Source: Patescibacteria group bacterium (lineage in GTDB: Bacteria; Patescibacteriota; Patescibacteriia; Patescibacteriales; UBA12465). From it: DNA of 64,000 nucleotides. Where the stretch lies: assembly GCA_034002925.1 (NCBI GenBank), contig JAVEZP010000001.1, positions 711 to 64,710 of the forward strand. Reading direction: 5' to 3'. This document shows, piece by piece, positions 1 to 64,000 of the stretch (within the stretch, counting starts at the first letter, position 1; every line of letters starts with the position of its first letter). Below the pieces are notes generated by a model. The model saw only the letters and a list, made by a program, of their open reading frames with translations. It did not search any database and had not been told where the DNA came from. The position numbers were made by a program, and so were the translations under genes.

Positions 1-384
1 AAATCTGGATTGATCAAAATTTCCAGAGTAAATAAAACCGCCTTCTACTTTTTTTATCTTAATTTCTCCTTTGCCCTTGGTGTTGTATTTTGAATTGTCC
101 CAATCGTATTTATAAGAGCTAAAATATTCCATTTCCCAACCCCCGACTATATTTGGATATTCTTGGAAACCAATTAAGATAAATAATTTTTTTATTATCC
201 AATGTTTGTTCCAAAAAAATTTTTCATATAAAAAATTTAAAAGATAAAGAATTAAAAAGATAATTGCGGAAACAATACTGTATTTCCAAAAGTTTAATTC
301 AGGAAATTTGTTGCTTACCGCATAAAACGCAAAAGTCAGTAAAACCGATATCGAAACTATTTTTTTGAGATTTAATTTAGTCAT
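1..384 (-). CDS. Partial 2-TM membrane protein (C-terminus off window); candidate CBASS effector (Cap15 / S-2TM-beta-like)
   Basis: Not in the ORF track. Reverse-strand translation from ATG 384-382 stays open to position 1: MTKLNLKKIVSISVLLTFAFYAVSNKFPELNFWKYSIVSAIIFLILYLLNFLYEKFFWNKHW...PNIVGGWEMEYFSSYKYDWDNSKYNTKGKGEIKIKKVEGGFIYSGNFDQSRF. Two N-terminal hydrophobic helices are followed by a beta-strand-rich segment. ATGA start/stop overlap with the nucleotidyltransferase gene. Confidence 0.5.
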   Translation of the reverse strand, partial: MTKLNLKKIVSISVLLTFAFYAVSNKFPELNFWKYSIVSAIIFLILYLLNFLYEKFFWNKHWIIKKLFILIGFQEYPNIVGGWEMEYFSSYKYDWDNSKYNTKGKGEIKIKKVEGGFIYSGNFDQSRF

Positions 385-1313
385 ATTTTTTCTAAAACAA
401 GATTTGCGCATTTTGCTATAAATAACTGAGCGTCTGCTAAATTCCAACAATTTTTAGACAAAAATAAAAGGTCTTGACCGTTGGCACATTTATAATATTC
501 AAGTGATTTGTTTTCGGAATCATTGAGAACATTTTGCAATATATTTATAACAATACTCTGGTAACTTCCGTTAAAAGTTGGTGCCGGGCAGTTGTATATT
601 AGGTTTTCTATAAAATATGATGGTGCGATTTTTTCGTCTATTTCTCCTTTTTCTTTTAATTTTTTTCTAATATTTTTAAAAATTCTGATAGAGTCTTTGA
701 ATTTCCCTTCCGTGTCATGATTAAGGGCTTCACAATTTTTCTTGTGTTCTTTCGGGTAGTTAATTATTAGATCATTTGTTTCGGTATTAAAAAATTTTAT
801 TCCAGAAACATATTGATCTGTAGTGTAAAAAGTAAAGCGACCATATTTTCTGTGATGAAAGGATGGAACAACATCTGCGTTTACTCGTAAGGTATTTTTT
901 GGAATTTTCAAACTCTTTTTGCCATATTCAACAGTTACTCCCGAAAAATATTTTTTTAATGATTCATGGACATCTTTCTTAAATTGAACAAATTTATATG
1001 TGCTTGAATTTGGAAAATAAGAATGAAAATCTTTCTTTTCATCTTCCGTTAATTGATCTATGTCATAAGAAAAGATTGATTTTAGTTCAATCACAACATC
1101 TACATCACTATCGTCAGTGATGTTTGTGCTATTGGCGTATGAACCCTGCAAGTAAACCTCATAATTTTCTGCTTTAATCTCATAATCATGATTATTTTTA
1201 GCAAACTCCGATAAGTAAGCTGATAATGCTTTTCTTATCTCTTCATGGGTGTGTTTGTATTTTGTCGCCGCTGGAGCAGAAGCCCATTGTTGTAACTGTT
1301 GTTCAGAAATCAT
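381..1313 (-). CDS. CD-NTase / SMODS-type nucleotidyltransferase (CdnE-like cyclic oligonucleotide synthase)
   Basis: Pol-beta NTase catalytic pattern: QGSYANSTNI...DSDVDVVIEL (GS...DxD) plus a downstream third Asp in NADVVPSF. N-terminus LQQWASAPAATKYKHTHEEIRKAL resembles CdnE-type leaders. Size is 310 aa. A 2-TM gene follows with a 4-nt overlap. Confidence 0.7.
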   Translation of the reverse strand: MISEQQLQQWASAPAATKYKHTHEEIRKALSAYLSEFAKNNHDYEIKAENYEVYLQGSYANSTNITDDSDVDVVIELKSIFSYDIDQLTEDEKKDFHSYFPNSSTYKFVQFKKDVHESLKKYFSGVTVEYGKKSLKIPKNTLRVNADVVPSFHHRKYGRFTFYTTDQYVSGIKFFNTETNDLIINYPKEHKKNCEALNHDTEGKFKDSIRIFKNIRKKLKEKGEIDEKIAPSYFIENLIYNCPAPTFNGSYQSIVINILQNVLNDSENKSLEYYKCANGQDLLFLSKNCWNLADAQLFIAKCANLVLEKI

Positions 1314-1314
1314 A

Positions 1315-2406
1315 TTATTTTTTTACAATAAATAACGCATCTGAAACAGATGTGTATTTTTCGTCTTTCCAGTTAAAATTAATTTTTAGATTATTATCGG
1401 CTTTAAATTTATCAAGATATGACCCGACACTTTCTCTTAAAAAATCAATATTTCGTTTGAGCTTCCAACTATCTTCAAGGTTATCTTTTTCTATTAACAC
1501 TAAAAATAAACGATTAGCAGAATCAAAACGTCTTTCGCCTTGTTCTTCATAAAGCCATTTAATGAGTTCTTTTTTGTTTTTCATAGCTTCTTCAACTATT
1601 TTCCACCTTGTTTTATGAAAATTGGTTATAGCTTTTTTTACTGGCTCAAGGTGGCTCTCTGATAATCTGGTAAGTAACTCGGATAGTAAAAATTTATTTT
1701 TTTGTGTTGAGTCAAATTTAATTTTGTTTGTCTTGGCAATTTGCTTGAGTTCAGTAAGTTCTGGCTTTAACCCTTTTTCTTTACGCTTCAAAGCCATGAA
1801 ACCGTCAGGAAAATAAGTCACTTTTAAGTCAAAAGGAATTTGGTCAACAAAAAAATCAACCTTTTTAATCAAACCGATCGTGGGTAACACTCTTTTGTGC
1901 TCTTTAAAAATGTCTTCAATCAAAATTGATGTCCAGTGATTAAACCAAGAACACAAAACATATCCTTTCAGACTTTCATGTATATCGTTGTCAATTTTAT
2001 CCATTAAGACATCAAAATTTTTGATTTTTTTGATGTAATTATCGACAATTGTTCTCTCAAGGTTGTTTTGATAGAGTCCGCCCCAGTCAAAAATTTTCAA
2101 TTTATATAATTCTGAAATGAGTTTATCTTCATAACCCTTTCTTTCCTTCCTTTCATTTTGAAATTTGTCATTGATAAATTTATCAATAACTTTTTCTGTT
2201 TTAGGACTATTAACGATTTGTTCGATTAAATCATTGGTTTTTTGATTGGGGTCGATATCAATTTTTTCCGCAAATTCAACAAGCAAAGCCTTTCGTGTGA
2301 TTGAACGAATTTTTAAAAATAGCAAACTATTTTGGTCTTTGAGCAATGTTTCAAAATCGTTTACATCATAAAGTTTTTTGAGCTGTTGATAAATTTTATA
2401 ATTCAT
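1315..2406 (-). CDS. Putative type II restriction endonuclease (partner of the adjacent methyltransferase)
   Basis: Starts 6 nt downstream of the DPPY methyltransferase stop. Possible PD-(D/E)xK-like motif in VDFFVDQIPFDLKVTY. I recognise no other family. Confidence 0.4.
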   Translation of the reverse strand: MNYKIYQQLKKLYDVNDFETLLKDQNSLLFLKIRSITRKALLVEFAEKIDIDPNQKTNDLIEQIVNSPKTEKVIDKFINDKFQNERKERKGYEDKLISELYKLKIFDWGGLYQNNLERTIVDNYIKKIKNFDVLMDKIDNDIHESLKGYVLCSWFNHWTSILIEDIFKEHKRVLPTIGLIKKVDFFVDQIPFDLKVTYFPDGFMALKRKEKGLKPELTELKQIAKTNKIKFDSTQKNKFLLSELLTRLSESHLEPVKKAITNFHKTRWKIVEEAMKNKKELIKWLYEEQGERRFDSANRLFLVLIEKDNLEDSWKLKRNIDFLRESVGSYLDKFKADNNLKINFNWKDEKYTSVSDALFIVKK

Positions 2407-2412
2407 AGTGTT

Positions 2413-3471
2413 TTAGTTATAACAATAAAATAAATATTCGATAGTTCCTTTGCGACTTCCTTTTCCGCCATAATGATTTGAGTATTCATTCTCATACACT
2501 TTTACTTTTTTGTGCTTTTTAATGAGTTCAACCATTTTTTCTTTTTCTGGATAACTCTTGCTGTTATAAGAAATTAACCAATAAGGAATGTGTTTACTAT
2601 TTTCAAAAAGTTTTTCAAAAGATTTCTCAATTTCAGTTTTTTGAACAAAGCCACTCTCTTTTTTTGGAAAATACGACTTTGTGCCATTTACAAATTCTTT
2701 GTCTTTCCAGTACTGAACGAATGTTTCTAAGAAATGATAAAAGGCTTGATAGTCTGGGTGGCAACCAACATAAGGTGGATCAAAATAAACTAAATCAACA
2801 TCTTTGAGTTTTGGAAGCAAAGAAATTGTGTTTTCGCAAAATACCTTATTCTTTTTTTTGTTATCAAAAATTGCATGATTATATGAATGTACAAGGCTTT
2901 GGAATATATCTTTCAGGTGTTTTGCTAGGCTTGCATTTCTTTTAATTCTATCTGGATTTTTGCTATATTCAATTGCTTTGAGATGTGCAAAATGCCCTAA
3001 TGTAATTTTTCTTGTTAGAGATCGGTTCATTAAAGTCAAAGCTAATGCTTTTTTGTATTCATTGTCTAATTTCTCAACATTTGCTCGGAATTTATCTAAA
3101 AATTGAGCTTGGTCTTTTTCAAAAAAAACTCCAGTAAAAATCCTTTCGATTAGATTATCAGCTTTTGTAGTTTCATCTAACAAAATATCTATATCATTTT
3201 TATCAAGAATGATATTTTGATTTTCAATTAAAGCTTTAGAAATTAGAGAATTACACTTTAAAAAGTCGTTACTATAAACCTTATAGCCTCTGTCTTTAAA
3301 ATAATATCCAACAACGGATGTCCCGCTAAAAGCGTCAAAAACAGTTTCAATATCTTTTGGTGCAATTTCAAGAATCCACTTAATAAGTTTCTCTTTGCTT
3401 CCCAAATATTGGGTTCTTGGAAATTGGTGTATTTTATATTTTTCGCCGAATAGCGTAGTTTGTGACATCAT
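2413..3471 (-). CDS. N6-adenine DNA methyltransferase (D12/Dam-like, DPPY motif)
   Basis: SAM-binding motif DAFSGTSVVGYYF and catalytic motif LVYFDPPYVG. Confidence 0.8.
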   Translation of the reverse strand: MMSQTTLFGEKYKIHQFPRTQYLGSKEKLIKWILEIAPKDIETVFDAFSGTSVVGYYFKDRGYKVYSNDFLKCNSLISKALIENQNIILDKNDIDILLDETTKADNLIERIFTGVFFEKDQAQFLDKFRANVEKLDNEYKKALALTLMNRSLTRKITLGHFAHLKAIEYSKNPDRIKRNASLAKHLKDIFQSLVHSYNHAIFDNKKKNKVFCENTISLLPKLKDVDLVYFDPPYVGCHPDYQAFYHFLETFVQYWKDKEFVNGTKSYFPKKESGFVQKTEIEKSFEKLFENSKHIPYWLISYNSKSYPEKEKMVELIKKHKKVKVYENEYSNHYGGKGSRKGTIEYLFYCYN

Positions 3472-3497
3472 AATTTATATTCTGGTATAGTAGTTGT

Positions 3498-3503
3498 ATT
3501 ATA
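3498..3503 (-). promoter_or_regulatory. Candidate -10 box (TATAAT) for the MTase-REase-NTase-2TM operon
   Basis: Plus-strand attata is TATAAT on the minus strand, 27 nt upstream of ATG 3471. Confidence 0.3.
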
Positions 3504-3640
3504 TTTTTTCCCCTTATAAATAAATCGTTTTCGGAGCGATAGCGGAGAAAACACCTTATTCCCCTCTATAATTAAAGAAAAAGAAATTTGAAAATTTTTT
3601 AAAACAGTTGGGCGTTAACCCAGAAAAGAAAAGGAATATT

Positions 3641-3775
3641 TCAGCTAACGTTTCGGCATATACGATGTTGCGAGCGAGCGTGGCGGTATAATTTTCTTAC
3701 CGCCTAAGCGAGCGAAGCAATATGGGCGGAACGACGAGGCACGAGGAGTGTAACCGTATATGCCGTGTTAGCTGA
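3641..3775. repeat. E1: GC-rich imperfect-palindrome element (attC-like / structured-RNA-like)
   Basis: Outer stem TCAGCTAAC (3641-3649) / GTTAGCTGA (3767-3775). Inner stem CGGCATATACG (3654-3664) / CGTATATGCCG (3755-3765). Internal hairpin GGCGGTA (3682-3688) / TACCGCC (3698-3704), flanked by GAGCGAGCG and AGCGAGCGA. Homologous to E2. Confidence 0.75.
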
Positions 3776-3784
3776 TGTAATTTT

Positions 3785-4534
3785 TTATTTTTCTTCCTCT
3801 TTTTTCTTCGACCTTGAAAATAATCCAAAAATCAAAGCAATAAGTCCTCCTGTAATAGCTCCAATTATACCTTTTTCTGCAACGCCTTCAAAAATACTTG
3901 GAGAGTCATTCTTTTTTGCTTCTTCTTCGTTATATTCATATCCTTGTTCATAACTAAAAGAATCAATGATTTGATTGAAAGTTGATAAATTTTCTGAATA
4001 TTCAGATTTAACGGAATAAAAATTGAGTTGAGTTATTCCACTTTTGCCTAAAAACATAGCTAATAGACCCTTTACTTTTCCGACATTGGCAACATCCATT
4101 TCTAGGTTCATAAAAATAATATTTCTTTCTTTATCTACGAATGGGTCTTGAAGACTTGCATTAGTCATTAGTTCTGAATATTCATCAATTTTTTTGTTTA
4201 CGCTTTCAGAAAATTTATCACTTTCAAATGTCTGGGTAATTTGACTATATGAAGGAGTATTTACTTTATGTTGTTGAACAAGGATATATGGATATTGAAA
4301 AGCTTCGGTGTTCTCAAGCTGAAAGCCTGCCGCATAATCAATAAATTGTCCGCCAGTCATATCTGCTGCTTGTTGCATTACTTCGTCGATTGTAGATTTT
4401 GGAATTTCAACCCACCCGCTTGGAATTGTGAATGAGTAGTGATATTGCTGGCTTACGTAATCAAGGCTTTCAGCGTTTGCCATTGTCGGTAGCAGAAAGA
4501 AGCAAAAAAGAATGACGGTTAAGATTTTTTTCAT
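3785..4534 (-). CDS. Exported protein of unknown function with a C-terminal TM anchor
   Basis: Signal peptide MKKILTVILFCFFLLPTMANA. C-terminal helix GIIGAITGGLIALIFGLF followed by the charged tail SRSKKKEEEK. Confidence 0.6.
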   Translation of the reverse strand: MKKILTVILFCFFLLPTMANAESLDYVSQQYHYSFTIPSGWVEIPKSTIDEVMQQAADMTGGQFIDYAAGFQLENTEAFQYPYILVQQHKVNTPSYSQITQTFESDKFSESVNKKIDEYSELMTNASLQDPFVDKERNIIFMNLEMDVANVGKVKGLLAMFLGKSGITQLNFYSVKSEYSENLSTFNQIIDSFSYEQGYEYNEEEAKKNDSPSIFEGVAEKGIIGAITGGLIALIFGLFSRSKKKEEEK

Positions 4535-4564
4535 AGTATTTATGGTTAAAAATAAAAAATTATT

Positions 4565-4665
4565 TCGGCTAACATTTCAGTATATCTGATGTTTGCCGTA
4601 GCGGAGCGGAGGCAAATATAGGTCGAGCGAGGGCACGAGCGAGCCAGATATACTGTGTTGTGCGA
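4565..4665. repeat. E2: second copy of the GC-rich imperfect-palindrome element
   Basis: TCGGCTAAC (4565-4573), CAGTATATCTG (4578-4588) / CAGATATACTG (4645-4655), GTTGTGCGA (4657-4665). Hairpin TTTGCC (4592-4597) / GGCAAA (4611-4616). GAGCGA-gggcac-GAGCGA at 4625-4642. Same architecture as E1 with compensatory stem changes. Confidence 0.75.
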
Positions 4666-4707
4666 GGGTGAGCGACGTTAGGAGCGAAAGTGCAACGCCC
4701 CCTTGAG

Positions 4708-4752
4708 TTCTCTTTTGTGAAAAAAAATCCAATTCAATTTTGGCACTTTTTA
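4708..4752. repeat. Left arm of the inverted repeat bracketing the Ltp-like gene
   Basis: TTCTCTTTTGTGAAAAAA-(10 nt)-AATTTTGGCACTTTTTA. Matches the reverse complement of 5550-5597. Confidence 0.7.
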
Positions 4753-4767
4753 TCCTTATTTATGCAC

Positions 4768-5529
4768 TTAATCATTAAGGTGTTGAATGGCATAATCCGC
4801 TTCAGATTTCGTAAATTTTTCGCCATATGCCGAAGTCAGTTGGTCGTGAATAGCTGATGGAGACATATTCATAGTATCTTGATAAGTTTTTGCTTTAACT
4901 AAAGCATTCGCATTCCAATCAGCTGTCATATTATCTATTGCATATTGTGCGGCATCAGCTGAAAACTTTTCGCCATATTCTGAAACAAGCTGATCATAAA
5001 CGCCTTGCTTCGACATGTGCATTGTTTTTGCATACATTGTTGCTTTGTTAAGAGCAGATTTATATTCAGCCGGAACAGACGCTTCCTTGGTAGGTTCAGG
5101 TTTTTCCTGGGGAGTAGGAATTATTTCTGTTTTTTCCGTTTCAACTGGTTTTTCGTTGTTAGTGGTTTTAGGCTGTTCTTCTGTTGGTTTTATTTCATCC
5201 TTCTTTTGTTCAATGTTTGATACAGATTGTTCTTGCTGAACTGGTGGCTGATTATTTTGTTGTTTTGAAGTATCAATAGTCGAGCCAAAAATTATAAAAC
5301 CAATAATTATAACAACCGCTTTCATTCCTCCAGAAAGATGAAATTTCCATTTTTCATCAACCAATTTATTAACAGGAGGAAGAAGAACAGCGGCCATTAT
5401 TAACATTACGATTCCTGGAACTGGCTCAGAAAAAACAGATATAATTCCAGTTAAAGCAAAAAGAATGCCAAAAATCCAGCTCAAGATTAGACCAACTGTG
5501 ATTTTTTTACTTGTTGTTTGTTCTGTCAT
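4768..5529 (-). CDS. Membrane-anchored protein with two Ltp-type repeats (superinfection-exclusion-like surface protein)
   Basis: N-terminal TM helices and a Pro/Glu/Lys/Thr-rich linker. Two repeats follow: YKSALNKATMYAKTMHMSKQGVYDQLVSEYGEKFSADAAQYAIDNM and ALVKAKTYQDTMNMSPSAIHDQLTSAYGEKFTKSEADYAIQHL. Both match the Ltp (host cell surface-exposed lipoprotein) repeat pattern. Confidence 0.7.
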   Translation of the reverse strand: MTEQTTSKKITVGLILSWIFGILFALTGIISVFSEPVPGIVMLIMAAVLLPPVNKLVDEKWKFHLSGGMKAVVIIIGFIIFGSTIDTSKQQNNQPPVQQEQSVSNIEQKKDEIKPTEEQPKTTNNEKPVETEKTEIIPTPQEKPEPTKEASVPAEYKSALNKATMYAKTMHMSKQGVYDQLVSEYGEKFSADAAQYAIDNMTADWNANALVKAKTYQDTMNMSPSAIHDQLTSAYGEKFTKSEADYAIQHLND

Positions 5530-5549
5530 AGTTTTTTAAATTAAAGAAT

Positions 5550-5597
5550 TAAAAAGTGCTAAAATTTTCCTTGTTTTTATTTTTTCACAAAAGAGAA
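5550..5597. repeat. Right arm of the inverted repeat bracketing the Ltp-like gene (its native 5' leader)
   Basis: The reverse complement reads TTCTCTTTTGTGAAAAAA-(13 nt)-AATTTTAGCACTTTTTA. Confidence 0.7.
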
Positions 5598-5699
5598 TTT
5601 CGTACAACTCTTTATTATACAATCAAAGCATCTTATAACTACCATTATTTGTATGTTATACAAATATATGCTAATATATTAATCCACTTATTTACTTTA

Positions 5700-5728
5700 A
5701 TTATAACACTAGGATTAAGGGTATGCAA
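5700..5728 (-). promoter_or_regulatory. Outward sigma70-type promoter pointing into the cassette array; its -35 overlaps the recombinase start codon
   Basis: Minus strand reads TTGCAT (rc of 5723-5728, i.e. ATGCAA of the recombinase), a 17-nt spacer ending in TGT, then TATAAT (rc of 5700-5705). This is an extended -10, TGTTATAAT. Confidence 0.5.
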
Positions 5729-6535
5729 TCAATTTTAGATAACACTAAAAACACATTAAAATTAAAAAACTATAGCTCAAGAACTATCAAGTCCTATTTG
5801 TTTTACATCAAAGAATATCTAGTTTTTGCCCAAAAAAATGCTTTACATGATAAAAATATTGCAGTAGAAAAATATCTTTTACAGAAACAATCTAAAAATA
5901 ATTCCTCACAAACAATTAATTTAGCCTTAAATGCTATTAAATTTCTATACAGAGATGTTCTTAGAGTTAAAGATAACATTAGTTTTAAATGCGCCAAAAG
6001 AAGCAATAAAATCCCAATTGTTCTCTCTAGGTTAGAAATTGAGGAAATTATCTCTGTTATTAGCAACACAAAACACAAGCTAGCTATCACTTTAAGCTAT
6101 GCTGCTGGCCTACGAGTAAGCGAAACAGTGAGCTTGAAGGTAAAAGATCTGGATTTAGATAGTTTAACTATCCATCTAAAAGAAGCTAAGGGAAGAAAAG
6201 ATAGAATCACCATATTTCCAGATAAACTTAAATCGAGCATAAAAAATTTAATAGCCGGAAAAACTAGTAATGATTTAGTCTTTGAAAACAATAGAGGCGC
6301 TAAACTAAGCACTACTTCCCTACAAAAAGTGTTTCGTTCTGCTCTAAAGAAAACAAATATAAAAAAAGAAGCTACTTTCCATTCACTTAGGCATAGCTTC
6401 GCTACTCATTTGCTTGAAAATGGAGTTGACGTGAGATATATTCAAGAATTATTAGGACATGCTAACATACGTACCACACAAATATACACTAAAGTTACCA
6501 ATCCGCAACTAAAAAATATCAAAAGTCCATTATAA
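5723..6535 (+). CDS. Tyrosine site-specific recombinase (Xer/integrase family, short form)
   Basis: N-terminal SAM-like domain (YSSRTIKSYLFYIKEYLVF, LNAIKFLYRDVL). Catalytic region AAGLRVSETVSLKVKDLDL, KGRKDRITIFP, HSLRHSFATHLLENGVDVRYIQELLGHANIRTTQIYTKV (R..HxxR..Y). Confidence 0.85.
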   Translation: MQSILDNTKNTLKLKNYSSRTIKSYLFYIKEYLVFAQKNALHDKNIAVEKYLLQKQSKNNSSQTINLALNAIKFLYRDVLRVKDNISFKCAKRSNKIPIVLSRLEIEEIISVISNTKHKLAITLSYAAGLRVSETVSLKVKDLDLDSLTIHLKEAKGRKDRITIFPDKLKSSIKNLIAGKTSNDLVFENNRGAKLSTTSLQKVFRSALKKTNIKKEATFHSLRHSFATHLLENGVDVRYIQELLGHANIRTTQIYTKVTNPQLKNIKSPL

Positions 6536-6538
6536 AAT

Positions 6539-7474
6539 CTAATTTTTACCCAAAAACTCATCTATTTCTTTTTCTGCTTCATGAATATTGTCAATCCAAA
6601 CTATCTCTCTGCCTTGTTTTTGCCAACGCTTAAACCAAGTTTTTTGACGCTTGGCGAAACGATAGGAAGCGGTATTAAGTTGCGTTAGCATTTCCTCATA
6701 ACTAATTTTTTTGGTCAAGAAATAAGCAATAAAGCGATATTCTAAACCAAAAGAAATAAGACGCTTCCAAGACACTCCTTGCTGATGTAGATGTTCTACT
6801 TCAGCTATCATATTTTCATTTTGCAATCTATCATGCACACGCTTAGCGATTCTCTCTCGTAACTCCTCATCAGACCTCTCTAAACCGAGCACTAAAAAAT
6901 CATAGGGGCTGTCTTTTTTTTGATTAAGAAGCTCAGGATTGTCTAAAATTTCTAAATAACGCGCTAAACGTCTTGGGTTATTTCTTTCACTATTATTTAA
7001 TCTTAAAGCAAAATCTTCATTAATATTCTTTATTTTTTGCCATAAAACTTCTGTTCCTAGGGCCTCCCAGGCCTCTCTTTGTTTTAAATTACCTTTAACA
7101 CTACTTAAATGATAATTATCTACCACTGCCTGTAGATACAGACCGGTGCCACCCACAATAATAGGCAACTTGCCCCTGGAGAGCACATCTTCAATAGCTT
7201 TAAAAGCTAATTTTTGATATTTAGCGAGATTAAAATTAGTTTTTGGCGAAACTACATCAATCAGATGATAGGGAATATTTTGACCTTCAAAATTATACTC
7301 TTTTAAATCTTTAGCCGTGCCAATATCCATGCCTTTATAGACTTGACGACTATCAGCCGAAATAATCTCACCCTGATAACGAGCTGCTAAACGCACCCCT
7401 AAAGCTGTTTTACCAGAAGCGGTAGATCCTAATAACACAACTATTTTTGCTTTTGTAATCTGTTTTTTTATCAT
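6539..7474 (-). CDS. miaA: tRNA dimethylallyltransferase
   Basis: P-loop GSTASGKT; IISADSRQVYKGMDIGTAK; full-length family pattern. Confidence 0.9.
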   Translation of the reverse strand: MIKKQITKAKIVVLLGSTASGKTALGVRLAARYQGEIISADSRQVYKGMDIGTAKDLKEYNFEGQNIPYHLIDVVSPKTNFNLAKYQKLAFKAIEDVLSRGKLPIIVGGTGLYLQAVVDNYHLSSVKGNLKQREAWEALGTEVLWQKIKNINEDFALRLNNSERNNPRRLARYLEILDNPELLNQKKDSPYDFLVLGLERSDEELRERIAKRVHDRLQNENMIAEVEHLHQQGVSWKRLISFGLEYRFIAYFLTKKISYEEMLTQLNTASYRFAKRQKTWFKRWQKQGREIVWIDNIHEAEKEIDEFLGKN

Positions 7475-8778
7475 AAATTATCATCCAATACTTCTACTAA
7501 GTCAGCACTTAGACCAAAGCTTTTAACCGCTTTAACACGCAATAAAACAAAACGACCAATTAAATCTTGAGAACTAGAAAATTGCACACTTTTAAAACTA
7601 GAGGTTTTGCCTTGATAGACTCCTTTTTTAGTTTTACGATCAACTAAAACTTTTACTACTCTATCAACATAATCTTGATTAATTTTGAGACTAGTTTGTC
7701 TTAAAATATTTTCTAAAGTTAATTCTCTCTCTTTTTTCTCCAGTTCGCTAACATTGTCTTTCATCTTCCAAGCAACAGTTCCGGGGCGCGGGCTATATTG
7801 AGAAATATAAGCCATATCAAATTTTAATTTTTTAAATAATTTAGCCGTATTTTGAAATTGTTTTTTTGTTTCTCCAGGAAAACCAACAATCACGTCAGTG
7901 CTAATCGCAATGCCAGGCTTAGCTTGTCTAATTTTTTCAATTAAACTAATAAAATGCTCAGCTGTATAACGACGATTCATAGCTTGTAAAATATCATCAT
8001 CACCTGACTGAACGGCTAAATGGAGATGGTGACAGATTTTATCAGAAGCAGACATGACTCTAATTAATTCATCAGATAAATCTTTAGGATGGCTAGAAAA
8101 AAAACGCAACCAAAAATTTCCTGGCAAAGAGGCAATTTTTTTTAATAATAAAGGAAAATCAATGCGTCCACTACGATAACTATTAACATTTTGAGCAATT
8201 AAAACAATTTCTTTATAGCCTTTAGCTAACAAGTTCTCAACTTCTTTGATAATATCAGAAGAAGCGCGATATACTTCTCGGCCACGAGCATAGGGTACCA
8301 CACAATATGAACAGAAATTATTACAGCCATTACCAATAGGCACATAGGCGGTAAAAGAGCTGTAGTATTTAGGTGTAATGCCTAAATATTTTTCACCACT
8401 TAAACGTCTTAATTCTGTTTGACTGCTTGATGACTGATGATTGGCATTATGCAATAAAGCTAATAAATTAGGCAACTCATTAATGGGCATAAATAAATCT
8501 ACTTTGCCTTTTAATCTTTTCTGCACATCTTCCCTGTTGGCCAAACAACCAGTAATAACAATTTTAACCCTTGGATTAGTTTTGCGAATTTGATTCACTA
8601 AACCATAAACACGATCTTCCGCCGCCTGACGAATACCACAAGTAGTAAGAATTACTAAATCAGCCTTAATATAATTATCAAGTGCTTGATATTTATTTTC
8701 ACTTAAAAAGGCCTCTATTCTTTCACTGTCAGCTTGATTCATATGACAGCCAATTGTAATAATATAATAACTTTTCAT
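7471..8778 (-). CDS. miaB: tRNA methylthiotransferase (MiaB-like radical SAM)
   Basis: UPF0004 N-domain YYIITIGCHMNQADSE, radical-SAM motif GCNNFCSYCVVPYARG, C-terminal TRAM-like region. Start moved to the internal MKSYY (8778), which avoids overlap with the upstream gene. Confidence 0.85.
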   Translation of the reverse strand: MKSYYIITIGCHMNQADSERIEAFLSENKYQALDNYIKADLVILTTCGIRQAAEDRVYGLVNQIRKTNPRVKIVITGCLANREDVQKRLKGKVDLFMPINELPNLLALLHNANHQSSSSQTELRRLSGEKYLGITPKYYSSFTAYVPIGNGCNNFCSYCVVPYARGREVYRASSDIIKEVENLLAKGYKEIVLIAQNVNSYRSGRIDFPLLLKKIASLPGNFWLRFFSSHPKDLSDELIRVMSASDKICHHLHLAVQSGDDDILQAMNRRYTAEHFISLIEKIRQAKPGIAISTDVIVGFPGETKKQFQNTAKLFKKLKFDMAYISQYSPRPGTVAWKMKDNVSELEKKERELTLENILRQTSLKINQDYVDRVVKVLVDRKTKKGVYQGKTSSFKSVQFSSSQDLIGRFVLLRVKAVKSFGLSADLVEVLDDNL

Positions 8779-8782
8779 AGAA

Positions 8783-10579
8783 TTATTGAGCGAGTAATGT
8801 CTCATCATTTACAATCATTGGTTTAACAAGATATAAAGCAAAGGGGCCACGTCTTTTAATAGGCTCTATCTGTAAATTAAAATTTGGCAATTTTCTCTCA
8901 TTGAGATAAAGGAGATCTTTTTCCGGAAAAGCAAAATTATAATAATAAACCGGATAATATTTAACCAATTGAGAGATTACTTCATTAACATCATTATTAG
9001 TTAATAAGGCGCTAACAATCTTTCTTTCTGGAAACAATTGCTTATCATGATACTGAGTGATAATAATAGCCTCTTCTTCTGTGCTTTCTAAAATAGCAGC
9101 TGCATCTTGACGATCGCGAAAATGATTATAATATAGCGTCATTAAACCCTCCTCAGAACCGAAAAAAACAAAACTTAGAGAAATAAAAATATAAAAACCT
9201 GTTAATAATGACGCCATGAGTAGATAAAGATAATTTTGCCCTCGCAAACGCCAAGCTTCTAATTTAATAAAACGAGACAAAGAAGCAAATAACTTGGAAA
9301 AACGAACAATAAAAAAAGCAGCAAAAGGCATGGCCATAATATAAATTGGCAGCCAATAACGAGTATAAGAATTACCAATAGTAAAGCGGCTAGGATCAGG
9401 ATTATCATTAAATTGCCAACTACCATAATACAAAACTAAAATAACAGACAATAAAAACCAAGATAACAAATAAAGCACTGCTCCTTTTTTTGGTCTTTTA
9501 AGCCATTTAAAAGCAAAGATTATAAAACCAAAGGCAGTAAATAGACATAAGAGTGGAAACATTTTAATCACATAGTAATAAAACATCTCTAAAGATTGGC
9601 GTGGATGATAACCAAAATAAAAAATATTATCTTTCAACACTCGCCAAACATTTTCTAACCTAGAAATACTATTTTGCAAATTAATATGTAAAATTTCTCC
9701 ACTAGCTTGAGATATTTGTTGCAAAGAAGCATTCATCTCGCTATAACCACCGTAAAAAGGAGAAGAATAAAGTATTTGATTCCAGTAAAAAACTGGCAAT
9801 AAAGATAATAGCAAAGCAAAGATACCAGTAACAATCGTTAGCAAACTTAAACGCCGAGCATAAAATAGCCAAATCAATAAAAATAATGGCCCTAACCAAA
9901 TCAATTCTGAACTCCTACTAGCAATAGCGCCCCCTAAAAACAAACCAGACAAAAAAGCGGAGCCATTTGCAATCAGTGTTTGGCGATCAAAAGACCAGGC
10001 TAAAAAAGCTCTTTTTTTAATAATAGAATGCTTAATGGTTAATAATAAGAAATAAGCCGAGCCTAACAAAAAGACAACAAACAAGACGTTATGAAAAAGA
10101 CTGCGCACCGTGTAAAAAATATAAACCGGAAAGGAAGCTAATAAAATAGCGGCAATTAAAGCTGTTTTTTTACCCCAAAGCTGACGGACAAAGGCATAAA
10201 AGAAAATAATACCTAAAGTCGCAAAAAAGGGCGTAAAATAAGGAATAAGCTGAGGGCCAACTAACATCGCTAAATGAGCATAGAGCAAAATAATACCCAA
10301 AAAACTCACTGGCTTTAACCAAGCATGATCACTACGGATGCTACGAGGATGAACAATTTCTTCACCAAATAAATTTGCTTCTTCAAACACAGCAATATTA
10401 CCCTCACTAGCATAGTTGTTAATAAAAAAATAATTCGCTGTTTCGTCAGGTGATAAAAATTTAGTATAAGCAGAATCTTGCACGCTACTCACCAAAAAAG
10501 CAGTGCCCGCTAAAAATAATAGCGCTGTCAAAGCGACTAAGATATTTTCTAAATTTTTCCGCCACCAGACTGAATTCAT
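8783..10579 (-). CDS. Polytopic membrane protein, probable GT-C glycosyltransferase (ArnT/PMT-like)
   Basis: More than 10 predicted TM helices. First-loop acidic motif LSPDETANYFF, as in GT39/GT83 enzymes. Large C-terminal soluble domain. Confidence 0.45.
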   Translation of the reverse strand: MNSVWWRKNLENILVALTALLFLAGTAFLVSSVQDSAYTKFLSPDETANYFFINNYASEGNIAVFEEANLFGEEIVHPRSIRSDHAWLKPVSFLGIILLYAHLAMLVGPQLIPYFTPFFATLGIIFFYAFVRQLWGKKTALIAAILLASFPVYIFYTVRSLFHNVLFVVFLLGSAYFLLLTIKHSIIKKRAFLAWSFDRQTLIANGSAFLSGLFLGGAIASRSSELIWLGPLFLLIWLFYARRLSLLTIVTGIFALLLSLLPVFYWNQILYSSPFYGGYSEMNASLQQISQASGEILHINLQNSISRLENVWRVLKDNIFYFGYHPRQSLEMFYYYVIKMFPLLCLFTAFGFIIFAFKWLKRPKKGAVLYLLSWFLLSVILVLYYGSWQFNDNPDPSRFTIGNSYTRYWLPIYIMAMPFAAFFIVRFSKLFASLSRFIKLEAWRLRGQNYLYLLMASLLTGFYIFISLSFVFFGSEEGLMTLYYNHFRDRQDAAAILESTEEEAIIITQYHDKQLFPERKIVSALLTNNDVNEVISQLVKYYPVYYYNFAFPEKDLLYLNERKLPNFNLQIEPIKRRGPFALYLVKPMIVNDETLLAQ

Positions 10580-10672
10580 AAGTATAAAAATCTATTTATT
10601 ACTCTTAAATAGTAGCCAAAATTTTCCGAATAAGCAAGAAAATGCTATTATATAAATATCATCACCACTATT

Positions 10673-12595
10673 ATGAAAACTCTTAAATTTTTGTTCAATT
10701 TTGAAAAAATATGGATTTTCTTCAGCTGTTTAATTTTTAGCGGCGCTTTGGTTTATATTTTTTATCAACTTAATCTATTAGGCATTATTAGCGCTCTTTC
10801 TATAGCTATATGGCTAAGCTGGGCTGCCTATAAACAACTAAACAAAACCTCCCTCAAAGAAGAAAAAATTAGAACATCTTGGCACTTTCATTCAGCGGCT
10901 ATTATAAATATAATAAGTAATATTAGCCTAATTTTTATTTTAATAAGCAGTCGTAGCACCGACGCTATTATATCTCCTTGGACAGAAATAAAAACAATAT
11001 TTTTTATTTTCTTAAGCATTAGCACTATCACTCTCATATTAAGCTTAAATCAAGAAGCAGCAGCTAAATATAAAAAAATTATTTTTTCATCATATTTATT
11101 AGTCATTTTCTCCGTTGCCGCCATTATATATAAGTTTGGTTACGGCTTTGACATTCATATACATTTAGCCGCTCTGCAACAAATTGCTAGTGACCACCTC
11201 ATTCTACCTAAAACTCCTTATTATTTAGGACAATACAGCCTATTAGTCATGTTCCATCGCCTTTTTGGATTAAATCTAGAATTTTTAAATAACTATTTAG
11301 TGCCTGTCAGCGCTGCTTTATCTTTGCCTTATTTATTATCATATCTACATCAACATCGACATCAACCAACTAACGCCTGGTTGGCTAGTTTATTTTTAAT
11401 AACACTATCTTTTTCTCCTTTTATTGTGAGCACTCCACAAAATTTTAGCTATCTCTTTTTGTTGGCAACAGTAATATTTGCTTATAAACAATCCCCCTCA
11501 GTACTTACTATCAGTTCTGCTCTAGCCACAATTAGTATTCATCCTTTAGCAGGTATTCCTGCCATTATGATCGCTGCTTGGAGTGTGTTAGATAAGCATG
11601 CCCATCAATCTCAACTTATTAAATTAAGCCTAAAGCCACATAATATATTTATAACCACAACAATATTAATGAGCCTAGTAATCTGGCTAATATCTGCTTT
11701 TAGTCGCCTTAATTTTAATAGCTTTCATCTTGCTTTAAAATTACCAATGTTTCAAAACACTGATACTTATCTACTTAATTTAAGCTATTTTTTAATTAAT
11801 AATTATACCTGGTTAATTATTGCTTTAATAGCCTTATTGCTTATTTATTATAAAAAAATTTGGCAAAATAGAAGTCTGTCGGAACAAAAATTTGCCATTA
11901 TTTTAAGTGTCAGCGCCCTAGCTATTCTGAGCACTTACATTATTAGTAACTTTTTTTATTTTAATAATTTAATTGCCTACGAACAAAATGGCTACACTAA
12001 ACGTTTATTAATTATAAGCATTTTAATAGCTGTGCCTTTATTTTGGGAATTGTTCTATTTCTTAATAAAAAAGTTTCAAAAAACAACTTTAAAAAATAGG
12101 ATTATTTTAAGCATTGCTTTCGCTCTTATTATAATCACCAGTATTTACGCTTCATATCCGCGTTTAGATAATTACCACAATAGCCGCGGCTACTCTACCG
12201 GACAAGGAGATATAGAAGCTGTGAACCTAGCAGAACAAATAGCTAGTTCAAGCTCCTATATTGTTTTGGCCAATCAACAAGTAAGTGCGGCGGCTATACG
12301 TCAATTTGGCTTTAAAGGGCGCTATTTAATTGATCAAAATAATGAAGAAATTTATTTCTATTCCATTCCCACTGGTGGCGCACTATACCAATATTTTCTT
12401 AACGCCTCTTATCAATCAGCCACTAGAGAAAACATGCTTATGGCTATGGATTTTGCTAAAGTAGACAAAGCCTATTTAATCATTAATCAATATTGGTGGG
12501 CTAGTCAAAAAATTATTGAAGAAGCTAAAATCAGCGCTAACAATTGGTACAAAATTAATAATGGCAGTAATTATCTGTTTGAATATATTAGATAA
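10673..12595 (+). CDS. Polytopic membrane protein of unknown function with a C-terminal soluble domain
   Basis: Many hydrophobic helices across about 500 aa. No motif I can name. Confidence 0.4.
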   Translation: MKTLKFLFNFEKIWIFFSCLIFSGALVYIFYQLNLLGIISALSIAIWLSWAAYKQLNKTSLKEEKIRTSWHFHSAAIINIISNISLIFILISSRSTDAIISPWTEIKTIFFIFLSISTITLILSLNQEAAAKYKKIIFSSYLLVIFSVAAIIYKFGYGFDIHIHLAALQQIASDHLILPKTPYYLGQYSLLVMFHRLFGLNLEFLNNYLVPVSAALSLPYLLSYLHQHRHQPTNAWLASLFLITLSFSPFIVSTPQNFSYLFLLATVIFAYKQSPSVLTISSALATISIHPLAGIPAIMIAAWSVLDKHAHQSQLIKLSLKPHNIFITTTILMSLVIWLISAFSRLNFNSFHLALKLPMFQNTDTYLLNLSYFLINNYTWLIIALIALLLIYYKKIWQNRSLSEQKFAIILSVSALAILSTYIISNFFYFNNLIAYEQNGYTKRLLIISILIAVPLFWELFYFLIKKFQKTTLKNRIILSIAFALIIITSIYASYPRLDNYHNSRGYSTGQGDIEAVNLAEQIASSSSYIVLANQQVSAAAIRQFGFKGRYLIDQNNEEIYFYSIPTGGALYQYFLNASYQSATRENMLMAMDFAKVDKAYLIINQYWWASQKIIEEAKISANNWYKINNGSNYLFEYIR

Positions 12596-12621
12596 AAAAT
12601 CATTTAGAGAAAAGGTAAAAT

Positions 12622-12652
12622 AAAAAAACACTTATCTAATAAGTGTTTTTTG
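12622..12652. terminator. Bidirectional intrinsic terminator
   Basis: ACACTTA-tctaa-TAAGTGT, flanked by an A-run and a T-run, between convergent genes. Confidence 0.7.
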
Positions 12653-12689
12653 TTGTTTAACTTTATTAATATTTACAATCAGAAATTAT

Positions 12690-15068
12690 CTATTTCGTTT
12701 CTTGATAATTAAATACAGGACCCACTGATAATACTAATTGATCATTGATAGGATGTATCATGATTAATAATTTTGGTGCAAGAATTTTTTGACGCACCTT
12801 GGCTTTAAGAGCCTCATTAGTCCAAATCAAATTCTTGTCGCTACTCTTTTCCACTGAATACATTTTTGCAAAATCCCTAATTACCTGATTATCAGCCTCG
12901 TTTAGAGATTCTCCCTGTGCTTGTTTTGCCGCAATCGTTTGTAAATTACTTAAAACTATTTTTGCATCTTTCAAATAATTAATTGCCGAACTAGATCTTT
13001 CGTGAATACTTAAAGATTGAAACATAGTAATAATCATTTCATTGTGAGCTAAAAGTCTTTGATAAAACTCTAAATTAGGTTCTAGCCAAGCATAATTGAG
13101 TAAGGTTGAACCTGTAGACAAAGTACCACTGGTATTAATTTGCGTCCTAAGCACTATTTTATCTAAAGGTAATTGCATATCAATCCAAGACGCTACCACA
13201 CTAGCCGCCATTTGTGTTTTCCAGCTCTCAGTTTGTAAATAAGAGGGTAGATACTCATCAAAAGATTTTAAATAACTTTGCCAAAGCAATAGAGAAGACC
13301 AATAATTATTAATATTATTATTCATGACTTCTTGAACTAATGGCCTTAAGCCTGAAATAGCCTCATGATAGGCAGAATAATTACTATTTTCAATAAAACT
13401 TTGACCGCGCCAAGTATCATCAATTAAGAATAAAATATCCTGCGCAGAACCTTGACATCTTTGATATACTCCTTGCAACTTACAAGCGGTCACATTATTG
13501 GCTGGTATTTCTCGATCATCACCCTGATAATAACCAACGTAGGGATAACGTAAGTTGGAAAGAATAAAATTATTAGGCCAATAGAAATCAGCTAGAAACT
13601 GTAAACCAGCATAACGACGACCATCCCAGGCATTAATATTATAGGCTCCCTGCACTGGCAAAGATTGTCTTTCTAATAATTTTTGTCTCAAGCTTTCAAA
13701 ATTATCTTCTGCCTTTTCATTGTTTTCTGCAAAAATCTCATTAACCTTAGCTCCTTCTGGGAAAAGCGTTATAAAAGAATCTTGATAATCAATATAATTC
13801 CAAGCATCACGCAAACCCTTAAAAAAGGCCAAACTTTTATAGACTCGCGCCCATTCATTTTTTAAATCTTGAGAAATAGAAAAATCTTGAGCAATGAAGT
13901 TGGCAGCAATAAAATTAATACGCCAATCATCTTTATCTAACAAGCAATCAGGACAATTACTGTCACGATAATTTAAAGGAAAAGTAGAATTTAACCAAGT
14001 GGCAGCTAAATAAAAATTGTTTAAACGAGCATTATCACTATATTCTGTAGGTACTACAAAATTTTTATAATCTCTATCATATAATAACACTGGTGATTTT
14101 TGTGTAAGCTTGGCTTGATCGATTAAATCTAATTCCCGTAACACATCATCATTTAAATAAGAAGGAACAACAAACTCATATTTTTTCCTTTCCTGTTCAT
14201 TGAATAAACCAGAGCTAAAACGATTATTAGCTTCTATTTGATTATCATCTGGCTTTAATAATTCCAAAGAAACAGCAAAAAAGGCTGTCGCCAATCTCTC
14301 TCCTTCTAAAACCCGATCATTGACAGGTCCCGCCTCAGAAAGATGAGATTCATAACGTACACGAGCAATCTCATATAAAGCTTTATTAATATTCCACAGA
14401 CTCTCATAGAAAACATTTTCCTCTATTTCTTTAAAAGCTAATTTCAAGATACTTTGATAATAATAAGAGATAAAATCGGCACTAATATATAAAGGAATCT
14501 GACGCTCATCTAATAAATTAGCTAAAGCATATAAATTATCTGCTTCTTCTATCCAGGGATTATCAATTACTGCAAAACCAGATTGATTTAATGAGTTCAA
14601 ACTAGATTCAAGATCTAATTTTCTAGATATGTCATAATAGTTAGCCACATCTAACTTGATATTGATAGGTAAATTATAATTATTAAAATTAATTTCTTGA
14701 GACACTGCTTCTAAATTATAAAAATCAGAAAAAGCTACATACTCTACTCCTTCTAAATCATCAAACAAACCATTATCATTTTCATTAACATTATCAGTGG
14801 GATTTAAATAAGCGCCTAAGCCAATCTGATCACTGCTAGTGGCGAGCTCTAAATCCTCTGGATTATTTTGATTATTTTTTTTAAATGAAAAAGCAGGTAA
14901 AAAATACCAAATCAAGAAAATTAAAACAAATAATAAGAAAGCGACGATAATAAAAATAATAATTTTTTTCTTTTTACTGTTAGCCTCGTCATCTTGTTGA
15001 TTATTACCAGCTGGATCAATAAAATTATTAGCACTGCTCTCTAAATTTTGACTTTGTTCGTCAAACAT
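12690..15068 (-). CDS. Large N-terminally anchored extracytoplasmic protein, function unknown
   Basis: Single TM (IIIFIIVAFLLFVLIFLIWYFL) after an acidic N-terminus, then 700+ aa of soluble region. No recognisable catalytic motif. Confidence 0.5.
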   Translation of the reverse strand: MFDEQSQNLESSANNFIDPAGNNQQDDEANSKKKKIIIFIIVAFLLFVLIFLIWYFLPAFSFKKNNQNNPEDLELATSSDQIGLGAYLNPTDNVNENDNGLFDDLEGVEYVAFSDFYNLEAVSQEINFNNYNLPINIKLDVANYYDISRKLDLESSLNSLNQSGFAVIDNPWIEEADNLYALANLLDERQIPLYISADFISYYYQSILKLAFKEIEENVFYESLWNINKALYEIARVRYESHLSEAGPVNDRVLEGERLATAFFAVSLELLKPDDNQIEANNRFSSGLFNEQERKKYEFVVPSYLNDDVLRELDLIDQAKLTQKSPVLLYDRDYKNFVVPTEYSDNARLNNFYLAATWLNSTFPLNYRDSNCPDCLLDKDDWRINFIAANFIAQDFSISQDLKNEWARVYKSLAFFKGLRDAWNYIDYQDSFITLFPEGAKVNEIFAENNEKAEDNFESLRQKLLERQSLPVQGAYNINAWDGRRYAGLQFLADFYWPNNFILSNLRYPYVGYYQGDDREIPANNVTACKLQGVYQRCQGSAQDILFLIDDTWRGQSFIENSNYSAYHEAISGLRPLVQEVMNNNINNYWSSLLLWQSYLKSFDEYLPSYLQTESWKTQMAASVVASWIDMQLPLDKIVLRTQINTSGTLSTGSTLLNYAWLEPNLEFYQRLLAHNEMIITMFQSLSIHERSSSAINYLKDAKIVLSNLQTIAAKQAQGESLNEADNQVIRDFAKMYSVEKSSDKNLIWTNEALKAKVRQKILAPKLLIMIHPINDQLVLSVGPVFNYQETK

Positions 15069-15073
15069 ATAAT

Positions 15074-16000
15074 TTAAGGTAAATATTTATTTTTATTACG
15101 TAAATGCTCCTCATAGCTCACAGAATAAATAATATCCTTACTATTAGCTGGAGTTAGAAAATAATTATAATTAGTGTAAATCGGATAAATAGCCGCTTCA
15201 ATCGCTAAAATCCCTGGATTACTCACTGGTCCAGGTGGTAAATTACGATATTTATAAGTATTATACAAAGATTCTACTTGTGTATCAGCTGTCGAATATT
15301 GAGGCTTATTAATACCTAAAATATAAGCTAAACTCGCACAAGACTGTAGCGCTTGACCGTATTTTATTCTATCCCAGAAAATACCAGCAATAATTTTAGC
15401 ATCATGATTATCACCGGTCTTATAATTAATAGGCGCTTCTTTTTCAATTAAAGATGCCATAGTGACAATTTCAAAAATTGTTCTTCCTTGTTTTTTGATA
15501 TCAGCTCGCATCTGAGGTGTTAATCTTTGATCAAAGTTTTCCAACATTTTAACAATTAATTCTTCAGGAGTGGCGCCATCAGCGAAGATACGATAAGTGT
15601 CTGGATATAGATAACCTTCTAGGCCTTGATTTTTAGGTTTATCTTTTAAAAATTCAAACTGTTCAGAAAAATCTAGAGGCTTGGGCAAATCTTTTTCTTG
15701 ACTGTAATCTACTTGAGGAAAACCAGCTTTCTCTAAAAACTCCTCGCTCTGCCAAATACCTTCTCGTTCAAAATATTGTCCCATATCTTTATTGGTCCAA
15801 CCCTCCAATAAACGAACATTACGTTCAGGGCGTAACACTACAGGCTCTGCCTTAGGTTCAGGGCTGAAAATAACAGAAATTATTGGCAACTCACTAACAA
15901 TATTACGCAATACCGTAGTACCAAAAAACAAGCTAATAAAAATTGCACTAGCTAATAAGCTAAAAGCAAAAATTAATAAATATCGAGCTAATTTAAACAT
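15074..16000 (-). CDS. mltG: Endolytic murein transglycosylase (YceG/MltG family)
   Basis: N-terminal TM; ASLIEKEA, IAGIFWDRI, YNTYKYRNLPPGPVSNPG. Confidence 0.8.
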   Translation of the reverse strand: MFKLARYLLIFAFSLLASAIFISLFFGTTVLRNIVSELPIISVIFSPEPKAEPVVLRPERNVRLLEGWTNKDMGQYFEREGIWQSEEFLEKAGFPQVDYSQEKDLPKPLDFSEQFEFLKDKPKNQGLEGYLYPDTYRIFADGATPEELIVKMLENFDQRLTPQMRADIKKQGRTIFEIVTMASLIEKEAPINYKTGDNHDAKIIAGIFWDRIKYGQALQSCASLAYILGINKPQYSTADTQVESLYNTYKYRNLPPGPVSNPGILAIEAAIYPIYTNYNYFLTPANSKDIIYSVSYEEHLRNKNKYLP

Positions 16001-16009
16001 AAAAATTCT

Positions 16010-16465
16010 TTATTTTTTCTTCTTAGCAGCCTTAGCAATTAAAATAGAACTAGAACGAGTTTTTTTACCTAAACCATCTACCATCTTGATACCGTATTTT
16101 TTACAAATTTGATATTCAGGCACATCACCAACGCTTTTTCTATCACCACCATTAGCAAAAATATCTGGCCTTAATTGAGCTAAGGATTTACAGACTGTTT
16201 TATCTCGATCAATAGCAACAAATACCTGATCAACATCACGTAAGGCTTTAATAATTTTAACCCGATCATTTAAACTCATAAAAGGCACACTACCTTTTAA
16301 ATGCACTTGATAATCATTGTTAACTATAACCACTAATTTATCTCCTAGTTTTTTAGCTTTACTAATCATAGTTAAATGACCAACATGCAAAGGATTAAAA
16401 TAGCCAGAGACTGCCACTACAATTTTTTTACTTGTTTTCTTAACTTTTTTATTTTGATCAGACAT
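16010..16465 (-). CDS. Cytidylyltransferase-superfamily nucleotidyltransferase (RfaE domain II / TagD-like)
   Basis: HxGH motif in SGYFNPLHVGHL. Start moved to the internal MSDQNKK (16465). Confidence 0.6.
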   Translation of the reverse strand: MSDQNKKVKKTSKKIVVAVSGYFNPLHVGHLTMISKAKKLGDKLVVIVNNDYQVHLKGSVPFMSLNDRVKIIKALRDVDQVFVAIDRDKTVCKSLAQLRPDIFANGGDRKSVGDVPEYQICKKYGIKMVDGLGKKTRSSSILIAKAAKKKK

Positions 16466-16530
16466 ATTTTTTGAAAAAGTATATAAAATAATTATAGCAA
16501 AATAAAGCTTTTTAGCCAATTAATAAACAA

Positions 16531-16558
16531 AAAAAAGACCCTTTTCAGGGTCTTTTTC
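16531..16558. terminator. Intrinsic terminator after groEL
   Basis: AAAAAA-GACCCT-tttc-AGGGTC-TTTTT. Confidence 0.75.
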
Positions 16559-16574
16559 TTGATGATAATAAATT

Positions 16575-18251
<1,677 letters not shown>

Positions 18252-18545
18252 TTATTTTTCTAAAATAGCGACGACATCGCTTTCACTTAAAATAAGATAT
18301 TCCTCGCCATCAATTTTAACTTCATCAGGAGAATATTTTTTAAACATCACTTGGTCGCCCACCTTTAAACTCATGGGCACTAATTGACCATTGTCTTTTA
18401 TTTTGCCTGGGCCGACAGCAATGACTTCCCCTTGTTCAGGGCGCTCTTTATCAGATGAGCTTGGCAAAACAATGCCTGATTTTGTTACTTCATCTAAGGC
18501 AGCTGCCTTGATAATCACATGATCAGAAAGTGGTTTTAGTTTCAT
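18252..18545 (-). CDS. groS: Co-chaperonin GroES
   Basis: MKLKPLSDHVIIK...GIVLP...GEVIAVGPG. Start moved to the internal Met at 18545. Confidence 0.93.
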   Translation of the reverse strand: MKLKPLSDHVIIKAAALDEVTKSGIVLPSSSDKERPEQGEVIAVGPGKIKDNGQLVPMSLKVGDQVMFKKYSPDEVKIDGEEYLILSESDVVAILEK

Positions 18546-18642
18546 AAATTTATCAGGGCACAAAATTATTAAGAAACTCACAATATAAATTATGGTCTTG
18601 AATAATTTTGGCTAATATTATAATTTTATTTAAATGATATTT

Positions 18643-18669
18643 TTAGCACTCAAGAAGCAAGAGTGCTAA
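18643..18669. promoter_or_regulatory. CIRCE operator (HrcA binding site) upstream of groES-groEL
   Basis: TTAGCACTC-AAGAAGCAA-GAGTGCTAA, a perfect match to the CIRCE consensus TTAGCACTC-N9-GAGTGCTAA. Confidence 0.9.
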
Positions 18670-18780
18670 ACCTAGCACTATTGTAAAGCTTTTGCTAAAG
18701 CCTGTCAAGTATTTTTATACCATATTTTTATCCTTGTTTTAGCTACTAATATGTAGTAGAATATAGTTATTAAATAATTT

Positions 18781-19560
18781 ATGACTATTTTTCAAGCTTT
18801 AATTTTAGGAGTAGTTGAGGGTATTAGTGAATTTTTACCAATCTCTTCTACTGCCCACCTAATTATTAGCGCTAAAATTTTACAGATTCCTAACACTGAC
18901 TTCCTCAGTAGTTTTTTAATATCAATTCAATTGGGCGCGATTCTATCTGTGATTACCCTATACGCTCGTTTAATTTGGCAAAAACCAAAAATTATTCTTA
19001 AATTAGCGAGTGCGTTTTTACCTACAGCTATTATTGGTTTAATGGCCTATAAATTAGTAAAAAACGTCTTATTGGACAATTTAAACACCATCGCCTGGGC
19101 TTTATTATTAGGTGGTATTATTTTAATTATTTTAGAAAAATATTTTGCCAAACATCATAAAAATGAAGATTTTAAAGAGATACAAGACATTAGCCACCGT
19201 CAAGCGGCTTTAATTGGCGTCTTCCAAAGTATTGCCATTATTCCTGGTATTTCTCGTTCAGCTGCTACTATTATGGGCGGCCTATCTTTAGGCATCTCTA
19301 GAAAAAACATTGTAGAGTTTTCTTTTTTATTAGCCCTGCCCACGATGGCAGCAGCCACTGCTTTAGATTTATATAAAAATCCTCCTATTTTAGAAACATC
19401 CACTATTTATGTTTGGCTACTTGGCTTAATAAGCGCCTTTATTGTCGCCATTTTAGGAATTAGATTTTTCTTAAAATATATTCAAAGAAATGATTTTCAA
19501 TTATTTGGCTGGTATCGTATTGTTTTAGGCTTAGCTATCCTCTTATATTTATATTTCTAA
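18781..19560 (+). CDS. uppP: Undecaprenyl-diphosphate phosphatase
   Basis: GVVEGISEFLPISSTAHL and PGISRSAATI motifs; 8 TM. Confidence 0.9.
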   Translation: MTIFQALILGVVEGISEFLPISSTAHLIISAKILQIPNTDFLSSFLISIQLGAILSVITLYARLIWQKPKIILKLASAFLPTAIIGLMAYKLVKNVLLDNLNTIAWALLLGGIILIILEKYFAKHHKNEDFKEIQDISHRQAALIGVFQSIAIIPGISRSAATIMGGLSLGISRKNIVEFSFLLALPTMAAATALDLYKNPPILETSTIYVWLLGLISAFIVAILGIRFFLKYIQRNDFQLFGWYRIVLGLAILLYLYF

Positions 19561-19583
19561 TTGTTAACTTCAAATATAATGAC

Positions 19584-19618
19584 AAAAAAATCCGCTTTTA
19601 TGCGGATTTTTGTTTTTT
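19584..19618. terminator. Bidirectional intrinsic terminator (uppP / atpC)
   Basis: AAAAAAATCCGC-ttttat-GCGGATTTTTGTTTTTTT. Confidence 0.8.
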
Positions 19619-19633
19619 TAAACTAGCAATCAA

Positions 19634-20077
19634 TTAATTCTTTATAGACTTGAGACGACGCCATTTATGTACAGCCCTTTCTCTGGCTAATTCTACCTCC
19701 AAGCGCAAAGCCACGGCTGATAAATCATAATTATCTTTCTTTTCTGCTTCAATTTTAGCTTTTTCTGCTTTTTCTCTAGCGGCTACTACCACTGATTCAT
19801 CTAAATTTTGTGCTTGTTCGGCGCTATCGGCTAAAATCACAATTTTATCTCTTAAAACTTCAATAAAACCACCCGCTACCGCAATAATTTCAAGCTCACC
19901 ATCTAGTTTTTTTAATTCCAAAACGCCTGGTTTTAAAATAGAAACTAACGGAATATGTTCAGGTAAAACAGTAATTTCACCATCTAGAGTTGGCACAGTT
20001 GCTTGAAGAACTTGTTGTTTAGAAACAACTTTTTCCGGAGTAACAATTTCAAATTTTATGTTCTTTTTTTCTGACAT
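19634..20077 (-). CDS. atpC: F1 ATP synthase epsilon subunit
   Basis: Position after atpD; beta-sandwich plus helical hairpin pattern. Confidence 0.85.
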   Translation of the reverse strand: MSEKKNIKFEIVTPEKVVSKQQVLQATVPTLDGEITVLPEHIPLVSILKPGVLELKKLDGELEIIAVAGGFIEVLRDKIVILADSAEQAQNLDESVVVAAREKAEKAKIEAEKKDNYDLSAVALRLEVELARERAVHKWRRLKSIKN

Positions 20078-20085
20078 AATAATTA

Positions 20086-21489
<1,404 letters not shown>

Positions 21490-21499
21490 TTATTAAAAT

Positions 21500-22447
21500 T
21501 TAATCGAGTAAAGCATTGGCGCCAGCGCTAATTTCCGCAATTTCTGCGGTAATACCAGCTTGACGAGCTTTGTTATAGAATAAAGTAAGTTCACGTACCA
21601 TATCATTAGCTGCTTCAGTCGCCTGATGCATAGCGCTCATACGGGCACTATGTTCAGATGCGTTAGCCTCTAATAAAGCTTGAAATATTTGGACTTCTAA
21701 TAAACGGGGAATCATTTTTTCTAACACCTCTTCTGGACTTGGTTCAAAAATAAAATCAAAACCAGCTTGAGCAGAAAGATGTTTTTGTTTTTTCTCAGCC
21801 AACATTTCTTTGCTGACACTAACTTTAGGATCACCAACAATACCCAAATACTCATCTTCTGTATCAATATCTATAGGTAATAATTGCTTAACTCTCGGCA
21901 CTTGCTTCACTGGACTAACAAAGTCGGTATAGGCTACTAAAACTTTATCATATTTACCAGCTAAAAAATCTGACATGGCCATTTTTACAATTGGTCGCGC
22001 TTCAGAGATATCACTAATTTCATCATTTTTAGGAAATTCAGCCGCTACCGGATATTTTTGTCCATAAACAGTTGCTCCTTTTTTTCCGATTAAAATAAAC
22101 TCAACTGGAGTCTCAGCGTGTTTTTTAATCGAATCTTTAACTTTATTAATAATAGCAGAATTATAACCACCACACATGCCACGATTAGAAGTAATCAAAA
22201 TAATTGCTACTTTTTTAACTTGAGCTCTTTTTTGTAGAAAAGGATGAAAAATCGTACTCTTGCCATGAATCATGGCTGCTAAATGCAGTACTGTTTCCCA
22301 GCTCAAATTAGCATAAGTACGAGTACCTAAAACCGCCTCCACTGCTTTTCTCATTTTAGCAGCAGCCACCATTTCCATCGCTCTAGTAATTTTTTTAGTA
22401 TTACTGATTGATTTTATTCTACGTGATATTTCTTTAGTCTTGGCCAT
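21500..22447 (-). CDS. atpG: F1 ATP synthase gamma subunit
   Basis: N-terminus RRIKSISNTKKITRAMEMVAAAKMRKA; C-terminus ITAEIAEISAGANAL. Confidence 0.93.
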   Translation of the reverse strand: MAKTKEISRRIKSISNTKKITRAMEMVAAAKMRKAVEAVLGTRTYANLSWETVLHLAAMIHGKSTIFHPFLQKRAQVKKVAIILITSNRGMCGGYNSAIINKVKDSIKKHAETPVEFILIGKKGATVYGQKYPVAAEFPKNDEISDISEARPIVKMAMSDFLAGKYDKVLVAYTDFVSPVKQVPRVKQLLPIDIDTEDEYLGIVGDPKVSVSKEMLAEKKQKHLSAQAGFDFIFEPSPEEVLEKMIPRLLEVQIFQALLEANASEHSARMSAMHQATEAANDMVRELTLFYNKARQAGITAEIAEISAGANALLD

Positions 22448-22465
22448 AGTTAAAAATACTAGACT

Positions 22466-23989
22466 TTACTTAATTAAATATTCTAAACCAGATTTATATT
22501 CTTCTAGTAAAGTTTTAATTTTTTCTTCAACCACTTCGTTTAATTCTGGTTGATCGCTTAAAGCTTTGCTAACGTCGGTATTTAATTCCATTTGTTTATA
22601 CAAAGCACTTTCAAATTCTTTAATTTTATCAACTGGAACATCATCAAGAAAACCATTAATTAAAGCGTAATAAATAACTACTTGCTTATCAACTGATAGA
22701 GGTTGATACTGATCTTGTTTAAAGACCTCATACAATCTTTTACCTCTTTCTAATTTACGACTAGTTTCTTCATCTAAATCAGAACCAAATTGGGCAAAAG
22801 CAGCTAATTCTCTAAATTGAGCCGCTTCTAAACGCATTTTACCAGCTACTTTTTTCATAGCTTTAGTTTGAGCAGAAGACCCAACGCGAGATACTGACAA
22901 ACCAGCATTTACCGCTGGACGATTTCCCTTATAGAACAACTCCGGTTCTAAGAAAATTTGACCATCGGTAATAGAAATAACATTAGTAGGGATATAAGCA
23001 GAAATATCACCCGCTTGGGTTTCAATAATCGGTAAAGCGGTAATAGAGCCGCCACCATTTTCCTTATTCAACTTACAAGCTCTTTCTAATAAACGAGAAT
23101 GTAAATAGAAAACATCACCTGGAAAAGCTTCGCGTCCCGGTGGGCGACGTAATAATAAAGAGATTTCACGATAAGCAACAGCGTGTTTAGACAAATCATC
23201 ATAAACGATTAATACATCCTCACCCTTATCTAAAAAGTATTCAGCAATAGCCGTACCAGCATAAGGAGCAATATAGAGTAAGGAAGCAGGAGCAGAAGCA
23301 CCAGCTAAAACAATAGTAGTGTATTCCATAGCACCCGCTGCTTCTAACTTACGCACGATTTCAGCCACTTTTGATTCTTTTTGACCAATAGCCACATACA
23401 CACATTTCATGTTTTGGCCTTTTTGATTGATAATGGCATCAATTGCAATCGCAGTTTTACCAATTTGACGATCACCAATAATAAGTTCACGTTGACCACG
23501 ACCAATTGGAATCATCGCATCAATTGCTTTAATACCAGTCTGCACTGGTTGATTAACTGAAGCGCGAGTAATAACACCAGGGGCAATTTTTTCCACTGGA
23601 TAGAATACTTGGCTTTCAATATTAGCTTTACCATCCATTGACTCACCTAAAGGATTAACTACTCTGCCAACTAAAGACTCTCCTACCGGTACGCTTAAAA
23701 TGCGCTTAGTGCAAACCACTTCATCACCTTCTTTAATACTACCGAAATCTCCCAAAATAATAGCGCCAACTAAGTTTTCTTCTAAATTCAAAGCTACTCC
23801 AGCCACTTCTCCATGTTCAGATTTAAATAAAAGGATTTCGCTCATCATAGCTTCAGTTAAACCTGAAACCAAAGCGATGCCGTCAGAAATTTTCAGCACT
23901 TGGCCAACACTACTCTCTTCAATAGAAGCCTTAAAATCAGAGATTTGGCGTTTAAGCTGTTCGACGATAAAATCTTTAGTACTAGACAT
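22466..23989 (-). CDS. atpA: F1 ATP synthase alpha subunit
   Basis: Walker A GDRQIGKT; full-length. Confidence 0.97.
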
Positions 23990-23995
23990 ATTTAT

Positions 23996-24400
23996 TTATT
24001 TAATTAAAAGCTGTTTTTTAAATTTGCGTAAATTATTTTTTAAACTACCATCAAGAACAAAGCCTTGATAACGTAAAACAAAGCCACCTAAAAGAGATTT
24101 ATCTACTTTTTCTGTCCAATTAATTTTATTAGCTCCTAGTTTATTTTCTAAATAAGTAGCAATCGTTTTTTTACTATCAGCCGATAGCGCGTAAGCAGAA
24201 CTAAGCTCAGCACTTAATTCCCCTTTATCTTGTTCTAGCAACATCGCTAATTCATGAATAATTTTATCACCCTGAGCTAAATCATGGCGATCTTGTAGCA
24301 AACTAACGAAACGCTTAATCACTAGCTCCGTCTTTTCTGGAGATAGTTTAGATGTTAATTCAAACAGACTACGAGCGTATTGTTTAGCACTTACTTTCAT
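23996..24400 (-). CDS. atpH: ATP synthase delta (OSCP) subunit, short form
   Basis: Operon position between atpF and atpA. C-terminus GGFVLRYQGFVLDGSLKNNL is typical of OSCP. Only 134 aa. Confidence 0.75.
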   Translation of the reverse strand: MKVSAKQYARSLFELTSKLSPEKTELVIKRFVSLLQDRHDLAQGDKIIHELAMLLEQDKGELSAELSSAYALSADSKKTIATYLENKLGANKINWTEKVDKSLLGGFVLRYQGFVLDGSLKNNLRKFKKQLLIK

Positions 24401-24402
24401 AA

Positions 24403-24906
24403 TTAAGCTTTATCTTTTAAATTAGCAACAATCTTTTCAATGACAGCTTGATCTTTTTGAGGGTCAAGTTGTTCCTCTAAAAATTTCTTCAAAGCGGCCA
24501 TTACTAAAGCAGAAACTTCAGATTTTAATTGCTCTAAAGAATTAGCTTTTTCTGACACCAGCTTAGCTCTTTCTTTTTCCATAATCACGCTAATTTCTGA
24601 TTCAGCTTTAGCAATAATTTCTTGTTGCTTAGTTTCTGCTTTGACTTGAGCCTCTTCTAAAACTCTATTTGCTTCTTGTCGCGCTTCTAGAATAATTTGC
24701 TTTCTTTCTTCTTCAGCTTCTTTTAATTTAATTCCTGCCTGTTCAGCATCATCTAAGCTCTTATGCACCTTTTTTTGTCTTTCCTCTAAAATCTTAAATA
24801 CCGGCTTATAGGCATAGCGCCATAAAACCCACATCAAAACTGCGAAGTTAATAAATTGTGCTAATAAGATTCGGCCGTCGATGCCGAGAGCTTTAATCAA
24901 ACCCAT
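24403..24906 (-). CDS. atpF: Fo ATP synthase b subunit
   Basis: Single N-terminal TM, then a long charged coiled coil. Confidence 0.85.
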   Translation of the reverse strand: MGLIKALGIDGRILLAQFINFAVLMWVLWRYAYKPVFKILEERQKKVHKSLDDAEQAGIKLKEAEEERKQIILEARQEANRVLEEAQVKAETKQQEIIAKAESEISVIMEKERAKLVSEKANSLEQLKSEVSALVMAALKKFLEEQLDPQKDQAVIEKIVANLKDKA

Positions 24907-24926
24907 ATAAAAAGCTAGTTAAAATA

Positions 24927-24966
24927 CAAAGCAATCCGCCGTAAAAATGACGGCGGACAGGCTTTG
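24927..24966 (-). promoter_or_regulatory. Strong intercistronic stem-loop between atpE and atpF
   Basis: CAAAGC-aa-TCCGCCGT-aaaaatg-ACGGCGGA-cag-GCTTTG. On the minus strand it is followed by TATTTT. Confidence 0.5.
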
Positions 24967-24970
24967 TCTT

Positions 24971-25213
<243 letters not shown>

Positions 25214-25247
25214 TTATAAATTTTTTATTATTTTAATATTGATTTAA

Positions 25248-25991
25248 TTAAGCCTGAGCCTCCTCAGTCGCAGTTGAAGCCATGGAAATAAATACTAGCG
25301 TTAAAACAGCAAATACGAAAGGCTGCACTACTGCAGTTAATAATCCTAAAAAAGCAAAAGGTAGAGGTAAAAAGAAAGGAGCCAAAAATAACATCACAGC
25401 TGTTAACACTTCTCCAGCAAACATATTACCAAAGAGACGGAAAGATAAAGACATGACTTTAGCTAATTCACCGATTAAATCCATAATACCAAGAAAAAAA
25501 CCTAAAGGACTTTTAAAATTAAGAAATCGCCCAATATAACCTAGAGGACCCGCTACTGCGATGGCTACAATTTGCGTAATCAAAACAGAAATCATAGTCA
25601 TCATAAAAACTAAACCATAATCAGCGATAATAGAACGAAATAAAGGCGCAATACCGTCAGCCGTCTGAATAGTAACAGCTGATTGGCCAGGAATAAAAGT
25701 CAGAAGATTACAAATTAATACAAAAAAGAACATGGTAAACACTAAAGGAAAAACTCTTTTAGTTTTTTTCTTGTCACCAACTGTTTCTTCTACAAAACCA
25801 TAAGCACCTTCTAGCAACATTTCCATAAAACTCTGAATGCCACCAGGACGCATCTTTAAATTACGATAAAACAAAAAAGTTAAAATAATCAAAAGCACTG
25901 ACACAATCATGAGCCAAAAAAAAGAATTAGAAATAGGAAGAGTGCCGATGTGAAACAAGGTCTCAGGGGCGAGTGATATATTCAAACCCAT
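25248..25991 (-). CDS. atpB: Fo ATP synthase a subunit
   Basis: SLSFRLFGNMFAGE (essential Arg motif). Confidence 0.93.
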   Translation of the reverse strand: MGLNISLAPETLFHIGTLPISNSFFWLMIVSVLLIILTFLFYRNLKMRPGGIQSFMEMLLEGAYGFVEETVGDKKKTKRVFPLVFTMFFFVLICNLLTFIPGQSAVTIQTADGIAPLFRSIIADYGLVFMMTMISVLITQIVAIAVAGPLGYIGRFLNFKSPLGFFLGIMDLIGELAKVMSLSFRLFGNMFAGEVLTAVMLFLAPFFLPLPFAFLGLLTAVVQPFVFAVLTLVFISMASTATEEAQA

Positions 25992-25996
25992 AGTAA

Positions 25997-26299
25997 TTAA
26001 GATTTAACTTGATCTGAAAAGCTTTCTTTTTCATTAATGTTAAGCGATTCAGTTTTTTGCTCTACTTTTGGAAATTTAGTAGCAATTAAATGATTAATCT
26101 GTGCAATTTTTTTATATAATAAAATGTTAGTAGTAATAAAGGCGATAAACACAGCTACTAACATTATCACTGGTCTAGTGCCCAGCCAAGTATCAATAAA
26201 ATAAGCTGGCACTCCTAAAATCAATAAAGGCCCCAAGATTGAAGAGAGGCTATAGGCGGCTGCCGAAACAGCAATTTGTCTTAAATCTCTCTTTTCCAT
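25997..26299 (-). CDS. Small 2-TM protein at the head of the atp operon (AtpZ/AtpI-like)
   Basis: Position and two hydrophobic helices; weak family assignment. Confidence 0.5.
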   Translation of the reverse strand: MEKRDLRQIAVSAAAYSLSSILGPLLILGVPAYFIDTWLGTRPVIMLVAVFIAFITTNILLYKKIAQINHLIATKFPKVEQKTESLNINEKESFSDQVKS

Positions 26300-26420
26300 A
26301 GGCTTATATTAAATAAAAAAAATTGATAAATAATTATCACTTGCACAGGCTACAAAAACACTTGTTATATACACCTGTTTCTAAAAAAAGTCAAGAATGG
26401 CAAAAATCAAAAACCAGATT

Positions 26421-27272
26421 TTAAACTTTAAAAAATCTCTTCGCTGTGTCAGAGGTCGCCTGAGCAATATTATCCAAACTAGTATTACGTATTTCTGCAA
26501 TTCTGGCGGCTACATATTGCACCAAAATTGGTTCGTTACGTTGTCCTCGATAAGGCTCCGGCGTCATATAAGGTGAATCAGTTTCAATCATAAATTTGTC
26601 TAAAGGAATCTTGCGCAACACATCATCCCATTGCTTACTAAAAGTGACCAAACCTGTAAAAGATACAATTAAGCCTAAAGAAAAATACTTCCAAGCTAAA
26701 TCTTCATCTCCAGAAAAACAATGTAAAACTCCCCACGGTCTATTGTTAGGAATAAAATCAGAATAAACCTTACGAAAATCCTGCAAAATACCTAACAAAT
26801 CATCATGAGCCTGTCGACAATGAATAATGACTGGTAAATCTAAATTACGTGCCAATAATAATTGTTTTAAAAACACTTCTTGTTGTTTTCTTTTGGCTAA
26901 ACTAATATCTTTAGTTGGGTCCAAATGATAATAATCTAAACCAATTTCACCGATAGCTACCACCTTCTCAAACTTAGCCAATTTTTCATAGCTATCATAA
27001 TTAAATTCTTCAGCTCTAGTTACAAACTTGTAATCACCATTTTCATCTTTGTTTTCTACTACCTGTTCTTCTAAATGGACGGGATGTAGGCCAACAGCGG
27101 CATAAACTCCCTTTTCATATTTATTAGCATGTGTTAAAGCGCGATTAGATGTTTTATATTCTGAACCCACTAGTACCATCCAAGTCTCAGCATCTAAAGA
27201 GCGCCGAATTACTTCATCGGCGTCATCTTTAAAATCTTTAAAATTCACATGCGCATGTGTATCAAAAAACAT
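26421..27272 (-). CDS. tatD: TatD-family metal-dependent hydrolase/DNase
   Basis: MFFDTHAHVNF, GEIGLDY, VIIHCR, ETDSPYMTP. Confidence 0.88.
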   Translation of the reverse strand: MFFDTHAHVNFKDFKDDADEVIRRSLDAETWMVLVGSEYKTSNRALTHANKYEKGVYAAVGLHPVHLEEQVVENKDENGDYKFVTRAEEFNYDSYEKLAKFEKVVAIGEIGLDYYHLDPTKDISLAKRKQQEVFLKQLLLARNLDLPVIIHCRQAHDDLLGILQDFRKVYSDFIPNNRPWGVLHCFSGDEDLAWKYFSLGLIVSFTGLVTFSKQWDDVLRKIPLDKFMIETDSPYMTPEPYRGQRNEPILVQYVAARIAEIRNTSLDNIAQATSDTAKRFFKV

Positions 27273-27285
27273 GTAATTATAACGA

Positions 27286-27314
27286 CAAAAAAACGCATGA
27301 AAAGCGTTTTTTTG
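27286..27314. terminator. Intrinsic terminator ending the dnaK operon
   Basis: AAAAAAACGC-atgaaaa-GCGTTTTTTTG. Confidence 0.75.
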
Positions 27315-27328
27315 TTGGTTTTATCTTT

Positions 27329-27529
27329 TTATAATTCGGTTTTTTCTTCTGTGCTCTCCTGAGCGCTAGACTCTGTATTAACGGACGGAACAACAGTCTC
27401 CATATTAGTGTCGACGGCTGGAGCAGGATTGGTATTAAGTTCTACTTGGCTTTCCTCCTTTTTTTGGCAACAATCAGATTTGAGACCAAAGAGTTTTTTA
27501 AACCAACCAAAACAACGACAATTACACAT
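27329..27529 (-). CDS. Small Cys-rich hypothetical protein (66 aa from the internal Met)
   Basis: MCNCRCFGWFKKLFGLKSDCCQKKEE followed by an acidic, low-complexity tail. Last ORF before the operon terminator. Confidence 0.3.
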   Translation of the reverse strand: MCNCRCFGWFKKLFGLKSDCCQKKEESQVELNTNPAPAVDTNMETVVPSVNTESSAQESTEEKTEL

Positions 27530-27594
27530 AAGTTTAATGTTTATTATTTTCTTATACTTTAATACTAGCAAAAATTAGAAAATAAGTCAAAAAA

Positions 27595-28665
27595 TTATAA
27601 ATCTAAATCCTCTAATAACTTTTTATCTTTTTTGCTAATATTAGTAGGAATAATTACTTTAATCTGCACAAAATGATCACCCTGACCACGACCATGCAAA
27701 CGAGGCGCTCCTTTGTCTTTTAAACGAAAAGTTGTGTGTGATTGTGTGCCAGCTGGAATTTTTAAACTAACATCACCAAAAGCAGTAGCTATTTTAATTT
27801 TAGTGCCTAGGATTGCTTCTTTAACTGTAATGGTCGCCTGAGAATGAATATCATCGCCTTCTCTATGTAACGAAGGGTGGCTCGCTACTTGGACACGTAA
27901 AAATAAATCTCCTGCCGGAGCTGATCGCTCACCGGCATCTCCATAATTGGCTAAGCGAATACTTTCATTATTTTTAATACCAGCTGGAATTTTTACTTTA
28001 ATCTTTTCTGTTTTTCGTTCTCGACCCTGTCCCTGACAATGAGGACAGGGATGACTAGCCTTCTTACCCTCTCCCTGACAATCAGGACATAGACTTTGCG
28101 TTTGGACCGCCCCTAAAATAGTTCTCTGAATTCTACTAATATGACCCGTGCCATTACAAGTAGTACAAGTTTCTATTTTAGCATCAGCAGCATGACCACT
28201 GCCCTGACAATGCTTACAAACCGCTAAATGAGGAAAGCTAATTTCTTTCTCTGCACCTAAAATTGATTCTAAAAAATCTATTTTTATAATCATTTCTAAA
28301 TCACGCCCTCTTTGAGCACGAGTTCTGCGATTAGTATTAGCACCAAAGCCAAAAATATCACCAAAGCCACCAAAAATATCACCTAAATCATCCATATTAA
28401 TATTCATGCCATCAAAACCACCAAAACCTTGTCCGCCAAAACCACCAGCTTGACCATTTTGAAAAGCAGAACCAAATTGATCATACTGTTGTCTTTTGCT
28501 TTGATTGCCTAAAACTTGATATGCTTCATTGATTTCTTTAAATTTAGCCTCATCACCACCTTTATCTGGATGATGCTCATGAGCTTTTTTTCTAAAAGCA
28601 GCTTTAATCTCATCAGCACTAGCTTCTTTTTTGACTCCTAATATATTGTAATAGTCTTTGGACAT
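27595..28665 (-). CDS. dnaJ: Chaperone DnaJ
   Basis: J domain with HPDK, a G/F region, and four CxxCxGxG motifs (CKHCQGSG, CTTCNGTG, CPDCQGEG, CPHCQGQG). Confidence 0.95.
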   Translation of the reverse strand: MSKDYYNILGVKKEASADEIKAAFRKKAHEHHPDKGGDEAKFKEINEAYQVLGNQSKRQQYDQFGSAFQNGQAGGFGGQGFGGFDGMNINMDDLGDIFGGFGDIFGFGANTNRRTRAQRGRDLEMIIKIDFLESILGAEKEISFPHLAVCKHCQGSGHAADAKIETCTTCNGTGHISRIQRTILGAVQTQSLCPDCQGEGKKASHPCPHCQGQGRERKTEKIKVKIPAGIKNNESIRLANYGDAGERSAPAGDLFLRVQVASHPSLHREGDDIHSQATITVKEAILGTKIKIATAFGDVSLKIPAGTQSHTTFRLKDKGAPRLHGRGQGDHFVQIKVIIPTNISKKDKKLLEDLDL

Positions 28666-28741
28666 AATTATTATTAACTACTTAATCCATTTACACCAAT
28701 AGCCCCCACAAATTTGTGAGGGCTACTTCTTTAAATAATTA

Positions 28742-30640
28742 TTATTTAGCATCCTCTACTTCCCCTTCAACGACATTATCTTTATCGTCTTTATTCTGCT
28801 CTTCATTCTGCTTGTCATCGGCAGGAGGATTCTTGTCAGCTGATTGTTGATACATAGCAGAACCAATTTTCTGAGCAACAGCATTAACTGCTTCCATTCC
28901 CTTTTTAATAGCTTCTAAATCATTTTTCTCTTTACTGGCTTTTAATTCAGACAATTTTTCTTCTAATTCTTTTTTATCTTCTGCTTTCATTTTATCACCA
29001 GATTCTTTAATCATCTTTTCGGTAGTGAAAATGACAGCTTCAGCTTGATTAATAGTTTCTACTTGTTCTTTTTTCTTACCATCCTCTTCAGAATGTGCTT
29101 CCGCTTCTTTCTTCATTCTTTCAATCTCTTCTTTGGAAAGGCCTGAAGAGGCAGTAATGGTAATTTTCTGTTGCTTGTTAGTTGCTTTATCAGTCGCGCT
29201 AACATTTAAAATACCATTAGCATCCAAATCAAATTTAACTTCAACTTGAGGAACGCCACGAGGAGCAGAGGGAATACCATCAAGAATAAATCTACCTAAT
29301 GATTTATTATCAGCCGCCATTGGCCTTTCTCCTTGCACGACGTGAATTTCCACACTAGTTTGACCATCAGCTGCAGTAGAAAACACTTGTGACTTCGAAG
29401 TAGGGATAGTTGTATTACGTTCAATTAAAGGCGTGGCTACGCCACCTAAAGTTTCTAAGCCTAAAGTTAAAGGAGTGACATCTAACAAAAGCACATCTTT
29501 TACATCGCCTTGTAGCACACCAGCTTGAACAGCGGCACCAAGAGCTACTACTTCGTCTGGATTAACACTTAAATTAGGTTCTTTGCCAAAAAATTCTTTC
29601 ACTTTCTTTTGCACTAAAGGCATTCTGGTCATTCCTCCAACCATTACAATTTCGTTAATATCAGATAATTGAAAACCGGAGTCAGCTAAAGCTTTTTTGC
29701 AAGGCTCAATAGTTTTGCTAACTAAATCCTCAACTAAAGATTCTAGCTTTGAACGACTTAATTTCATCACCAGGTGTTTGGGGCCATTAGCGTCCGTAGA
29801 AATAAAGGGCTGATTAATTTCACTTTCCATGGCAGTAGATAATTCAATCTTTACTTTTTCAGCTGCCTCCTTAATACGTTGCAAAGCTAAAGTATCTTTT
29901 GATAAATCAATACCTTGTTCTTTTTTAAATTCATCAATAATCCAATCAATAATCCGCTTATCAAAGTCCTCTCCACCCAAATGAGTATCACCATTAGTTG
30001 CTTTTACTTCAACGGTATCAGCCGAAATATCTAAGACAGACACGTCAAAAGTGCCACCACCTAAATCATAGACAACAATTTTTTGTCCTTGTTTTTTATC
30101 AAAACCATAAGCTAAAGCCGCAGCTGTTGGTTCATTAATGATACGCTTCACCTCTAAACCAGCGATTTGACCAGCATCTTTAGTGGCTTGACGCTGAGAG
30201 TCATCAAAATAAGCAGGAACGGTAATAATAGCTTCAGTGATTTTTTCACCGATTTTAGCTTCTGCGTCAGCCTTCATCTTAGCCAAAATCATGGCAGACA
30301 CTTCTTGTGGCGAATACTCCTTATCTCCCATCTTTACTTTTACGCCTTCACCAGCTTGAACAATTTTATAGGGCATCGTGTTTAAATCGCGTTGCACCTC
30401 TTCATCATTAAAATGACGCCCAATTAATCTTTTCACAGCATAAACTGTGTTTTCGGGATTAATGACTGCCTGTCTCTTAGCAGCTGCTCCCACTAAACGT
30501 TCTCCGCTTTTAGAGATAGCGGCGATGGAAGGAGTAGTGCGATTACCCTCTATATTTTCCAAAATCTTCGGTGCACCTCCCTCCATAATGGCCATCGCAG
30601 AGTTAGTGGTACCTAGATCAATTCCTAAAATTTTTCCCAT
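28742..30640 (-). CDS. dnaK: Chaperone DnaK (Hsp70)
   Basis: [17 protein letters not shown]; full-length. Confidence 0.97.
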
Positions 30641-30663
30641 ATTTTTAAATTTATTTTATTTAT

Positions 30664-31107
30664 TTATTTTTTCTTATTAGTTTGAATCTTAATATTTTTT
30701 GGCTTAGCTTCCGCCGCTTTAGGAATAGTAATCTTTAAGATTCCTTCATCAGTCACTGCACTGGCTTTATCGCCATCAACTTTAGTAGGTAAAGGAACAG
30801 AACGATAAAATGATCCTCGTCTAATTTCTTTACGATAATAATTTTTTTCTTCTACTTCCGTTTTTCTTTCACTCTCACCCTTTAAACAAAGTACGTCATT
30901 TTCAATAGAAATGCTGACTTTTTCAGGATCAATACCCACCAGTTGAGTTTCGACAATTATATTGTCTTTGTCTTCATACATATCTAAAGCTGGGGTAAAA
31001 CCAAAATGTTGTCCCCGAACAGCCGGTAACATTTCGCCAAACATTTTATCCATGTCGTCTAAGGCGAGGCTGTTATTTAAAAATGGATTCCATTTTATTA
31101 AAGACAT
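30664..31107 (-). CDS. Small heat-shock protein (Hsp20/alpha-crystallin)
   Basis: Alpha-crystallin domain; GILKITIPK. Start moved to MSLIKWNPF (31107). Confidence 0.88.
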   Translation of the reverse strand: MSLIKWNPFLNNSLALDDMDKMFGEMLPAVRGQHFGFTPALDMYEDKDNIIVETQLVGIDPEKVSISIENDVLCLKGESERKTEVEEKNYYRKEIRRGSFYRSVPLPTKVDGDKASAVTDEGILKITIPKAAEAKPKNIKIQTNKKK

Positions 31108-31179
31108 AGATTTATCTTTACTTCTCTCTAAAACTCTTATTTTAATCAAGAGTAGATAAAGAAAAGTTATTAATTAAAA

Positions 31180-31824
31180 TTATTTTTTATTTTTATCTTC
31201 TAATTTATTAGTAACAATGACTTTGGCAGGGCGAATAACCTTATCATGCAAAGTATAACCAGGCATGATTTCCGTTTTTACCACACTGCCTTCGCCCTCT
31301 ACTGCTTCCATTAAATTATGATCAAAAAGCTCTCCCTTTGTTTTTATTTCTTGAACACCACGTTCATTTAAAACATCTTTAAACTGTTTTAAAACATATT
31401 CAACCCCTTTAACCCAAGCGCTTTCTTTTTCATTATCAGGTAAAGAATTTAACGACATTTTTAAATGATCATAAACTGGCAAAATTTCTTGTAAAAAATC
31501 ATTAAGCGCAAAACGAATAAATTCTTGTTTTTCTTTAGCACTTGATTTTAGTAAATTTTGATAATCAGCCAGAGCTCTTTTATATTTATTCTCCCAAGAA
31601 TCTAAACTGTCTTGCTCTGCAATTAATTCAAAGCGATTCACTTTCTTATCTTTTTGTTCAACTTTTTCTAACCACATTTTAAGTGGCCTTACCCATATTA
31701 CCTGATCTTTTAAAGAACGATAAACAGCTACTTCATCTTTATTTTCAGTATTCTTGCCGATAAATAATAATTCATATTCACCGCCCTTATAATGACGATA
31801 TTTCCCTAATTTAATTTGATGCAT
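31180..31824 (-). CDS. grpE: GrpE nucleotide exchange factor with an N-terminal DUF1653-like domain
   Basis: N-terminus GKYRHYKGGEYELLFIG...VAVYRSL...IWVRPLKMW fits the DUF1653 pattern. The C-terminal two thirds are GrpE-like (LADYQNLLK..., MPGYTLHDKVIRPAKVIV). Confidence 0.8.
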   Translation of the reverse strand: MHQIKLGKYRHYKGGEYELLFIGKNTENKDEVAVYRSLKDQVIWVRPLKMWLEKVEQKDKKVNRFELIAEQDSLDSWENKYKRALADYQNLLKSSAKEKQEFIRFALNDFLQEILPVYDHLKMSLNSLPDNEKESAWVKGVEYVLKQFKDVLNERGVQEIKTKGELFDHNLMEAVEGEGSVVKTEIMPGYTLHDKVIRPAKVIVTNKLEDKNKK

Positions 31825-31825
31825 A

Positions 31826-32515
31826 TTATTTAAATTTTTCTTGTAAATAGTTAAGTAAGTTCATGTTTAAATGATAATCCATACGTAAAGGCCCTAAAAT
31901 GCCCACCAAACCCGAAACACCTTGATGACGATATTTTAACACTGTAGTACCCAAAAAAGACCCAAATGGATTTTGCTCTCCGATAAAAACATGAATGCCG
32001 TCATCTAAATCATCAAAAAAACCATCAATAATATCTTCCATCCTATCAATTACCTGAGAAACATCACAAACAATTTCACTTTGACGAAATTCCACCTGTG
32101 AAAAAAGATTAGATAGTCCGGTATGATAAATGTCATTCTTATGAAAGGCCCAAAAAACAGCGTTAGCAGATAATTCCGCCAAACTACGAGCTAAAGGTTT
32201 AAAATTTTCTTGACTGTCAGACAAGGCTCTATCTAAAATAATGCGGTCGCTGCTTTTCAAATCTTTCTTTTTACTAGTTTCATTTTGCAAATCTAATAAA
32301 TAAGCAGCTGCCGTGGGTACACGACCAGCAGAAGTATGAGGTTGATAAATATAGGCCTCTTCTTCTAACAGCATCATTTCATTACGAACAGTCGCTGGAG
32401 AAATATCCAACTTATATCTTTCTACCAATAAAGCTGACGCTACTGGTTGAGCATTCTTTACATAATCTTTAATAATAGTACGTAGAATTAATTTTTGGCG
32501 ATCACTTAAAGACAT
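31826..32515 (-). CDS. hrcA: Heat-inducible transcription repressor HrcA (short form, about 229 aa)
   Basis: LSDRQKLILRTII...PVASALL...SPATVRNEMMLLEEEAYIYQPHTSAGRVPT. Start moved to the internal Met at 32515, so the CIRCE site lies upstream. Confidence 0.85.
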   Translation of the reverse strand: MSLSDRQKLILRTIIKDYVKNAQPVASALLVERYKLDISPATVRNEMMLLEEEAYIYQPHTSAGRVPTAAAYLLDLQNETSKKKDLKSSDRIILDRALSDSQENFKPLARSLAELSANAVFWAFHKNDIYHTGLSNLFSQVEFRQSEIVCDVSQVIDRMEDIIDGFFDDLDDGIHVFIGEQNPFGSFLGTTVLKYRHQGVSGLVGILGPLRMDYHLNMNLLNYLQEKFK

Positions 32516-32558
32516 ATGAAATATAAAAATAATTAACTCATAGCTATTATAAATAAAA

Positions 32559-32585
32559 TTAGCACTCAAGTCAAGAGAGTGCTAA
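32559..32585. promoter_or_regulatory. CIRCE operator upstream of hrcA-grpE-hsp20-dnaK-dnaJ
   Basis: TTAGCACTC-AAGTCAAGA-GAGTGCTAA, perfect CIRCE arms. Confidence 0.9.
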
Positions 32586-32617
32586 TTATAATAAAAAAAT
32601 AACTAATATTCAATAAA

Positions 32618-34705
32618 TTATTCTAATTCTTCTGAACTAAAATACCATTGCATAATTTCTCGAGCAATAGGTGCTGCAATTTCACTGCCTTCCCGCCCCT
32701 CTTCAACTACCACTGTAATCACTAAAACAGGGTCTTCATAAGGAGCAAAGGCGGTAAACCAAGCATGATTTTCTTTAGTGCTTGACCATTGAGCCGTACC
32801 CGTTTTACCAGCCGAAGTTACAGGCAACGCCATTAAACTACGAGCACTACCAGCCGTCACGGTTTGACGCATGCCTTCACGTACTACTTGTAAATTATAG
32901 GCATCAATAAAATTTTCACGAATAATTTGGGGCTCTATCTGACGTACTAGATTATTATTTTCATCTAAAATAGCCTGCACTAGAGTAGGCTTAAATAAAT
33001 GACCACCGTTAGCAATAGCGGCGGTAAAATTAGCAACTTGTAAAGGAGATACTAAGACATCTCCCTGCCCAATCGCAATATGATATGTATCACCAATATA
33101 CCAAGCTTCTTCCTTCACTCTTTCTTTCCATTCTCTGGTAGGCACTAAGCCTGCGGTTTCGCCATTTAAATCAATACCGGTAATTGCGCCTAAACCAAAT
33201 AAACGCATATAATGAGCAATTTTTTCTACTCCCAAACCAACAAAATCTTGATAACCACCACCAATATAATAGAAAAAGGTATTTACTGATTCTGCAATTG
33301 CTTTGCGCACATCAGTACGACCATGGCCGCCTGCTTTCCAATCAGGAAAAAACCACTGTCCAATACGCAAACCACCCGTGCTTAAGAAATTAGTATTTTC
33401 AGAGATAATATTTTCTTCTAAAGCGGCCGCCGCAATAACTGGTTTAATTACTGAACCGGAAGGTAATTCGCCGCTAATAGCACGATTAAATAAGGGATTA
33501 TCTTTGTTTTGAATAAATTTTTCATAATCCTCTTGGCTAATACCTTGAGCAAACAAATTATTATCATAAGAAGGCAAACTAAGCAAGGCAAGAATTTGAC
33601 CATTATTTGGATCCATCACAATTACTGACGCTCTTTGAGTTTCAGACTTTTCTAACCAAATTTTAGTGATTTTTTCCACCTGTTCTTGTAATCTAAGATC
33701 TAAAGACAAACGTAAATTATATCCAGCCACCGCCCTGGTTTCACTGACAGTATTTTTGCGACGGCCAAGGGCATCAACTTCAAATCTAATATAGCCACGC
33801 TGCCCTTTTAAGTCTTTTTCCCAAGTGTATTCTAAACCAGTTTTACCAACATAATCTGTAATAGAATAACTGCTACTAAAAGCTTTTAAGGCAGCCTCAC
33901 TAATTTTGCCAGTATAACCTAAAATATGAGACAGGGCTGAAAGATTATTTTCTGTCTCTTCGTTTAAGATAGAGGTAAATGGATATTCTCGCCTAATTTT
34001 CGTCTCTATCAACACACCAGGCATATCTTTCTTAGCTAAAATTAATTTTAAAGCAGAGTCATAATCAATACCATCTTTAATAAATAAAGGTTGATAGGCT
34101 TCTAAAGAATATGGCTTAACCTTCTTTAAAGCATCTTTCATTAATTGAAAAGAAGGACCATCAGACACTAAGCGTACCGCCCCAGAATCACTTAATAATT
34201 CTTTCTCTGGCAGATCATCAATAATGCGACTAATATCTCGTAATAATAAATCCCTTTCCATTTCGTCTTTAGGCAAATCAATTGGTCGCAAAGACAGTAC
34301 AAAATTAGCTGTATTACGCACTAAAGCCTGACCGGCGCGATCATAGATAATACCTCTTTTCGGCTCTAGATACTCAGTTCTAATACGATTGCCTTCAGCT
34401 AATAAGGCATATCGAGAGCCTTGAATTAGCTGCAACCAAGCGACACGACTAAATAAAATAAGAACAAAAAGAAAAATTATTACTTTCAAAAAAAATAAAC
34501 GACTAAAATTAAAAGTTCTGCCCACTGCTTCTTTATCTTGATTGCCAGATAAAAAAGAATGTTCAGTCCAATCACGATAATATGTAGAATCTTTTAATTG
34601 CCCAAAACGAAAAGCGCCCTCTTGAATTGAGAATAAATCATTAATTTTGACACCCTTAGACTCAAAATTGCCTAAAAAAAAGCGTTTTTTCTGATTTTTT
34701 ACCAT
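32618..34705 (-). CDS. Penicillin-binding protein 2 family transpeptidase
   Basis: N-terminal TM, dimerisation domain, SxxK (SGSVIKP), SxN (ESVN), KTG (AGKTGTA). Confidence 0.88.
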   Translation of the reverse strand: MVKNQKKRFFLGNFESKGVKINDLFSIQEGAFRFGQLKDSTYYRDWTEHSFLSGNQDKEAVGRTFNFSRLFFLKVIIFLFVLILFSRVAWLQLIQGSRYALLAEGNRIRTEYLEPKRGIIYDRAGQALVRNTANFVLSLRPIDLPKDEMERDLLLRDISRIIDDLPEKELLSDSGAVRLVSDGPSFQLMKDALKKVKPYSLEAYQPLFIKDGIDYDSALKLILAKKDMPGVLIETKIRREYPFTSILNEETENNLSALSHILGYTGKISEAALKAFSSSYSITDYVGKTGLEYTWEKDLKGQRGYIRFEVDALGRRKNTVSETRAVAGYNLRLSLDLRLQEQVEKITKIWLEKSETQRASVIVMDPNNGQILALLSLPSYDNNLFAQGISQEDYEKFIQNKDNPLFNRAISGELPSGSVIKPVIAAAALEENIISENTNFLSTGGLRIGQWFFPDWKAGGHGRTDVRKAIAESVNTFFYYIGGGYQDFVGLGVEKIAHYMRLFGLGAITGIDLNGETAGLVPTREWKERVKEEAWYIGDTYHIAIGQGDVLVSPLQVANFTAAIANGGHLFKPTLVQAILDENNNLVRQIEPQIIRENFIDAYNLQVVREGMRQTVTAGSARSLMALPVTSAGKTGTAQWSSTKENHAWFTAFAPYEDPVLVITVVVEEGREGSEIAAPIAREIMQWYFSSEELE

Positions 34706-34824
34706 ATTTTATATCTTAATATTAACTTTATCTCACAAAAAACACAAGTAAAAATGTTATTAAAATTTTATCTGACTATGCTACAATAAAAATATCAATC
34801 AACTAAAATAATCTTATAAATAAT

Positions 34825-35496
34825 ATGCGTGCTCTTATTATTGAAGACGAAATTGATTTAGCTCATTTCTTAGCTTCTTTATTAAAAAAATCTGGCTTCA
34901 GCACCGATCTTAGCCATGACGGAGAACAAGGATCCTTTTTAGGTAGAAGCAATAATTACGATTTAATTATTACCGACTACAGCTTACCGAAACTAGACGG
35001 ACGTAGTTTAATCACAGAAATTAGACAAGATGGCAAGAATGTTCCTATTTTAATGCTAAGTGTTCGTTCTAGCTCCCTAGATAAAGTAAACGTGTTAGAT
35101 GCTGGAGCTGATGATTATTTGAGCAAACCTTTTGCGGCTGATGAATTTTTAGCTCGTGTCAGAGCTTTGGTTAGAAGACCACAACATATACAAAGCAACC
35201 CTCTTCAATTTCATGATTTAATTCTAGATGCCCAGAAATTTAAAGTTAGTCGCAAAAATAAAAATATTAAACTCACAAATAAAGAATTCTCACTTCTTCA
35301 ATATTTAATGCTTAATGCTGGTCAGATTATTCCTCGTGATGTTTTATTGGAACATGTCTGGGATGGAGAAACGGATCCCTTCTCTAACACTTTAGAAACT
35401 CATATTATGAGACTACGCCAAAAAATCGACCAACAAAAACCTAAATTAATTCACAATATTGCCAGTCGGGGATATAAATTAGATATCAGCGCCTAA
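34825..35496 (+). CDS. OmpR-family response regulator
   Basis: Receiver domain (EDE..., LIITDYSLPKLDG, LSKPF) plus a winged-helix output domain (LTNKEFSLLQYLM..., RGYKL). Confidence 0.92.
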   Translation: MRALIIEDEIDLAHFLASLLKKSGFSTDLSHDGEQGSFLGRSNNYDLIITDYSLPKLDGRSLITEIRQDGKNVPILMLSVRSSSLDKVNVLDAGADDYLSKPFAADEFLARVRALVRRPQHIQSNPLQFHDLILDAQKFKVSRKNKNIKLTNKEFSLLQYLMLNAGQIIPRDVLLEHVWDGETDPFSNTLETHIMRLRQKIDQQKPKLIHNIASRGYKLDISA

Positions 35497-35595
35497 AATG
35501 TTAAATTAATGTTAACAATCTCACGCTATACTAAAAAAGTAGTGAGATATGATCTCAAGGTCGAACTACATATAAAGATCTCAACAATTAAATTT

Positions 35596-35661
35596 ATGTT
35601 TAAAGGCAATAAAATTGAAAAAAACAAAGAACAAAATCCAGGTACACCCTGGCGTAGTTAG
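35596..35661 (+). CDS. Micro-ORF (21 aa) between the response regulator and kinase genes. Speculative.
   Basis: ATG...TAG encodes MFKGNKIEKNKEQNPGTPWRS. The stop lies 4 nt before the 5' arm of a strong terminator hairpin. No homology evidence. Confidence 0.2.
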   Translation: MFKGNKIEKNKEQNPGTPWRS

Positions 35662-35665
35662 AAAC

Positions 35666-35702
35666 AAAGCTTCTGTCTCAGTATATAGGACAGAAGCTTT
35701 TT
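35666..35702 (+). terminator. Strong intrinsic terminator 6 nt upstream of the histidine kinase start
   Basis: AAAGCTTCTGTC-tcagtatatag-GACAGAAGCTTT-TT: a 12-bp perfect stem plus a T-run. Confidence 0.75.
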
Positions 35703-35708
35703 AAATTT

Positions 35709-37061
35709 ATGCAACTAAAAAAATTACTCACACAGACACCCTCAGTTTTAATAAATAAAAAAATCAAAATCGTTAGCCTTCTTTCTATCATTGTAATGCT
35801 TATTCTCAATCTAATTCGGATCAGAGATTTTATGATTGATCCAAATAACCAAGGTTTGCCTCTAATATTTACCTTCACTCTTTTAATTTTATTTGGATTT
35901 ATTTATTTCCTAGCCTATAAAAACAAAAATCGTCTGAGTGCTTGGCTGTTAATTATTATTTATGCTGCGCCTACTATTTTATGTTTTTATTATTGGGGTG
36001 CTGATTTACCAGCGGCGCTATTACTTAGCATCTTAATCATTATGCTCGCTGGTATCTTTTTGGGCGGTCGTGAAGCTTTTAGTGTGAGTCTAATTTTTAG
36101 CGCCTCCATTATTCTCTTTTCTTATCTTCAAACTCAAAATATTTTAACAGTCTCATCCAACTGGCGACAAGAACCTCATCAATTAGCGGATGCAATCGCT
36201 TATGTAGTTATTGGCGCTATTATTTTCTTCTTGGCTTGGCTCAGTGCAGTCGAAAGTCGTGAATCTCTAAAAAAAGCTCAACAAGCTCAACAAGAACTAA
36301 AACTAGAAAGAGATCAATTAGAAATCAAAGTAGCCGCTAGGACAAAAGAGATATTGAATATTAAAAGAGAGAAAATGGAACAATTACAAGCCCTAGCTAG
36401 TATTGGTAAACTATCTGGAGGTATTTTTCATGACATTATTAATCCCTTAACGGTAGTAAATTTAAATTTAGAACAAATGAAAAATAATAACTGTTCTAAC
36501 ATTCCTACAACTAAAGATTATATTCACCAAGCGCTCAATGCCAGTCAGCGCATTCAAGAATTAATTGAAGCCGCTAATCGCTCTTTGCGTCAACAACAAA
36601 AAATATCCACCTTTAGTGTCTGCGAAGAAACAAAACATATTATGAAAATAATGTCTGTTAAAGCAAGAATGAAAAATACCCAAATTAAAATTGATTGTCA
36701 AGAAGATAGTTTTATTACGGGCGACAATATTAAGTTTGGACAGGTAATGATGAACCTTATTTCTAACGCGATTGATGCTGGTAAAGATCAAAATAATCAA
36801 GTTACTATCCTAATTAAAAAATTAAGACCTGAACAAATTTTAGAAATTAGCGTACAAGATCAGGGAGAAGGTATTCTAGAGGGAGATAAAAACAAAATTT
36901 TTCAAACTTTCTTTAGCACAAAAACCGATAATAATCATTCAGGCTTAGGTTTAAGTATTAGCAAAGAAATTATTGAACAAGAATTTAAAGGCACTATTAG
37001 TTTTACAAGCCAAATCAATAAAGGAACGTGTTTTTATGTTAAAATACCAACTAAAATATGA
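35709..37061 (+). CDS. Sensor histidine kinase
   Basis: Five to six N-terminal TM helices, a coiled coil, H-box SGGIFHDIINPL, N-box MMNLISNAIDA, G-boxes DQGEGI and GLGLSISKEI. Confidence 0.9.
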   Translation: MQLKKLLTQTPSVLINKKIKIVSLLSIIVMLILNLIRIRDFMIDPNNQGLPLIFTFTLLILFGFIYFLAYKNKNRLSAWLLIIIYAAPTILCFYYWGADLPAALLLSILIIMLAGIFLGGREAFSVSLIFSASIILFSYLQTQNILTVSSNWRQEPHQLADAIAYVVIGAIIFFLAWLSAVESRESLKKAQQAQQELKLERDQLEIKVAARTKEILNIKREKMEQLQALASIGKLSGGIFHDIINPLTVVNLNLEQMKNNNCSNIPTTKDYIHQALNASQRIQELIEAANRSLRQQQKISTFSVCEETKHIMKIMSVKARMKNTQIKIDCQEDSFITGDNIKFGQVMMNLISNAIDAGKDQNNQVTILIKKLRPEQILEISVQDQGEGILEGDKNKIFQTFFSTKTDNNHSGLGLSISKEIIEQEFKGTISFTSQINKGTCFYVKIPTKI

Positions 37062-37885
37062 ATAAAAATCAACAAGCAATATACAAAATCTTAGAAGACT
37101 ATATAAAAACATGGCCACCTATTTTACAAAAAGGTATTAAAAAAACTTGGCAAAATACAAAACAAGATGATATCAAAGGTCTAATCAGTCTTTTGCCTTT
37201 GTCTGTATTAAAAGATTGCCAATTATCCACCAAGCCCAAAGTAATTACGCAAGCCCAACAACTAGGAGTAGCCGCCTTATTTTTATGGATGGCAGCTAAC
37301 TTACAAGATGACATCACAGACGAACGAGATGCGCCTAAATATTATGTGCCTCTAGCTAATACTTGTCTGCTCCATGCTTGGTATATTTTACAATCTCTGA
37401 CTCATCCCAATAAACAACAAACTATATTATCGATTTTAACAGCTACTGATGAAGCTAATTATCGAGCTCTATTTTTTCCTTTAAAAATACCAAAAACGAA
37501 TCTTGATATTGGGAATAAAGCCCAATTTTTATTAGCACCAATTTTTGTTCTATTAAACTATCTACAAATTAATAATTTAGAGATACAAAAATTTATGAAA
37601 GGCGCTAAATATTTCTTAGCAGCCAAACAGTTAGCCGATGATGTTTATGATTATCAAGAAGATTGGCAGATGGGTAGACGTACAAGCGCACACCAAAAAC
37701 TTCGATCGCTACCAACAGCTAAAAATATTAATAACTATTACCAAAAACAATCTAGAAGGATCATCTTTTTATGCAATCAATGTCGCCAAGAATTAAAAAC
37801 AGTCACTTTTCTAGAAAAAAATGACTGCTTTGAAAAACATTTACAAACTTTAGAATATAATTGTTATAGAGCTATGGCCAAATAA
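37058..37885 (+). CDS. Hypothetical protein with two DDxxD motifs (class I isoprenoid synthase-like)
   Basis: ANLQDDITDERD and KQLADDVYDYQED lie about 110 aa apart, resembling the first and second Asp-rich motifs of polyprenyl synthases. 4-nt overlap with the kinase gene. Confidence 0.4.
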   Translation: MNKNQQAIYKILEDYIKTWPPILQKGIKKTWQNTKQDDIKGLISLLPLSVLKDCQLSTKPKVITQAQQLGVAALFLWMAANLQDDITDERDAPKYYVPLANTCLLHAWYILQSLTHPNKQQTILSILTATDEANYRALFFPLKIPKTNLDIGNKAQFLLAPIFVLLNYLQINNLEIQKFMKGAKYFLAAKQLADDVYDYQEDWQMGRRTSAHQKLRSLPTAKNINNYYQKQSRRIIFLCNQCRQELKTVTFLEKNDCFEKHLQTLEYNCYRAMAK

Positions 37886-38978
37886 TTTCTCCCGGCATAT
37901 CTAAATCATATAGCTGCCAAAATTGTGCTTCGCTTTTATCTTGAGGCCATAAATCTGCTTGGCCATAATCATTAATAATAATTGGAATGAGTTCCGCCTG
38001 ACCAGACAAATCTTCTTGAAAAACTAAACGAGCCAACACTCCGTGCCTTGTTTGTTCTGACCACATCTGATCAAAAACTAAATTACCTAAAGAATAAAAA
38101 ATAGGCTTATCTTTATAAATTTCCCAACTTTGTGGCCAGTGAGGATGATGTCCGATAACCACATCAGCACCGAGATCAATTGCCTCATGTGCGAATCTTT
38201 TTTGTTGAGTATTAGGTATAGTAGTGTATTCTTCACCAGCATGCATTATTACAATCACTAAATCTGCCCGATCTCTCACTTGCTTAATATCTACAGCCAA
38301 ATTTTGATGATCCATATAAGCAATGCCCGGCCTCTCCGCTGTCGCTACACTGTAATCATTAGGATAGGCATAAGCTAAAAAAGCAATCTGCCAAGCATTT
38401 ACTGTCATCAAGGTGGCTGCACGAGCCGCTTCTTCATTGAGTCCCGCGCCAACAGTTGCTATCTTGTTTGTAGTTAAAAGATCAATTGTATCCTCAATTC
38501 CCTTGTGACCAGCATTTAAAATATGATTATTCGCCAAAGACACTACATCAACGCCACTTACAAGCAAAGCCTCTAAAGATAAGGGATTGGCTCTAAAAGA
38601 AAAAGAACCACTAGGAACTTGATAATTTGCATTTTCTAAAAAAGGAGATTCTAAATTAATAATACTTAAATCAGCCGCTTCTAATATAGGAGCCAGTAGT
38701 TTTAGTGGCCAAGCATAGTCATTATAAGCGACCATTTTAGCATTGACAGTGCGGGATAACATCACATCGCCACCGAACAACAAAGTAATATTTGGCTTAG
38801 CAGTCACCACATCAGCTGCTTCTAAAAAATTTAATTGCGACTCCTTTGCACTAAAATTTTGTTGATAGAGATAAGTGAGTTCATTAATTGAATAATAAGA
38901 AAAAATCAAAATAAGAGCACTTAAAACCAGTACTAAGAAATAAATCACTATTCGATGTAATAATAATCTATTGAACAT
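37872..38978 (-). CDS. CapA/PgsA-family metallophosphatase-like protein
   Basis: N-terminal TM; TLLFGGDVMLSR, ANNHILNAG, VIMHAGEEY, GHHPH. Confidence 0.8.
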   Translation of the reverse strand: MFNRLLLHRIVIYFLVLVLSALILIFSYYSINELTYLYQQNFSAKESQLNFLEAADVVTAKPNITLLFGGDVMLSRTVNAKMVAYNDYAWPLKLLAPILEAADLSIINLESPFLENANYQVPSGSFSFRANPLSLEALLVSGVDVVSLANNHILNAGHKGIEDTIDLLTTNKIATVGAGLNEEAARAATLMTVNAWQIAFLAYAYPNDYSVATAERPGIAYMDHQNLAVDIKQVRDRADLVIVIMHAGEEYTTIPNTQQKRFAHEAIDLGADVVIGHHPHWPQSWEIYKDKPIFYSLGNLVFDQMWSEQTRHGVLARLVFQEDLSGQAELIPIIINDYGQADLWPQDKSEAQFWQLYDLDMPGEIIWP

Positions 38979-38983
38979 TGATA

Positions 38984-40234
38984 TTATTTAATAAAACGCC
39001 TCAAAACACTAAACTCTGGCCATGCTGTTTTGCTATGAATTAAAATTTCTTGATTGCCACCACCACCATGTGCTTCTGTTAATTTTTGGCCAGTATCAAG
39101 ATCTCTCATTGTTTTGACGCTCATAATAACTTTATTATAGGCTGGTCCAATAATTTCTACTTTATCACTAGCTAAAAGTGTGTTATGCACCTTAACTCTT
39201 AAATCAAAACCTTTATCAATCTGCTTACAAGCTAAAACTTGACCACAAAATTCCCAATTAGAGTCAGGAAAATTACCATCATAATTTTGTAAATTATTAT
39301 CAGCAAACATAAAGCCTTCGGTGTAGCCGCGATTCTGTAATTTAGTTAATAATTCTTGTTTTAAAAAAGCTAATTCTTTTTTTATCTCCTTTTGACTATG
39401 ACCAGCAAAAATAAAATCAATAGCCCTCCTATAAGCACCAACCACATTGGCTAAATAATAGACACTTTTAGCGCGACCTTCTATTTTTAAAGCATCAACA
39501 CCAGCTTCTATAATTTCAGGCAAACGTTCAATTAAACATAAATCTTGAGAATTAAGTAAATAGGTGCCATTACTATCCTCACCAATAGTCAAGGCTTTAT
39601 CATGACCTTTGGGTTTAATTTCATATTCCCAGCGACACGGTTGAACACAATCACCTAAATTAGCATTACGTCCAGTAAAATAAGAGGAAAGAAAACATCT
39701 TCCAGAATAAGCACTACAAAGAGCGCCATGAGCAAAAACCTCAATTTCGGTTTTGCCTACCTTTTTCTTTATTGTCTTTATTTCTTCTAAAGAAAGCTCT
39801 CGAGATAAAATCAAACGTTTAAAACCTTGCTGTTTCCAAAATAGAGCTGACTCAGAGTTGCTGCAATTAGCCTGAGTACTTAAACTTAATTTAGCCTGAG
39901 GCCATTGTTGACGAACCACTCTCATTACTCCTGGATCAGAAATAAATAAAGCATCGGCTTTCATTTTCTTCAACAGATTCACTTGTTTAGCCAATGGTTT
40001 AAGATGGCGTTCATGGGCTAAAATATTTAAAGTTACATAGGCTTTCTTGCCTAAACGGTGAGCCCAATCAATGCCTTGAACCATATCATCTAAAGAAAAA
40101 TCGTTAATTCTAGTACGTAAAGAAAATTCGGGTGTACCAAAATAAACAGCATCCGCACCATGGATTAAAGCGGTTTTAAGTTTAGCTAAATTACCAGCCG
40201 GAGCTAATAATTCTGGTTTTTTGACAATTTTCAT
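38984..40234 (-). CDS. Peptidase U32 family protein
   Basis: PELLAPAGNLAKLKTALIHGADAVYFG, E-x-F-x-H-G-A-L-C (EVFAHGALCSAYSGRC). Confidence 0.85.
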   Translation of the reverse strand: MKIVKKPELLAPAGNLAKLKTALIHGADAVYFGTPEFSLRTRINDFSLDDMVQGIDWAHRLGKKAYVTLNILAHERHLKPLAKQVNLLKKMKADALFISDPGVMRVVRQQWPQAKLSLSTQANCSNSESALFWKQQGFKRLILSRELSLEEIKTIKKKVGKTEIEVFAHGALCSAYSGRCFLSSYFTGRNANLGDCVQPCRWEYEIKPKGHDKALTIGEDSNGTYLLNSQDLCLIERLPEIIEAGVDALKIEGRAKSVYYLANVVGAYRRAIDFIFAGHSQKEIKKELAFLKQELLTKLQNRGYTEGFMFADNNLQNYDGNFPDSNWEFCGQVLACKQIDKGFDLRVKVHNTLLASDKVEIIGPAYNKVIMSVKTMRDLDTGQKLTEAHGGGGNQEILIHSKTAWPEFSVLRRFIK

Positions 40235-40353
40235 AAATATTTATTATACTATGCTATAATTATAGCCTAACTAAATTCTAATTAAAAGCTTATACTATAT
40301 GGTAAAAGATTGTGATTATTCTCAAAAACATGGCCGCTTCATGTGACGACTAC

Positions 40354-40759
40354 ATGACGTCATTATTTTTAGTATTAAAATTTTAGCAGTTTTAACTGTT
40401 TTAGTAATTATTTTTGGCATTCTCAGCACTCTTAAAACAATATACATAAGTTTATTGGAAAACAATTTCTTACTAGATATTAAAAGTTTTTTTAACATAT
40501 TTAGTGAAATATTAATAGTCTTAATTGCAGTAGAGATATTTCAAAATATTGCTATGTATATTCGGACTGATATTATTCCAATAAAATTAGTATTAGCGAC
40601 CACTTTAATCGCAGTCGCCAGAAAATTTATTATTATTGATGCTAGTAAAGATAGCTATTTATATATATATTAGCCTTAGCTACAGCTGTTATTGCTATTA
40701 GTATTTCTTATTACTTTATCACTCATAAAAGTAAAATCATAGAAAACAAACAATCTTAA
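40354..40759 (+). pseudogene. psiE-like membrane protein gene split over three frames (frameshifts at a T-run and a TA-repeat)
   Basis: The middle frame (track ORF 40455-40673) carries EILIVLIAVEIFQNIAMYIRTDIIPIKLVLATTLIAVARKFIIID, which is PsiE-like. The same frame is open upstream to 40347 and encodes a TM (IKILAVLTVLVIIFGILS) but has no ATG. ATG 40354 is in another frame and stops after 10 codons. After TATATATATATTAG a further TM (ALATAVIAISISYYFITHKSK...) continues in a third frame to TAA 40757-40759. Confidence 0.5.
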
Positions 40760-40785
40760 GAGCATCCAACCTTATCACTATTTAT

Positions 40786-40812
40786 AAAAAGACGGAATTA
40801 AATCCGTCTTTT
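40786..40812. terminator. Bidirectional intrinsic terminator
   Basis: AAAAAGACGGA-attaaa-TCCGTCTTTTT. Confidence 0.75.
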
Positions 40813-40840
40813 TAACTAACGACTGCTAATATTTATTTAC

Positions 40841-41356
40841 TTACTTTTTAATCTTTTTAGTTGTTTTAGCTTTTTTAGGAGCAGCTTTAACTGTCTTTAC
40901 TACTTTAACTTTCTTTTCTTTTGCACTAGGAACAACTTTTTCTATCTCTTCTTTAATTGCTTTAGGCATAGCCACGATTGCTGAATTTGTACTTAATAAG
41001 TTAATAATTTTTTCTAACTTAGCAATCACAGTATTCATTTTTTCTTCAATTTTGATATCAACTACCGGCGCTATAGAACGCATTTCTGAATTATTGTTTC
41101 TGGGACGAGAATAACTGCCTCTATCATTATGCTCAGGCGCAGAATCATGACCACGAAAACAAGCACTGCAAAAGACTGGTTTTGATCCAGATGGCCTAAA
41201 AGGAACCTCGCAATCTTCACCACATTCACTGCAAACAGCATGAAACATTTCTTTTTTAGCAGAGAAATTATCACGACCACCAAAGCCACCACGGTCTCGA
41301 CCACCAAAGCTTCTTTTTTCAAAACCACGACCTTCATTACGATCAAATTTTTTCAT
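40841..41356 (-). CDS. RGG-rich protein with a CxxC-x17-CxxC zinc ribbon and a Lys-rich tail
   Basis: FGGRDRGGFGGRD; CSECGEDCEVPFRPSGSKPVFCSACF; C-terminal KKVKVVKTVKAAPKKAKTTKKIKK. Confidence 0.6.
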   Translation of the reverse strand: MKKFDRNEGRGFEKRSFGGRDRGGFGGRDNFSAKKEMFHAVCSECGEDCEVPFRPSGSKPVFCSACFRGHDSAPEHNDRGSYSRPRNNNSEMRSIAPVVDIKIEEKMNTVIAKLEKIINLLSTNSAIVAMPKAIKEEIEKVVPSAKEKKVKVVKTVKAAPKKAKTTKKIKK

Positions 41357-41675
41357 AATTTTAAATATTTATTATTAGTTCCTATAGTCTATACCTTAAT
41401 AAGATTAAAAGCAATGGTCTTAAAGTATAAAAGCCTTAATTAATCCTAGAGCCACATTTTAATTTTACTCCTAACAAATCTTTTACAGGGCCGAATTCAA
41501 TAAGTAAGCACAACATTTATACACTAAAATTATAAATAATAAGACTCGGATTCGAACCAAGATAAACCAATAAAATCAAGGGTTTTTAATTAATTACACC
41601 GAAAAGTCTAAAATATCCCAAAAAGGTTCGAACTGCTTTATAACTTAAAATATATCTAATATTAAAACAAAAACA

Positions 41676-41698
41676 GGCCTTTTACAACCTGTTAGTTC
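41676..41698 (-). terminator. Intrinsic terminator after tRNA-Gln
   Basis: Minus strand reads ACAGG-ttgtaaaagg-CCTGT-TTTTGTTTT. Confidence 0.55.
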
Positions 41699-41705
41699 AT
41701 CGATG

Positions 41706-41776
41706 CTCGGGGACATGGATTCGAACCATGATTGATGGCTCCAAAGGCCACTGTCCTACCATTAGACGATCCCCGA
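41706..41776 (-). tRNA. tRNA-Gln (anticodon UUG)
   Basis: Hand-folded cloverleaf. Acceptor TCGGGGA/TCCCCGA (U1-A72). D arm GTCT/GGAC. Anticodon arm GTGGC-CTTTGGA-GCCAT. T arm CATGG-TTCGAAT-CCATG. No encoded CCA. Confidence 0.88.
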
Positions 41777-41856
41777 ATACTGAAAACATATTATTACATT
41801 TATTCTTTTAGGTCAACCACTATCAAAAAACTTTTATTAAGCGTTTTTCAAAGTCT

Positions 41857-42765
41857 TTAAACGCGTGCGTATTTACGCACGGCGTAAAAACTAGCCAAAA
41901 GAGTGATTAAGAAAATAACACCAAACTGAGCACCAAATATTAGCCAAAAATTATAAACAAAATAGTCTAAAAGATTAACATTATAACCAGCTAAAAATAC
42001 CTCTAAATATGGTTGTAATAAAGTGAGGAAAGGGTAAAAAACAGCAATCATAATCATCACGCTCAAAAGAGCGTAAATAAAAGCGGAAAAAAGAAAGGGC
42101 ATGTAAATAAAGAAATTAGAGGCTCCCACTAAACGCATAATCTCAATTTCCTTTTTATGAGTATAAACAGCCACTCGAATTGCATTATATACTACCAATA
42201 GACTAGTTAAAAAGAAAATGATAATGATAATCGCTCCGATCTCATTAATTCTTTGAGTGATATTTTGAATTTTATTGACAATCGCTGAATTATCGCTAAA
42301 GTCTCGGGATTCAATAATATCCGAATCTAATTGACGCAACATGTTAATCACATTAACAGCATTATCAATATCAGCTGGAATAATAGACAAGCTAGGTGAT
42401 AGCGGATTATTGCCTAACTCACGTAATGCTTGAAGTATTTCTTGATTATCTCGATAACGACTACGGAAAGCATCTAAAGCTTCTTGTTTTGAAGTATATT
42501 GCACACTTTTAACTTCCGGTAAAGAATTAATACGATCTTGTAGCAACAGAATTTCTTTTTCAGCAGCTTCTGGTTTTAAGTACAAACTAATATCTACTTT
42601 TTCCTTCACCGCATTAACGGCATTGTCGCTAACCACCCTAACGGTTAAAAGAGTGTTGATGGAAAATAAAGCAATTAACAAAATAGTGATAGTGACAATA
42701 GACAACCAGACATTACGAGCAATATCTTGAAAACTAAACTTGATAATGCGAAAAAAAGAAAGCAT
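41857..42765 (-). CDS. ftsX: Cell division permease-like protein FtsX
   Basis: Four TM helices with a large first extracytoplasmic loop; follows ftsE. Start moved to MLSFFRIIKF (42765). Confidence 0.85.
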   Translation of the reverse strand: MLSFFRIIKFSFQDIARNVWLSIVTITILLIALFSINTLLTVRVVSDNAVNAVKEKVDISLYLKPEAAEKEILLLQDRINSLPEVKSVQYTSKQEALDAFRSRYRDNQEILQALRELGNNPLSPSLSIIPADIDNAVNVINMLRQLDSDIIESRDFSDNSAIVNKIQNITQRINEIGAIIIIIFFLTSLLVVYNAIRVAVYTHKKEIEIMRLVGASNFFIYMPFLFSAFIYALLSVMIMIAVFYPFLTLLQPYLEVFLAGYNVNLLDYFVYNFWLIFGAQFGVIFLITLLASFYAVRKYARV

Positions 42766-42775
42766 AAAAGAAAAA

Positions 42776-43456
42776 TTAAAGAATATATTTGCCATGAGCT
42801 TTATCGCTAACAATCTGGCCATTATCCATAGTTATTACCCGACGTTGCAGACGATTAACTATCTCTTTATTATGAGTCACTAAAATAACAGTCGTGCCAA
42901 ATTTATTAATACGTAATAATAGTTCAATAATTTCATCCGCATTAATGGCATCTAAATTACCCGTAGGCTCATCAGCTAAAAGGATACGAGGTTGATGTAC
43001 CAAAGCCCTCGCAATAGCCGCTCGTTGCTGTTCTCCACCAGAGACTTCATGCGGATAACGATGATGTTTATCTTCTAAGCCCACTATCTTTAAAACGCTG
43101 GGCACAATCTTATTAATCTTTTTCCGACTAGCACCACAAACCTCTAAAGCAAAAGCGACATTTTCGTATAAAGTTTTTTTAGGTAATAATTTAAAATCTT
43201 GAAAGATAACACCAATTTGACGACGCAGATAGGGCACTTCATGACGATTAATTTTGGTAATATCCCAATCACCAATTACCACCTGACCTTCATCTGCTCT
43301 TTCTTCTCCAATTAAAAGACGCACTAATGTAGTTTTTCCTGCTCCAGATTGTCCGACAATAGAAGCAAATTCACCAGCCTTAATATAAAGATTAACATCT
43401 TTTAAAACTTGATTTTTACGTGAATATTTTTTAGAAACATGGAGCAAGGTAATCAT
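42776..43456 (-). CDS. ftsE: Cell division ATP-binding protein FtsE
   Basis: Walker A GQSGAGKTT, signature VSGGEQQR, Walker B ILLADEPT. Confidence 0.9.
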   Translation of the reverse strand: MITLLHVSKKYSRKNQVLKDVNLYIKAGEFASIVGQSGAGKTTLVRLLIGEERADEGQVVIGDWDITKINRHEVPYLRRQIGVIFQDFKLLPKKTLYENVAFALEVCGASRKKINKIVPSVLKIVGLEDKHHRYPHEVSGGEQQRAAIARALVHQPRILLADEPTGNLDAINADEIIELLLRINKFGTTVILVTHNKEIVNRLQRRVITMDNGQIVSDKAHGKYIL

Positions 43457-43465
43457 ATAAATATA

Positions 43466-45028
43466 TTACTCTAAAAATCTTAGACCATAACGAATTAATC
43501 TTTCGTTATCCTCAAAACTGAGAGCACGATTACTAGAATTGAAAGTACTAATAATCAGCGCACCCGTGGGCGCATTCACTTGCGTCATTAAACAATAGCC
43601 AGCTTCATCTAAATAACCAGTCTTAGACAAACCAATACTGAAATGACCAGATTGAATTAAAGAATTAGTATTGGTTAAATTATATTTTTTATTTTTGTTA
43701 AGACTGCTAAAAGAATAACGTGAGGTAGTGCTAATTTTTTTCAAAAGATCATCTTTTAACAACTCTCTTGTTATTATAGCATAATCTAAAGGAGAGCTCA
43801 CATTCTCTGGTGACAAACCGGTGGGCTCAACAAAATGACTAGCAAAAGCTCCCCAAGATTCAGCTTGTTTATTCATTCGATTAACAAATTCTTCGCGACT
43901 CAAACCGCTAACTCTTACTAAAGTCTCAACTGTATTATTAGCTGATGAGACTAAAGCAGCATGTAATAGATTTTCAATAGTTAGAGTCTCTCCATCTTCT
44001 AGACGAAGACGAGCTGATTCCCAAGGTTTTACATACAAATGATTAAAAGCTGCGTCAGCATCAGAATAGGCTACTACTTTTTTGAAATCTGGTTTTGTAT
44101 CTAAAAATATTTTAGCAGCTAATAACTTGGTTAAACTAGCGATTGGCATGGCTGTATCAGCATTTTTAGCATAAAGAATTTGTGCATCATCCGCTCGCAT
44201 CACAATAGCAGCTTGAGCATTAATCTCTGGAGTCGCTGCTCCTGCTTCTAATTTTTCCCGATCAATTTGATTAACAAATTTTAATACCTCTATCTTCACA
44301 TCAGCTAAACCATCACCTAAAGAAGCAATTTTAGAAAAAGCAACGGCATCTAAATCAATCACTCTCTCTGGATGCAAAGCTCTATCTGGACCATAATCAT
44401 TAATAGTTACCTCCACTGATTTATTATTTGCTAAATTAGTTACCCGCAATACACTGCCTTTGGCAAAATCTGGAGAAGCGGCGAATAAGCCATTTTTATA
44501 ACGATACCAACTAGCCTGTCCCACGGTCATAATGCGATCATTAGACATTAAGGCCACGCGCGCATAAGGTAAATGAATATTAGCACTTACAATTTTCTTA
44601 ACAGGATCATCTACAGAGGGTAGCGGTCGCCATCGTTGCTGCCCTTTATCATAAAAAAATATTTGTTTATGATATTCATTGTCCTCATGATAAGCAATAG
44701 ATATTTGAATAGGCTGAGAACGATCATAACTGAGACCACGATCATTAAAATCAAATTGATAAACTGGGCTCAAGGCTTGATAATTCCAAGGCCAAATGAA
44801 TTCTTCTCCTAAGTTCTCTAAGGTAATGGCTACGGGATTTTTGAGAGCCTGGCTATTTAAAAATAATTCAAAATTATCTTGCTTAATTCTACTATCTATC
44901 TGAGCATTTAAATTAAAAGTTTGTTTTAAAGTTTCATTCTCTACTACTGAGGCCGCTGATAGGGGTGAAGTAAAAACAAACAATAATAATATGGAAAGAA
45001 ATAAAGAAATTGATATTTTTTTATACAT
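43466..45028 (-). CDS. Secreted fusion: RlpA-like DPBB domain plus D-alanyl-D-alanine carboxypeptidase (S11)
   Basis: Signal peptide. GQASWYRYKNGLFAASPDFAKGSVLRVTNLANNKSVEVTINDYGP (RlpA-like). SxxK PIASLTKLL, SxN SSANN, KTG SKTGY. Confidence 0.75.
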   Translation of the reverse strand: MYKKISISLFLSILLLFVFTSPLSAASVVENETLKQTFNLNAQIDSRIKQDNFELFLNSQALKNPVAITLENLGEEFIWPWNYQALSPVYQFDFNDRGLSYDRSQPIQISIAYHEDNEYHKQIFFYDKGQQRWRPLPSVDDPVKKIVSANIHLPYARVALMSNDRIMTVGQASWYRYKNGLFAASPDFAKGSVLRVTNLANNKSVEVTINDYGPDRALHPERVIDLDAVAFSKIASLGDGLADVKIEVLKFVNQIDREKLEAGAATPEINAQAAIVMRADDAQILYAKNADTAMPIASLTKLLAAKIFLDTKPDFKKVVAYSDADAAFNHLYVKPWESARLRLEDGETLTIENLLHAALVSSANNTVETLVRVSGLSREEFVNRMNKQAESWGAFASHFVEPTGLSPENVSSPLDYAIITRELLKDDLLKKISTTSRYSFSSLNKNKKYNLTNTNSLIQSGHFSIGLSKTGYLDEAGYCLMTQVNAPTGALIISTFNSSNRALSFEDNERLIRYGLRFLE

Positions 45029-45084
45029 AAGCTATATTTATTAATTGACTGAACAAGAATTTTTTACCTATAATAATACAATAG

Positions 45085-45156
45085 GCGGGTGTCGTATAAT
45101 GGTTATTATGTCAGCTTCCCAAGCTGAAGACGGCGGTTCGATTCCGCTCACCCGCT
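45085..45156 (+). tRNA. tRNA-Gly (anticodon CCC)
   Basis: Acceptor GCGGGTG/CACCCGC. Anticodon arm TCAGC-TTCCCAA-GCTGA. T arm GGCGG-TTCGATT-CCGCT. Confidence 0.88.
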
Positions 45157-45164
45157 CTAATTAG

Positions 45165-45237
45165 GCCGAGATAGCTCAACTGGTAGAGCAACGGTATCGT
45201 AAACCGTAGGTTGTGGGTTCAAGTCCCATTCTCGGCT
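45165..45237 (+). tRNA. tRNA-Thr (anticodon CGU)
   Basis: Acceptor GCCGAGA/TCTCGGC. D arm GCTC/GAGC. Anticodon arm ACGGT-ATCGTAA-ACCGT. T arm GTGGG-TTCAAGT-CCCAT. Confidence 0.88.
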
Positions 45238-45243
45238 CAATAT

Positions 45244-45270
45244 AAAACTAGACTAAAAAGTCTAGTTTTT
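45244..45270. terminator. Bidirectional intrinsic terminator
   Basis: AAAACTAGAC-taaaaa-GTCTAGTTTT. Confidence 0.75.
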
Positions 45271-45697
45271 ATTTAAAGAAATACTTATACCATTTTTTCC
45301 AATTAGGCATTGGAATAGGCCTCACTGGTTCAGGAGCAGCTAAATGAGAAAAGTCACCTTGCACCACCGCCACTGATTCCCCTGGTTTGCGCATACCCAT
45401 ATTTAAACGCGCTTGCTCTTCTAAAGATTGATCTGACTGCAAGTAGCTAATCATTTCTTGTAATTCATAATTCTGTTTTTCAAAAGCAAGAATTTCTTGA
45501 TTAATCTCTTCTATTTCTTTTTCAATTAAAGCTTTGCGACTATAGTTTTTAGCCAATGGGAAAAGAATGAGTAATAAAAACAGAAGAGCAATAATAACAA
45601 ATATTTTAGGATTAGCAAAAAAAGCAGCACTAGCTGATTTAGGCCTTTGCCTTAAAACATTATTATTAACTTTTATTTTTTTGTGAGTTGTTACCAT
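45269..45697 (-). CDS. Septum formation initiator (FtsB/DivIC-like)
   Basis: Single TM, then a coiled coil: IEKEIEEINQEILAFEKQNYELQEMISYLQSDQSLEEQARLNMGMRKPGE. Confidence 0.7.
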   Translation of the reverse strand: MVTTHKKIKVNNNVLRQRPKSASAAFFANPKIFVIIALLFLLLILFPLAKNYSRKALIEKEIEEINQEILAFEKQNYELQEMISYLQSDQSLEEQARLNMGMRKPGESVAVVQGDFSHLAAPEPVRPIPMPNWKKWYKYFFK

Positions 45698-45748
45698 AGA
45701 GACTATATTGTCTATGATAGCAAAATAATTTAAAAATAAACAGTCATT

Positions 45749-47326
45749 TTAAGAGCGGGATTTAGGCGTTACCCAAAAACCCATATACTTACCGCGCAAT
45801 AAGCGCCACTGCGCATCCAAACAAGGAATAGAGCCAAAGAAAATAATAGTAAAGGGAACAAAAATCCATTCTAAAACCATGCGAATACTTTTAATCACTG
45901 AATATTTTTTTGGTCTCTTGGGTAATAATAAAGTAGAAATAATAGCAGATAATACTAAGCCAATCATCGCAATATTCATGAGAGTCTGGGTAATAGCCGG
46001 TAGATTGCCAGATAAAACTGTTGAATTAAAACGCTCCCCTCCTAATAGCATCGGCATCCAGCCAATTACAGCAATAATCAAGGCATTGGTCGCCCAAGAA
46101 TGAAATCCATAAATTTGGACAGCAATATGATCAATTAATTTACGTCGATCAATTTCTTTCCACAATTTCATGGTATTAAACATCAAATAGGGTACATTTT
46201 CTGCTCCCCAAGCCCAACGACGTTGCTGTTTGTATAAGCTTTTAGCTGTTTGCCAAAAATTACGGTCAAAAGTAATATCCATGGACACTGGAAAATATAA
46301 AGGCTCAACTCGATATTCTCCACGATAGTGTAAAAGGCAGTGCCAAAAAATACGTGAATCTTCACTGACCATATTAGTTGACCAAAAACCTATTTCCACC
46401 AAAGCCTTAAAAGTCATAGAATGCGAAGAATAAGTCACGAGCTGCTCTTCTCTAATTTGCATCATCATTTGCCAGAAGGTATTAGACGCTGCTGCCACTC
46501 GGGAAAAGAAAGGGGCTTCCCATAAATTGTTGTGATAAACCGGAATTGGTTGATAACTAGCGCGATATGGATTAGAAACTGTTAAAAAACGATAACTTAA
46601 AGCAAAAAAATAACCAGGTTTTACCATGGTGTCTACATCAAAAACACTGACTAAAATATTATCATAATTAAAATTATTAGCATCCAATAAATCTTTTTTC
46701 ACTTGTCTAATCGCCCAAGATTGATTAGCGCCCTTGCCTTTCAATTCACCTTCAATGCCATCAGGGTGAAAAGTAATAAATAAATGAGCAAACTTATCAG
46801 CAAAACGCTTTTTTATTTCCTCTGCCTTATCATAAGCCGCTTGACCAGCACGTTCTTCCATCGCTAAAACCACTATCATCTGTGTGGGCGGAAAGCCATC
46901 TTGCAATAAAGAATCTAAAGCACTGGCAATGATATCAGCGCTTTCATTATAATTAGGCAAAACAATTAATTGCCACAGATCACGCCAAGTTTTTCCTTGC
47001 TTAGCCAAAGAATCAGTAGCAATTTTTTCTTGTATTTTTCCTTCAGCTAATAAATGACAACGAGTCGACCAATCAATGGCAGAATTTTTCTTTAATTTAC
47101 GATAAGCAGCAATTAAATAAATAGCTAAATAAATTACAATTAAGAGCCAATAAACATCAAAAGCAATAATAAAAAATGCCACCCAAACTGGCTTAAAATA
47201 AGAGAGAATAATTAAAACAAACAAGGTGCTAAAAGATAAAGCGCCCGGCAATATTTCAAAAAAGCGATACCATCGCCTATCTTTGCCAGTTAAATGAGTA
47301 GCTTTACCTACTTTTAAATAATTCAT
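45749..47326 (-). CDS. Membrane-embedded family 2 glycosyltransferase (processive synthase-like)
   Basis: LPNYNES, FDVDT, QQRRWAWG (QxxRW), with flanking TM helices. Confidence 0.8.
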   Translation of the reverse strand: MNYLKVGKATHLTGKDRRWYRFFEILPGALSFSTLFVLIILSYFKPVWVAFFIIAFDVYWLLIVIYLAIYLIAAYRKLKKNSAIDWSTRCHLLAEGKIQEKIATDSLAKQGKTWRDLWQLIVLPNYNESADIIASALDSLLQDGFPPTQMIVVLAMEERAGQAAYDKAEEIKKRFADKFAHLFITFHPDGIEGELKGKGANQSWAIRQVKKDLLDANNFNYDNILVSVFDVDTMVKPGYFFALSYRFLTVSNPYRASYQPIPVYHNNLWEAPFFSRVAAASNTFWQMMMQIREEQLVTYSSHSMTFKALVEIGFWSTNMVSEDSRIFWHCLLHYRGEYRVEPLYFPVSMDITFDRNFWQTAKSLYKQQRRWAWGAENVPYLMFNTMKLWKEIDRRKLIDHIAVQIYGFHSWATNALIIAVIGWMPMLLGGERFNSTVLSGNLPAITQTLMNIAMIGLVLSAIISTLLLPKRPKKYSVIKSIRMVLEWIFVPFTIIFFGSIPCLDAQWRLLRGKYMGFWVTPKSRS

Positions 47327-47327
47327 A

Positions 47328-47903
47328 TTAAATATTTATCCCCCTTTTTTTAAGTTCATAAAAACAACGCGCACAAGCTAAAACATCAACCATAGCATTA
47401 TGAGCTTCTGCAAAATCTTCGCCGAACAGATAACGATGTAATTCCGATAAATTTGGCCACTTAAAAGAGCCCCGCCCATTACTGATACGACAAACATGAG
47501 CGGTAGATTTCATGGTACATATTTTATTAGCCGACTCTAAAACATTAGGCATTTGCGCTCGATAAAATTCAGCGGACACAATTTTGTCATCAAATTCGAT
47601 ATTATGACCAATAACCGCTTGGGCTCTTTGCAAATGATTAGCAAATATGTCTAAAACCTCTTTTAAATTACTCCCTTCTATTACAGCCTGCTTATGACTA
47701 ATGCGATGAATTTTTGTTGCCTCTTCTGGAATAATAAAATTTTCCGGCTTGATAATATAATCATGTCGATCCCAAGCATTGCCTAACTCATCAAACCAAG
47801 CCCAAGATAACTGGACTAAACGAGGCCAATTATCTATATCGCTAGCTGGGGCTTTATAATTTTTAGGTAAACCAGTAGTTTCGGTATCAAAAAATAAATA
47901 CAT
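47328..47903 (-). CDS. DEDDh 3'-5' exonuclease (DnaQ/epsilon-like)
   Basis: ExoI FFDTETTG, ExoII GHNIEFDDK, ExoIII HNAMVDV. Confidence 0.85.
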   Translation of the reverse strand: MYLFFDTETTGLPKNYKAPASDIDNWPRLVQLSWAWFDELGNAWDRHDYIIKPENFIIPEEATKIHRISHKQAVIEGSNLKEVLDIFANHLQRAQAVIGHNIEFDDKIVSAEFYRAQMPNVLESANKICTMKSTAHVCRISNGRGSFKWPNLSELHRYLFGEDFAEAHNAMVDVLACARCFYELKKRGINI

Positions 47904-47909
47904 AATACT

Positions 47910-49757
47910 TTATTCAGGTTGACGAGAAAAATCAATCACCTCATCTTCAGTCATGTTAATTTCTGAATTTGATTTTAAAGTTGAATTTTTTATCCTATTA
48001 TCTTTCTCTGGTCTACCCTTAAAATCCACAGGTTTTACTGTGTTTAAATCAGATAAAGACAGAGGCTTCACAGGAGAGGCGGCAAGATTTTGTAATTCTT
48101 TAGCTTTAGCTGCTTTACGACTATCTGCTTCATTCTTTTTTTCTTGACGTTTAATGGATAAACACTCTTTGCAGAAAACCGGACGCACACCATCGGGAAT
48201 AAAATTGATAGTTGTGCTCTGTCCACAACGAGAACATTTGGTAGAATAAGGAGAATTTGTTGTTTGACTAAATTCCTTTTTAGAAGGCTCTTTAGGAATA
48301 GAGTTATTTTTTATAGATTGAACAACAACATCATGCTTTTTTTCTGATTGAATGACTACCGGGTTAGAAATAGTTTGCTTAGCAATGGCCTTAATTATTT
48401 CATTTCTATTATTAACAGAATTAAAATTTTTATTATTATTAATTCTTGTTGGCGCTTGTTTCAAAGGAGGATTTTCATCTTGTGCTTCGTGCCAACGTAG
48501 AATCTTCTCTTCAACTTCAGAACGAATGGTAGCATATTTTTCTCGAGAATAAGCAACAACTTTGTCAACATTATTAGTCTTCTCTTCTTCGGTGAGTGGC
48601 GGTAAACCTCTAGCTGAAAATGGCGCTGAAGCTACTCCATCGATCATTAATTTTAGATACATTTCATATTTTGGAAGGTTCACCAAATCTTCTTCGGTAA
48701 ACACTGGAGCAAATTCTTTAGCTAACTCCTCTGCATCAGTTGCTCCCACTCGAAAAGAAACCATAGTGCCCACATTGCCAAACACAGCTGGTTTTACCTT
48801 TTCACTTAATTGCTCAATATATTGATGAGCTAGAATCAAGCTCAAGCGATATTTACGTGCTTCAGAGAGAATATTAGCAAAACTGTCAGTCGAAAAATTT
48901 TGAAATTCATCAATATAAAGATAAAAATCTTTACGATCTTTTTCAGGCATATCAACTCGACTCATGGCTGCTAACTGAATTTTAGTAATCATCATCGCAC
49001 CCAGTAAAGCCGAGTTATCTTCTCCAATTCTTCCCTTACTTAAATTCATGATCAAGATTTTACCCTCATCCATTATTTCTCGAATATTAATAGTTGATTT
49101 CACTTGACCAATAATATTACGCATTAAAGAACTGGAAAGAAATTGTCCAACTTTATTCTGAATTGGTGACACCGCCTCAGAAGCAAATTTATCAGCATAA
49201 GAAGCAAATTCTTTTTCCCAGAAAGCCTTTACCACCGGATCTTTAATATTAGCCACCACTCTTTTACGATATGATTTATCAGATAACATTCTCACTACTC
49301 CTAAAATAGTAGATCCAGGAAAATCTAAAATAGCTAAAATGGCATTACGTAAGATATATTCCAAACGAGGTCCCCAAGAATCAGCCCACAATTTTTGAAA
49401 AACACCTAAAAGACCGGAAGCTACTAAATGACGTAAATGAGGCTCAACTTGCTCCAAAACATTAAAAGCAATCGGATAATCCATATCAGCCGGATTAAAA
49501 TAAACTACGTCATTTATTCTATCTGAAGGAATATATTCAATGATTTTTTCCGCTAGATCGCCATGCGGATCAACGACAGCAATCCCATGGCCAGCCCTAA
49601 TATCGCCCACAATCATGTTTTCCTGAATAGTGGACTTACCCATACCGGTTTTTCCAATCAAATACATGTGTCGACGACGATCATCGGCTTTGATACCAAA
49701 CTTTTTAAACTGATTACGGAAAGTTGTTTGAGCAAAAACTGCAATATCTTCATTCAT
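47910..49757 (-). CDS. TraD/VirD4-like (type IV coupling-protein family) ATPase with a C-terminal CxxC-x17-CxxC zinc ribbon
   Basis: Walker A IGKTGMGKST, HGIAVVDPHGDL, Walker B YLYIDEFQNF, LILAHQY. The C-terminal CSRCGQSTTINFIPDGVRPVFCKEC is the same ribbon type as 40841-41356. No N-terminal TM. Confidence 0.7.
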   Translation of the reverse strand: MNEDIAVFAQTTFRNQFKKFGIKADDRRRHMYLIGKTGMGKSTIQENMIVGDIRAGHGIAVVDPHGDLAEKIIEYIPSDRINDVVYFNPADMDYPIAFNVLEQVEPHLRHLVASGLLGVFQKLWADSWGPRLEYILRNAILAILDFPGSTILGVVRMLSDKSYRKRVVANIKDPVVKAFWEKEFASYADKFASEAVSPIQNKVGQFLSSSLMRNIIGQVKSTINIREIMDEGKILIMNLSKGRIGEDNSALLGAMMITKIQLAAMSRVDMPEKDRKDFYLYIDEFQNFSTDSFANILSEARKYRLSLILAHQYIEQLSEKVKPAVFGNVGTMVSFRVGATDAEELAKEFAPVFTEEDLVNLPKYEMYLKLMIDGVASAPFSARGLPPLTEEEKTNNVDKVVAYSREKYATIRSEVEEKILRWHEAQDENPPLKQAPTRINNNKNFNSVNNRNEIIKAIAKQTISNPVVIQSEKKHDVVVQSIKNNSIPKEPSKKEFSQTTNSPYSTKCSRCGQSTTINFIPDGVRPVFCKECLSIKRQEKKNEADSRKAAKAKELQNLAASPVKPLSLSDLNTVKPVDFKGRPEKDNRIKNSTLKSNSEINMTEDEVIDFSRQPE

Positions 49758-49762
49758 AATGA

Positions 49763-50056
49763 TTATTGGATCATATTAGCACTTAATATAGATAATATTT
49801 TTTGATAAGCCTCTCTTACAAGTGGTGGTAAATAAATTAAACCAATTGTTAGTGGAATAATAATTATTATTAACTTTAACCAAGCAAAAATCTTTTGCCA
49901 AGCAACGTAAGTATTAATATGATTCACCATGGTCTTAATTTCTTTCATGTCCTGAGCGTTATTCTCCAATAAGGTTTTTAACTCTGCCACGTCAGTTGCA
50001 ATGTCTTGTGAAACCATAGATTCGTCATCTATGTCTGAAGATTTTTCGTTACTCAT
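49763..50056 (-). CDS. Small tail-anchored hypothetical protein
   Basis: Acidic N-terminus, a helical middle, and a C-terminal TM (WLKLIIIIIPLTIGLIYL). Confidence 0.4.
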   Translation of the reverse strand: MSNEKSSDIDDESMVSQDIATDVAELKTLLENNAQDMKEIKTMVNHINTYVAWQKIFAWLKLIIIIIPLTIGLIYLPPLVREAYQKILSILSANMIQ

Positions 50057-50066
50057 ATAATTTTAA

Positions 50067-50804
50067 TTAAATTCTAGCCTGACAACGCTCTACATAAGAG
50101 CTGCCTAGAGCAGCTAGATCTTTTAATTCTTGGTCTTTAAATGTTTCTAAATTCTGAAATTCTGGATTAACTAATTCTGCATCTGGTTTAAACTTCTGTA
50201 AATACCATAAACGCGCGCCCTTAATCCATTCTCCCATTTTTTTAATATCTTCTTGATTATGTAAAGTTGGCACTAAAGTACTTCTAAATTCATAAGCAAC
50301 TGGACTAGACATTATCATTTTAACACTTTTTTGTAAATTCTCTAAATTTACTTTTGCCCCCACCACTTCTTCATAACGATCAAGAGGGGCTTTAATATCC
50401 ATAGCAATATAATCAATTAATTTATCTTCAATTAATTTAGCTAACATTACTGGATTTGTCCCATTAGTATCTAGTTTAACTACATAATCCATCGCTTTTA
50501 TTTTAGCAATAAATTCAGGTAAATCCGGATGCAAGGTTGGCTCTCCGCCGCTAATTACCACGCCATCTATTTTACCCTTTCTCTCTTGAAGAAATAAAAA
50601 AAGATCCTCCTCTTTGACTAAAGGATGACCTTTTTTATTATTTTCTCCCGTCGGCGACGTTGTTTCAATACGAGGCCAGACAAGCATGGGATTATAGCAA
50701 TAATGACAACGAAAATTACAACCTTGAGTAAAGACAATTGTTGCCAAATTGTCAGGAAAATCTAAAAGAGTTAATTTTTCTAAACCACCAATAATCATAT
50801 ACAA
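50067..50804 (-). CDS. nrdG: Anaerobic ribonucleotide reductase activating protein (radical SAM)
   Basis: GCNFRCHYCYNP; GVVISGGEPT. Confidence 0.88.
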   Translation of the reverse strand: MYMIIGGLEKLTLLDFPDNLATIVFTQGCNFRCHYCYNPMLVWPRIETTSPTGENNKKGHPLVKEEDLFLFLQERKGKIDGVVISGGEPTLHPDLPEFIAKIKAMDYVVKLDTNGTNPVMLAKLIEDKLIDYIAMDIKAPLDRYEEVVGAKVNLENLQKSVKMIMSSPVAYEFRSTLVPTLHNQEDIKKMGEWIKGARLWYLQKFKPDAELVNPEFQNLETFKDQELKDLAALGSSYVERCQARI

Positions 50805-50863
50805 GGATAAGCGCCGCCGGGAATGGGGCAGCGGCTCTTCCCTGCGACCCTTAAATTAATTTA

Positions 50864-51031
50864 TTAATCAGAACACTCCACTTTAAAAGTCTTACGATCT
50901 TTATATTCTGAGGATTTGCCTGGGTTATAATTTTTAACCGGAGTATACCAACCGACTACTCGGCTATAGATAATACACTCTTGGCGTTGAGTTGAAATAG
51001 GGCTCATATGTTTATCTCTTTCTCCAGACAT
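50864..51031 (-). CDS. Stand-alone NrdD C-terminal glycyl-radical domain (55 aa)
   Basis: Not in the ORF track. My translation: MSGERDKHMSPISTQRQECIIYSRVVGWYTPVKNYNPGKSSEYKDRKTFKVECSD. YSRVVGWY...N.GK..EY.DRK matches the conserved class III RNR C-terminus (R-V-x-G-Y glycyl-radical motif). Confidence 0.7.
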   Translation of the reverse strand: MSGERDKHMSPISTQRQECIIYSRVVGWYTPVKNYNPGKSSEYKDRKTFKVECSD

Positions 51032-51086
51032 AGATTTGTTAATCTAATATCTTTTTGAAAATAAATTAAAATAAATAAATAAATAA

Positions 51087-53138
51087 TTAATTAGTAGAAC
51101 AACGTTCTGCTTGCATGGTCGCACTATTATAACCCATCTCCTCATCACACTTCGGACAATATTTATGCTCACCAGCCAAATAACCATGTTTAGGACAAAT
51201 CGAAAAAGTAGGAGTAATAGTAAAATACGGTAAGCGATAGTTTTCAATAATACGTCTAGCTAGTTTTTTTGCAGCATTACCATCAGTTAATCTTTCACCT
51301 AAATAACCATGCAAAACGGTGCCTCCGGTATATTTAATTTGCAATTCATCTTGTAAATCTAAAGCCGCAAAAATATCTTCCGAAAAACTTACATGTAAAT
51401 GAGTAGAATTAGTATAATAAGGAGGAATGCCATTTTTAGCATCTTCAGTGTTAGCAAAAATCATCTCAGGATAAGTCTCTAAATCTTTTTTAGCAAAACG
51501 ATACGTACAACCTTCACCTGGTGTCGCTTCTAAATTATAAAGATTATTAGTTTCATTTTGATAATCCATTAACTTTTCCCTCATCGCATCCATCACCTCT
51601 AAAGCAAAAGCATGTCCCTCGGGACTAGTTAAATCTTTCCCTAAAAAGTTTAATAAAGATTCATTCATGCCATTAATACCAATGGTATTAAAGTGGTTTT
51701 GCCAATAAGTACCAAAGCGCGCCTTAATATCTGCTAAATAATGTTTAGAATAAGGATACAGACCGCCTTCAGAGAACTTTTCAATTACTTTGCGTTTAAT
51801 TTCTAAACTTTCTTTAGCTAAATCCATTAATTGATAGAGACGCTCAAAATACTCTTCTTTATTCTTTGATAGATAACCAATTCTTGGTAAATTAATTGTC
51901 ACCACACCTAGACTGCCAGTTAAAGGATTGGCGCCGAATAAGCCCCCTCCGCGTTTTCTTAATTCGCGATTATCTAAACGTAAACGACAACACATAGAAC
52001 GCGCATCATCTCTGTCCATATCAGAGTTAACAAAATTAGAAAAATAAGGAATACCATATTTAGCAGTCATTTCCCACATTGGTTTTAAAGATTCTCTGTC
52101 CCAATCAAATTGCTTATCAATGGTGTAAGTGGGAATAGGAAAGCCAAACATTCTACCAGTAGCATCGCCTTCTAGCATCACTTCCGCAAAAGCTTGATTA
52201 AACATATCCATCTCTTCTTGAAAATCTTTATACTGTTCAGGCATTATTTCGCCACCAATAATAACATTTTCTTCTCCCACTAATTTAGAAGGCGTCACAT
52301 CTAAAGTAATGTTAGTAAAAGGGGTTTGAAAACCGACTCTAGTTGGAACATTTAGATTAAACATGAATTCTTGCAAACCCTGTTTTACTTCTTTATAGCT
52401 TAATTTATCATAACGAATAAAAGGAGCTAAATAAGTATCAAAATTAGCAAAAGCTTGAGCACCAGCTGCCTCCCCTTGCATAGTGTAAAAGAAATTAACA
52501 ATTTGGCCTAAAGCACTACGAAAATGCTTAGGAGCTTTACTCTGAATCTTTTCCGAAACGCCACCAAAACCTTTAATTAATAAATCTTTTAAATCCCAAC
52601 CACAACAATAAGGAGCTAATAAACCTAAATCATGAATATGAATATCGCCTTTAATATGAGCATCACGAATAGATTCTGGATATAATTTATTTAACCAATA
52701 TCGAGCGGAAATAGCCGAAGCAATATAATTATTCAAACCCTGAACAGAAAAGCTCATGTTACTATTTTCATTCAAACGCCAATCGGCTCTGCCTAAATAA
52801 TCTTCCATTAATTTTTCATCAGAAGTAGCTTTATTTAATTCGCGCAATTGTCTTCTTTGATCACGATACAAAATGTAATTTTTAGCAGTTTTAATTTGTT
52901 TGTTTTCAATTAACACTTCTTCTACCACATCTTGCACTTCCTCTACTGCCGGAATGCTGTTTTTATGAAATTTAGCATTGATTTTTAAGACCACCTCATC
53001 GCTCAATTTTTGAGCCAAAGATTCATCATCAATATCAACTGACAAAGCCGCCTTATAAATAGCGTTTTTAATTTTTTCTTGACTAAAATCAAGGATGTCT
53101 CCGGATCTCTTCCGGATTTTGGTGATTTTCTCTGACAT
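51087..53138 (-). CDS. nrdD: Anaerobic ribonucleoside-triphosphate reductase, large piece lacking the glycyl-radical tail
   Basis: N-terminal ATP-cone (ITKIRKRSGDILDFSQEKI), active-site loop ARSMCCRLRLD, C-terminal Zn-ribbon CPKHG...YCPKCDEE, then a stop. Start moved to MSEKITK (53138). Confidence 0.9.
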   Translation of the reverse strand: MSEKITKIRKRSGDILDFSQEKIKNAIYKAALSVDIDDESLAQKLSDEVVLKINAKFHKNSIPAVEEVQDVVEEVLIENKQIKTAKNYILYRDQRRQLRELNKATSDEKLMEDYLGRADWRLNENSNMSFSVQGLNNYIASAISARYWLNKLYPESIRDAHIKGDIHIHDLGLLAPYCCGWDLKDLLIKGFGGVSEKIQSKAPKHFRSALGQIVNFFYTMQGEAAGAQAFANFDTYLAPFIRYDKLSYKEVKQGLQEFMFNLNVPTRVGFQTPFTNITLDVTPSKLVGEENVIIGGEIMPEQYKDFQEEMDMFNQAFAEVMLEGDATGRMFGFPIPTYTIDKQFDWDRESLKPMWEMTAKYGIPYFSNFVNSDMDRDDARSMCCRLRLDNRELRKRGGGLFGANPLTGSLGVVTINLPRIGYLSKNKEEYFERLYQLMDLAKESLEIKRKVIEKFSEGGLYPYSKHYLADIKARFGTYWQNHFNTIGINGMNESLLNFLGKDLTSPEGHAFALEVMDAMREKLMDYQNETNNLYNLEATPGEGCTYRFAKKDLETYPEMIFANTEDAKNGIPPYYTNSTHLHVSFSEDIFAALDLQDELQIKYTGGTVLHGYLGERLTDGNAAKKLARRIIENYRLPYFTITPTFSICPKHGYLAGEHKYCPKCDEEMGYNSATMQAERCSTN

Positions 53139-53219
53139 GTTTTTAATTACGATCGCGAAATTCAAGATCTAAAAGCTCCTCCGTCTTTTAGCTCTTAAAC
53201 TGCGCCATCGTTTTTTATG

Positions 53220-53690
53220 TTAATTTATTTTTGTCTTTTTCACCTTAATCAGCTTATTCAACTCTCGACGAAACTCATTAGCATCTTTGAATGATTCATA
53301 AACTGAAGCATAACGGATATAAGCAACTGGATCAGTTTTCTTTAAATGCTTCATTACTATCTGACCAACTTGTAAAGAGGTAACTTCTGTTTGTCTCAAC
53401 TTTTGCAAATCTCGCTCAATACCATGAATGATTTGCTTAAACTTATCTTCTGTAACAGGTCTTTTCTCTAAAGATTTACGCAAACCGCTCATTAATTTTT
53501 CTCGATTATATGATTCACGACGACCGTCACGCTTTACAATCATTAAATCTAAGATTTCTATCTCTTCATAAGTAGAAAAACGGAAAGAACACTTTAAACA
53601 TTCACGTCTGCGTCTAATAGAAAGGCCATCAGGAGCAACTCGAGAATCAACTACTTTGGTATCATTATAGTAGCAAACTGGACATTTCAT
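53220..53690 (-). CDS. nrdR: Transcriptional repressor NrdR
   Basis: MKCPVCYYNDTKVVDSR...CLKC zinc ribbon plus an ATP-cone. Confidence 0.93.
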   Translation of the reverse strand: MKCPVCYYNDTKVVDSRVAPDGLSIRRRRECLKCSFRFSTYEEIEILDLMIVKRDGRRESYNREKLMSGLRKSLEKRPVTEDKFKQIIHGIERDLQKLRQTEVTSLQVGQIVMKHLKKTDPVAYIRYASVYESFKDANEFRRELNKLIKVKKTKIN

Positions 53691-53707
53691 AAAAAAAGTC
53701 TTAACAG

Positions 53708-53751
53708 CACATTTTGTGGAGCTTTTATATCTCTATCCACTAAATGTTGTG
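53708..53751. promoter_or_regulatory. Tandem NrdR boxes upstream of nrdR-nrdD-nrdG
   Basis: CACATTTTGTG (53708-53718) and CACTAAATGTTGTG (53738-53751). Both have CAC...GTG palindromic arms. Centres are about 31-32 bp apart (three helical turns), as known for NrdR operators. Confidence 0.65.
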
Positions 53752-53998
53752 CTTAGCTCTATTATAGCAAAATAAAAAAGAGGGGTCAAAATCAGCCAAT
53801 ATTCATACAAAATTTAAACAATTACCGTCTTTTTTAAATTAGCTGTGGATAAGTATTTAAAAAATGAGACCAACATTGATCCCATTTATATAAAAATTGA
53901 TATAAGAGTAATGAATAGGGGTATAAATTCAGATTTATACTTTTTTTATCATTTTTATGAACTTCGTAAATATCTTGAATCACAACAAAGTGTTGCGC

Positions 53999-54193
53999 TT
54001 ACTTATTGAACTTAGGATTTTCAAGATTTCTCATGTCCCAGCCCAAAAATTCAAATAAAGGTTCAATAAATTCATTTCTAGTCTGAGCTTCATTGTATGA
54101 TTTTACCGTTCTGGTCTCAACAAGATTTTGATATTTTTCAACTAATTTTGCTATTTGTTTTTTAGCTTCTGTCTTATTAATCATATATTCCAA
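53999..54193 (-). pseudogene. N-terminal remnant of a type I/IIG restriction-modification-type enzyme
   Basis: SYNEAQTRNEFIEPLFEFLGWD is the characteristic N-terminal motif of these enzymes. The ORF stops after 64 aa. About 300 bp of non-coding sequence follows, with only a weak in-frame continuation. Confidence 0.55.
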
Positions 54194-55389
54194 GGATAAA
54201 TATAACCAAGATTATTTTCATAACCCTCTAACCCAACGACAAAATATTTATCTAATTGATAGTTTTCAATAAAATAATTAAGAGCTACTAATTTTGTACG
54301 ATGAAAATTCATCTTCACTTCTACCGGAAGAATCTTATTTTTATCTTTCACAATAAAATCAATTTCTTTTTTATCTTTAGTGCGCCAATAATAAATATTA
54401 TCTTGACCATATTTTTTCACTAATTCTGAGAATATACTAGTTTCAAAAACATTGCCAATAATTTCTTTTTGCAAACTTTTCAACCATAACATTTGCATTA
54501 AACCCGAATCATAAAAAAATATTTTTGGAGTTTTTGACAGCTCACTTCTTATATTATTATTATATGGTCGCACCAATTTAATAACATAAGTTTGTTCAAG
54601 AATAAATAAATATTTTTCAACTGTTGGTATAGACAATTTACAAGTATTAGCTAACTCTTTAAAATTAACTAACTGACCACTTTGAGCAGCTAATATCTCT
54701 AGTAATTTATTCAAGCTATCTACATTATCAATATTAGCTAACTCTTTTATGTCTTTTCTTAAATAAGTGTCAATAATTTGCTGTAGTCTTTTTTCTTTTA
54801 GTTCCACTTCATCTGTTAATGCTACTTTGGGATAAGCACCAAATAACACAAATTCTTTAAATAAAGATTTTAATTCCTCAATTTTCTTGCTTGTAGTTTT
54901 TAACTCTGGATTAAAATAAATACCTCGAAATAATAAATATTCTTCAAATGAAAGATTAGTTATCTCAAAATTTATAGTTCTTCCCACTAATGAATCCTTG
55001 AACTTACTTTTGATTGCAAAACTAGAAGAACCCGAAACAATTAATTTAATATTTTTATGATGATCAGCCATCAATTTTAAAAATTCAGAAGGATTATCTA
55101 AATATTGAATCTCATCAATAAAAACAAAAGTCTTTTTGTCATTATCAGGAGCATGTCCTTCTTCTCGCAAATGACCAATAAACTCATCTACACCTGTATC
55201 TAAAATACGCTTATATCTAGAATCTTCTAAATCAATATAATAAACGTCTTTTTTTTGATCTTCTAAATATTCTTGCAACCACAACAAAATATGTGTTTTG
55301 CCGACTTGTCTAGCACCATGTAACACAATGATTTCTTCTAAATCAATAAATTTAAGAATATCTTCAGTTATTTTTCTTTTATATATCAT
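54181..55389 (-). CDS. AAA-type ATPase with a DUF4143-like C-terminal domain
   Basis: Walker A GARQVGKTH, Walker B FVFIDEIQ. C-terminal part YYWRTKDKKEIDFIV...PVEVK is restriction-endonuclease-like, typical of the AAA_14 + DUF4143 architecture. Confidence 0.75.
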   Translation of the reverse strand: MIYKRKITEDILKFIDLEEIIVLHGARQVGKTHILLWLQEYLEDQKKDVYYIDLEDSRYKRILDTGVDEFIGHLREEGHAPDNDKKTFVFIDEIQYLDNPSEFLKLMADHHKNIKLIVSGSSSFAIKSKFKDSLVGRTINFEITNLSFEEYLLFRGIYFNPELKTTSKKIEELKSLFKEFVLFGAYPKVALTDEVELKEKRLQQIIDTYLRKDIKELANIDNVDSLNKLLEILAAQSGQLVNFKELANTCKLSIPTVEKYLFILEQTYVIKLVRPYNNNIRSELSKTPKIFFYDSGLMQMLWLKSLQKEIIGNVFETSIFSELVKKYGQDNIYYWRTKDKKEIDFIVKDKNKILPVEVKMNFHRTKLVALNYFIENYQLDKYFVVGLEGYENNLGYIYPWNI

Positions 55390-55456
55390 ATTTTTAAATG
55401 ATACTATTATTATATATCAAACCAAAAACAAAGTCAAGTTTGTTTAAAATCAAACC

Positions 55457-55488
55457 AAAAACAAAATCTGACTTTTATTTTAGTCAGA
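55457..55488 (-). terminator. Intrinsic terminator after ftsZ
   Basis: Minus strand reads TCTGAC-taaaataaaa-GTCAGA-TTTTGTTTTT. Confidence 0.65.
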
Positions 55489-55567
55489 CTTTATTTCTAT
55501 CTTTATTAAATTTTTATTTAATATTAAATCAATTTTTTCTATATATTAAAAATTTCGAGCTTAAAAA

Positions 55568-56773
55568 CTATCCTCCCATTTTTTTCCGAATAAAGGCGGG
55601 AACGCTTAAATCATCTTCTTCGTCTAAGTTTAAATCTTGATCTAAGCTTTTCTCATTCTTTTTATCCACTAAAGGTTTAAGGGGGATGTTCTTAATAGCA
55701 GGAGTTTTTGATTTTTTATCACCCCAAGGAGAAATATTTGACTCTTCTTTTTCTTTCTCACTTTCAATAAATGGGTTAGGCGTGTAACTTTTAATCTCAG
55801 TTTTAGTATTATTTTTACTCTTACCATCAAAACCAGTAGCCACAACTGTAATCTTAATCTGATCTTTCATCTTTTCATCAATAACGGCACCAAAAATAAT
55901 CTTCGCATCCTCATCAGCAGCCGAGGTAATAACTTTAGCCGCATCACTAACTTCATTCATGCTTAAATCAGGGCCACCAGTAATGGTAAAGACTATGCCA
56001 CGAGCACCATCAATAGACATGTCCAGTAAGTTTGAATTAATAGCAGCTTTGGCCGCCTCAATCGCTTTATTCTCACCATTAGCTTGGCCAATACCCATTA
56101 AAGCTGAACCAGCGTTAGCCATGACCGCTTTAACGTCAGCAAAGTCAGCATTAATAACGCCAGGCACGGTAATAATTTCCGCAATGCCCTGCACACCTTG
56201 ACGCAATACATCATCAGCAATTTGAAAGGCCTCTAACAAAGAAGTTCGCTTATCAATTACTTGCAATAATTTATCATTAGAAATAGTAATAATTGTATCT
56301 ACTTTATCGGCTAAATCAGCAAAAGCACGATCAGCAATATTTTTTCTTTGTCCACCTTCAAAAACAAAAGGCTTAGTTACTACCGCAACAGTAAGAGCCC
56401 CTAAATCACGAGCAATTTGTGCTACTATTGGTGAAGCACCGGATCCAGTTCCTCCACCTAAACCGCAAGTAACAAACACCATATCACAGCCTTTTAAAGC
56501 TTCTCTAATTTCATTTTGAGATTCTTCAGCCGCACCTTTGCCTAAATCAGGGTTCATACCTGCCCCCAAACCTCTGGTTACGCTTTTACCAATATGAATT
56601 TTTTCACTTGCTTTATTAAAATGAAGCGCCTGAATATCAGTATTAATCGCCACAAACTCAACTCCTCTAATGCCATTTTCAATCATGCGATTAATAGCAC
56701 TGCCACCGCCGCCACCGACGCCGACCACTTTAATTTTTGCAAAAGTTTCTATTTCTGGTTTTACCTCTGCCAT
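55568..56773 (-). CDS. ftsZ: Cell division GTPase FtsZ
   Basis: GLGGGTGSGASPIVAQIA tubulin signature; full-length with a C-terminal linker and DDLSVPAFIRKK tail. Confidence 0.97.
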   Translation of the reverse strand: MAEVKPEIETFAKIKVVGVGGGGGSAINRMIENGIRGVEFVAINTDIQALHFNKASEKIHIGKSVTRGLGAGMNPDLGKGAAEESQNEIREALKGCDMVFVTCGLGGGTGSGASPIVAQIARDLGALTVAVVTKPFVFEGGQRKNIADRAFADLADKVDTIITISNDKLLQVIDKRTSLLEAFQIADDVLRQGVQGIAEIITVPGVINADFADVKAVMANAGSALMGIGQANGENKAIEAAKAAINSNLLDMSIDGARGIVFTITGGPDLSMNEVSDAAKVITSAADEDAKIIFGAVIDEKMKDQIKITVVATGFDGKSKNNTKTEIKSYTPNPFIESEKEKEESNISPWGDKKSKTPAIKNIPLKPLVDKKNEKSLDQDLNLDEEDDLSVPAFIRKKMGG

Positions 56774-56821
56774 ATTACAAATTAAGAATTACTTTCAATT
56801 AAAAAGTAAATACTTAGTTAA

Positions 56822-58078
56822 TTATCTTGGTATTATTTTTTGAAAAATATTTTTAGCTTTGCTAAAAATATCCCCAACACTTTTATTAAAACTGCCACCA
56901 GTGGTCGTTGTCTCTTCATTAGCCCCCCAAATTACTAAACCTAAGGCAGGTAGGAACTCTGGAGATTTTACCTTATCAATAACTACATTGACATTCTTCG
57001 ACTGGCCCAAAGCAGCTGGTAGGCGTAATTTGCTTTTAGCCACATCAATTAAACCATCTAATTGAGCACCAGAACCAGTAAAAATAGCTCCAGCTGGTAA
57101 CATACCTGATCGATCAATTTTCACTAGTTCTTTATCAATTTTTTCAAATATTTCTTCCACTCTAGCTTCAATAATTTCAGCAATATATTTTCTAGAAATC
57201 AAGCTAATATCATCATTAACATCCTCTTCTTTAACTAAATGACTAATATCTATCTCTTCATCTTTTTCAAACAAACTAGCATTAGCATGACCATACTCTA
57301 ACTTAATTCTTTCCGCTAAATTAATTGGACAACGTAAGCCTAAAGCAATATCGTTAGTAATATATTCCGAGCCGATAGGTAAAACAGCTGCATGTAATAA
57401 ATTACGCTCTTCATAAACAGCTAACGAGGTAGTAGAAGATCCAATATTAATTAAAGCGACCCCTAATTCTTTCTGTTTAGGACTTAATACAGCTTCAGCG
57501 GCTGCCAAAGGCGCAATAACTAAATCTTCAATCTCTAAGCCAGTTCTAAAAATAGCTTTAGTAAGATTCTTAGTCTGAGTACTCAAGCCTTGAATAATTA
57601 AAGCTTCTACCTCTAGACGAATACCACTCATGCCAATTGGATCTTTAATATCATTTTGATTATCCACGCTGAAACGAATTGGCATCACATGTAAAATTTC
57701 ATAATTAACTGGCACCGCTAAAGCCCGGGCCGCTTCAATAGCACGAGCCACATCATTTTCATTAATCTCGCCATCGCTCTTACTAACTGCCACTACTCCT
57801 TTACTTCTTTCACATTTAATATGAGGATCATTAATGCCCACCCAAACATTGGAAATTGGCACACCAATAATTCTTTCTGCTTTTTCTAAACAAGCGGAAA
57901 TAGAAGAAGTGGTCTCTTCAATACTATTAACCACCCCCTTGCTTACCCCAGCAGTGGGGGAGGAAACAGCTCCGATAATCTGCAATTCTTCTCCCGAGGG
58001 ACCAGATATCTTTTGACCGATAACTAGTCGAACTGCAGTTGAGCCAATATCTAGGCCAGCAATTATATCTTCTTTCAT
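56822..58078 (-). CDS. ftsA: Cell division protein FtsA
   Basis: Actin-like LDIGST, INIGSSTTS. Start moved to MKEDIIAGLD (58078). Confidence 0.92.
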   Translation of the reverse strand: MKEDIIAGLDIGSTAVRLVIGQKISGPSGEELQIIGAVSSPTAGVSKGVVNSIEETTSSISACLEKAERIIGVPISNVWVGINDPHIKCERSKGVVAVSKSDGEINENDVARAIEAARALAVPVNYEILHVMPIRFSVDNQNDIKDPIGMSGIRLEVEALIIQGLSTQTKNLTKAIFRTGLEIEDLVIAPLAAAEAVLSPKQKELGVALINIGSSTTSLAVYEERNLLHAAVLPIGSEYITNDIALGLRCPINLAERIKLEYGHANASLFEKDEEIDISHLVKEEDVNDDISLISRKYIAEIIEARVEEIFEKIDKELVKIDRSGMLPAGAIFTGSGAQLDGLIDVAKSKLRLPAALGQSKNVNVVIDKVKSPEFLPALGLVIWGANEETTTTGGSFNKSVGDIFSKAKNIFQKIIPR

Positions 58079-58171
58079 AAAAATAATTAAAATAGCTATG
58101 AAGCTTGATTTCAAGCTCTATAAAATTAGCTACGCTATTTCTATTATAGTAAATTTTTCAAATATTAACAA

Positions 58172-58975
58172 CTAAAAATACCAAGCAACTAAAACAGCGA
58201 TGTTTTTTTCAAAAATTAAAGCAATTAAAGTGCCTATAGCTAGAAAAACTCCTAATGGTAATTTAGAGCCCCAAGATTTATTTTTAAATAATATTAACAA
58301 TATACCCACCAAGCTACCAATAATATAAGCGCTAAAAATAGCAGAAATAAGACTTAAATAAGAGCTAAAAATTGCCCCCAATAAAAGTCCCAACCAAATA
58401 TCACCCTCTCCTAAACCTTTGCCTTTAGTCAATAAATACTGCAACAGAAAGAATAAGGCCGAAAAAGCCATGCCCACTAACATAAGACTCACTGATGCTC
58501 CTAGAAAGATATTTAGCAATAGAAAAAATAAAGTCATGGGCCACACAAAAAGAGTCGAAACTAACAAAAAGCGCCAATCAAATACCAAAACCACTAACAT
58601 AGTCCAAGCAGCTAAAGATAGTTTTGTCACTTCCAACCAGAAAAAACTATCCAACATTAGTGTTATAGTGTGTTCATCCAAGCTCCAAACAAAATCTATT
58701 TGCCTCCACCAAAAAAATAAAAACAATAGAGCGCTAATTAACTCAATTATAGGATATTGCCACGAAATATGACGCCTACAAGCACGGCAACGACCTCGTA
58801 AGAACAAGAAACTTAGCAAAGGAATATTCTCATACCAGCTTAATTGATGTCCGCACTGAGGACAATAGGATCGACCCACAATACTCTCTTCTTTATATAA
58901 GCGCCAAATTAAACAATTAGCAAAACTACCAAAAGAAAGGCCTATTAAAAAAATAATGATGGCAAAAATTATCAT
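58172..58975 (-). CDS. pilD: Type IV prepilin peptidase (A24 family)
   Basis: Zn-binding CPQCGH...GRCRACRRHISWQYPIIE; aspartyl motif GLGEGDIWLG. Confidence 0.88.
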   Translation of the reverse strand: MIIFAIIIFLIGLSFGSFANCLIWRLYKEESIVGRSYCPQCGHQLSWYENIPLLSFLFLRGRCRACRRHISWQYPIIELISALLFLFFWWRQIDFVWSLDEHTITLMLDSFFWLEVTKLSLAAWTMLVVLVFDWRFLLVSTLFVWPMTLFFLLLNIFLGASVSLMLVGMAFSALFFLLQYLLTKGKGLGEGDIWLGLLLGAIFSSYLSLISAIFSAYIIGSLVGILLILFKNKSWGSKLPLGVFLAIGTLIALIFEKNIAVLVAWYF

Positions 58976-58979
58976 ATAT

Positions 58980-61286
58980 CTAAAAATTTAAAGATTCTAA
59001 TGATGGTAAAAGATCTACATCGATTAAATTAGCAGCTTGTCTCCAATATTCTTCTGCTTTTTCCCAATCATTCTGCTCCTTAGCTAAGGCTGCTTTTTGT
59101 AAAAGCCAATAGGCTGTTGGCTCACGCTTAAACGCTTGATCTAGATAAGACCAAGCCTCATCGCTATTACCTAATTTAAAGCTGGAGAAAGCCAAAGAAC
59201 GCAAGATCGAAACATCTTCAGGATAAACTTGATAGGCTGCTAAATAATATGCCCTAGCAGCAATATAATCAGATAAAAGCAAATCTGCTTCTGCTAAACG
59301 ACGATAAACAAAAGAATAATAAAAACGTAAATAAATTTCATGTTCGCCAAGCAACCTAGCATCATTTAATGAGGGCAAAAAAGACAAGGCTTGATTATAA
59401 AAAGTTTTAGCCATCGCTGGATCATTTGCAAGGCGGCAATCTCCTTGAGCAATAAATACAGCTGGTCTGTGAGGACTCATATTTTCTAAACGAAAAGCCA
59501 TCTTATCTAAATCTTCACTTTTATTTAAAGAACAACTAATTTGATAATAAGTATATAGATCTTCGTAGTGTTTTAAATTTAATTGCGATAAAATTAACTT
59601 AGCCCTTTGTTGCAATAAACGACTAGTAAATAAATCTAATTTAGGATTGTTAATATCATCTTTAATAAAAGCCGCATAAGCACGTTGATAATATAAGAGA
59701 TAAACTGGCTGACGCCAAGTTTCATTAATATACTCATTCAACAGAGCGGCGGTTGTATATTCTCTATTTAAAGAGGCTTGATATAATTTTAGAAAATAAT
59801 GATCAGCAGCCACAGTATTAAAGGCTAAATAAATTTGTGACAAGGAAAAAGTAATTAAAATAACAACTACAACATATGATGCATATTTAGTCACAAAAAA
59901 TAACTTATCTTTGAAGATAAAATTTTTAAAAATTTTCTGCCAAGTATAAACACGCACATTCTCTTTGGTTAAAATAAAATTAGCCGCTATTATTAAAGCT
60001 GCTAAAACCCAAAAATAAAAAACATTCACAATATCAGCTAAACCAAATAATATACTCAATGAATAAGCCAACATCGCTCCACCCGCAGCAATCGCAAAAG
60101 AACGAGCTGGTTGATGTCTGTATAATCTATACCATTTAAAAATAATATAAATATAAAGGAGTAGATAAGCCAAAAAACCAAAAACTCCTAATTGCAGAAA
60201 ACTATCTATTAAACTGTTATGCAATTTATCAGTATAACCATTAACTTTCATGAAAATAGCCCATTCTGGTTGATATTTTGACACAATTGCTTCTCCTCCG
60301 TTTTCTAAACCAGTGCCAAGTAGAAAATTTTCACTAATTAAACTAGGTGCTATCTGATAAAATGACAAACGTAAACCCAAGCTGCCAGCCTGCCAATTAC
60401 TTATACTCAATAAACGCTGAGATGAAGAAAAGAACAATAAAATAACTAACATTATTACTCCTACACCTGCTAAGATCAATGAGCGCCAACGATAACGACT
60501 CCATAAAGCAACAATAAAGGTCAAAGAAATGCTAATTATTAAAGCTAACCAAGCAGAACGAGAACCACTCATAATTAAGGCCGCTAATTGCAATATTAAA
60601 CTAAGTATAACAATAAAGCGCCAGAAAAATTTATGATAGCGGGTCAATAAATAAGAAGACATAGCCAAGCCAAACAGCAAAAAGGAAGCTAAAAAATTAG
60701 GTTGCCCTAAGGTGGAAATTGATCTATTTAATAATTGTGTCTCTTGCCAAACAATTATATCAAAGCCAAAGAATTGACAAATCGCATAGATAGCTACCAA
60801 AGTTGCACTAACAGACATAAAAATAGCACTATAGAGAACTCCTTGTTGCCATTTAAGCCACGCTCTAGCTGATTCTTCTCCCACAGAAGACCATCTAGCA
60901 ACGTTAATAATAAAATATACAAATAAAGTTAAGTAGAAAAAGACTCCCATTTGTCTTTCATAAGAACCAAAAAAAGACTGGATTGGATTAAAAGAAAAAA
61001 TATTTAGAAACAATAAAACAACAAGAAATAAGCAAACAGGTAATAATTTATACCAAAAAGATAATTGAAAAATAGCTTGATATTTTCTTTTATCTATTTT
61101 CAGAATTAATAAAAATAAAAGTAAATATATTCCTCCCAATAAATACAGCCAAGCACTTTTAAGTAAAGTAAAAGGACTATATAAAGGCAAAAAGACAGCC
61201 ACACTTAAAGGTAAAATTATTAAACTAAAATAGTAAACAAAGTTAAATAAAGCTGTAAAGATGTTATGGTAAAAAAGTTTTTTCAT
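58980..61286 (-). CDS. O-antigen-ligase-like (Wzy_C) polytopic membrane protein with C-terminal TPR repeats
   Basis: About 12 TM helices with a large loop (SGSRSAWLAL...). The C-terminal 300 aa or so carry TPR-like repeats (AMAKTFYNQALSF, ARAYYLAAYQVYPED, SDEAWSYLDQAFKREP). Confidence 0.65.
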   Translation of the reverse strand: MKKLFYHNIFTALFNFVYYFSLIILPLSVAVFLPLYSPFTLLKSAWLYLLGGIYLLLFLLILKIDKRKYQAIFQLSFWYKLLPVCLFLVVLLFLNIFSFNPIQSFFGSYERQMGVFFYLTLFVYFIINVARWSSVGEESARAWLKWQQGVLYSAIFMSVSATLVAIYAICQFFGFDIIVWQETQLLNRSISTLGQPNFLASFLLFGLAMSSYLLTRYHKFFWRFIVILSLILQLAALIMSGSRSAWLALIISISLTFIVALWSRYRWRSLILAGVGVIMLVILLFFSSSQRLLSISNWQAGSLGLRLSFYQIAPSLISENFLLGTGLENGGEAIVSKYQPEWAIFMKVNGYTDKLHNSLIDSFLQLGVFGFLAYLLLYIYIIFKWYRLYRHQPARSFAIAAGGAMLAYSLSILFGLADIVNVFYFWVLAALIIAANFILTKENVRVYTWQKIFKNFIFKDKLFFVTKYASYVVVVILITFSLSQIYLAFNTVAADHYFLKLYQASLNREYTTAALLNEYINETWRQPVYLLYYQRAYAAFIKDDINNPKLDLFTSRLLQQRAKLILSQLNLKHYEDLYTYYQISCSLNKSEDLDKMAFRLENMSPHRPAVFIAQGDCRLANDPAMAKTFYNQALSFLPSLNDARLLGEHEIYLRFYYSFVYRRLAEADLLLSDYIAARAYYLAAYQVYPEDVSILRSLAFSSFKLGNSDEAWSYLDQAFKREPTAYWLLQKAALAKEQNDWEKAEEYWRQAANLIDVDLLPSLESLNF

Positions 61287-61334
61287 AAAATTAAACTATC
61301 TACAGTATAGCATAATAATCTCTTCCATCACTAA

Positions 61335-61362
61335 CAAAAAACCACCCCTCAAGGTGGTTTAA
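61335..61362 (-). terminator. Intrinsic terminator after secF
   Basis: Minus strand reads ACCACC-ttgagg-GGTGGT-TTTTTG. Confidence 0.7.
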
Positions 61363-61381
61363 TGTATATATCAGTCAAAAA

Positions 61382-62284
61382 TTAATTACGTCTTTGCCAC
61401 TTCTCCCAAACTACTAACAGAGGGCTAGCCACAAAAATTGAACTATAAGAACCCGAGAAAATACCAACCATTAATGCTAAAACAAAATCTCTAACCGAAG
61501 CGCCACCCAAGAAGAAAACGGCTAATAAAACCAAAATAGTGGTTAAAGAGGTGTTTATAGATCTTACTAAAGTTTGATTCAAACTATTATGGACAGTGGT
61601 GCTAAAATTATCTGTACTTTTTGGTAAATTTTCTCTAGTGCGATCAAAAACCACAATCGTGTCATTCACACTATAACCCAACACAGTCAACATTGCTACT
61701 ACAAAAGTAGTATTTATTTCTAGACCATAAAATTTTCCTAAAGCCGCAAACACCCCTAAAGTAATCAATAAATCATGAAACAAAGCTATAACTGCAATTA
61801 AGCCATATTTCCAAGAAGCCACTGGCTTAGATACTTTTTGAAAAGCAATCGCAATATAAATAATAATCACAAGTAACACAAAAAACATTAGCCAAAAAGA
61901 TTTACTTCTTAATTCTTGACCAATAGATGGGCCAATAGCCTCAAATCGTAATTCTTCTATACCGCCCTCTGCTTCTGCTAATAAAGACAATTGACTTAAA
62001 ACCGCTTGATGTGAACCTTCATCGCTCTCTTTAAAGCGCAAAATCATGCTATCTTCAGTGGGCTGCACAATTAAACTACTAATAGATAAATCTGACAATT
62101 CAGATTGAATAGCAACTACACTAGGCTGACCACTGGCAAATTTTACTTCCAATAAACTACCACCAGTAAAATCAATGCCAAATTTTAAACCCCACGCAAA
62201 TAAAGCAATAATGGCTGTGGTTACCAACACTGCCGATAAACTTAACCACACGGAGCGATGCTTAATGATATTAAAGTGAATCAT
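61382..62284 (-). CDS. secF: Protein translocase subunit SecF
   Basis: GIDFTGGSLLEV; YSVNDTIVVFDR; 6 TM. Confidence 0.93.
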   Translation of the reverse strand: MIHFNIIKHRSVWLSLSAVLVTTAIIALFAWGLKFGIDFTGGSLLEVKFASGQPSVVAIQSELSDLSISSLIVQPTEDSMILRFKESDEGSHQAVLSQLSLLAEAEGGIEELRFEAIGPSIGQELRSKSFWLMFFVLLVIIIYIAIAFQKVSKPVASWKYGLIAVIALFHDLLITLGVFAALGKFYGLEINTTFVVAMLTVLGYSVNDTIVVFDRTRENLPKSTDNFSTTVHNSLNQTLVRSINTSLTTILVLLAVFFLGGASVRDFVLALMVGIFSGSYSSIFVASPLLVVWEKWQRRN

Positions 62285-62309
62285 ATAGTTATAATCTTGA
62301 TAAGCTTAA

Positions 62310-64000
62310 TTATTTTTTTGCCTTAATTCTTCCTAATAACCAACGATGACGATCAAGCCAGTTACTGTTGAAAACCCTCACTAGAATATAAGTAATAACA
62401 ATGCTACTAAACATGGAAATAGACACACCAATAAATAAGGTAGCGCCAAAACCTTTAATTAAACCTGTGCCAAAACCCATTAAAACAAAACAAGTTAAAA
62501 TAGTAGTAATATTACCATCACGAATAGAAGGCCAAGCTCTTCTAAATCCTTCGTCTAAAGCTACGCCCAGTGGTTTACCTTCTCTTAACTCTTCTTTCAT
62601 TCTCTCAAAAATCAAAATATTAGCGTCTACAGCCATACCGATAGAAAGAATGAAACCAGTAATACCAGCCAATGTTAAAGTGATAGGCTGGTTAGCATAA
62701 TATACCAAGAAAGTTAAAATAATCAAGAAGAATAAAGCTGAAAAAGTACCGTCAAAAATCTTTAAATGATCAAAGACGTTAATAAATAGTATCACTAATA
62801 ATAAAATGAAAAATAAAGCCAACCAAATAGGAGCAGATTTAAAGATTGTCAAAACAGTCATAGCGTAAATAAATAAAGACACGACTGCCATTAATCCCGG
62901 TAAACGATAAAAAAGGATCATAAACAAGGCTACTAAAACAATACCAATCAAGCCAGCCGTAATGCTATTAGCCACTGATTTCTGCCCTAAACTGGCCCCT
63001 ACTGTTTGTTGTCCAACTAAATGAATTGGCACTGGCAAAGCACCTGTATTTAATCTTTGTACTAATAATTTTGCTTCTTGGACATTAAATTGACCAGAAA
63101 TGACTGCTCTGCCATCAGGAATGCGTTCATTAACAGTAGGGACACTAATGGCATAACCATCCAAAAAGATAGCTACCGGTCGACCAACATTACGCTCGGT
63201 AATATCAGCAAACATCTGTGCGCCTTCACTATCAAATTCTAAAGATACTTCTGGAGAGCCATTCTGAGGATTAAATTGCAATACTGCTCTTTCTAAATTC
63301 TTACCAGATAGCTCAGTATTACTCCATGACTCATCTAAATTAATCACTGGTGAAGCATCTTGTAAGGGAAAAGATAATAATTGGGCTCGATAAACAAAAG
63401 TCTCATCTTGACCTTGAAAAGGGTCACTAAAACTCCGTTTTTCTAAAAGCTTCACTATTGCTAGACTATCACCTTGATCAATTAATTGTGTGCTCACCTC
63501 ACCGTTCTGCAGAGCACTTAACACAGATGCTAATTCAGGATTACTTTCATTATTAATATCATCTTTTTCTAATAATTCTGCTTGATATTTTTCTGCTAAT
63601 TGATTTAAATCAGCATTATTTTTAGCTTCTGTTAAAGCGGTTTCAGCTTTAGTTTTCATTTCTTCATTGAAAATAACCGCTTCTTCATTAGATTCAAGAG
63701 TTAGATCTTCTTGATTAAAATTCTGTTCTTTAAATTCTAATAACGGAGTTTCGCCAATTAAACGAATAGCTTCGTTCACATCTTTAATACCTGCTAACTC
63801 GGCAATAATTCTATACTCACCTTGTAAGGTGCGATTAATTTGCACTAATGGTTCACTCACCCCAGCCACATTAACACGTCTTTCAATGATATCTCTTACA
63901 CCTTCTAAGGCGCTGAGCTTTTCTCCGTCTAAAATATTATTTACATCAGCTTCATAAACTAATTGAGTGCCACCTTGTAAATCTAAACCTAACATAAAAC
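62310..64000 (-). CDS. secD: Protein translocase subunit SecD (N-terminus off window)
   Basis: GLDLQGGTQL, GMAVDANILIFERMKEE. The frame is open to the window edge. Confidence 0.92.
   Translation of the reverse strand, partial: FMLGLDLQGGTQLVYEADVNNILDGEKLSALEGVRDIIERRVNVAGVSEPLVQINRTLQGEYRIIAELAGIKDVNEAIRLIGETPLLEFKEQNFNQEDLTLESNEEAVIFNEEMKTKAETALTEAKNNADLNQLAEKYQAELLEKDDINNESNPELASVLSALQNGEVSTQLIDQGDSLAIVKLLEKRSFSDPFQGQDETFVYRAQLLSFPLQDASPVINLDESWSNTELSGKNLERAVLQFNPQNGSPEVSLEFDSEGAQMFADITERNVGRPVAIFLDGYAISVPTVNERIPDGRAVISGQFNVQEAKLLVQRLNTGALPVPIHLVGQQTVGASLGQKSVANSITAGLIGIVLVALFMILFYRLPGLMAVVSLFIYAMTVLTIFKSAPIWLALFFILLLVILFINVFDHLKIFDGTFSALFFLIILTFLVYYANQPITLTLAGITGFILSIGMAVDANILIFERMKEELREGKPLGVALDEGFRRAWPSIRDGNITTILTCFVLMGFGTGLIKGFGATLFIGVSISMFSSIVITYILVRVFNSNWLDRHRWLLGRIKAKK

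Follow-up and report, generated by a model that had tools for sequence, protein, structure and literature searches.

The attC sites of integrons are imperfect palindromes of ~57–141 bp with RYYYAAC and GTTRRRY cores, in which structure is kept over sequence, and the corresponding IntI integrases are proteins of ~320–337 residues. Xer recombinases also integrate a folded single strand, that of the CTX phage, at dif, and the difSL site is located adjacent to the xerS gene. Integron integrases have been described as requiring the additional domain of IntI for their activity (Messier and Roy 2001, as cited in PMC9668308; see also PMC8138268), and the Xer-like recombinases of the CPR have been assigned to a so-called ‘Cand’ subgroup, which is presumed to be a Xer replacement (PMC8138268). 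In the literature searched, neither reports of integrons in Patescibacteria nor a description of a system such as that presented here was found. Based on comparative sequence analysis, the locus described in this study, which is contained in a 64-kb stretch of DNA (hereafter the window), very probably represents a chromosomal integron-type gene-capture platform, whose integrase would be a short Xer/XerA-like recombinase without the IntI-specific insertion. The original prediction of a distinct, Xer-like-recombinase-driven cassette system with defence cargo is supported by variation in cassette content, by the half-site junctions, by the absence of the IntI insertion and by the position of the recombinase-adjacent site away from a GC-skew switch in the loci L014 and L016, and the arrangement of the array recurs across Patescibacteria.

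The putative integrase is a tyrosine recombinase of 270 residues, encoded at 5723–6535 on the plus strand, which comprises an N-terminal SAM-like core-binding domain and a catalytic domain (Pfam PF00589, 2.1e-43; PF13495, 5.5e-14). Its top NCBIfam match is the integron integrase model TIGR02249 (217.6 bits, cut-off 265), obtained in two stretches, followed by XerA_Arch as a near miss (212.3 bits versus a cut-off of 220), XerD (169 versus 329.6), XerC (164 versus 335) and XerS (64.8 versus 267), the protein thus falling under every NCBIfam cut-off for membership of the XerC, XerD, XerS and XerA equivalogs. The top PDB match is VchIntIA (2a3v, 1.7e-43), followed by XerA (5hxy and 4a8e). The VchIntIA alignment is in two pieces that skip chain residues ~209–241, and it is this split, together with that of the TIGR02249 match, which bears out the predicted absence of the IntI-specific insertion: neither the NCBIfam nor the PDB comparison revealed an additional domain near patch III in the 270-residue protein. 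More than 6,800 homologues of ~260–310 residues were retrieved, all of those with a source name being from Patescibacteria, and identity within the family is 60–70% across classes, as would be expected of a housekeeping protein. No second tyrosine recombinase was found within the 64-kb window, although another recombinase may work in trans on the array.

The array is located on the minus strand, to the left of the recombinase gene. Cassette 1 (4573–5607) starts, in array direction, with GTTGTACGAAAT and ends with the element E2; its ORF (4768–5529) specifies a membrane protein with two Ltp repeats of the superinfection-exclusion type (PF07553 Lipoprotein_Ltp, 1.8e-47, in two stretches). Cassette 2 (3649–4572) starts with GTTAGCCGAAAT and ends with the element E1, and the protein specified by its ORF (3785–4534) is exported, possessing a signal peptide and, at its C-terminus, a TM segment, and is weakly DUF2167-like (PF09935, 1.7e-05, under the Pfam cut-off). 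A terminator-like hairpin with a T-run is present near E1 (3609–3622, minus strand). The third unit (1–3648, minus strand) has a cassette-like start, GTTAGCTGAAAT, and its far end lies beyond the window. It contains at least four genes, i.e., those for a type II DNA methyltransferase (2413–3471; PADLOC MTase_II, 198 bits), an unassigned protein that may be a restriction enzyme (1315–2406), a CBASS oligonucleotide cyclase (381–1313; PADLOC Cyclase, 304.6 bits) and a 2TM/Cap15-type effector, of which only the start is present before the gene runs off the window. In the related locus L046, the effector follows the cyclase (PADLOC 2TM effector, 71.2 bits; Pfam matches to CD_NTase_C and Cap15_CD_rec), so that the cargo combines a CD-NTase cyclase with an adjoining effector, as is characteristic of CBASS. 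No distal site is visible for this unit within the window, the covariance model of the hairpin element (designated R1) returning no match to the left of E1; the unit may be a cassette or the flank past the last site, the window ending inside the RM-CBASS block. Upstream of the methyltransferase gene, a leader hairpin, CGTTTTC...GAAAAC, with conserved flanks is present (3526–3552, minus strand), and the same motif and flanks also precede unrelated cassette genes in the loci L012 (5695–5721) and L024 (5756–5788); it may belong to a promoter or leader carried by the cassettes.

E1 (3639–3778; R1 score 75.3 bits, 4.4e-14) and E2 (4563–4668; 72.8 bits, 1.7e-13), both on the plus strand, i.e., for E2 the complement of the cassette coding strand, are the only two complete sites detected by R1 within the window. 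Both are GC-rich imperfect hairpins of a single family, placed just past stop codons, and form islands of 54–60% GC in a background of ~30% GC. As DNA, E1 folds at -31.9 kcal/mol on the plus strand versus -24.5 on the minus strand, and E2 at -20.6 versus -15.6, with plus-strand z-scores against shuffled sequences of -4.7 and -3.8, respectively. A 26-nt motif common to the two elements occurs twice in 64 kb, with an expectation of 0.00. Their core-to-core lengths are 133 and 99 nt, slightly below the 135 and 101 nt originally reported, and the half-sites, CAGCTAAC (3642–3649) and GTTAGCTG (3767–3774) of E1 and CGGCTAAC (4566–4573) and GTTGTGCG (4657–4664) of E2 on the plus strand, give the strings of the original prediction when read on the minus strand. 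No Rfam family matches either element at either threshold, and neither hairpin is followed by a T-run.

The elements belong to a family whose stems covary and whose strand and position with respect to the recombinase are fixed. When R1 was first run on 518 kb of recombinase-anchored loci, it returned 37 matches, 33 of which are on the plus strand upstream of the recombinase. A second set was composed of metagenome stretches fetched by the element pattern alone, of which more than 120 matched, and here R1 yielded 171 matches in 80 loci or contigs: all elements lie on one strand in each of the 42 multi-copy contigs, and all seven contigs with a recombinase exhibit the same geometry, the recombinase being encoded on the strand of the elements and 3' of them. 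The inner L stem is paired at 96.0%, with compensatory changes at 10 of its 11 pairs (MAFFT alignment), and at 97.3%, with compensatory changes at 9 of 11, in 146 sequences, versus 13–58% in slid controls. The variable positions of the outer R stem are, by comparison, mispaired within the array in 7–15 of 25 elements, and in 49–71 of ~143 in the larger set. In 32 of 34 elements the better-folding strand is the bottom strand, the mean difference being 3.0 kcal/mol (p = 2e-6). Element length has a median of 122 nt (range 64–210), and the AAC and GTT cores are kept in 24/24 and 25/25 cases; certain elements fit RYYYAAC (GCCTAAC) and others do not (AGCTAAC, GTACAAC). Between the R and L stems, one side has a bulge of 3 nt and the opposite side a single nucleotide, a central AAWTTGGGTGA-like motif is present in 95 of 150 elements, and an outer TTTC/GAAAT is conserved around them.

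The outer half-sites pair with those of the neighbouring element and not with their own partner, as is predicted by a crossover at AAC/GTT. The two ends of E2 indeed pair poorly, with five Watson–Crick pairs and one wobble out of eight, as originally noted; its AAC end matches the CGTACAAC site at 5601–5608 at 7/8 positions, and its GTT end matches the AAC end of E1 at 7/8. Put differently, the start of cassette 1, GTTGTACG, pairs with the far end of E2, which reads CGCACAAC on the minus strand, at 7/8 positions, with a wobble on the plus strand, and CGGCTAAC of E2 pairs with GTTAGCTG of E1 at 7/8 plus a G–T wobble on the plus strand. This matching survives the addition of 30 and 63 further junctions. 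In the recombinase-anchored loci, pairing between neighbours amounts to 4.53/5 (21/30 perfect) versus 3.31/5 within the same element (4/29 perfect), and the observed total of 136 compares with 103.6 ± 3.9 under permutation (0/20000). The independent set gave 4.54/5 (45/63 perfect) versus 3.57/5 (12/60 perfect), and 286 versus 215 ± 6.1 (0/20000). Sites are hence split by the crossover, with the distal half carried by the next cassette, which is the R' exchange of integrons.

An attI-like site, TTTCGTACAAC followed by TCTTTATTATACAATC, is present at 5598–5624 on the plus strand, with the crossover in the AAC at 5606–5608, and its left arm is part of cassette 1. The right arm, TTATACAA, is the form taken in this lineage by a conserved half-site, TTATGCGAA. 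In 16 of 19 related loci a junction of nnnnAAC directly followed by TnnTTnTTATrCGAA occurs ~60–130 nt upstream of the recombinase start, and the first cassette varies at this point, so that the site adjoins the recombinase gene as attI adjoins intI. The attI-like sites are also dif-like, consisting of inverted half-sites, TTCGCATAA and TTATGCGAA, around a 6–7-nt centre, and conform to the Xer-type core of ~28–30 bp with two inverted 11-bp arms and a 6–8-bp centre. The arrangement in the window is TTTCGTACAAC-TCTTTA-TTATACAATC, and that of L031, ACGCATAAC TCGTTT TTATGCGAAC, is a nearly perfect palindrome, which we take to resemble E. coli dif. Several contigs start at the attI-like junction or a few bases from it, and contigs break 70–400 nt upstream of the recombinase in 9 of 17 genome loci (those with at least 47% recombinase identity and a full-length or near full-length match) as well as in Logan contigs. 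The site would be the preferred insertion point.

A Pc-like promoter candidate points from this region into the array (5700–5728, minus strand), and is composed of TTGCAT (5728–5723), a 17-nt spacer ending in TGT, and TATAAT (5705–5700), i.e., TTGCAT-17-TGTTATAAT, the recombinase gene starting with ATGCAA, of which TTGCAT is the reverse complement. The sequence, the spacer and the overlap with the ATG are as originally described, but the label ‘near-consensus’ does not hold, as the -35 fits TTGACA at only 3/6 positions, for which reason the candidate is missing from a consensus scan. Promoter-like sites occur in this AT-rich stretch at the chance rate (10 found, 9.0 expected). Among 19 related loci, nine have a -10 that fits at 5/6 positions or better at a distance of 16–17 nt from TTGCAT, seven of these with a TG extension, versus 0–1 loci at each other offset except a spacer of 27, with three. 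The candidate is therefore weaker by consensus than earlier stated, yet conserved in position, and may act as an outward, Pc-like promoter.

Cassette content varies between the same sites, one of the outcomes by which the prediction was to be judged. The locus L001, from another sample, is 100% identical to positions 5606–6907 of the window (1,302 nt, including the recombinase gene) and unrelated leftwards, the break falling exactly at the AAC (5606–5608); its first gene encodes a Peptidase_S51, unlike that of the window, and the ends of its cassette, CAGATAAC and GTTATCTG, are perfectly complementary. A cassette has thus been replaced precisely at the junction, the backbone being identical in all other respects, and L002 likewise combines an identical recombinase and site with another first gene. 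In L012, with a recombinase of 89% identity, eight single-gene units, all on the minus strand and other than those of the window, are present, at least seven of them followed by an element, before the array ends at core genes. L024 (Uhrbacteria; recombinase 55% identical) possesses 11 elements with GCCTAAC/GTTAGGC ends and includes mini-cassettes without an ORF. Cassettes are mostly single, co-oriented ORFs with a median spacing of 804 nt. The neighbourhood is miaA–miaB in the window, L004 and L012, and consists of other genes in L014 and L024. No cassette is common to the first 13 arrays, and the case for mobility therefore draws on the replacement above and one shared-cassette pair: L114_c0 and L124_c1 carry a homologous cassette, ~88% identical over its entire length, with unlike neighbours on both sides, the homology fading at or shortly past the AAC junctions (the right-hand stretch reaching ~70 nt into the adjoining element, which is related).

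In the mechanism proposed here, a cassette would consist of one minus-strand gene and an imperfect palindrome of 64–205 nt. The plus strand of this palindrome (‘bottom’, complementary to that of the gene) would fold with R as its outer stem (nnnnAAC/GTTnnnn), followed by a bulge of 3 nt and by the L stem of 11 bp, in the core of which G..TAT..GA is conserved, and would end in a forked tip. The adjacent recombinase, as the presumed catalyst, would recognise this fold in the single-stranded element, cut within the AAC of the bottom strand, putatively between AA and C, and exchange that strand with the double-stranded dif-like attI, TTTCnnnnAAC/TCTTTATTATACAA (crossover at 5606–5608), with the product probably resolved by replication. 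Since entry would take place at attI beside the recombinase gene, new cassettes would adjoin the candidate outward promoter, with which the start codon of the recombinase overlaps, and because the crossover would split the R stem, the half-site at the start of each arrayed cassette would be complementary to the distal end of the hairpin in the same cassette. We lean towards the broader proposition that the conserved recombinases of the ‘Cand’ type in Patescibacteria, which have no IntI additional domain, are working integron integrases that capture cassettes as folded single strands, and that they may double as dimer resolvases. If true, integron-style capture would either predate the IntI insertion or not depend on it, and would be widespread among bacteria that account for a large part of the diversity of the domain; the same logic may explain the many attC arrays reported from Archaea that are devoid of IntI.

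A different reading is that the recombinase is the housekeeping dimer resolvase and the adjacent site its dif, the units being IMEX-like hitch-hikers piled up at dif. The two inverted half-sites around a 6–7-nt centre, near-perfectly palindromic in L031, would suit such a role, as would the very large and conserved family to which the protein belongs, the presumption that the ‘Cand’ subgroup replaces Xer (PMC8138268) and the lack of a second tyrosine recombinase in the window; the CTX phage furthermore provides a precedent for a folded single strand entering dif by means of Xer. However, the recombinase-adjacent site shows no GC-skew switch in L014 and L016, the two loci with strong skew: in L014, a skew of +0.31 on the left side of the array compares with values from +0.26 to +0.29 on the right side of the recombinase, and in L016 the skew is negative on either side, and in the absence of a sign change this is not where dif is expected. 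The genomic neighbourhood also varies by lineage (miaA–miaB versus other genes), and the left arm of the site varies among strains with identical recombinases, which a dimer-resolution site is unlikely to tolerate easily. Uniform orientation, single-ORF units and a position-conserved outward promoter are, moreover, features of a platform and not of IMEX. We thus consider this reading unlikely, although it is compatible in part with a capture platform, as one enzyme could do both with a separate dif elsewhere: the recombinase may have a dual role that includes dimer resolution, or may mainly resolve chromosome dimers.

It is less likely still that the array is a decayed canonical integron (CALIN) of ordinary attCs, whose true IntI is lost or elsewhere and beside which the short recombinase is a coincidental Xer. 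The L024 ends, GCCTAAC...GTTAGGC, do fit the classical RYYYAAC/GTTRRRY, and Archaea were reported to hold 539 attCs versus only 6 IntIs (PMC9668308), indicating that arrays without a detectable IntI are common. Yet the geometry (elements on one strand, and 3' of these a recombinase gene that diverges from the cassettes) and the conserved junction recur with recombinases of 51–100% identity and in 7/7 contigs found through the element, rendering a coincidental recombinase untenable, and the replacement exactly at the junction in a 100% identical backbone argues for recent activity at this site. Hardly credible, finally, is the idea that the elements have no part in recombination and serve only as terminators between genes, as REP-like repeats or as an RNA motif, for which their GC-rich hairpins just past stop codons and the terminator-like hairpin with a T-run close by (3609–3622, minus strand) could be cited. 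The elements themselves lack a following T-run and an Rfam match, in 32/34 of them it is the strand antisense to the mRNA that folds better, and such a role would leave the half-site rule, the AAC breakpoints between strains and the linkage to the recombinase unexplained.

Compared to known systems, the integron-type platform proposed here shares with Xer/dif and IMEX a short two-domain Xer-type enzyme and a site that adjoins the recombinase gene, as for XerS/difSL. It also shares inverted arms of ~11 bp, a 6–7-nt centre and a ...CATAA/C crossover like that on the XerC side of dif, and, by inference, a folded single-strand donor such as that of CTX, for which XerC acts on a folded single-stranded attP at dif1. 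It differs in that the site is not at a GC-skew switch, the XerC, XerD, XerS and XerA models remain under their cut-offs, arrays of many small, promoterless-looking cassettes lie in one orientation, and the variable R positions would be recognised by structure and not by sequence. Small gene modules with Xer-type borders that are shuffled between replicons are also known as the pdif modules of Acinetobacter plasmids, but these have plain 28-bp double-stranded sites in alternating orientation without a hairpin, and lack an adjacent dedicated recombinase gene, a promoter-proximal insertion point and the half-site exchange rule. Archaeal integrons (Ghaly et al. 2022, PMC9668308) likewise derive from metagenome-assembled genomes of uncultivated lineages, including small-celled DPANN, and the recombinase described here has nearly the same score against archaeal XerA as against IntI; the reported archaeal integrases, however, carry the IntI additional domain, which the adjacent recombinases in the present loci (~260–310 residues) never do.

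With regard to sedentary chromosomal integrons, e.g., the Vibrio cholerae superintegron, the differences reside in the integrase, which has 270 residues and no IntI-specific insertion around patch III, in the attI, which is a recognisable dif-like inverted repeat, and in the patescibacterial host. The elements depart from canonical attC in their 3-nt bulge versus 1 nt, where attC has a roughly symmetric unpaired R/L spacer, and in the GGGTGA-type motif of many of them, along with the outer TTTC/GAAAT, where attC is without a conserved central motif. In common with these integrons are a recombinase gene that diverges from the array, the insertion site lying between the two; a candidate outward promoter that overlaps with the beginning of the integrase gene; co-oriented, mostly single-ORF cassettes with defence cargo, including ORF-less mini-cassettes (L024); imperfect-palindrome AAC...GTT sites, whose stems covary strongly and whose sequence is little conserved; and a bias towards folding of the bottom strand, combined with a crossover that splits the R box such that half-sites match across cassette boundaries.

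The window has an AT-rich background (~30% GC) and comes from a genome of the Patescibacteria/CPR type. It carries a tyrosine recombinase gene (5723-6535, plus strand), the only one found in the 64 kb, which encodes a 270 aa protein with PF13495 and PF00589 matches. Every gene to its left lies on the minus strand, i.e., those for a membrane protein with two Ltp repeats (4768-5529), an exported protein (3785-4534), a type II DNA methyltransferase (2413-3471), an ORF without assignment (1315-2406), a CBASS cyclase (381-1313) and a 2TM/Cap15-type effector, which runs past the window edge. Two GC-rich islands (54-60% GC), E2 at 4563-4668 and E1 at 3639-3778, are located 3' of the Ltp gene and of the exported-protein gene, respectively. 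E1 and E2 are imperfect hairpins whose plus-strand folding exceeds that of shuffled controls (z of -4.7 and -3.8), and the 5' motif GCTAACrTTTCrGyATATnnGATGTT is common to both and absent from the rest of the 64 kb (0.00 expected). Rfam searches of the window at gathering and permissive thresholds returned no family for either island, the remaining matches being tRNAs elsewhere and chance-level miRNA/snoRNA hits. Three tRNA genes unrelated to the array, at 41706-41776 (minus strand), 45085-45156 and 45165-45237 (both plus strand), were the sole gathering-threshold matches. The third unit, the RM-CBASS block, may be either a large cassette or the flank past the final site. It opens in a cassette-like manner with GTTAGCTGAAAT; its far end lies outside the window, and the single contig that extends it ends 50 nt past the effector.

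Some smaller features accompany these units. A terminator-like hairpin with a T-run (3609-3622, minus strand) lies directly past E1 in array direction and before the RM-CBASS block, which may hence be shielded from read-through and transcribed from a promoter of its own. The motif GCGACGTTAGGAGC, present at 4668-4697 between E2 and the Ltp gene stop codon, also adjoins the attI-like junction of a related locus (L013, about 2200-2240) and might be left over from a different type of element. Furthermore, a leader consisting of a hairpin, CGTTTTC...GAAAAC, followed by AAAACACCtTaTtCCCCTCTaTAA is conserved in three arrays, where the cassette genes that it precedes are unrelated to one another (window 3526-3552, with flanks at about 3500-3600; L012 5695-5721; L024 5756-5788), and may represent a promoter or leader carried by the cassette, or else a regulatory RNA.

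To define the element family, 25 elements, drawn from the window and from loci retrieved via recombinase homologues, were aligned with MAFFT; a first hairpin scanner was far too permissive and was dropped, and a stricter version served for alignment seeding only. The inner 11-bp stem (L stem) of these elements is 96% paired, as against 27-44% for slid controls, with compensatory changes at 10 of its 11 pairs, and in the outer stem (R stem) AAC/GTT is invariant and the variable positions are mispaired in 7-15 of the 25 elements. A covariance model of the family (R1) returned 37 matches in 518 kb, 33 of which lie on the plus strand upstream of the recombinase when loci are oriented on that gene. 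Eleven elements, with ends GCCTAAC...GTTAGGC, are present in a Ca. Uhrbacteria locus (L024) whose recombinase is 55% identical to that of the window, at least six in L012 (89% identical), five in a Falkowbacteria locus (L031), and two each in a Gracilibacteria locus (L028) and in L014. An unbiased set was obtained by scanning metagenome contigs with the element motif alone, i.e., with no recombinase anchor, which yielded at least 120 stretches. Among the matches listed for this set, R1 detected 171 elements in 80 loci; all 42 multi-element loci have their elements on one strand, in each of the seven loci that contain a recombinase homologue, its gene follows the elements on their 3' side and shares their strand, matching the window, and the L stem is 97.3% paired over 146 distinct sequences, with 9 of 11 pairs compensatory.

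Many elements have a common internal architecture, composed of GAWGTT, hairpin A, an AAWTTGGGTGA-like motif, hairpin B and (K)AACC; GAWGTT is present in 137 of 150 elements and a loose central motif in 95 of 150, and the tip of the element is a three-way fork, exemplified by window 3664-3740 within E1. The plus strand, which is complementary to the cassette coding strand and equals the 'bottom strand' of integrons, is the more stable in 32 of 34 elements (mean advantage 3.0 kcal/mol, Wilcoxon p = 2e-6), a bias that fits a single-stranded DNA substrate and argues against a role in mRNA.

In L024, pairs of elements are separated by only 60-125 nt that contain no ORF (2158-2484, 6430-6779, 7909-8196 and 9238-9527), a short GC-rich type preceding a long type and two of the short ones having AAG instead of AAC; such pairs may represent mini-cassettes that lack an ORF, or else a composite double site. 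In two more distant loci, labelled Firmicutes UBA2203 and Bacteroidales, with recombinases 41-42% identical, the elements lie downstream of the matched recombinase and their strand is opposite to that of its gene (L038 12380-13537 and L032 13439-13577, both minus strand), which may reflect a second recombinase past the contig end or a different arrangement.

If the cut falls within AAC/GTT, a cassette in an array would start with the half-site of its own hairpin, and each in-array hairpin would be a hybrid. Half-sites were scored at five variable positions per junction, with Watson-Crick and G-T pairs counted. In the recombinase-anchored set, own-cassette partners scored 4.53/5 (21 of 30 perfect) and same-element partners 3.31/5 (4 of 29 perfect), with an observed total of 136 versus 103.6 +/- 3.9 upon partner permutation (0/20000). 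The independent metagenome set gave, among the matches listed, 4.54/5 (45 of 63 perfect) for own-cassette and 3.57/5 (12 of 60 perfect) for same-element partners, and 286 observed versus 215 +/- 6.1 permuted (0/20000). Several own-cassette R pairs include G-T wobbles on the plus strand, e.g., CGTACAAC with GTTGTGCG (window, L012 and L014). The 7/8 half-site matches reported in the original prediction are thus cases of a general rule, which was kept when more elements were added.

Cassette content, moreover, changes exactly at the junction. The identical recombinase protein was found on contigs from other samples, and contig L001 is 100% identical to window 5606-6907 (1,302 nt, from the attI region through the recombinase into the first part of miaA) and unrelated to it left of 5606, the switch point being the AAC at 5606-5608. 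The place of the Ltp gene is taken in L001 by a Peptidase_S51 gene, whose unit opens, in array direction, with GTTATCTG and terminates in an incomplete element; the far half-site of that element is perfectly complementary to GTTATCTG. L012, with the same miaA-miaB neighbourhood, holds eight wholly different single-gene units, all on the minus strand and including APH-like and methyltransferase genes; an element follows at least seven of the eight, and core genes mark the end of the array. L012 also has three added minus-strand genes (a His_Phos_1 phosphatase and two unknowns; 10817-12610) between recombinase and miaA, which are missing in the window and in the related locus L004 and hence mark a second site of variation, on the miaA side of the recombinase. 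Within the metagenome set, two arrays (L114 and L124) share one cassette at about 88% identity and differ in both neighbours, homology fading at or shortly past the AAC junctions, with the right side reaching ~70 nt into the next, related element. No shared cassettes were detected by blastp among the first 13 arrays, and exact look-ups of the window cassette proteins retrieved unitigs from a single sample only, all with the arrangement of the window and no alternative junction.

Many assemblies end 70-400 nt upstream of the recombinase start, some of them on the junction or only a few bases away, as would be expected of assemblers with strain-variable arrays. In sample SRR25572339, Logan unitigs (L047, L048 and L003) end at window 3701-3730, 4668-4697 and 5625-5654 and overlap by exactly 30 nt, so that the assembly graph branches at these three points; the break at 5625 coincides with the end of a 4-nt difference in the related sequence L002 (ACGAGT vs ACAATC), pointing to the coexistence of variants within a single sample.

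Among NCBIfam models, the integron integrase TIGR02249 ranks first for the recombinase (217.6 bits, cut-off 265), albeit matched in two stretches, followed by archaeal XerA (212.3, cut-off 220), with XerD (169) and XerC (164) far lower. The best solved structure is the Vibrio integron integrase VchIntIA (2a3v, 1.7e-43), followed by XerA (5hxy, 4a8e); this alignment likewise falls into two blocks, between which chain residues about 209-241, the IntI-specific insertion, are left out. The recombinase is thus an IntI/XerA-like enzyme that is Xer-sized and does not possess the IntI-defining domain. That insertion is described as needed for activity in the literature (PMC9668308, PMC8138268). CPR Xer-like proteins constitute the 'Cand' subgroup, presumed Xer replacements, in a tyrosine recombinase classification (PMC8138268). 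The family is very large, with more than 6,800 proteins at E <= 1e-20, the best 120 of which are 259-309 aa long and 62-99% identical; the closest source-named homologues are labelled Patescibacteria, Wolfebacteria or Moraniibacteria. Several MAGs (TPA assemblies; L013, L014, L022, L027 and L029) carry this recombinase of the Patescibacteria type along with the junction and bear Gammaproteobacteria, Bdellovibrionales or Pseudomonadales in their titles, probably owing to mis-binning or mislabelling.

An outward, near-consensus promoter had been proposed on the minus strand at 5700-5728. All strings and coordinates given in the original prediction are correct, and its sole overstatement concerns the -35 of this promoter, which matches TTGACA at 3 of 6 positions and is hence not 'near-consensus'; the promoter is not significant alone in a consensus scan. 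A good -10, mostly with a TG extension, is located 16-17 nt from the start-codon-overlapping TTGCAT in 9 of 19 loci, the intergenic sequences of which have otherwise diverged, and the promoter is a plausible candidate for a Pc analogue.

The junction at the attI-like site (5598-5624), TTTCnnnnAAC|TnnTTnTTATrCGAA, is conserved in 16 of 19 upstream regions of the recombinase family; in the search for a second such site, the window returned only chance-level 3-mismatch matches. The right part of the junction is constant within a lineage and the left nnnn changes with the first cassette. One half-site, about TTATGCGAwG, makes up both arms in inverted orientation and recurs in the far-end half-sites (GTTATGCGATG) and L boxes of the elements. 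The site is dif-like: it is a near-perfect palindrome in L031 (ACGCATAAC-TCGTTT-TTATGCGAAC) and resembles E. coli dif (GGTGCGCATAA-TGTATA-TTATGTTAAAT), including ...CATAA at the crossover side. Gene orientation converging at L012 prompted the reading that this site is itself the terminus dif. GC skew keeps its sign across the two loci in which it is strong: in L014 it is +0.31 left of the locus and still +0.26 to +0.29 on the other side, and in L016 both flanks are negative. The terminus reading was therefore dropped as the main one. The genomic neighbourhood of the locus also varies between lineages, and together with the skew this argues that the site is an attI analogue. The recombinase may have a second role at a dif elsewhere, in chromosome-dimer resolution.

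The array of folded sites beside the recombinase, as originally observed, is confirmed, with the half-site rule and junction-exact variation borne out, and its interpretation as an integron-like cassette system with an Xer-like recombinase is supported by that rule and by the cassette change at 5606-5608. Comparative sequence evidence indicates that the locus is an integron-type cassette platform with an Xer-like integrase, widespread in Patescibacteria, and we regard the mechanism as stated for it as quite probable. The working definition of an integron demands an integrase that carries a specific extra domain, and whatever lacks this domain is dropped by the tools; here, a recurrent and apparently active platform has an integrase without that domain, and surveys would score such loci as orphan attC clusters at best, missing the recombinase. 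CPR bacteria, with tiny genomes and few known mobile elements, would gain a mechanism for swapping accessory genes, i.e., superinfection-exclusion, restriction-modification and CBASS genes here, and aminoglycoside-phosphotransferase-like and methyltransferase genes in relatives. The platform may also account for the frequent assembly breaks just upstream of the recombinase gene. A dif-like attI, an Xer-sized enzyme and attC-like folded donors would together represent a natural intermediate between Xer/dif and IntI/attC, making the origin of integrons directly testable.

Compared to known systems, the platform is integron-like in its divergent integrase, attI, putative Pc-like promoter, co-oriented cassettes and folded attC-like sites, as well as in the exchange of far-end half-sites and the putative ORF-less mini-cassettes of L024, whereas the window recombinase lacks the IntI insertion, which is the defining protein feature. 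The elements differ from canonical attC sites in that a 3-nt bulge replaces the symmetric unpaired spacer, and in their conserved outer TTTC/GAAAT and frequent central GGGTGA-type motif; canonical attC sites are not known to have such a conserved centre. In the literature searched, nothing was found on integrons or attC sites in Patescibacteria/CPR. A paper on archaeal integrons reports 539 attCs and only six IntIs (PMC9668308), which leaves room for the same kind of IntI-less platform in archaea. Finally, the platform is similar to Xer/dif in enzyme size and core-site form, and to CTX-phage integration in that a folded single strand would apparently be recombined with a dif-like target.

Follow-up and report, generated by a model that had tools for sequence, protein, structure and literature searches.

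Identification of two GC-rich elements beside a recombinase gene

What are the two GC-rich palindromic elements, E1 and E2, that lie among minus-strand single genes in a patescibacterial genome, and how are they related to the tyrosine recombinase gene in their neighborhood? They were found in the window, i.e. the whole 64-kb stretch of contig JAVEZP010000001.1 that was analyzed. A preliminary description made from the letters alone had presented them as a new structured family in which it recognized no known RNA family, REP/MITE or attC class. The neighboring recombinase, which that description had put forward for testing, proved to be the key to their interpretation, and we conclude with high confidence that the locus is an integron-like gene-cassette platform, with E1 and E2 as its attC-type recombination sites. 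The features of the locus are collected in Table 1.

Table 1. Features of the cassette array, the attI-like site and the recombinase gene in the window
Feature	Position	Strand	Remarks
Cassette 3 or distal array region	1-3648	-	Four ORFs
Further ORF		-	Cassette 3/distal region; runs off left end of window
DS2_2-like anti-phage nucleotidyltransferase	381-1313	-	Cassette 3/distal region
ORF of unknown kind	1315-2406	-	Cassette 3/distal region
D12 adenine methyltransferase	2413-3471	-	Cassette 3/distal region
Hairpin TTTTC-GGAGCGATAGCGGA-GAAAA	3528-3551	+	Without R or L boxes
E1, attC-like site closing cassette 2 (probable)	3641-3775	+	E2-like architecture, longer hairpin 1
Cassette 2, extent	about 3649-4572
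Cassette 2 ORF	3785-4534	-	249 aa; weak DUF2167-like match; start codon 30 nt from E2
E2, attC-like site closing cassette 1 (probable)	4565-4665	+	R box (9 nt per side), ATTT/T internal loop, 11-bp L stem, hairpins 1 and 2
GC-rich tail of cassette 1	4666-4707	+	Contains GAGCGA-CGTTAG-GAGCGA
Cassette 1, extent	about 4573-5607		Boundaries inferred from AAC cores
Cassette 1 ORF	4768-5529	-	Membrane-anchored; two Ltp lipoprotein domains (PF07553, E 1.8e-47)
attI-like site	5597-5722	+	Ends at recombinase start codon; after the box, conserved TCTTTATTATAC, then TTATAAC repeats and near-palindrome TTTGTATGTTATACAAA
attI cassette-side box ATTTCGTACAAC	5597-5608	+	Inferred crossover at AAC 5606-5608
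Tyrosine recombinase, IntI/XerA-like	5723-6535	+	270 aa; PF00589 and PF13495 (Pfam)

All sequence features listed in the preliminary description, including the 4-nt/1-nt internal loop and the first hairpins, were found at their coordinates. GC content was 0.54-0.59 in E1 and E2 versus about 0.25-0.35 in their surroundings. The left arm of E1 consists of TCAGCTAAC (3641-3649), GTTT, and CGGCATATACG (3654-3664), and its right arm of CGTATATGCCG (3755-3765), T, and GTTAGCTGA (3767-3775). The corresponding arms of E2 are TCGGCTAAC (4565-4573), ATTT, and CAGTATATCTG (4578-4588) on the left and CAGATATACTG (4645-4655), T, and GTTGTGCGA (4657-4665) on the right. Between the two elements, each arm of the inner stem has four differences, with Watson-Crick pairing kept throughout its 11 pairs in either copy. 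The motifs ATGTT (3' of the stem), AATAT(G/A)GG, and GAGG(G)CACGAG are common to both elements, and one element indeed lies 3' of each of the minus-strand single genes at 4768-5529 and 3785-4534.

The hexamer GAGCGA occurred exactly at the seven spacer positions that had been claimed (3534, 3672, 3710, 4625, 4637, 4670, and 4682), five of them within E1 and E2. Only two further copies were present on the plus strand of the 64 kb (seven of nine in the E1/E2 spacers), and both strands of the window together held 22 copies versus 13.7 expected. The proposal that a GAGCGA-loop-GAGCGA module defines the family failed when more elements were aligned: the 32 elements of our first alignment contained only eight GAGCGA, all on the folded strand. 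What recurred family-wide was GCGNAGC, with repeats of (G/T)AGCG, confined to a single strand. The hairpin at 3528-3551, previously regarded as a third remnant, is present, but it is weak on its own (z about -1.9). It matched hairpin 1 of an element in another locus (L014:8428) in stem and loop type, and in L004 a near-identical copy of the ~50-nt stretch containing it was located ahead of a different cassette gene (APH). Judged by these sequences, it probably derives from the hairpin-1 module of a former attC-like site. Nearest-neighbor folding of the tail at 4666-4707 yielded no significant structure.

A covarying family on one side of a homologous recombinase

Covariance modeling, which the preliminary description had proposed as a check, recovered dozens of further copies with strong covariation. 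With two models, R1 and R2, 52 elements were detected at 15 loci (E<=1e-3); E1 scored 99.8 and 89.2 bits and E2 94.5 and 80.3 bits. The covariance models replaced an AAC/GTT stem scanner, which was discarded because its criteria were far too loose for AT-rich DNA. A fixed-spacing search for GCTAAC...GTTAGC gave no match, its spacing range being too short. MAGs labeled Uhrbacteria, Falkowbacteria, and Gracilibacteria were among the element-bearing loci. At all 15 loci, the elements had the same strand and the same side relative to a homologous recombinase; where the array was upstream of the recombinase, all hits were on the plus strand, with none downstream of it or on the minus strand. Four loci selected on contig size alone all contained arrays (4/4). 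No element was hit in the 1.6-10 kb of sequence upstream of the recombinase in L013, L015, and L026, which counts against the integron-like reading.

In the alignment of the 52 elements, 96% of the L-stem cells were paired, and all 11 pairs changed on both sides. The covariation score of the L stem was 0.531 versus 0.175 for shuffles, none of 500 of which reached 0.531, and it was at most 0.105 when the partners were slid. The two A-T pairs of the R-box core were kept in 51/52 and 52/52 elements, the flanking T-A and C-G pairs in 41/52 and 43/52. Conserved features were a three-way junction, an 11-bp L stem that was mostly free of bulges, and an internal loop with 3-4 nt on the 5' arm facing a single nucleotide. 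Element length varied between 71 and 213 nt, and the interiors were freely variable. The elements thus form a genuine structured family in which pairing is kept and sequence is not. Their termini, TAAC...GTTA, match the R''/R' cores of attC sites.

Being intergenic, GC-rich, palindromic, and located 3' of genes, the elements could be taken for selfish palindromic repeats (REP/BIME- or MITE-like) or for intrinsic terminators between genes. Conservation of structure rather than sequence speaks against repeats, as do the lack of an associated transposase and the confinement of both copies in the window to the array: the covariance models detected no copy elsewhere in the 64 kb and none in the sequence following the recombinase in more than 20 CPR-type loci. 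As for terminators, the main hairpin is not followed by a T-tract on the gene strand. A terminator scan returned two sites versus 1.0 expected, neither of which coincided with a complete element on the gene strand; hits of this type were no commoner than in shuffles. We consider repeats or terminators extremely improbable.

Chimeric sites and replacement of the first cassette

The right-end 9-mer of each element was compared with two left boxes, its own and that of the next site (attC or attI) toward the recombinase. Perfect pairing was observed with the next site in 28/46 cases and with the own partner in 4/46; the next site gave the better pairing 31 times and the poorer one 8 times (Wilcoxon p = 2.6e-6). 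In the window, the right end of E2, GTTGTGCGA, forms eight Watson-Crick pairs and one G·T with the attI-side box TCGTACAAC, but merely six Watson-Crick pairs and one G·T with its own left end. This is the pattern given by the rule of circular cassettes, in which crossover occurs at G^TT and the distal part of the R' box comes from the next cassette. We infer the exact cleavage bond at the core.

Further evidence came from the attI-like site, the core of which was conserved in 12 loci. L001 and L002 encode a recombinase identical to that of the window, and DNA identity begins exactly at the attI AAC; the first gene beyond it encodes an Ltp protein in the window and a Peptidase_S51 protein in L001 and L002. 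Likewise, L053, L055, and L057 share an identical recombinase with L056 and differ from it in the first cassette, with the switch at the AAC. Two lineages thus document natural replacement of the first cassette precisely at the AAC of attI. Four contigs (L006, L011, L012, and L054) start exactly at this AAC. The preliminary description had recognized no attC class in E1 and E2; this view is contradicted by the R''/R'-like termini, by the position of the array beside an IntI/XerA-like recombinase, and by the chimeric-site signature.

Cassette content of the arrays

In the window and in L004, L049, L053, and L058, co-oriented arrays adjoin the recombinase. The genes alternating with the elements are single and look promoterless, and arrays reach ten single-gene units (L024, with ten element hits). 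The cargo includes defense genes, surface proteins, and kinase/resistance-like genes (APH). Array proteins were not common between loci in blastp comparisons, with the exception of one weak match between L024 and L031 (31% identity, E about 4e-10); we read this near-absence of common proteins as high cassette diversity and not as positive evidence of transfer. For cassette 3 or the distal region, no closing site was present within the window, the covariance models detecting no element left of position 3635. A promoter scan near attI gave no signal above chance, a point against the integron-like reading; thus, no Pc-like promoter can be claimed.

The plus strand as the probable folded strand

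Folding of both strands, as had been suggested in the preliminary description, placed the plus strands of E1 and E2 far below shuffles, and the minus strand folded worse every time. The plus strand of E1 reached -64 kcal/mol as RNA (z -6.65) and -31.5 kcal/mol as DNA (z -4.4). GCGNAGC was found 22 times on the plus strand and not once on the minus strand. The base of hairpin 1 was a G·T in 34/37 elements, with a covarying neighboring pair (T-A in 12, A-T in 23), and the cassette-matched R boxes contained 28 G·T versus 10 A·C. The strand-specific G·T wobbles and the GCGNAGC motifs indicate that the bottom strand of the sites folds. The folded substrate is probably single-stranded DNA. The GNA triloop of GCGNAGC we take to be a DNA mini-hairpin of the d(GCGAAGC) type, which is not favored as an RNA motif.

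Strong covariation, a conserved three-way junction, G·U-compatible wobbles confined to the plus strand, and the low z score of the RNA fold would also suit a structured non-coding RNA encoded on the plus strand, antisense to the neighboring genes. Such a family would be new: Rfam models gave no relevant match at gathering or permissive thresholds, in line with the preliminary description, which had recognized no known RNA family. At gathering score, only three tRNAs were detected in the window, and matches in the element region were at chance level (E 1.9 and 6.4). However, an RNA leaves unexplained why the outer box matches the next element instead of its own partner, why the genes change precisely at the AAC that adjoins an identical recombinase, and why copies are found in a single array next to the recombinase and nowhere else. 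The wide range of lengths with freely variable interiors, the DNA-type triloop, and the lack of a promoter signal above chance also argue against it. The RNA reading implied in the preliminary description accounts for none of the cassette-junction evidence, and we regard it as very unlikely.

An integrase-like recombinase lacking the IntI insertion

The recombinase is the sole tyrosine recombinase of the window, and its gene points away from the cassette array. Its top NCBIfam match was the integron integrase model TIGR02249 (217.6 bits in two stretches; cut-off 265), followed by NF040815, XerA/integron integrase (212.3; cut-off 220). Among solved structures, the closest was the integron integrase VchIntIA (2a3v), which was also aligned in two stretches: residues 8-203 of the query with 9-209 of the chain, and 194-270 with 241-317. 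Some 30 residues of VchIntIA, comprising most of the chain from about 210 to 240, have no counterpart, and in the 2a3v and TIGR02249 alignments the IntI-specific additional domain around patch III was absent. XerA (5hxy) aligned in a single stretch (E 9.6e-41). The sampled plasmid hits were nearly all IntI1, IntI2, and other annotated integron integrases with about 30% identity over 99% of the query; the single best plasmid hit was a gene annotated as xerA. As cited in PMC9668308, Messier & Roy (2001) reported the insertion to be necessary for IntI activity; its absence counts against the integron-like reading.

The recombinase is 60-70% identical across many CPR lineages and set among housekeeping genes, and CPR recombinases have been classed as a Xer-related 'Cand' group (Smyshlyaev et al. 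2021, PMC8138268). It could hence be a housekeeping Xer enzyme that stands beside the array by coincidence or has been borrowed. We treat it as the candidate catalyst on account of its association with the array.

A rival interpretation goes further and takes the recombinase for the chromosome-dimer resolvase of CPR bacteria, attI for dif, and the cassettes for modules of the IMEX/pdif kind. High conservation within core genes, the 'Cand' classification, the lack of the insertion, and a XerA match that almost equals the IntI match fit this proposal; GC skew flips sign at the array in L004, and the account of CTX phage in PMC3442271 describes XerCD using folded single-stranded DNA. The sites, however, are folded palindromes of 71-213 nt with covarying stems and not duplex dif sites of 28-30 bp, and up to ten single-gene units with chimeric sites are the pattern of an integron. 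Moreover, GC skew had the same sign on either side of the locus in L014, L016, and L028, which suggests that the locus does not generally lie at the terminus. We judge this interpretation unlikely. It overlaps with the integron-like reading, as one enzyme could do both jobs.

DISCUSSION

Proposed mechanism and significance

In the mechanism that we propose for the integron-like platform, the plus strand of each site (the bottom strand relative to the cassette genes) would fold as single-stranded DNA. The predicted fold comprises a 9-bp R box (TC-NNN-TAAC/GTTA-NNN-GA), a conserved asymmetric internal loop of (G/A)TT(T/C) opposite T, an 11-bp L stem of variable sequence and constant pairing, and a three-way junction whose first hairpin would open with the conserved G·T wobble. 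The adjacent 270-aa recombinase, a relative of IntI and XerA without the IntI insertion, would bind the folded hairpins, excise cassettes by attC x attC exchange, and insert them at attI just upstream of its own gene, crossing over at the conserved AAC, which reads G^TT in the top strand. Cassettes would thereby build up as single genes, all of them oriented away from the recombinase.

The locus apparently represents an undescribed integron-like gene-capture system that recurs in the sampled bacteria of the candidate phyla radiation; a full-text search of the open-access literature yielded no description of such integrons or attC sites in Patescibacteria/CPR. More tentatively, and with somewhat more doubt than conviction, we suggest that CPR bacteria and some other lineages (L032 and L038) possess a distinct, ancient integron lineage with a short Xer-like integrase of the 'Cand'/XerA type that needs no IntI-specific domain. 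Recognition and strand choice would then follow a different code, made up of the 4/1 loop, the G·T wobble, and the three-way junction, and the same enzyme might also serve as the Xer of the cell. If true, these systems would stand close to the root of integron evolution.

By definition, an integron has an integrase with a special insertion, and integrons are known mainly from Proteobacteria. The evidence presented here points to naturally exchanging cassette arrays beside a recombinase without this insertion and so touches on that definition. If this is confirmed, current detection, for which the IntI-specific domain is required, would miss such systems as complete integrons. They are a candidate mechanism of gene gain for episymbiotic CPR bacteria with reduced genomes, offer a second solution to hairpin recognition to be set against the IntI-attC complex, and bear on the origin of integron integrases from Xer-like enzymes.

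Comparison with known systems

Canonical integrons (mobile class 1 integrons and sedentary chromosomal ones of Vibrio) resemble the locus in many respects. The gene of a tyrosine recombinase points away from cassettes that share one orientation and mostly contain a single gene, each of them ending in an imperfect palindrome with cores of the RYYYAAC/GTTRRRY type, in which structure is conserved over sequence and the bottom strand folds. In both, every site in an array is chimeric because crossover takes place at the AAC/GTT core. Cassette content is highly variable, and assemblies break at the array. GNA-type loops are also common to both, the canonical aadA2 attC containing GCGTAGC.

The differences concern enzyme, site, and host. 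Compared with canonical IntI, the recombinase lacks the insertion of roughly 30 residues; its 270 aa contrast with the 1,014 bp (about 337 codons) of the annotated intI1 CDS of L047. The sites combine a 9-bp R box with a 4-nt/1-nt loop and an uninterrupted L stem of 11 bp; the corresponding parts of the aadA2 attC, the single canonical site compared, are a 7-bp R box, spacers of 6/5 nt, and an L box from which one G bulges. In canonical attC geometry, a central spacer of about 5-6 nt is unpaired on both arms, and extrahelical bases occupy the 3' arm of the bottom strand. On the folded strand of the present sites, the extra loop bases belong to the 5' arm, in contrast to the bulged base on the 3' arm in aadA2, which speaks against the integron-like reading. 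A GGGTGA junction motif and the conserved wobble pair G·T further distinguish the sites from canonical attC. In a one-directional comparison, the CPR models R1 (with filters off) and R2 gave no hit on the class 1 array of L047, and no hit was obtained with the CPR models on the canonical integron DNA of L046; this failure to detect class 1 attC sites likewise speaks against the integron-like reading. The host, unlike that of canonical integrons, belongs to a CPR/Patescibacteria lineage.

Archaeal integrons (Ghaly et al. 2022, PMC9668308) were likewise found in MAGs of poorly studied lineages; most of their arrays had no detected integrase (6 IntIs versus 539 attC sites). Archaeal IntIs were reported to contain the IntI-specific domain, which is absent here, and archaeal attCs to fold like bacterial ones, whereas the geometry of the present sites differs (PMC9668308). 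With the single recombinases of the Xer family (archaeal XerA and the 'Cand' subgroup), the enzyme agrees in size, in domain layout, and in lacking the IntI insertion. CTX phage provides an example of a Xer enzyme that joins a folded single-stranded hairpin to a duplex site by single-strand exchange. Xer systems act on a short duplex dif at the terminus; the present locus, in contrast, consists of arrays of long hairpin sites with cassettes.

Attachment Site-like Elements between Minus-strand Genes

The three genes left of position 5530 all lie on the minus strand. Two of them each precede a single GC-rich hairpin element: E2 for the gene at 4768-5529 and E1 for that at 3785-4534. The preliminary description had recognized no attC class in these elements; all of the features that it listed were present in the sequence at their positions. 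Between E1 and E2, the 11-bp inner stem has four changed positions in each arm, with Watson-Crick pairing retained throughout. The seven reported copies of GAGCGA, out of nine on the plus strand of the 64-kb window, were recovered, and the tandem G·A pairing proposed for this hexamer would be possible within E1 and E2. GC content was 0.54-0.59 inside the elements and ~0.3 in the surroundings. Both folds lay far beyond those of shuffled controls and were stronger for the plus than for the minus strand, as RNA (-64 versus -47.6 kcal/mol for E1) and as DNA (-31.5 versus -23.8 for E1; -20.1 versus -15.3 for E2). A search of Rfam gave no match. The elements end in TAAC...GTTA, which is the core of the R''/R' boxes of attC sites (RYYYAAC/GTTRRRY). 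The GC-rich stretch after E2 (4666-4707) holds one more GAGCGA-CGTTAG-GAGCGA; it showed no significant fold with nearest-neighbor parameters and has no equivalent in the covariance model described below.

Features of the array, the recombinase gene, and the distal unit in the window
Feature	Position	Strand	Remarks
E1 left arms	3641-3649, 3654-3664	+	TCAGCTAAC, GTTT, CGGCATATACG
E1 right arms	3755-3765, 3767-3775	+	CGTATATGCCG, T, GTTAGCTGA
E2 left arms	4565-4573, 4578-4588	+	TCGGCTAAC, ATTT, CAGTATATCTG
E2 right arms	4645-4655, 4657-4665	+	CAGATATACTG, T, GTTGTGCGA
Tyrosine recombinase	5723-6535	+	270 aa; faces away from minus-strand genes
D12 adenine methyltransferase	2413-3471	-	distal unit
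363-aa ORF	within 1-3471	-	distal unit; no assigned family
Nucleotidyltransferase	within 1-3471	-	distal unit; DS2_2 anti-phage family, E 3.3e-82, 276 bits, below 350 cut-off
Further ORF	start near 385	-	distal unit; extends past window edge

The distal unit (1-3471, minus strand) is a multi-gene, defense-like operon, the nucleotidyltransferase of which has an additional weak match to a CBASS cyclase. No closing attC-like site for this unit was found within the window. A leader of ~50 nt with the hairpin TTTTC-GGAGCGATAGCGGA-GAAAA (3520-3560) is near-identical to positions 5680-5730 of the related locus L004; it precedes the methyltransferase gene in the window and an APH kinase gene in L004. 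Without R or L boxes, the hairpin resembles hairpin 1 of the attC-like sites, and it may represent either a decayed site or a regulatory module that has been reused.

Covariation and Distribution of the Elements

A covariance model comprising only the outer (R) and inner (L) stems was built from seven elements, and a second one from the matches of the first. This search, proposed in the preliminary description as a check, yielded 52 elements at E ≤ 1e-3 in 15 loci. The L stem was 96% paired, and all 11 pairs exhibited two-sided changes; its covariation score was 0.531 as compared with 0.175 for shuffles (0 of 500 reached 0.531) and ≤0.105 with slid partners. The alignment was fitted to the model, which favors the structure, and the raw sequences gave the same picture. 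The interior is ordered as L'', A(A/T)GTT, stem 1, loop, stem 1', AA(T)(A/T)T, GGGTGA, hairpin 2, G(A/T)AAC or GAGC, and L'. In the basal part of hairpin 1, covariation is seen at the second pair (T-A in 12, A-T in 23; n = 37), and 34 of the 37 have G·T as the third.

The structured RNA family implied by the preliminary description would account for the covariation, but it fails to explain the confinement of the elements to one array: the covariance models found no copy in the other 58 kb of the window. REP/MITE elements were rejected on the distribution, and terminators on the distribution and the absence of T-tracts.

The elements occurred in MAGs labeled Uhrbacteria (10 matches), Falkowbacteria, and Gracilibacteria, and in others labeled Patescibacteria or bacterium only. 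L004, with a recombinase 89% identical to that of the window, has eight single minus-strand genes upstream and elements in the spacers. Four loci chosen solely for their long contigs all carried arrays, with 2, 4, 5, and 7 matches. In loci with the array upstream of the recombinase gene, all matches were on the plus strand, and the models found none on the other strand or downstream of the recombinase. No match was obtained in L013, L015, or L026, whose upstream sequence is 1.6-10 kb long. In L032 (9377-13581) and L038 (10435-13541), from MAGs labeled Bacteroidales and Firmicutes UBA2203, the array is downstream of the recombinase gene and co-directional; the related recombinase of L032 has 479 aa with an N-terminal extension, and that of L038 seems to be in fragments. 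One L038 cassette is made up of two small ORFs (73 and 77 aa) lying side by side, which by eye look like a toxin-antitoxin pair.

The loci had no array proteins in common, except for one weak match between L024 and L031 (31% identity, E ~4e-10). APH-family phosphotransferase genes occur in arrays of the related genomes L004 (4585-5679, 8295-9164) and L058 (7093-7968), and PF10706, an aminoglycoside-resistance family, was a weak match to one gene. Resistance-like genes could therefore have a reservoir in these arrays.

Chimeric Sites and Natural Exchange at attI

In integron arrays, each R' box has an outer part that comes with the following cassette. Hence it is the two ends of a cassette that match, not the two ends of one site. 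We compared the right-end 9-mer of each site with its own left 9-mer and with that of the next recombinase-ward site (attC or attI). Perfect pairing was found across sites in 28 of 46 cases and within sites in 4 of 46; cross-site pairing was better in 31, worse in 8, and tied in 7 (Wilcoxon p = 2.6e-6). This chimeric composition accounts for the unusual right end of E2, GTTGTGCGA: that end pairs poorly with its own TCGGCTAAC and forms eight Watson-Crick pairs and one G·T with the attI-side box TCGTACAAC. An RNA family fails to explain such pairing.

The exact recombinase protein was also found on other metagenome contigs. Its gene neighbors Peptidase_S51 in L001 and L002 and an Ltp-domain gene in the window. 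Identity between the window and L001/L002 extends from the recombinase gene leftwards and stops at an AAC (5606-5608), beyond which the window reads tttcgtac|AAC and L001 tttcagat|AAC; both boxes are shaped like the left ends of E1 (tttcagct|AAC) and E2 (tttcggct|AAC). In a second lineage with identical recombinases, L053, L055, and L057 diverge from L056 left of the AAC. This natural gene switch at the attI AAC is likewise unexplained by an RNA family. The first base of four independent contigs (L006, L011, L012, L054) is that AAC. Such starts are expected from an assembler when several alternatives for a single junction coexist in a population. Many metagenome and MAG contigs (also L017-L019, L027, L029) stop 70-140 bp upstream of the recombinase gene; cassette arrays are probably lost systematically when MAGs of these organisms are assembled.

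The attI-side core ATTTC-NNNN-TAAC|TC(G/T)TT(A/T)TTATAC is kept in 12 loci. Two direct TTATAAC motifs and the near-palindrome TTTGTATGTTATACAAA, the latter conserved across loci, lie at 5609-5722 of the window and could be accessory recombinase-binding sites or a recombinase promoter or operator.

The Recombinase

The best NCBIfam match was TIGR02249 "integron integrase" (217.6 bits, below the 265 cut-off, in two separate stretches), followed by NF040815 "XerA / integron integrase" (212.3, cut-off 220). The best solved relative was the Vibrio integron integrase VchIntIA (2a3v, E 1.7e-43), aligned in two pieces with most of chain residues 210-240 unmatched by the window recombinase; archaeal XerA (5hxy, E 9.6e-41) aligned in one piece. 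The plasmid-borne tblastn matches sampled were nearly all IntI1, IntI2, and other annotated integron integrases (~30% identity over 99% of the query), the top one being a xerA-annotated gene. These matches identify an IntI/XerA-like recombinase without the IntI-specific insertion, and we infer that it catalyzes the exchange.

An Xer/dif system was also considered: conservation of the enzyme is high, with 60-70% identity in many CPR lineages, its gene lies among core genes, and it falls in the Xer-related "Cand" group (Smyshlyaev et al. 2021, PMC8138268). Against this reading, the sites take the form of long hairpins, and in L014, L016, and L028 the GC skew has the same sign on either side of the locus. 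The enzyme might serve both cassette and Xer roles. Skew inside the L014, L028, and L031 arrays was near zero or opposite to the flanks (L014, ~0 versus +0.3), consistent with foreign or oppositely oriented cassette DNA.

Folded Strand and Comparison with Canonical Integrons

Three asymmetries point to the plus strand, i.e. the bottom strand relative to the cassette genes, as the probable folding strand: the excess of G·T over A·C (10 versus 4 in L stems; 28 versus 10 in cassette-matched R boxes), the conserved G·T of hairpin 1, and the one-sided motif GCGNAGC, seen 22 times on the plus strand (in 17 of 32 elements) and never on its complement. GAGCGA is the local version of this motif. Mini-hairpins of d(GCGAAGC) and related GNA-triloop sequences have unusual stability as DNA, which would favor single-stranded DNA, the inferred recombinase substrate, over RNA as the folded form. 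The bottom strand also folds in canonical integrons, and the aadA2 attC of the class 1 integron plasmid pZS50 has a comparable GCGTAGC on that strand. The bottom strand of the dfrA12 attC (L047, i.e. pZS50, 4228-4320) contains CCGGAGCGCAGCGGAGGG, very similar to the E2 loop CCGTAGCGGAGCGGAGGC; sequence comparison suggests that (G/T)AGCG repeat loops may recur in attC sites more widely. attI1 of pZS50 has the TAAC-containing GCGTAAC and CCATAAC just inside, similar to the TTATAAC motifs of the window.

Both covariance models left the dfrA12, orfF, and aadA2 attC sites of the class 1 integron unscored, even with filters off at E ≤ 10. Full-text searches of open-access papers, several of them directed at integrons or attC sites in Patescibacteria/CPR, yielded no account of a system of this kind. 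The IntI-specific domain has been described as a defining characteristic (Ghaly et al. 2022, PMC9668308), and the recombinase described here lacks it. In the aadA2 attC the R box is 7 bp, the spacers are 6/5 nt, and the L box carries a bulged G on its 3' arm; in the present sites the R box is 9 bp, a 3-4-nt loop on the 5' arm faces a single T, and the 11-bp L stem is uninterrupted. We classify the system as an integron-like platform whose recombinase is short and devoid of the insertion and whose attC geometry is distinct.

Follow-up and report, generated by a model that had tools for sequence, protein, structure and literature searches.

An inverted repeat around an Ltp-like gene of a Patescibacteria bacterium probably represents the paired ends of a cassette in an integron-like array

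In the 64,000-nucleotide stretch of a Patescibacteria group bacterium contig analysed here (the window), a gene for a 253-aa Ltp-like protein (4768-5529, minus strand) is enclosed by an inverted repeat and lies next to a gene for a tyrosine recombinase. The protein has N-terminal membrane segments and two Ltp repeats (PF07553, 1.8e-47), and a 100% identical protein in public data is named 'Ltp family lipoprotein [Patescibacteria group bacterium]'. The question raised by this locus is what a repeat that brackets a whole gene beside a recombinase is for. An earlier note on this DNA regarded the repeat as a functional structure tied to the neighbouring recombinase, for which the comparisons below argue, and proposed that recombination between the arms inverts the gene, which they do not support. 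The most probable answer, to which we assign a probability of about 0.75, is that the two arms of the repeat are the ends of a mobile cassette with a single gene, which belongs to an integron-like array on an Xer-type recombinase platform.

The arms lie where the earlier note placed them, the left arm (4708-4752) 3' of the Ltp stop codon and the right arm (5550-5597) in the 5' leader of the gene, and the identification of the right arm with that leader holds. In the first block of the arms, 4708-4725 and 5580-5597 are 100% complementary over 18 nt, while the second (4736-4752 and 5550-5566) is 17 nt long with 1 mismatch; the spacers that separate the two blocks, 10 and 13 nt, are unrelated to each other. 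The longest exact inverted repeat between 4300 and 6000 is 18 nt; across 300 shuffles that preserve dinucleotides, the longest reached 15 nt. Because both arm blocks are found at this locus only within the 64-kb window, a dispersed repeat or promoter motif could be rejected. The 18-mer arm gave 4 exact matches in IMG/VR, which were dismissed as chance matches rather than relatives since they occur in unrelated contexts without the Ltp gene or the second arm. A transposon or MITE with terminal inverted repeats was likewise rejected, as no transposase and no direct repeat indicative of target duplication flanks the unit, and the unit ends always adjoin GTT/AAC recombination boxes. Orthologs of the Ltp cassette, at 81-97% protein identity, retain the inverted repeat, and the second block varies jointly on both arms (AGCACTTTTTA / TAAAAAGTGCC in the window and ATTACTTTTTA / TAAAAAGTAAT in contig L124).

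Further out, GTTGTGCG (4657-4664) and the reverse complement of 5601-5608 (GTTGTACG) form an outer pair, also pointed out in the earlier note, which proves to be the conserved terminus of the cassette. A GC-rich insert had been described between the distal box and the left arm as 43 nt (4665-4707); the segment exists but counts 42 nt (4666-4707), and it is a conserved optional extension module (GGGTGAGCG...GGAGCGAAAG.GCAACG.CCCCTTGAG) bordered by GTTGTGCGA on one side and T-TCTCTTTTG on the other. In L042 and L060 a homologous module comes after GTTATACGAGGG, and in L137 one comes after GTTAAACGAGG; among the Ltp orthologs the module is found in L123, L124 and L131 and is missing from L135.

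The neighbouring gene (5723-6535, plus strand), which starts 126 bp from the right arm as previously stated, encodes a 270-aa tyrosine recombinase of the Xer/IntI clade (PF00589, 2.1e-43, and PF13495). Its top NCBIfam match is the integron integrase family TIGR02249, at 217.6 bits (cutoff 265) and in two stretches, and it scores 212.3 bits (cutoff 220) against NF040815 for XerA. The top match in the PDB, VchIntIA (2A3V), gives a two-piece alignment that skips chain residues about 210-240, and XerA (5HXY) aligns with the recombinase over its full length. Judged from its sequence, the recombinase is closest to integron integrases and XerA. It has 270 aa versus about 320 aa for IntI and does not possess the IntI-specific additional domain around patch III, which defines integron integrases (Messier & Roy 2001, as cited in PMC9668308). 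True integrons need this insertion to handle folded attC sites (PMC9668308), and because it is missing from the recombinase, a hairpin mechanism is not guaranteed at this locus.

Conserved architecture and breakpoints locate an attI-like, dif-like core site, ATTTCGTACAAC-TCTTTAT-TATACAATCAAA, at 5597-5627. This site is a palindrome with 11-12-bp arms and a 6-7-bp centre, the form of Xer-type sites, in which arms of roughly 11 bp surround a centre of 6-8 bp, and it is predicted to be bound by the recombinase; its left arm doubles as the recombinase-proximal terminus of the Ltp cassette. The core architecture ATTTC-RNNYAAC / TNGTTAT / TATACGAAWT occurs 75-120 bp 5' of the recombinase gene in about 30 related loci. 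A further copy of the arm motif in direct orientation (GTTATACAAAT within TTGTATGTTATACAAAT, 5655-5665, plus strand) is possibly an accessory recombinase-binding site, and TTGTATGTTATRCRAA is conserved about 25-40 nt past the core site in many loci. The chromosomal dif at the replication terminus was also considered as the identity of the core site. In L006, L044 and L008 the GC skew keeps its sign across the array, and in the window it does not switch at 5.6 kb; since the array lies away from the skew switch, the site is not the chromosomal dif.

The array in the window consists of two single-gene cassettes and one multi-gene unit, all on the minus strand. With integron-type boundaries, the Ltp cassette is 1035 nt long (4573-5607): it begins with the TT that follows the G at 5608 and ends with the G at 4573. 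Its proximal terminus, GTTGTACGAAAT (5597-5608, minus strand), comprises an R'-type box and GAAAT and is an instance of the GTTRNNYGAAAT found at the recombinase-proximal end of every unit. Cassette 2 (3649-4572) contains an ORF (3785-4534) for a secreted or membrane protein of 249 aa with a weak DUF2167 match, has its own inverted repeat (3767-3792 and 4548-4573, GTTAGCYGAWRTAATTTTTTATTTTT), and is represented by a separate assembly contig of ~1 kb (L122). The distal unit (1-3648) has its proximal terminus, GTTAGCTGAAAT, at 3638-3649 and runs beyond the window, its far end not being found inside the 64 kb. It encodes a type II methyltransferase (2413-3471; PADLOC MTase_II, 5.7e-59), a 363-aa partner (1315-2406), a CBASS oligonucleotide cyclase (381-1313; PADLOC Cyclase, 1.9e-91), and an additional gene that starts at 384. 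PADLOC gave no matches for the Ltp protein or the 249-aa protein.

Two attC-like junction elements lie in this array. Junction element A (4562-4665), recognised by its long-hairpin fold and by an architecture shared with about 30 other junctions, consists of ATTTC-GGCTAAC (4562-4573), ATTT, the stem CAGTATATCTG (4578-4588), a GC-rich loop, the stem CAGATATACTG (4645-4655), and a T followed by GTTGTGCGA (4657-4665). Part of its loop has the same sequence as junctions in other Patescibacteria arrays. Junction element B (3638-3778), recognised by its motifs and stem architecture, reads ATTTCAGCTAAC, GTTT, the stem CGGCATATACG (3654-3664), a loop, the stem CGTATATGCCG (3755-3765), T, and GTTAGCTGATGT (3767-3778). 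Searches of the whole window against Rfam at gathering thresholds returned only three tRNAs, and between 4400 and 5800 at E-values up to 1 there were only two matches, both at chance level, so that no curated RNA family was found for the junction elements.

Integron attC sites are imperfect palindromes of about 57-141 nt, one per cassette, with the order R''(RYYYAAC)-L''...L'-R'(GTTRRRY). In the arrays studied here, the units are separated by conserved hairpin elements of 85-170 nt that run RNNYAAC, stem, loop, stem, GTTRNNY, and about 30 such junctions, all upstream of the recombinase with 0 downstream, follow one plan: ATTTC RNNYAAC, GTTY, an 11-nt stem, a loop, the complementary stem, T, and GTTRNNY GATGT. 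The box order and spacing are those of attC, with R boxes that match GTTRNNY and are thus looser than GTTRRRY, lengths up to about 170 nt, and loops much more conserved than those of integron attC sites. The inner stems differ in sequence between junctions yet stay complementary; one set of junctions was chosen for stem complementarity and its pairing percentages are biased accordingly, whereas a set defined by motifs only is free of that bias. RNNY boxes that face each other across one junction are not complementary (14-22/30), and the RNNY is common to both ends of a single cassette, a pattern which conforms to the integron logic of a split R' box. Folded bottom-strand recombination of the attC kind, which replication resolves in integrons, is addressed here by folding predictions, in which the joined ends of the Ltp cassette form a single hairpin of ~270 nt with -50 to -57 kcal/mol and the integrated junction reaches -27 kcal/mol.

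The same organisation recurs beside homologous recombinases in other Patescibacteria. Approximately 27 units bounded by inverted repeats (14 loci and the window) all carry GTTRNNYGATGT at the distal end and GTTRNNYGAAAT at the proximal end. Upstream of the recombinase, 21 of 22 units are filled by one ORF that reads away from the recombinase and the attI-type site, as in the single-orientation arrays of compact ORFs typical of integrons, and in all 15 contigs with Ltp-cassette orthologs the start of the ORF adjoins the GAAAT end. A candidate reversed unit in L020 (ACATCAGCTAAC at 8089-8100) was rejected: it lacks a partner with which to form an inverted repeat, and the array appears to end there.

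Comparisons between strains place the breakpoints at the cassette boundaries. In each of three strain pairs (the window and L002, L073 and L074, and L049 and L050), the recombinase side is 100% identical over 900 bp, the cassette side is unrelated, and the breakpoint falls exactly at RNNY|AAC. No homology was found among 25 cassette proteins of different arrays, and mobility was therefore shown through orthologs of the Ltp cassette instead. An identical Ltp cassette (P0003) occurs in at least 5 upstream and at least 2 downstream contexts that diverge exactly at GTT, its limits being 5' of GTT on the upstream side and directly after ...CAGATATACTGAAAC|GTT on the downstream side; in one of these contexts it occupies a non-first position in the array, behind another hairpin. 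A related species has a syntenic platform of recombinase, miaA and miaB with a different first cassette. Each cassette of the window is a separate Logan contig of roughly 1 kb, and public assemblies break at cassette boundaries: contigs L142 and L143 start at AAC|TCTTTAT, and many contigs terminate 40-400 bp upstream of the recombinase. The assembly of SRR25572339 branches within inter-cassette elements and at a cluster of strain SNPs near the recombinase. The assembled contigs showed neither circular cassettes nor empty sites or excision products. In its architecture, polarity, breakpoints and sharing of a cassette across contexts, the locus is best read as an integron-like cassette platform, through which accessory genes would be gained, lost and reshuffled rather than reversibly inverted; in the window these genes are those for an Ltp-type surface/exclusion protein and a secreted protein and those of the restriction-modification plus CBASS unit.

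How the cassettes move can be outlined conditionally. The chromosomal platform comprises the 270-aa Xer/IntI-type recombinase, transcribed in one direction, and, about 115 bp upstream, the palindromic, dif-like site of the attI type at which cassettes would enter successively, all being transcribed away from the recombinase and probably expressed from its side. A scan for promoter and terminator consensus sequences between 3400 and 5800 gave counts equal to the shuffled background, with no candidate for the Ltp gene and no promoter-like site for the cassettes inside or outside the arms. Read in the sense of its gene, a cassette starts with TT-RNNY-GAAAT and a short leader, continues with one ORF and the complement of the leader, and finishes with ACATC-RNNYAAC and an attC-like hairpin (stem, conserved GC-rich loop, stem) which closes with the G of the next GTT. 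The recombination site would be a long imperfect palindrome with the crossover at or beside G|TT, well within the palindrome, and integration would leave about 30-60 nt of one palindrome arm 5' of the cassette and the remainder 3' of it. Because a crossover inside the palindrome splits the arms to both ends of the cassette, the gene would come to be surrounded by an inverted repeat. The adjacent recombinase presumably catalyses the exchange, given its location, and by analogy with integrons or CTX phage the cassette may pass through a circular or single-stranded folded form; a circle of the Ltp cassette would read ...CAGATATACTGAAATG|TTGTACGAAATTCTC... at its junction.

The platform resembles the sedentary chromosomal integrons (IntI, attI and attC, for example in Vibrio) in having a tyrosine recombinase of the same clade that is divergent from the array, an attachment site directly 5' of the recombinase gene, compact and mostly single-ORF cassettes in one orientation, and a palindrome per cassette in the order R''(RNNYAAC)-L''-loop-L'-R'(GTTRNNY). 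The boundaries also lie at G|TT with the first bases of a cassette matching its own R'' rather than that of its neighbour, and strain-variable content, fragmented assemblies, and defence and surface functions are further shared traits. Unlike in integrons, the recombinase does not have the insertion that defines integron integrases, the palindrome reaches 20-50 nt beyond the R boxes so that a long inverted repeat encloses each ORF, conserved GC-rich sequence occupies the loops and some of them contain an extra hairpin module, the attI-like site is a plain dif-like palindrome, and the hosts are Patescibacteria. With CTX phage and other IMEX, which integrate at dif through XerCD, the platform shares an Xer-type enzyme, a dif-like target, the tandem pile-up of elements at that target, and a recombination site whose two inverted half-sites, separated by roughly 90 nt, can form a forked hairpin. 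IMEX, however, are phages or resemble plasmids, bring their own replication genes and integrate at the terminus dif, whereas the units described here are single accessory genes off the skew switch and the recombinase gene belongs to the platform. The pdif modules of Acinetobacter are likewise accessory-gene modules between inverted Xer-type sites, arrayed and exchanged between replicons, but they are plasmid-borne, alternate in orientation, share full 28-bp XerC/XerD sites with their neighbours and use host XerC/XerD encoded elsewhere; the present arrays have structured junctions, fixed polarity and an adjacent dedicated recombinase. In XerS/difSL, XerH/difH and archaeal XerA/dif, too, the gene of a single Xer-type recombinase is closely preceded by its palindromic target, and the full-length similarity to XerA fits this group, yet these systems resolve chromosome dimers at the terminus and carry no cassette arrays.

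Among the alternatives, the one proposed in the earlier note was that the recombinase flips the arm-bounded segment 4753-5549, whereby the Ltp ORF would lose its connection to a promoter outside the segment and would be switched ON and OFF by phase variation. As in fimS/FimBE, the capsule promoters of Bacteroides and hsdS shufflons, an inverted repeat flanks a segment beside a gene for a site-specific recombinase, here 126 bp away, and homogenisation during inversion could also account for arms that are conserved and co-vary in orthologs. Invertons, however, occur in both orientations and flip a promoter or alternative coding ends, whereas the bracketed segment here is a whole gene with its leader and its orientation is invariant. 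No flipped copy was found among the ~27 units or the 15 Ltp-ortholog contigs, and the assembly graph of SRR25572339 passes both arms without a branch. The uniform ORF direction in 21 of 22 units and the constant GATGT/GAAAT asymmetry relative to the recombinase also argue against inversion, as does the finding that strain variation takes the form of whole-cassette replacement at GTT/AAC. In addition, the distal end, read as a duplex, appears to have no full core site at attI-like spacing. Inversion is consequently considered very improbable. As little weight is given to a role of the repeat in RNA, either through pairing of the 5' leader with the 3' trailer, which would affect how stable the mRNA is or how well it is translated, or through an antisense RNA driven by the left arm, the location at cassette ends being secondary in both cases. 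Both arms lie inside the probable transcript, changes in orthologs keep the arms complementary, and the extended repeat is not known to be required for integron recombination, which counts for such a role. Against it, similar repeats of unrelated sequence bracket unrelated genes, the repeats always begin at the conserved GTTRNNYGAWRT termini, which are also the places of the recombination breakpoints, and the consensus scan found no promoter-like site in the left arm. An RNA role would in any case be compatible with the cassette explanation.

A more serious alternative, though still an unlikely one, concerns the manner of exchange. Cassettes could be exchanged as double-stranded DNA at duplex dif-like border sites, as Acinetobacter pdif modules or IMEX are, without passing through a folded single strand; a module would then be transferred either through a cointegrate that is formed and resolved or by exchange at two sites. 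The recombinase-side site is indeed a classic duplex palindrome, the full-length alignment with XerA and the missing IntI hairpin-handling insertion fit such a mechanism, and the 5' half of a junction can be read as arm, spacer and arm (ATTTCRNNYAAC / GTTYNNN / RTATNNGATGT). In that reading, though, the junction spacer is 2 nt longer than in the attI-like site, and inner stems that vary yet stay complementary over loops of 30-145 nt are better explained by folding. The location of the array off the skew switch, and hence not at the chromosomal dif, and the accessory gene content of the cassettes, without replication or phage functions, also speak against it.

The integron-like reading of the array has implications for integrons as well as for Patescibacteria. 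Integron integrases are thought to be derived from Xer-like enzymes through the gain of one helix that permits the use of folded single-stranded sites (PMC4792948, PMC7790495). A platform with integron-style cassettes and hairpin sites, in which the enzyme is of the plain Xer type and the attachment site is dif-like, would make this evolutionary step directly testable, and whole classes of cassette platforms would escape integron searches that demand the IntI-specific domain. Homologs of the recombinase number roughly 6,900; Patescibacteria contain thousands of roughly 270 aa, many of them on cassette-sized contigs, and no description of integron-like arrays in these bacteria was found in the literature searched (open-access papers and bioRxiv preprints). 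We tentatively suggest, at slightly less than even odds, that these platforms are a separate, previously undescribed lineage of integron-like gene-capture systems, widespread in Patescibacteria, with a minimal Xer-type enzyme without the IntI I2 insertion, large conserved hairpin sites and a dif-like attI. Such a lineage could be a living intermediate between Xer/dif and integrons or an independent invention, and would be a main route for the swapping of surface and anti-phage genes by these bacteria with reduced genomes. Patescibacteria have tiny genomes and depend on hosts. The platform would explain why their assemblies break beside the recombinase, and, with a cargo that in the window includes the Ltp cassette, a restriction-modification system and a CBASS system, it would be a dedicated device of these bacteria for the exchange of surface, toxin-related and anti-phage genes.

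The Ltp-like gene (4768-5529, minus strand; two Ltp repeats, PF07553, 1.8e-47) belongs to a Patescibacteria MAG and lies beside a tyrosine recombinase gene (5723-6535, plus strand; PF00589 and PF13495) that is followed by miaA and then miaB. The inverted repeat that an earlier note reported around the Ltp-like gene is present, and it consists of an 18-nt block with perfect complementarity (4708-4725 versus 5580-5597) and a 17-nt block with one mismatch (4736-4752 versus 5550-5566), separated by spacers of 10 nt and 13 nt that are unrelated to each other. The 18-nt block is the longest exact inverted repeat within 4300-6000, where 300 dinucleotide-preserving shuffles gave at most 15 nt, and neither block recurs elsewhere in the 64-kb window. 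Both copies of the outer pair were likewise found, GTTGTGCG at 4657-4664 and GTTGTACG as the reverse complement of 5601-5608. The left side is broken by a GC-rich stretch that had been described as a 43-nt insert; the stretch exists, but it counts 42 nt (4666-4707) and is a conserved optional hairpin module, which follows the R box (RNNYAAC or GTTRNNY) in most Ltp orthologs as well as in the compared contigs L042, L060 and L137 but is missing in L135. In the second block both arms change together among Ltp orthologs, a sequence pattern indicative of selection for pairing.

Homologs of the recombinase, surveyed in one genome per species and in JGI metagenomes, are at most 74% identical to it and come mainly from Patescibacteria MAGs; very many of their contigs stop 40-400 bp upstream of the recombinase gene. 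Where upstream sequence is available, it contains at least one unit and in places more, 300-3400 bp long and each bounded by an inverted repeat with the conserved terminus GTTRNNYGATGT at the end distal to the recombinase and GTTRNNYGAAAT, on the opposite strand, at the proximal end. Beyond each terminus a unit-specific inverted repeat extends for 14-20 nt more (about 45 nt in the Ltp unit). A single ORF pointing away from the recombinase fills the unit in 21 of 22 upstream units, and in contig L030, where the array is downstream of the recombinase, it is still the GAAAT end of the unit, with the start of the ORF, that faces the recombinase. The encoded proteins are varied and mutually unrelated (Ltp, secreted and membrane proteins, peptidase S51, Fic, SAM-methyltransferases, nucleotidyltransferases). 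In the L030 contig, a Firmicutes MAG, the same-terminus unit (13040-13458) has its GAAAT end towards a 41%-identical recombinase, and a Nanoarchaeota MAG (L025) has a 42%-identical homolog with an upstream inverted repeat (82/575); from these two cases the system may be present beyond Patescibacteria. In 2-kb bins the GC skew of L006, L044 and L076 is about zero inside the arrays and regains the flanking value on both sides, which fits a foreign origin of the cassettes. An Uhrbacteria array (L016) contains three copies of a 46-nt near-perfect palindrome with a TTATGCAAAATGCGCGGCGCATTTTGCATAA core (6617-6662, 8032-8077 and 9359-9404), with GTTAKGCGATGTGCGCCGCGCGCAC ahead of each copy; the palindromes may represent a further class of site or cassettes that lack an ORF.

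In the window, a second unit around a 249-aa gene (3767-4573) was recognized by its conserved termini and inverted repeat, and the proximal end of a third (3638-3649) by its conserved terminus. The most distal unit (381-3471, and 1-384) is a defence block comprising a type II DNA methyltransferase (2413-3471; PADLOC 5.7e-59), a 363-aa protein, a CBASS oligonucleotide cyclase (381-1313; PADLOC 1.9e-91) and a further gene. The 363-aa protein, encoded next to the methyltransferase, gave no family match and may be the restriction enzyme; the further gene, on the minus strand with its start at 384 and an overlap with the stop codon of the cyclase, extends beyond the window and may encode the CBASS effector.

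Comparison of strains locates the limits of the units and supports their movement through site-specific exchange. Among public Logan contigs with a recombinase 99-100% identical to that of the window, the Ltp gene is replaced by one for peptidase S51 in L002 and L003, and homology stops at the right arm's outer edge; the S51 gene of L002 is bounded by the conserved termini as well (88/786). In three strain pairs (window/L002, L073/L074 and L049/L050) the recombinase side is 100% identical over 900 bp, the other side is unrelated, and identity stops exactly between RNNY and AAC; contigs L142 and L143 start with AAC followed by TCTTTAT. Ltp orthologs were also retrieved with their genomic contexts. 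One identical Ltp cassette, P0003, adjoins a 273-aa recombinase in L124 and L126, a different attI-type flank in L129 and another junction hairpin, ending in CAGATATCGGCAAAC before GTT, in L127, and it occurs in two more contexts (L128 and L131). In all of them upstream divergence begins exactly 5' of GTT and downstream divergence directly after CAGATATACTGAAAC and GTT, so the mobile unit, as delimited by sequence, is TT-RNNY-GAAAT, ORF, trailer and RNNYAAC-hairpin-G, limits that match those of integron cassettes. A related species retains the recombinase-miaA-miaB synteny with a methyltransferase cassette instead.

These results bear on the proposal that recombination between the arms inverts the Ltp segment as an ON/OFF switch, which is now very improbable. 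In sample SRR25572339 three contigs of about 1 kb carry, separately, the recombinase (L004), the Ltp unit (L001) and the gene after it (L122), and L001 spans both arms without a break (window 5654 to 4668). The assembly graph breaks at 5625-5654, a strain SNP cluster, and at 4668-4697 and 3701-3730, both within inter-gene elements and away from the arms. The near-uniform ORF orientation and the exchange of whole cassettes between strains also argue against a switch. That the arms act in RNA is similarly improbable as the explanation, and such a role would be compatible with cassettes.

At the junctions between units lie structured elements, 85-170 nt long and homologous to one another, all of them on the upstream side of the recombinase. 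On the plus strand of the window they read ATTTC-RNNYAAC, GTT(T/C), an 11-nt stem (NNNNRTATNNG), a GC-rich loop with the conserved stretches ATGTTTGCC..GGCAAATAT and GGGTG..AGCGA, the complementary stem, T, and GTTRNNY-GATGT. Junctions A (4562-4665) and B (3638-3778) share this attC-like layout with about 30 others from Uhr-, Falkow- and Gracilibacteria and unclassified MAGs. The sequences of the inner stems vary, with as many as four pair types at a single position, but their complementarity is preserved; the main set of about 30 was picked for stem complementarity, and a separate set picked by terminal motifs alone shows complementary stems too. Box spacers are asymmetric (3-4 nt versus 1 nt), and the RNNY boxes flanking one junction are not complementary (14-22 of 30), whereas both ends of one cassette share RNNY. 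On the coding strand, the sequence downstream of every ORF runs R''(RNNYAAC)-L''-loop-L'-R'(GTTRNNY), the order of an integron attC; attC loops are far less conserved. The loop ATGTTTGCCGTAGCG(G/T)AGCGGAGGCAAATAT is almost identical in the window (4589-4619) and in L020 (8116-8146), a Gracilibacteria MAG whose recombinase is just 51% identical. At 8089-8100 of L020 a junction has ACATC in place of ATTTC ahead of the left R box, with sequence to its left that is not cassette-like; this junction is probably the array's far limit.

At about 30 loci the recombinase start codon is preceded, at a distance of 75-120 bp, by a palindromic core (ATTTC-RNNYAAC, TNGTTAT and TATACGAAWT in succession; window 5597-5627). 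The left arm of this attI-like core doubles as the proximal terminus of the first cassette, and the arm motif is repeated directly about 25-40 nt past the core (window 5655-5665). The arm TTATGTGAAAT of some loci is one base off what is presumably the XerD arm of E. coli dif. Because GC skew does not change sign from one flank of the array to the other in L006, L044 and L008, the site is not the terminus dif. In L008 a 44-nt hairpin, GTTATATGAAGT...ATTTCATATAAC (8280-8323), 117 bp upstream of the recombinase, has the two terminus motifs face to face with nothing in between and may represent a minimal site or an empty one. Strains differ by a small substitution cluster within the right arm of the attI-like core (window 5621-5624), where the form in L003 (TATACGAGTAAA) is nearer the family consensus TATACGAAWT than that of the window (TATACAATCAAA).

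The bracketing repeat could result from integration, judging from the geometry of these sites. With the Ltp cassette ends joined as if in an excised circle and folded with DNA parameters, the leader and trailer arms, R boxes and stems are predicted to form one hairpin of about 270 nt (-49.9 kcal/mol for the coding strand and -57.4 kcal/mol for the other), versus -27.3 kcal/mol for the integrated junction with its neighbour's start. In the excised circle the joined ends would fold into a single long palindrome; since crossover between G and TT would fall well inside it, integration would leave part of one arm 5' of the ORF and the gene bracketed by a repeat.

The best family matches of the recombinase are the integron integrase family TIGR02249 (217.6 bits, cutoff 265) and NF040815 XerA (212.3 bits, cutoff 220). 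Its best solved-structure match is VchIntIA, in an alignment that skips the IntI-specific insertion, a defining trait of integron integrases (PMC9668308); the alignment to XerA runs end to end. Approximately 6,900 homologs of about 270 aa exist, annotated in Patescibacteria MAGs as XerD or 'tyrosine recombinase/integron integrase', and Xer-related recombinases of candidate phyla have been listed as a 'Cand' subgroup with no role assigned (PMC8138268). No description of this system was found in the open-access literature searched, which does not by itself prove novelty. Xer-type exchange between duplex sites, as with pdif modules, is an unlikely account of the array. With a probability of roughly 75%, the inverted repeat marks a cassette of an integron-like array and not an inversion switch. 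Without the integrase-defining insertion the system falls outside the integrons proper, while its cassette logic is theirs and its junction sites are attC-like.

Follow-up and report, generated by a model that had tools for sequence, protein, structure and literature searches.

The closest described relatives of the locus analysed here are class III (anaerobic) ribonucleotide reductases composed of a single-chain NrdD and its activase NrdG, as in phage T4, E. coli, Thermotoga maritima and Prevotella copri. To our knowledge, published accounts treat glycyl-radical enzymes as single-chain proteins, in which the radical domain at the C-terminus has to leave the barrel to reach the activase. Small stand-alone glycyl-radical proteins that are activated by radical-SAM enzymes and complement a large barrel in trans are represented by GrcA/YfiD and by Y06I/vs.6 of phage T4 (PMC8683613; PMC1524935). 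Among class II reductases, a split form is known in NrdJa+NrdJb of Pseudomonas aeruginosa, where the C-terminal domain is carried on a separate neighbouring gene throughout a whole subclass (PMC5704485; PMC9669993). The literature searched, which took in large surveys of reductase phylogeny and a review of glycyl-radical enzymes from 2026, yielded nothing at odds with this single-chain picture and no account of a class III reductase that is split, fissioned or encoded by separate genes.

The window, that is, the whole analysed stretch of 64,000 nucleotides from a Patescibacteria group bacterium, very probably encodes a class III (anaerobic) ribonucleotide reductase that is genuinely made of two polypeptides. 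As judged from gene content, this enzyme is encoded in two pieces in the window bacterium, in hundreds of its relatives and in some phages. The genes are arranged on the minus strand in the order nrdR, nrdD-large, a 55-nt gap, the small ORF and nrdG, and the features of the locus are as follows:

53761..53789, minus strand: promoter-like site upstream of nrdR (TTGACC, 17 nt, TATAAT, with TG), the best site of the scan with 11/12 positions; a consensus match only
53220..53690, minus strand: nrdR, transcriptional repressor of ribonucleotide reductase genes, 156 aa (Pfam Zn_ribbon_NrdR and ATP-cone)
51087..53138, minus strand: nrdD-large, 683 aa (PF13597 and NF006126; C-terminus by comparison with fused relatives)
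51008..51086, minus strand: non-coding spacer from the nrdD-large stop codon to the small gene's conserved ATG (from the sequence)
50864..51031, minus strand: gene of the putative small glycyl-radical subunit, 55 aa from the first ATG or 47 aa from the conserved start (PF13597)
50812..50855, minus strand: conserved GC-rich hairpin in the interval from the small gene to nrdG (alignment of 14 sequences)
50067..50798, minus strand: nrdG, radical-SAM activase, 243 aa (TIGR02495 NrdG2, E 3.6e-60, and Pfam Radical_SAM)

By its NrdG2 profile, nrdG is a dedicated radical-SAM activase gene directly downstream of the small gene, and the locus resembles the canonical NrdD system in having an NrdG2-type activase and NrdR adjacent. 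The site at 53761..53789 is likely the operon promoter in the window.

The protein encoded by nrdD-large, 683 aa long from the ATG at 53138 (692 aa from an upstream TTG at 53165), exactly matches MDX9778672.1 from a Patescibacteria group bacterium in NCBI. It contains an ATP-cone, the class III catalytic barrel, which has SMCCRL as its finger-loop motif, and a zinc ribbon (CPKH...CPKC). It scored 1028.7 bits against the curated equivalog model NF006126 (cut-off 548) and 523 bits against TIGR02487 (cut-off 326), and it matched Pfam NRDD (PF13597) over profile positions 1-530 of 562 (E 6.6e-184). The same three profiles describe single-chain NrdD, which also has the same domain order, from ATP-cone through barrel, finger-loop cysteines and zinc ribbon to the glycyl-radical loop. 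Different from single-chain NrdD, the window chain is interrupted after the zinc ribbon and before the radical loop, which is located on a separate protein of ~47 aa. An earlier reading of the sequence alone (the sequence-only reading) held that the large ORF ends just past the zinc ribbon, and the chain does end there (...YCPKCDEEMGYNSATMQAERCSTN-TAA), with a 19-residue tail between CPKC and the stop codon and without a glycyl-radical loop; relative to canonical NrdD, this tail of ~19 aa is new. In the alignment of split and fused relatives, SMCCRL is invariant (C271, C272, R273 and L274 in A3), and in the large protein both the zinc ribbon and the finger-loop cysteines are conserved; the thiyl-radical cysteine is assigned by homology only. 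Thus, a barrel recognized by curated models, finger-loop cysteines, a zinc ribbon and a nearby NrdG are all present, whereas the glycyl-radical motif, RVVGW, lies on a separate ORF of 47/55 aa and not on the polypeptide that carries the barrel.

The small ORF (51031..50864, 55 aa) encodes MSGERDKHMSPISTQRQECIIYSRVVGWYTPVKNYNPGKSSEYKDRKTFKVECSD and matched PF13597 at positions 530-562 only, the last ~33 of the profile (E 2.3e-6, above the gathering score). The two ORFs divide the NrdD profile exactly at the boundary between zinc ribbon and radical loop and together make one complete NrdD with no overlap, a division in which the NCBIfam models concur with Pfam. The glycyl-radical loop is YSRVVGW, with the codon of the radical glycine (GGT) at 50953..50951. 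The 55-aa ORF with a glycyl-radical motif that the sequence-only reading had reported is therefore present, but its start was misplaced, the conserved start being the second ATG at 51007 (MSP..., 47 aa), whose Met is at least 90% conserved among 50 aligned homologues. The motif had likewise been recognized correctly but worded as RVxGY; the sequence is RVVGW, and its W, which is invariant in the homologue alignment of the small-ORF family, replaces the Y that follows the glycine in canonical NrdD.

Alignment to intact NrdD, which had been proposed as a check, placed the small ORF on the linker and radical loop of fused relatives (57-61% identity), where MSPIQTQRQEC-IVYSRVVGW aligns with the stretch VYSRVVGY and the preceding TIKQPCE, which directly follows CPKC. 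Because the native linker stretch has its counterpart in the small ORF, no piece is missing or duplicated, and by the same comparison the 19 residues that end the large subunit are an addition. A short duplication at the break (MQAERC vs TQRQEC, with overlapping NF006126 positions 648-662) was considered and dropped, since fused relatives show a native linker and an added tail. Contiguous relatives have 6-8 residues between CPxC and (V)YSR, fewer than the 10-25 estimated earlier, and the extra material therefore amounts to ~150 nt, in place of the insertion of ~100 nt first supposed. Searched by sequence against solved structures, the small ORF had no match even at E 10. Contrary to the earlier description of the small ORF as unannotated, public gene callers do call it, and some homologues are named 'anaerobic ribonucleoside-triphosphate reductase'; the mini-ORFs are already in public databases, sometimes named, and it is the two-gene architecture for which no published description was found.

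A stop codon and a frame change inside a normally single gene might reflect a disrupted and decaying gene, or an assembly or base-calling error. However, at least 22 contigs, assembled independently with different assemblers from independent samples (JGI, ENA and Logan assemblies), carry the identical small ORF. Matching species genomes numbered 204, and 80 species-level genomes, mostly Ca. Falkowbacteria/Patescibacteria, were fetched for the comparison with relatives that the sequence-only reading had called for. The gene is split in all 80, each with a stop codon upstream of the conserved MSP start, and the radical domain is absent from the large subunit in every species in which the nrdD 3' end was recovered (78/78). 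Strong purifying selection acts on the small ORF, with a dN/dS of ~0.04 (median pN 0.065 vs pS 0.78 across 81 sequences) and non-consensus fractions of 0.06, 0.03 and 0.38 at codon positions 1, 2 and 3. Moreover, the order nrdR, nrdD-large, small ORF, nrdG was found at all 73 loci with all three flanking genes found and again in three more distant relatives, and in every fetched relative nrdG follows the small gene. Together with the score of 1028 bits of the large ORF against the curated equivalog model and the invariance of the catalytic motifs across the alignment, these data make decay or error extremely improbable. Both had been listed as explanations by the sequence-only reading, and its remaining candidate, a genuine two-piece enzyme, agrees with the conserved split, the selection and the synteny, as well as with mini-genes located away from nrdD elsewhere.

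Alternatively, recoding could fuse both ORFs into one polypeptide, by ribosomal bypassing as in T4 gene 60, by readthrough plus frameshift, or by RNA or protein splicing. Similar to gene 60, a stop codon and a gap of ~50 nt separate coding segments of one functional unit; in the window, the stop codon directly follows AAT, the gap of ~50-80 nt is like that of gene 60, and just upstream of the ATG of the small ORF there is an in-frame AAC. The AT-rich spacer is 55 nt long to the first ATG (51086..51032), as had been read before, and 79 nt long to the conserved ATG. Different from gene 60, neither a take-off/landing pair nor the gap length or frame is conserved, and the spacers of relatives range from 18 to 184 nt, with frame offsets of 0, 1 and 2 after TAA, TAG or TGA and with variable sequence, while the small ORF has a conserved Met start. 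A gene-60-like bypass with AAT-TAA as take-off and AAC as landing was dropped on these grounds. In addition, some mini-genes are not adjacent to nrdD but lie upstream of it or beyond other genes in other lineages. A self-splicing element in the break is also contradicted, because a group I intron cannot fit spacers of 18 nt, a split intein would need more than the 19-aa tail and ~10-aa lead, and an Rfam search of 50600..51300 with E up to 10 returned no family and chance-level matches only. Finally, some spacers contain a promoter-like element of their own: across the loci of 78 relatives, the 6.2 kb of spacers contain 49 copies of the pattern TTG[TAC][AT][AT]-N17-TATAAT, compared with a single copy in the remaining 591 kb. 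Recoding is accordingly considered very improbable.

Most relatives thus have a separate promoter-like element ahead of the small gene and nrdG, as recognized by this pattern. This element is absent from the window's own spacer, in which the scan found no strong promoter match and the predicted fold of which did not differ significantly from shuffles (z -0.54). This spacer contains a Shine-Dalgarno-like GGAGAAAGAG at 51025..51016, rather distant from the conserved ATG. In the window, the small gene and nrdD probably share one transcript, with translation of the small gene starting at its own ATG. The GC-rich hairpin at 50812..50855, which is terminator-like by scan and confined to the window's subclade, shows compensatory changes in 8 of the 13 pairs of the consensus hairpin (14 aligned sequences); the fold of the window copy has a z of -2.4, and the hairpin has no Rfam match.

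In the proposed two-polypeptide enzyme, NrdD-large (683 aa) would supply the ATP-cone, the barrel with the cysteine finger loop and the zinc ribbon, and a separately translated protein of ~47 aa would supply the YSRVVGW loop and the C-terminal wrap that end a normal NrdD. The beta-hairpin of the small protein would enter the barrel like the fused domain, bringing the glycine beside the finger-loop cysteine. The radical would be made on the small protein by the adjacent radical-SAM activase NrdG, and subsequent catalysis would proceed as in ordinary NrdD. An AlphaFold model of the large core and the small protein as an artificial fusion reached a pLDDT of 91.7 and a pTM of 0.91 with an alignment, values that, the fusion being artificial and informed by fused homologues, therefore speak to compatibility of the pieces and not to binding. 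The radical hairpin was modelled at ~90, and pLDDT was low only at the junction (53-58). The alignment consisted of the window sequence and database proteins, and pLDDT fell to 33.5 without it. Compared with solved NrdD structures, the fusion model gave TM scores of 0.72-0.76.

It is also conceivable that the small protein does not form an enzyme with its large neighbour and is a spare or decoy for another full-length NrdD, or that the large protein has been repurposed without a radical. Autonomous glycyl-radical proteins are known for pyruvate formate-lyase (GrcA/YfiD; PMC8683613), and the archaeal virus ANMV-1 has a stand-alone 144-aa module of zinc ribbon and NrdD-type radical domain, and no barrel gene is annotated in the 3.5 kb flanking it on each side. 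The sequence-only reading had likewise pointed to GrcA/YfiD. The likeness is conceptual only, in that a small stand-alone protein carries the glycyl-radical loop and would complement the barrel in trans. The spare-part role does not carry over: GrcA rescues an oxygen-damaged PFL that has its own radical domain, whereas the window large protein never has one, and the small protein would for this reason be an obligate part, not a spare. The families also differ, GrcA being a protein of ~127 aa of the PFL-type Gly_radical family and the window protein an NrdD-type protein of 47-55 aa that matches PF13597 only. Furthermore, the radical-less barrel, the mini-gene and nrdG occur together at each of the 73 loci and again in six other lineages examined, the finger-loop cysteines and zinc ribbon of the large protein have been kept, and the two pieces sum to one NrdD. 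A small protein unrelated in function to its neighbour is thus improbable.

In other lineages, the position of the mini-gene varies. It is directly downstream of nrdD in L100, L103 and L105, after nrdG in L097 and L102 (the latter from IMG/VR), 2.5 kb upstream of nrdD in L099 and 3 kb downstream of it in L106; the non-adjacent cases include phage contigs. No mini-gene was found within 5 kb of the L104 nrdD, which has no radical domain and lies on a scaffold with a gap. A search of deposited phage genomes with a phage-type mini-protein gave two weak matches only.

The two-polypeptide reading adds a class III case to the known split class II reductases. As in NrdJa+NrdJb, a C-terminal functional domain of a reductase is on a separate neighbouring gene; NrdJa+NrdJb is B12-dependent, however, and its separated part is a cysteine-rich re-reduction domain of 150-220 aa, not the radical-bearing element as here. 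A natural enzyme with its radical domain as a 47-residue protein would offer a ready-made system for studying radical installation, delivery to the active site and oxygen damage. A free radical-bearing peptide might have the advantage of being directly accessible to the activase, and after oxygen cleavage at the glycine it could perhaps be replaced without remaking the 78-kDa subunit. Extending this, we tentatively raise the possibility, which we consider rather doubtful at present, that the radical resides on a freely exchangeable, consumable protein cofactor of ~5 kDa, cotranscribed with the activase from an internal promoter, activated off the enzyme and swapped after oxygen cleavage, in an architecture that has arisen several times; the NrdD tree is a rough neighbour-joining tree of 257 residues. 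If so, the 78-kDa catalytic subunit would survive oxygen exposure, the several origins in candidate-phyla bacteria and phages would represent a recurrent answer to oxygen stress or activase access, and the small protein would be a natural minimal substrate for glycyl-radical activases.

The architecture also bears on annotation. Among the best 150 cluster representatives (50% identity) of the NrdD subfamily, 66 lack the radical domain and 67 are fused, so that about half of the close NrdD representatives could be misread as broken genes, a risk that applies to the scoring of reductase content in candidate-phyla genomes and phages. A profile search gave 5167 matches, the best 120 of which are all 43-69 aa long. 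Separately, true inteins were observed elsewhere in the nrdD genes of relatives.

The sequence-only reading had described a class III ribonucleotide reductase divided between two ORFs, and the ORF coordinates together with the Pfam and NCBIfam matches bear out this description with four corrections. The genes concerned are arranged in the window as follows:

53690..53220, minus strand: nrdR, first in order of the nrd genes
ATG 53138, stop codon 51089..51087, minus strand: nrdD-large, 683 aa, with an ATP-cone and Pfam NRDD
55 nt, minus strand: AT-rich spacer between nrdD-large and the small ORF
51031..50864, minus strand: small ORF, 55 aa, or 47 aa from the conserved start at 51007
65 nt, minus strand: GC-rich spacer between the small ORF and nrdG
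50798..50067, minus strand: nrdG, an NrdG2-type activase by NCBIfam

In the Pfam search, nrdD-large matched positions 1-530 of the 562-position NRDD profile (E 6.6e-184) beside its ATP-cone, and the small ORF matched positions 530-562 (E 2.3e-6; 27.0 bits versus a gathering score of 26.2); the NCBIfam search agreed with this division of NrdD over two ORFs. The 55-aa ORF is present as reported, but of its ATG codons it is the second, at 51007, that is conserved as the start. Its motif reads RVVGW rather than RVxGY, the spacing assumed between CPxC and the motif was too long (CPxC and VYSR are only 6-8 residues apart in contiguous relatives), and the ORF, taken to be unannotated, is already called by public gene callers.

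Alignment to intact NrdD, a check suggested by the earlier reading, located the break. In the closest fused relatives (57-61% identity) the sequence is CPKC-TIKQPCE-VYSRVVGYLRPV, and the small ORF, MSPIQTQRQEC-IVYSRVVGW, aligns to their TIKQPCE linker region, indicating that the break lies just after the zinc ribbon and that nothing is missing or duplicated. Fused enzymes have nothing equivalent to the tail of ~19 residues in nrdD-large (DEE[IM]GY...).

Such a split could be an assembly artefact or the product of gene decay. The identical 55-aa ORF recurs in JGI, ENA and Logan assemblies of different samples, on at least 22 contigs in total, and is in every case flanked by a 683/692-aa NrdD on one side and nrdG on the other. 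The first search returned 49 clusters of stand-alone homologues of 40-85 aa, in whose alignment three residues reach at least 90% conservation (Met of MSP, Cys of RQEC, Gly of YSRVVGW) and the Trp after the radical Gly is invariant. A scan with one genome per species gave 204 matching genomes, of which 80, mostly labelled Ca. Falkowbacteria, Patescibacteria or Parcubacteria, were fetched; these relatives share the split: in each of the 80, the small ORF is closed off by a stop a short distance 5' of MSP. Variation in the small ORF is held mostly by third codon positions, and the median pN of 0.065 versus a pS of 0.78 (81 sequences, 42 codons) gives a dN/dS of ~0.04, showing purifying selection on this ORF. 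The order nrdR, nrdD-large, small ORF, nrdG is kept in 73 of the 73 loci in which all three flanking genes were found, and also in three more distant relatives. Artefact and decay are therefore rejected on the recurrence of the identical ORF, the split in all 80 genomes, the low dN/dS and the constant synteny.

The two ORFs might still yield one chain by recoding. In the 79 loci compared, the conserved ATG lies 18 to 184 nt after the nrdD stop (TAA, TAG or TGA), in all three frame offsets, and no conserved sequence was found in this spacer. Where nrdD is without the radical domain in other lineages, phage contigs included, the mini-gene follows nrdG in L097 and L102 (135-kb IMG/VR viral genome), lies 2.5 kb upstream of nrdD in L099, whose nrdD bears an intein, and 3 kb downstream of nrdD in L106, and is directly downstream in L100, L103 and L105. 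Bypassing, frameshifting and splicing as a general mechanism are thus ruled out by these mini-gene positions.

Start signals independent of nrdD-large were found as well. The promoter-like pattern TTG[TAC][AT][AT], exactly 17 nt, TATAAT has 49 matches in 6.2 kb of spacers from 78 relatives and one in the remaining 591 kb of the same loci; this near-consensus element (TTGTAA, 17 nt, TATAAT) is thus nearly confined to the nrdD-large/small-gene spacer of relatives (L012-L080), and it is absent from the window. Distances from the -10 hexamer to the ATG fall into two groups, 9-21 nt, suggesting transcripts with almost no leader, and 44-79 nt (about half of cases), in which the leader always starts with a 35-45-nt hairpin of variable sequence, ~6 nt after the -10 hexamer. 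Neither such an element nor a significant fold was found in the window's own spacer, where the SD-like GGAGAAAGAG occurs; upstream of nrdR there is a strong promoter-like site. On these grounds, co-transcription with nrdD is probable for the window's small gene.

An AlphaFold model of the joined large core and small protein, based on an alignment of fused, radical-domain-less and mini-protein sequences, reached a pLDDT of 91.7 and a pTM of 0.91. Only two stretches fell to a confidence of 53-58, the large tail and the small protein's first ~9 residues, and the radical hairpin (model residues 583-594) and following helix scored about 90. The model aligned with the T. maritima, P. copri and T4 NrdD at TM 0.66-0.76. 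As modelled, the two pieces together make up a single normal NrdD whose chain is interrupted within a flexible linker; this shows compatibility, not binding. The small protein would dock its hairpin into the large-subunit barrel, NrdG would install the radical on it, and catalysis would follow as in ordinary NrdD. More speculatively, the split might give the activase direct access to the glycine, and only a 5-kDa peptide might need replacing after oxygen cleavage, which is established at the glycine of glycyl-radical enzymes (PMC13450708) and underlies the rescue of PFL by GrcA (PMC8683613). A re-arming module of this kind would fit with a promoter-like element ahead of the small gene and nrdG.

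The system matches class III reductases in every tested respect but one defining feature, the radical motif sitting off the catalytic chain. With GrcA/YfiD it shares a radical loop in trans and nothing more, falling outside that group in both membership tests; the split class II NrdJa/NrdJb is the nearest architectural precedent. The two-gene NrdD is real, conserved and widespread, and very probably constitutes a genuine two-subunit enzyme. It is already visible in public data and apparently undiscussed: no split class III enzyme was found in the openly accessible literature searched, including a 2026 glycyl-radical enzyme review and family-wide reductase phylogenies.

Of the best 150 representatives, drawn from clusters at 50% identity, 67 are fused, and another 66 stop shortly after the zinc ribbon without a radical loop (a few may be cut by contig ends), with diverse tails including a CPYPH type. 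Radical-domain-less forms occur in several clades intermixed with fused forms on a rough neighbour-joining tree, which suggests more than one fission of NrdD. The mini-protein profile matched 5167 database clusters at E <=0.001, the best 120 all being 43-69 aa. One NrdD-like representative (P0123, 694 aa) has NYSKTVPSF at its C-terminus in place of VYSRVVGY, without glycine; the finger-loop region of this protein has diverged too, and it may be an inactive or non-radical relative. Very many NrdD genes of this subfamily (in L051, L056, L064, L099, L106, P0051-P0071 and numerous further representatives) carry one to three inteins; their products reach 1000-1900 aa, align with the query in two to five separate blocks, and hit Intein_splicing and LAGLIDADG families. 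In the ANMV-1 archaeal virus (KP703175.1; L101 3210-3644), a 144-aa stand-alone protein has both a zinc ribbon and a radical loop of the NrdD type (CEMYSRIVGYLRPVNQWNKGK); the annotation shows no NrdD barrel gene in the 3.5 kb to either side, and the protein may be a viral spare part for host NrdD.

The small gene/nrdG interval of this AT-rich genome contains a GC-rich element of ~45 nt (50812-50855, minus strand), also present in L011, L013-L015, L017-L019, L023, L024, L026, L029, L030, L063 and L069. Its core GC.GGG...TCCCGGC is invariant, its outer stem has compensatory changes in 8 of 13 pairs, and its loop carries a conserved GGCCGTT that could alternatively pair with the stem CGGC; no Rfam match was found. 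Most other relatives have only 4-18 nt there, and in a few subclades the position is taken by different inserts of 80-97 nt. A 402-aa AAA_14/DUF4143 ATPase gene and an ORF of 61-64 aa, lying between ftsZ and nrdR (53999-55389, minus strand), are present in L002-L004 and absent from L001 and L006, all contigs with the identical small ORF; they are a strain-variable insertion. A 97-aa ORF with a hydrophobic C-terminal stretch and no Pfam match (49763-50056, minus strand; 92-99 aa in relatives) always follows nrdG. Next comes a TrwB/TraG-like ATPase with a C-terminal zinc finger (47910-49757, minus strand), as in most loci examined, other genes occupying this place in one (L095/L096).
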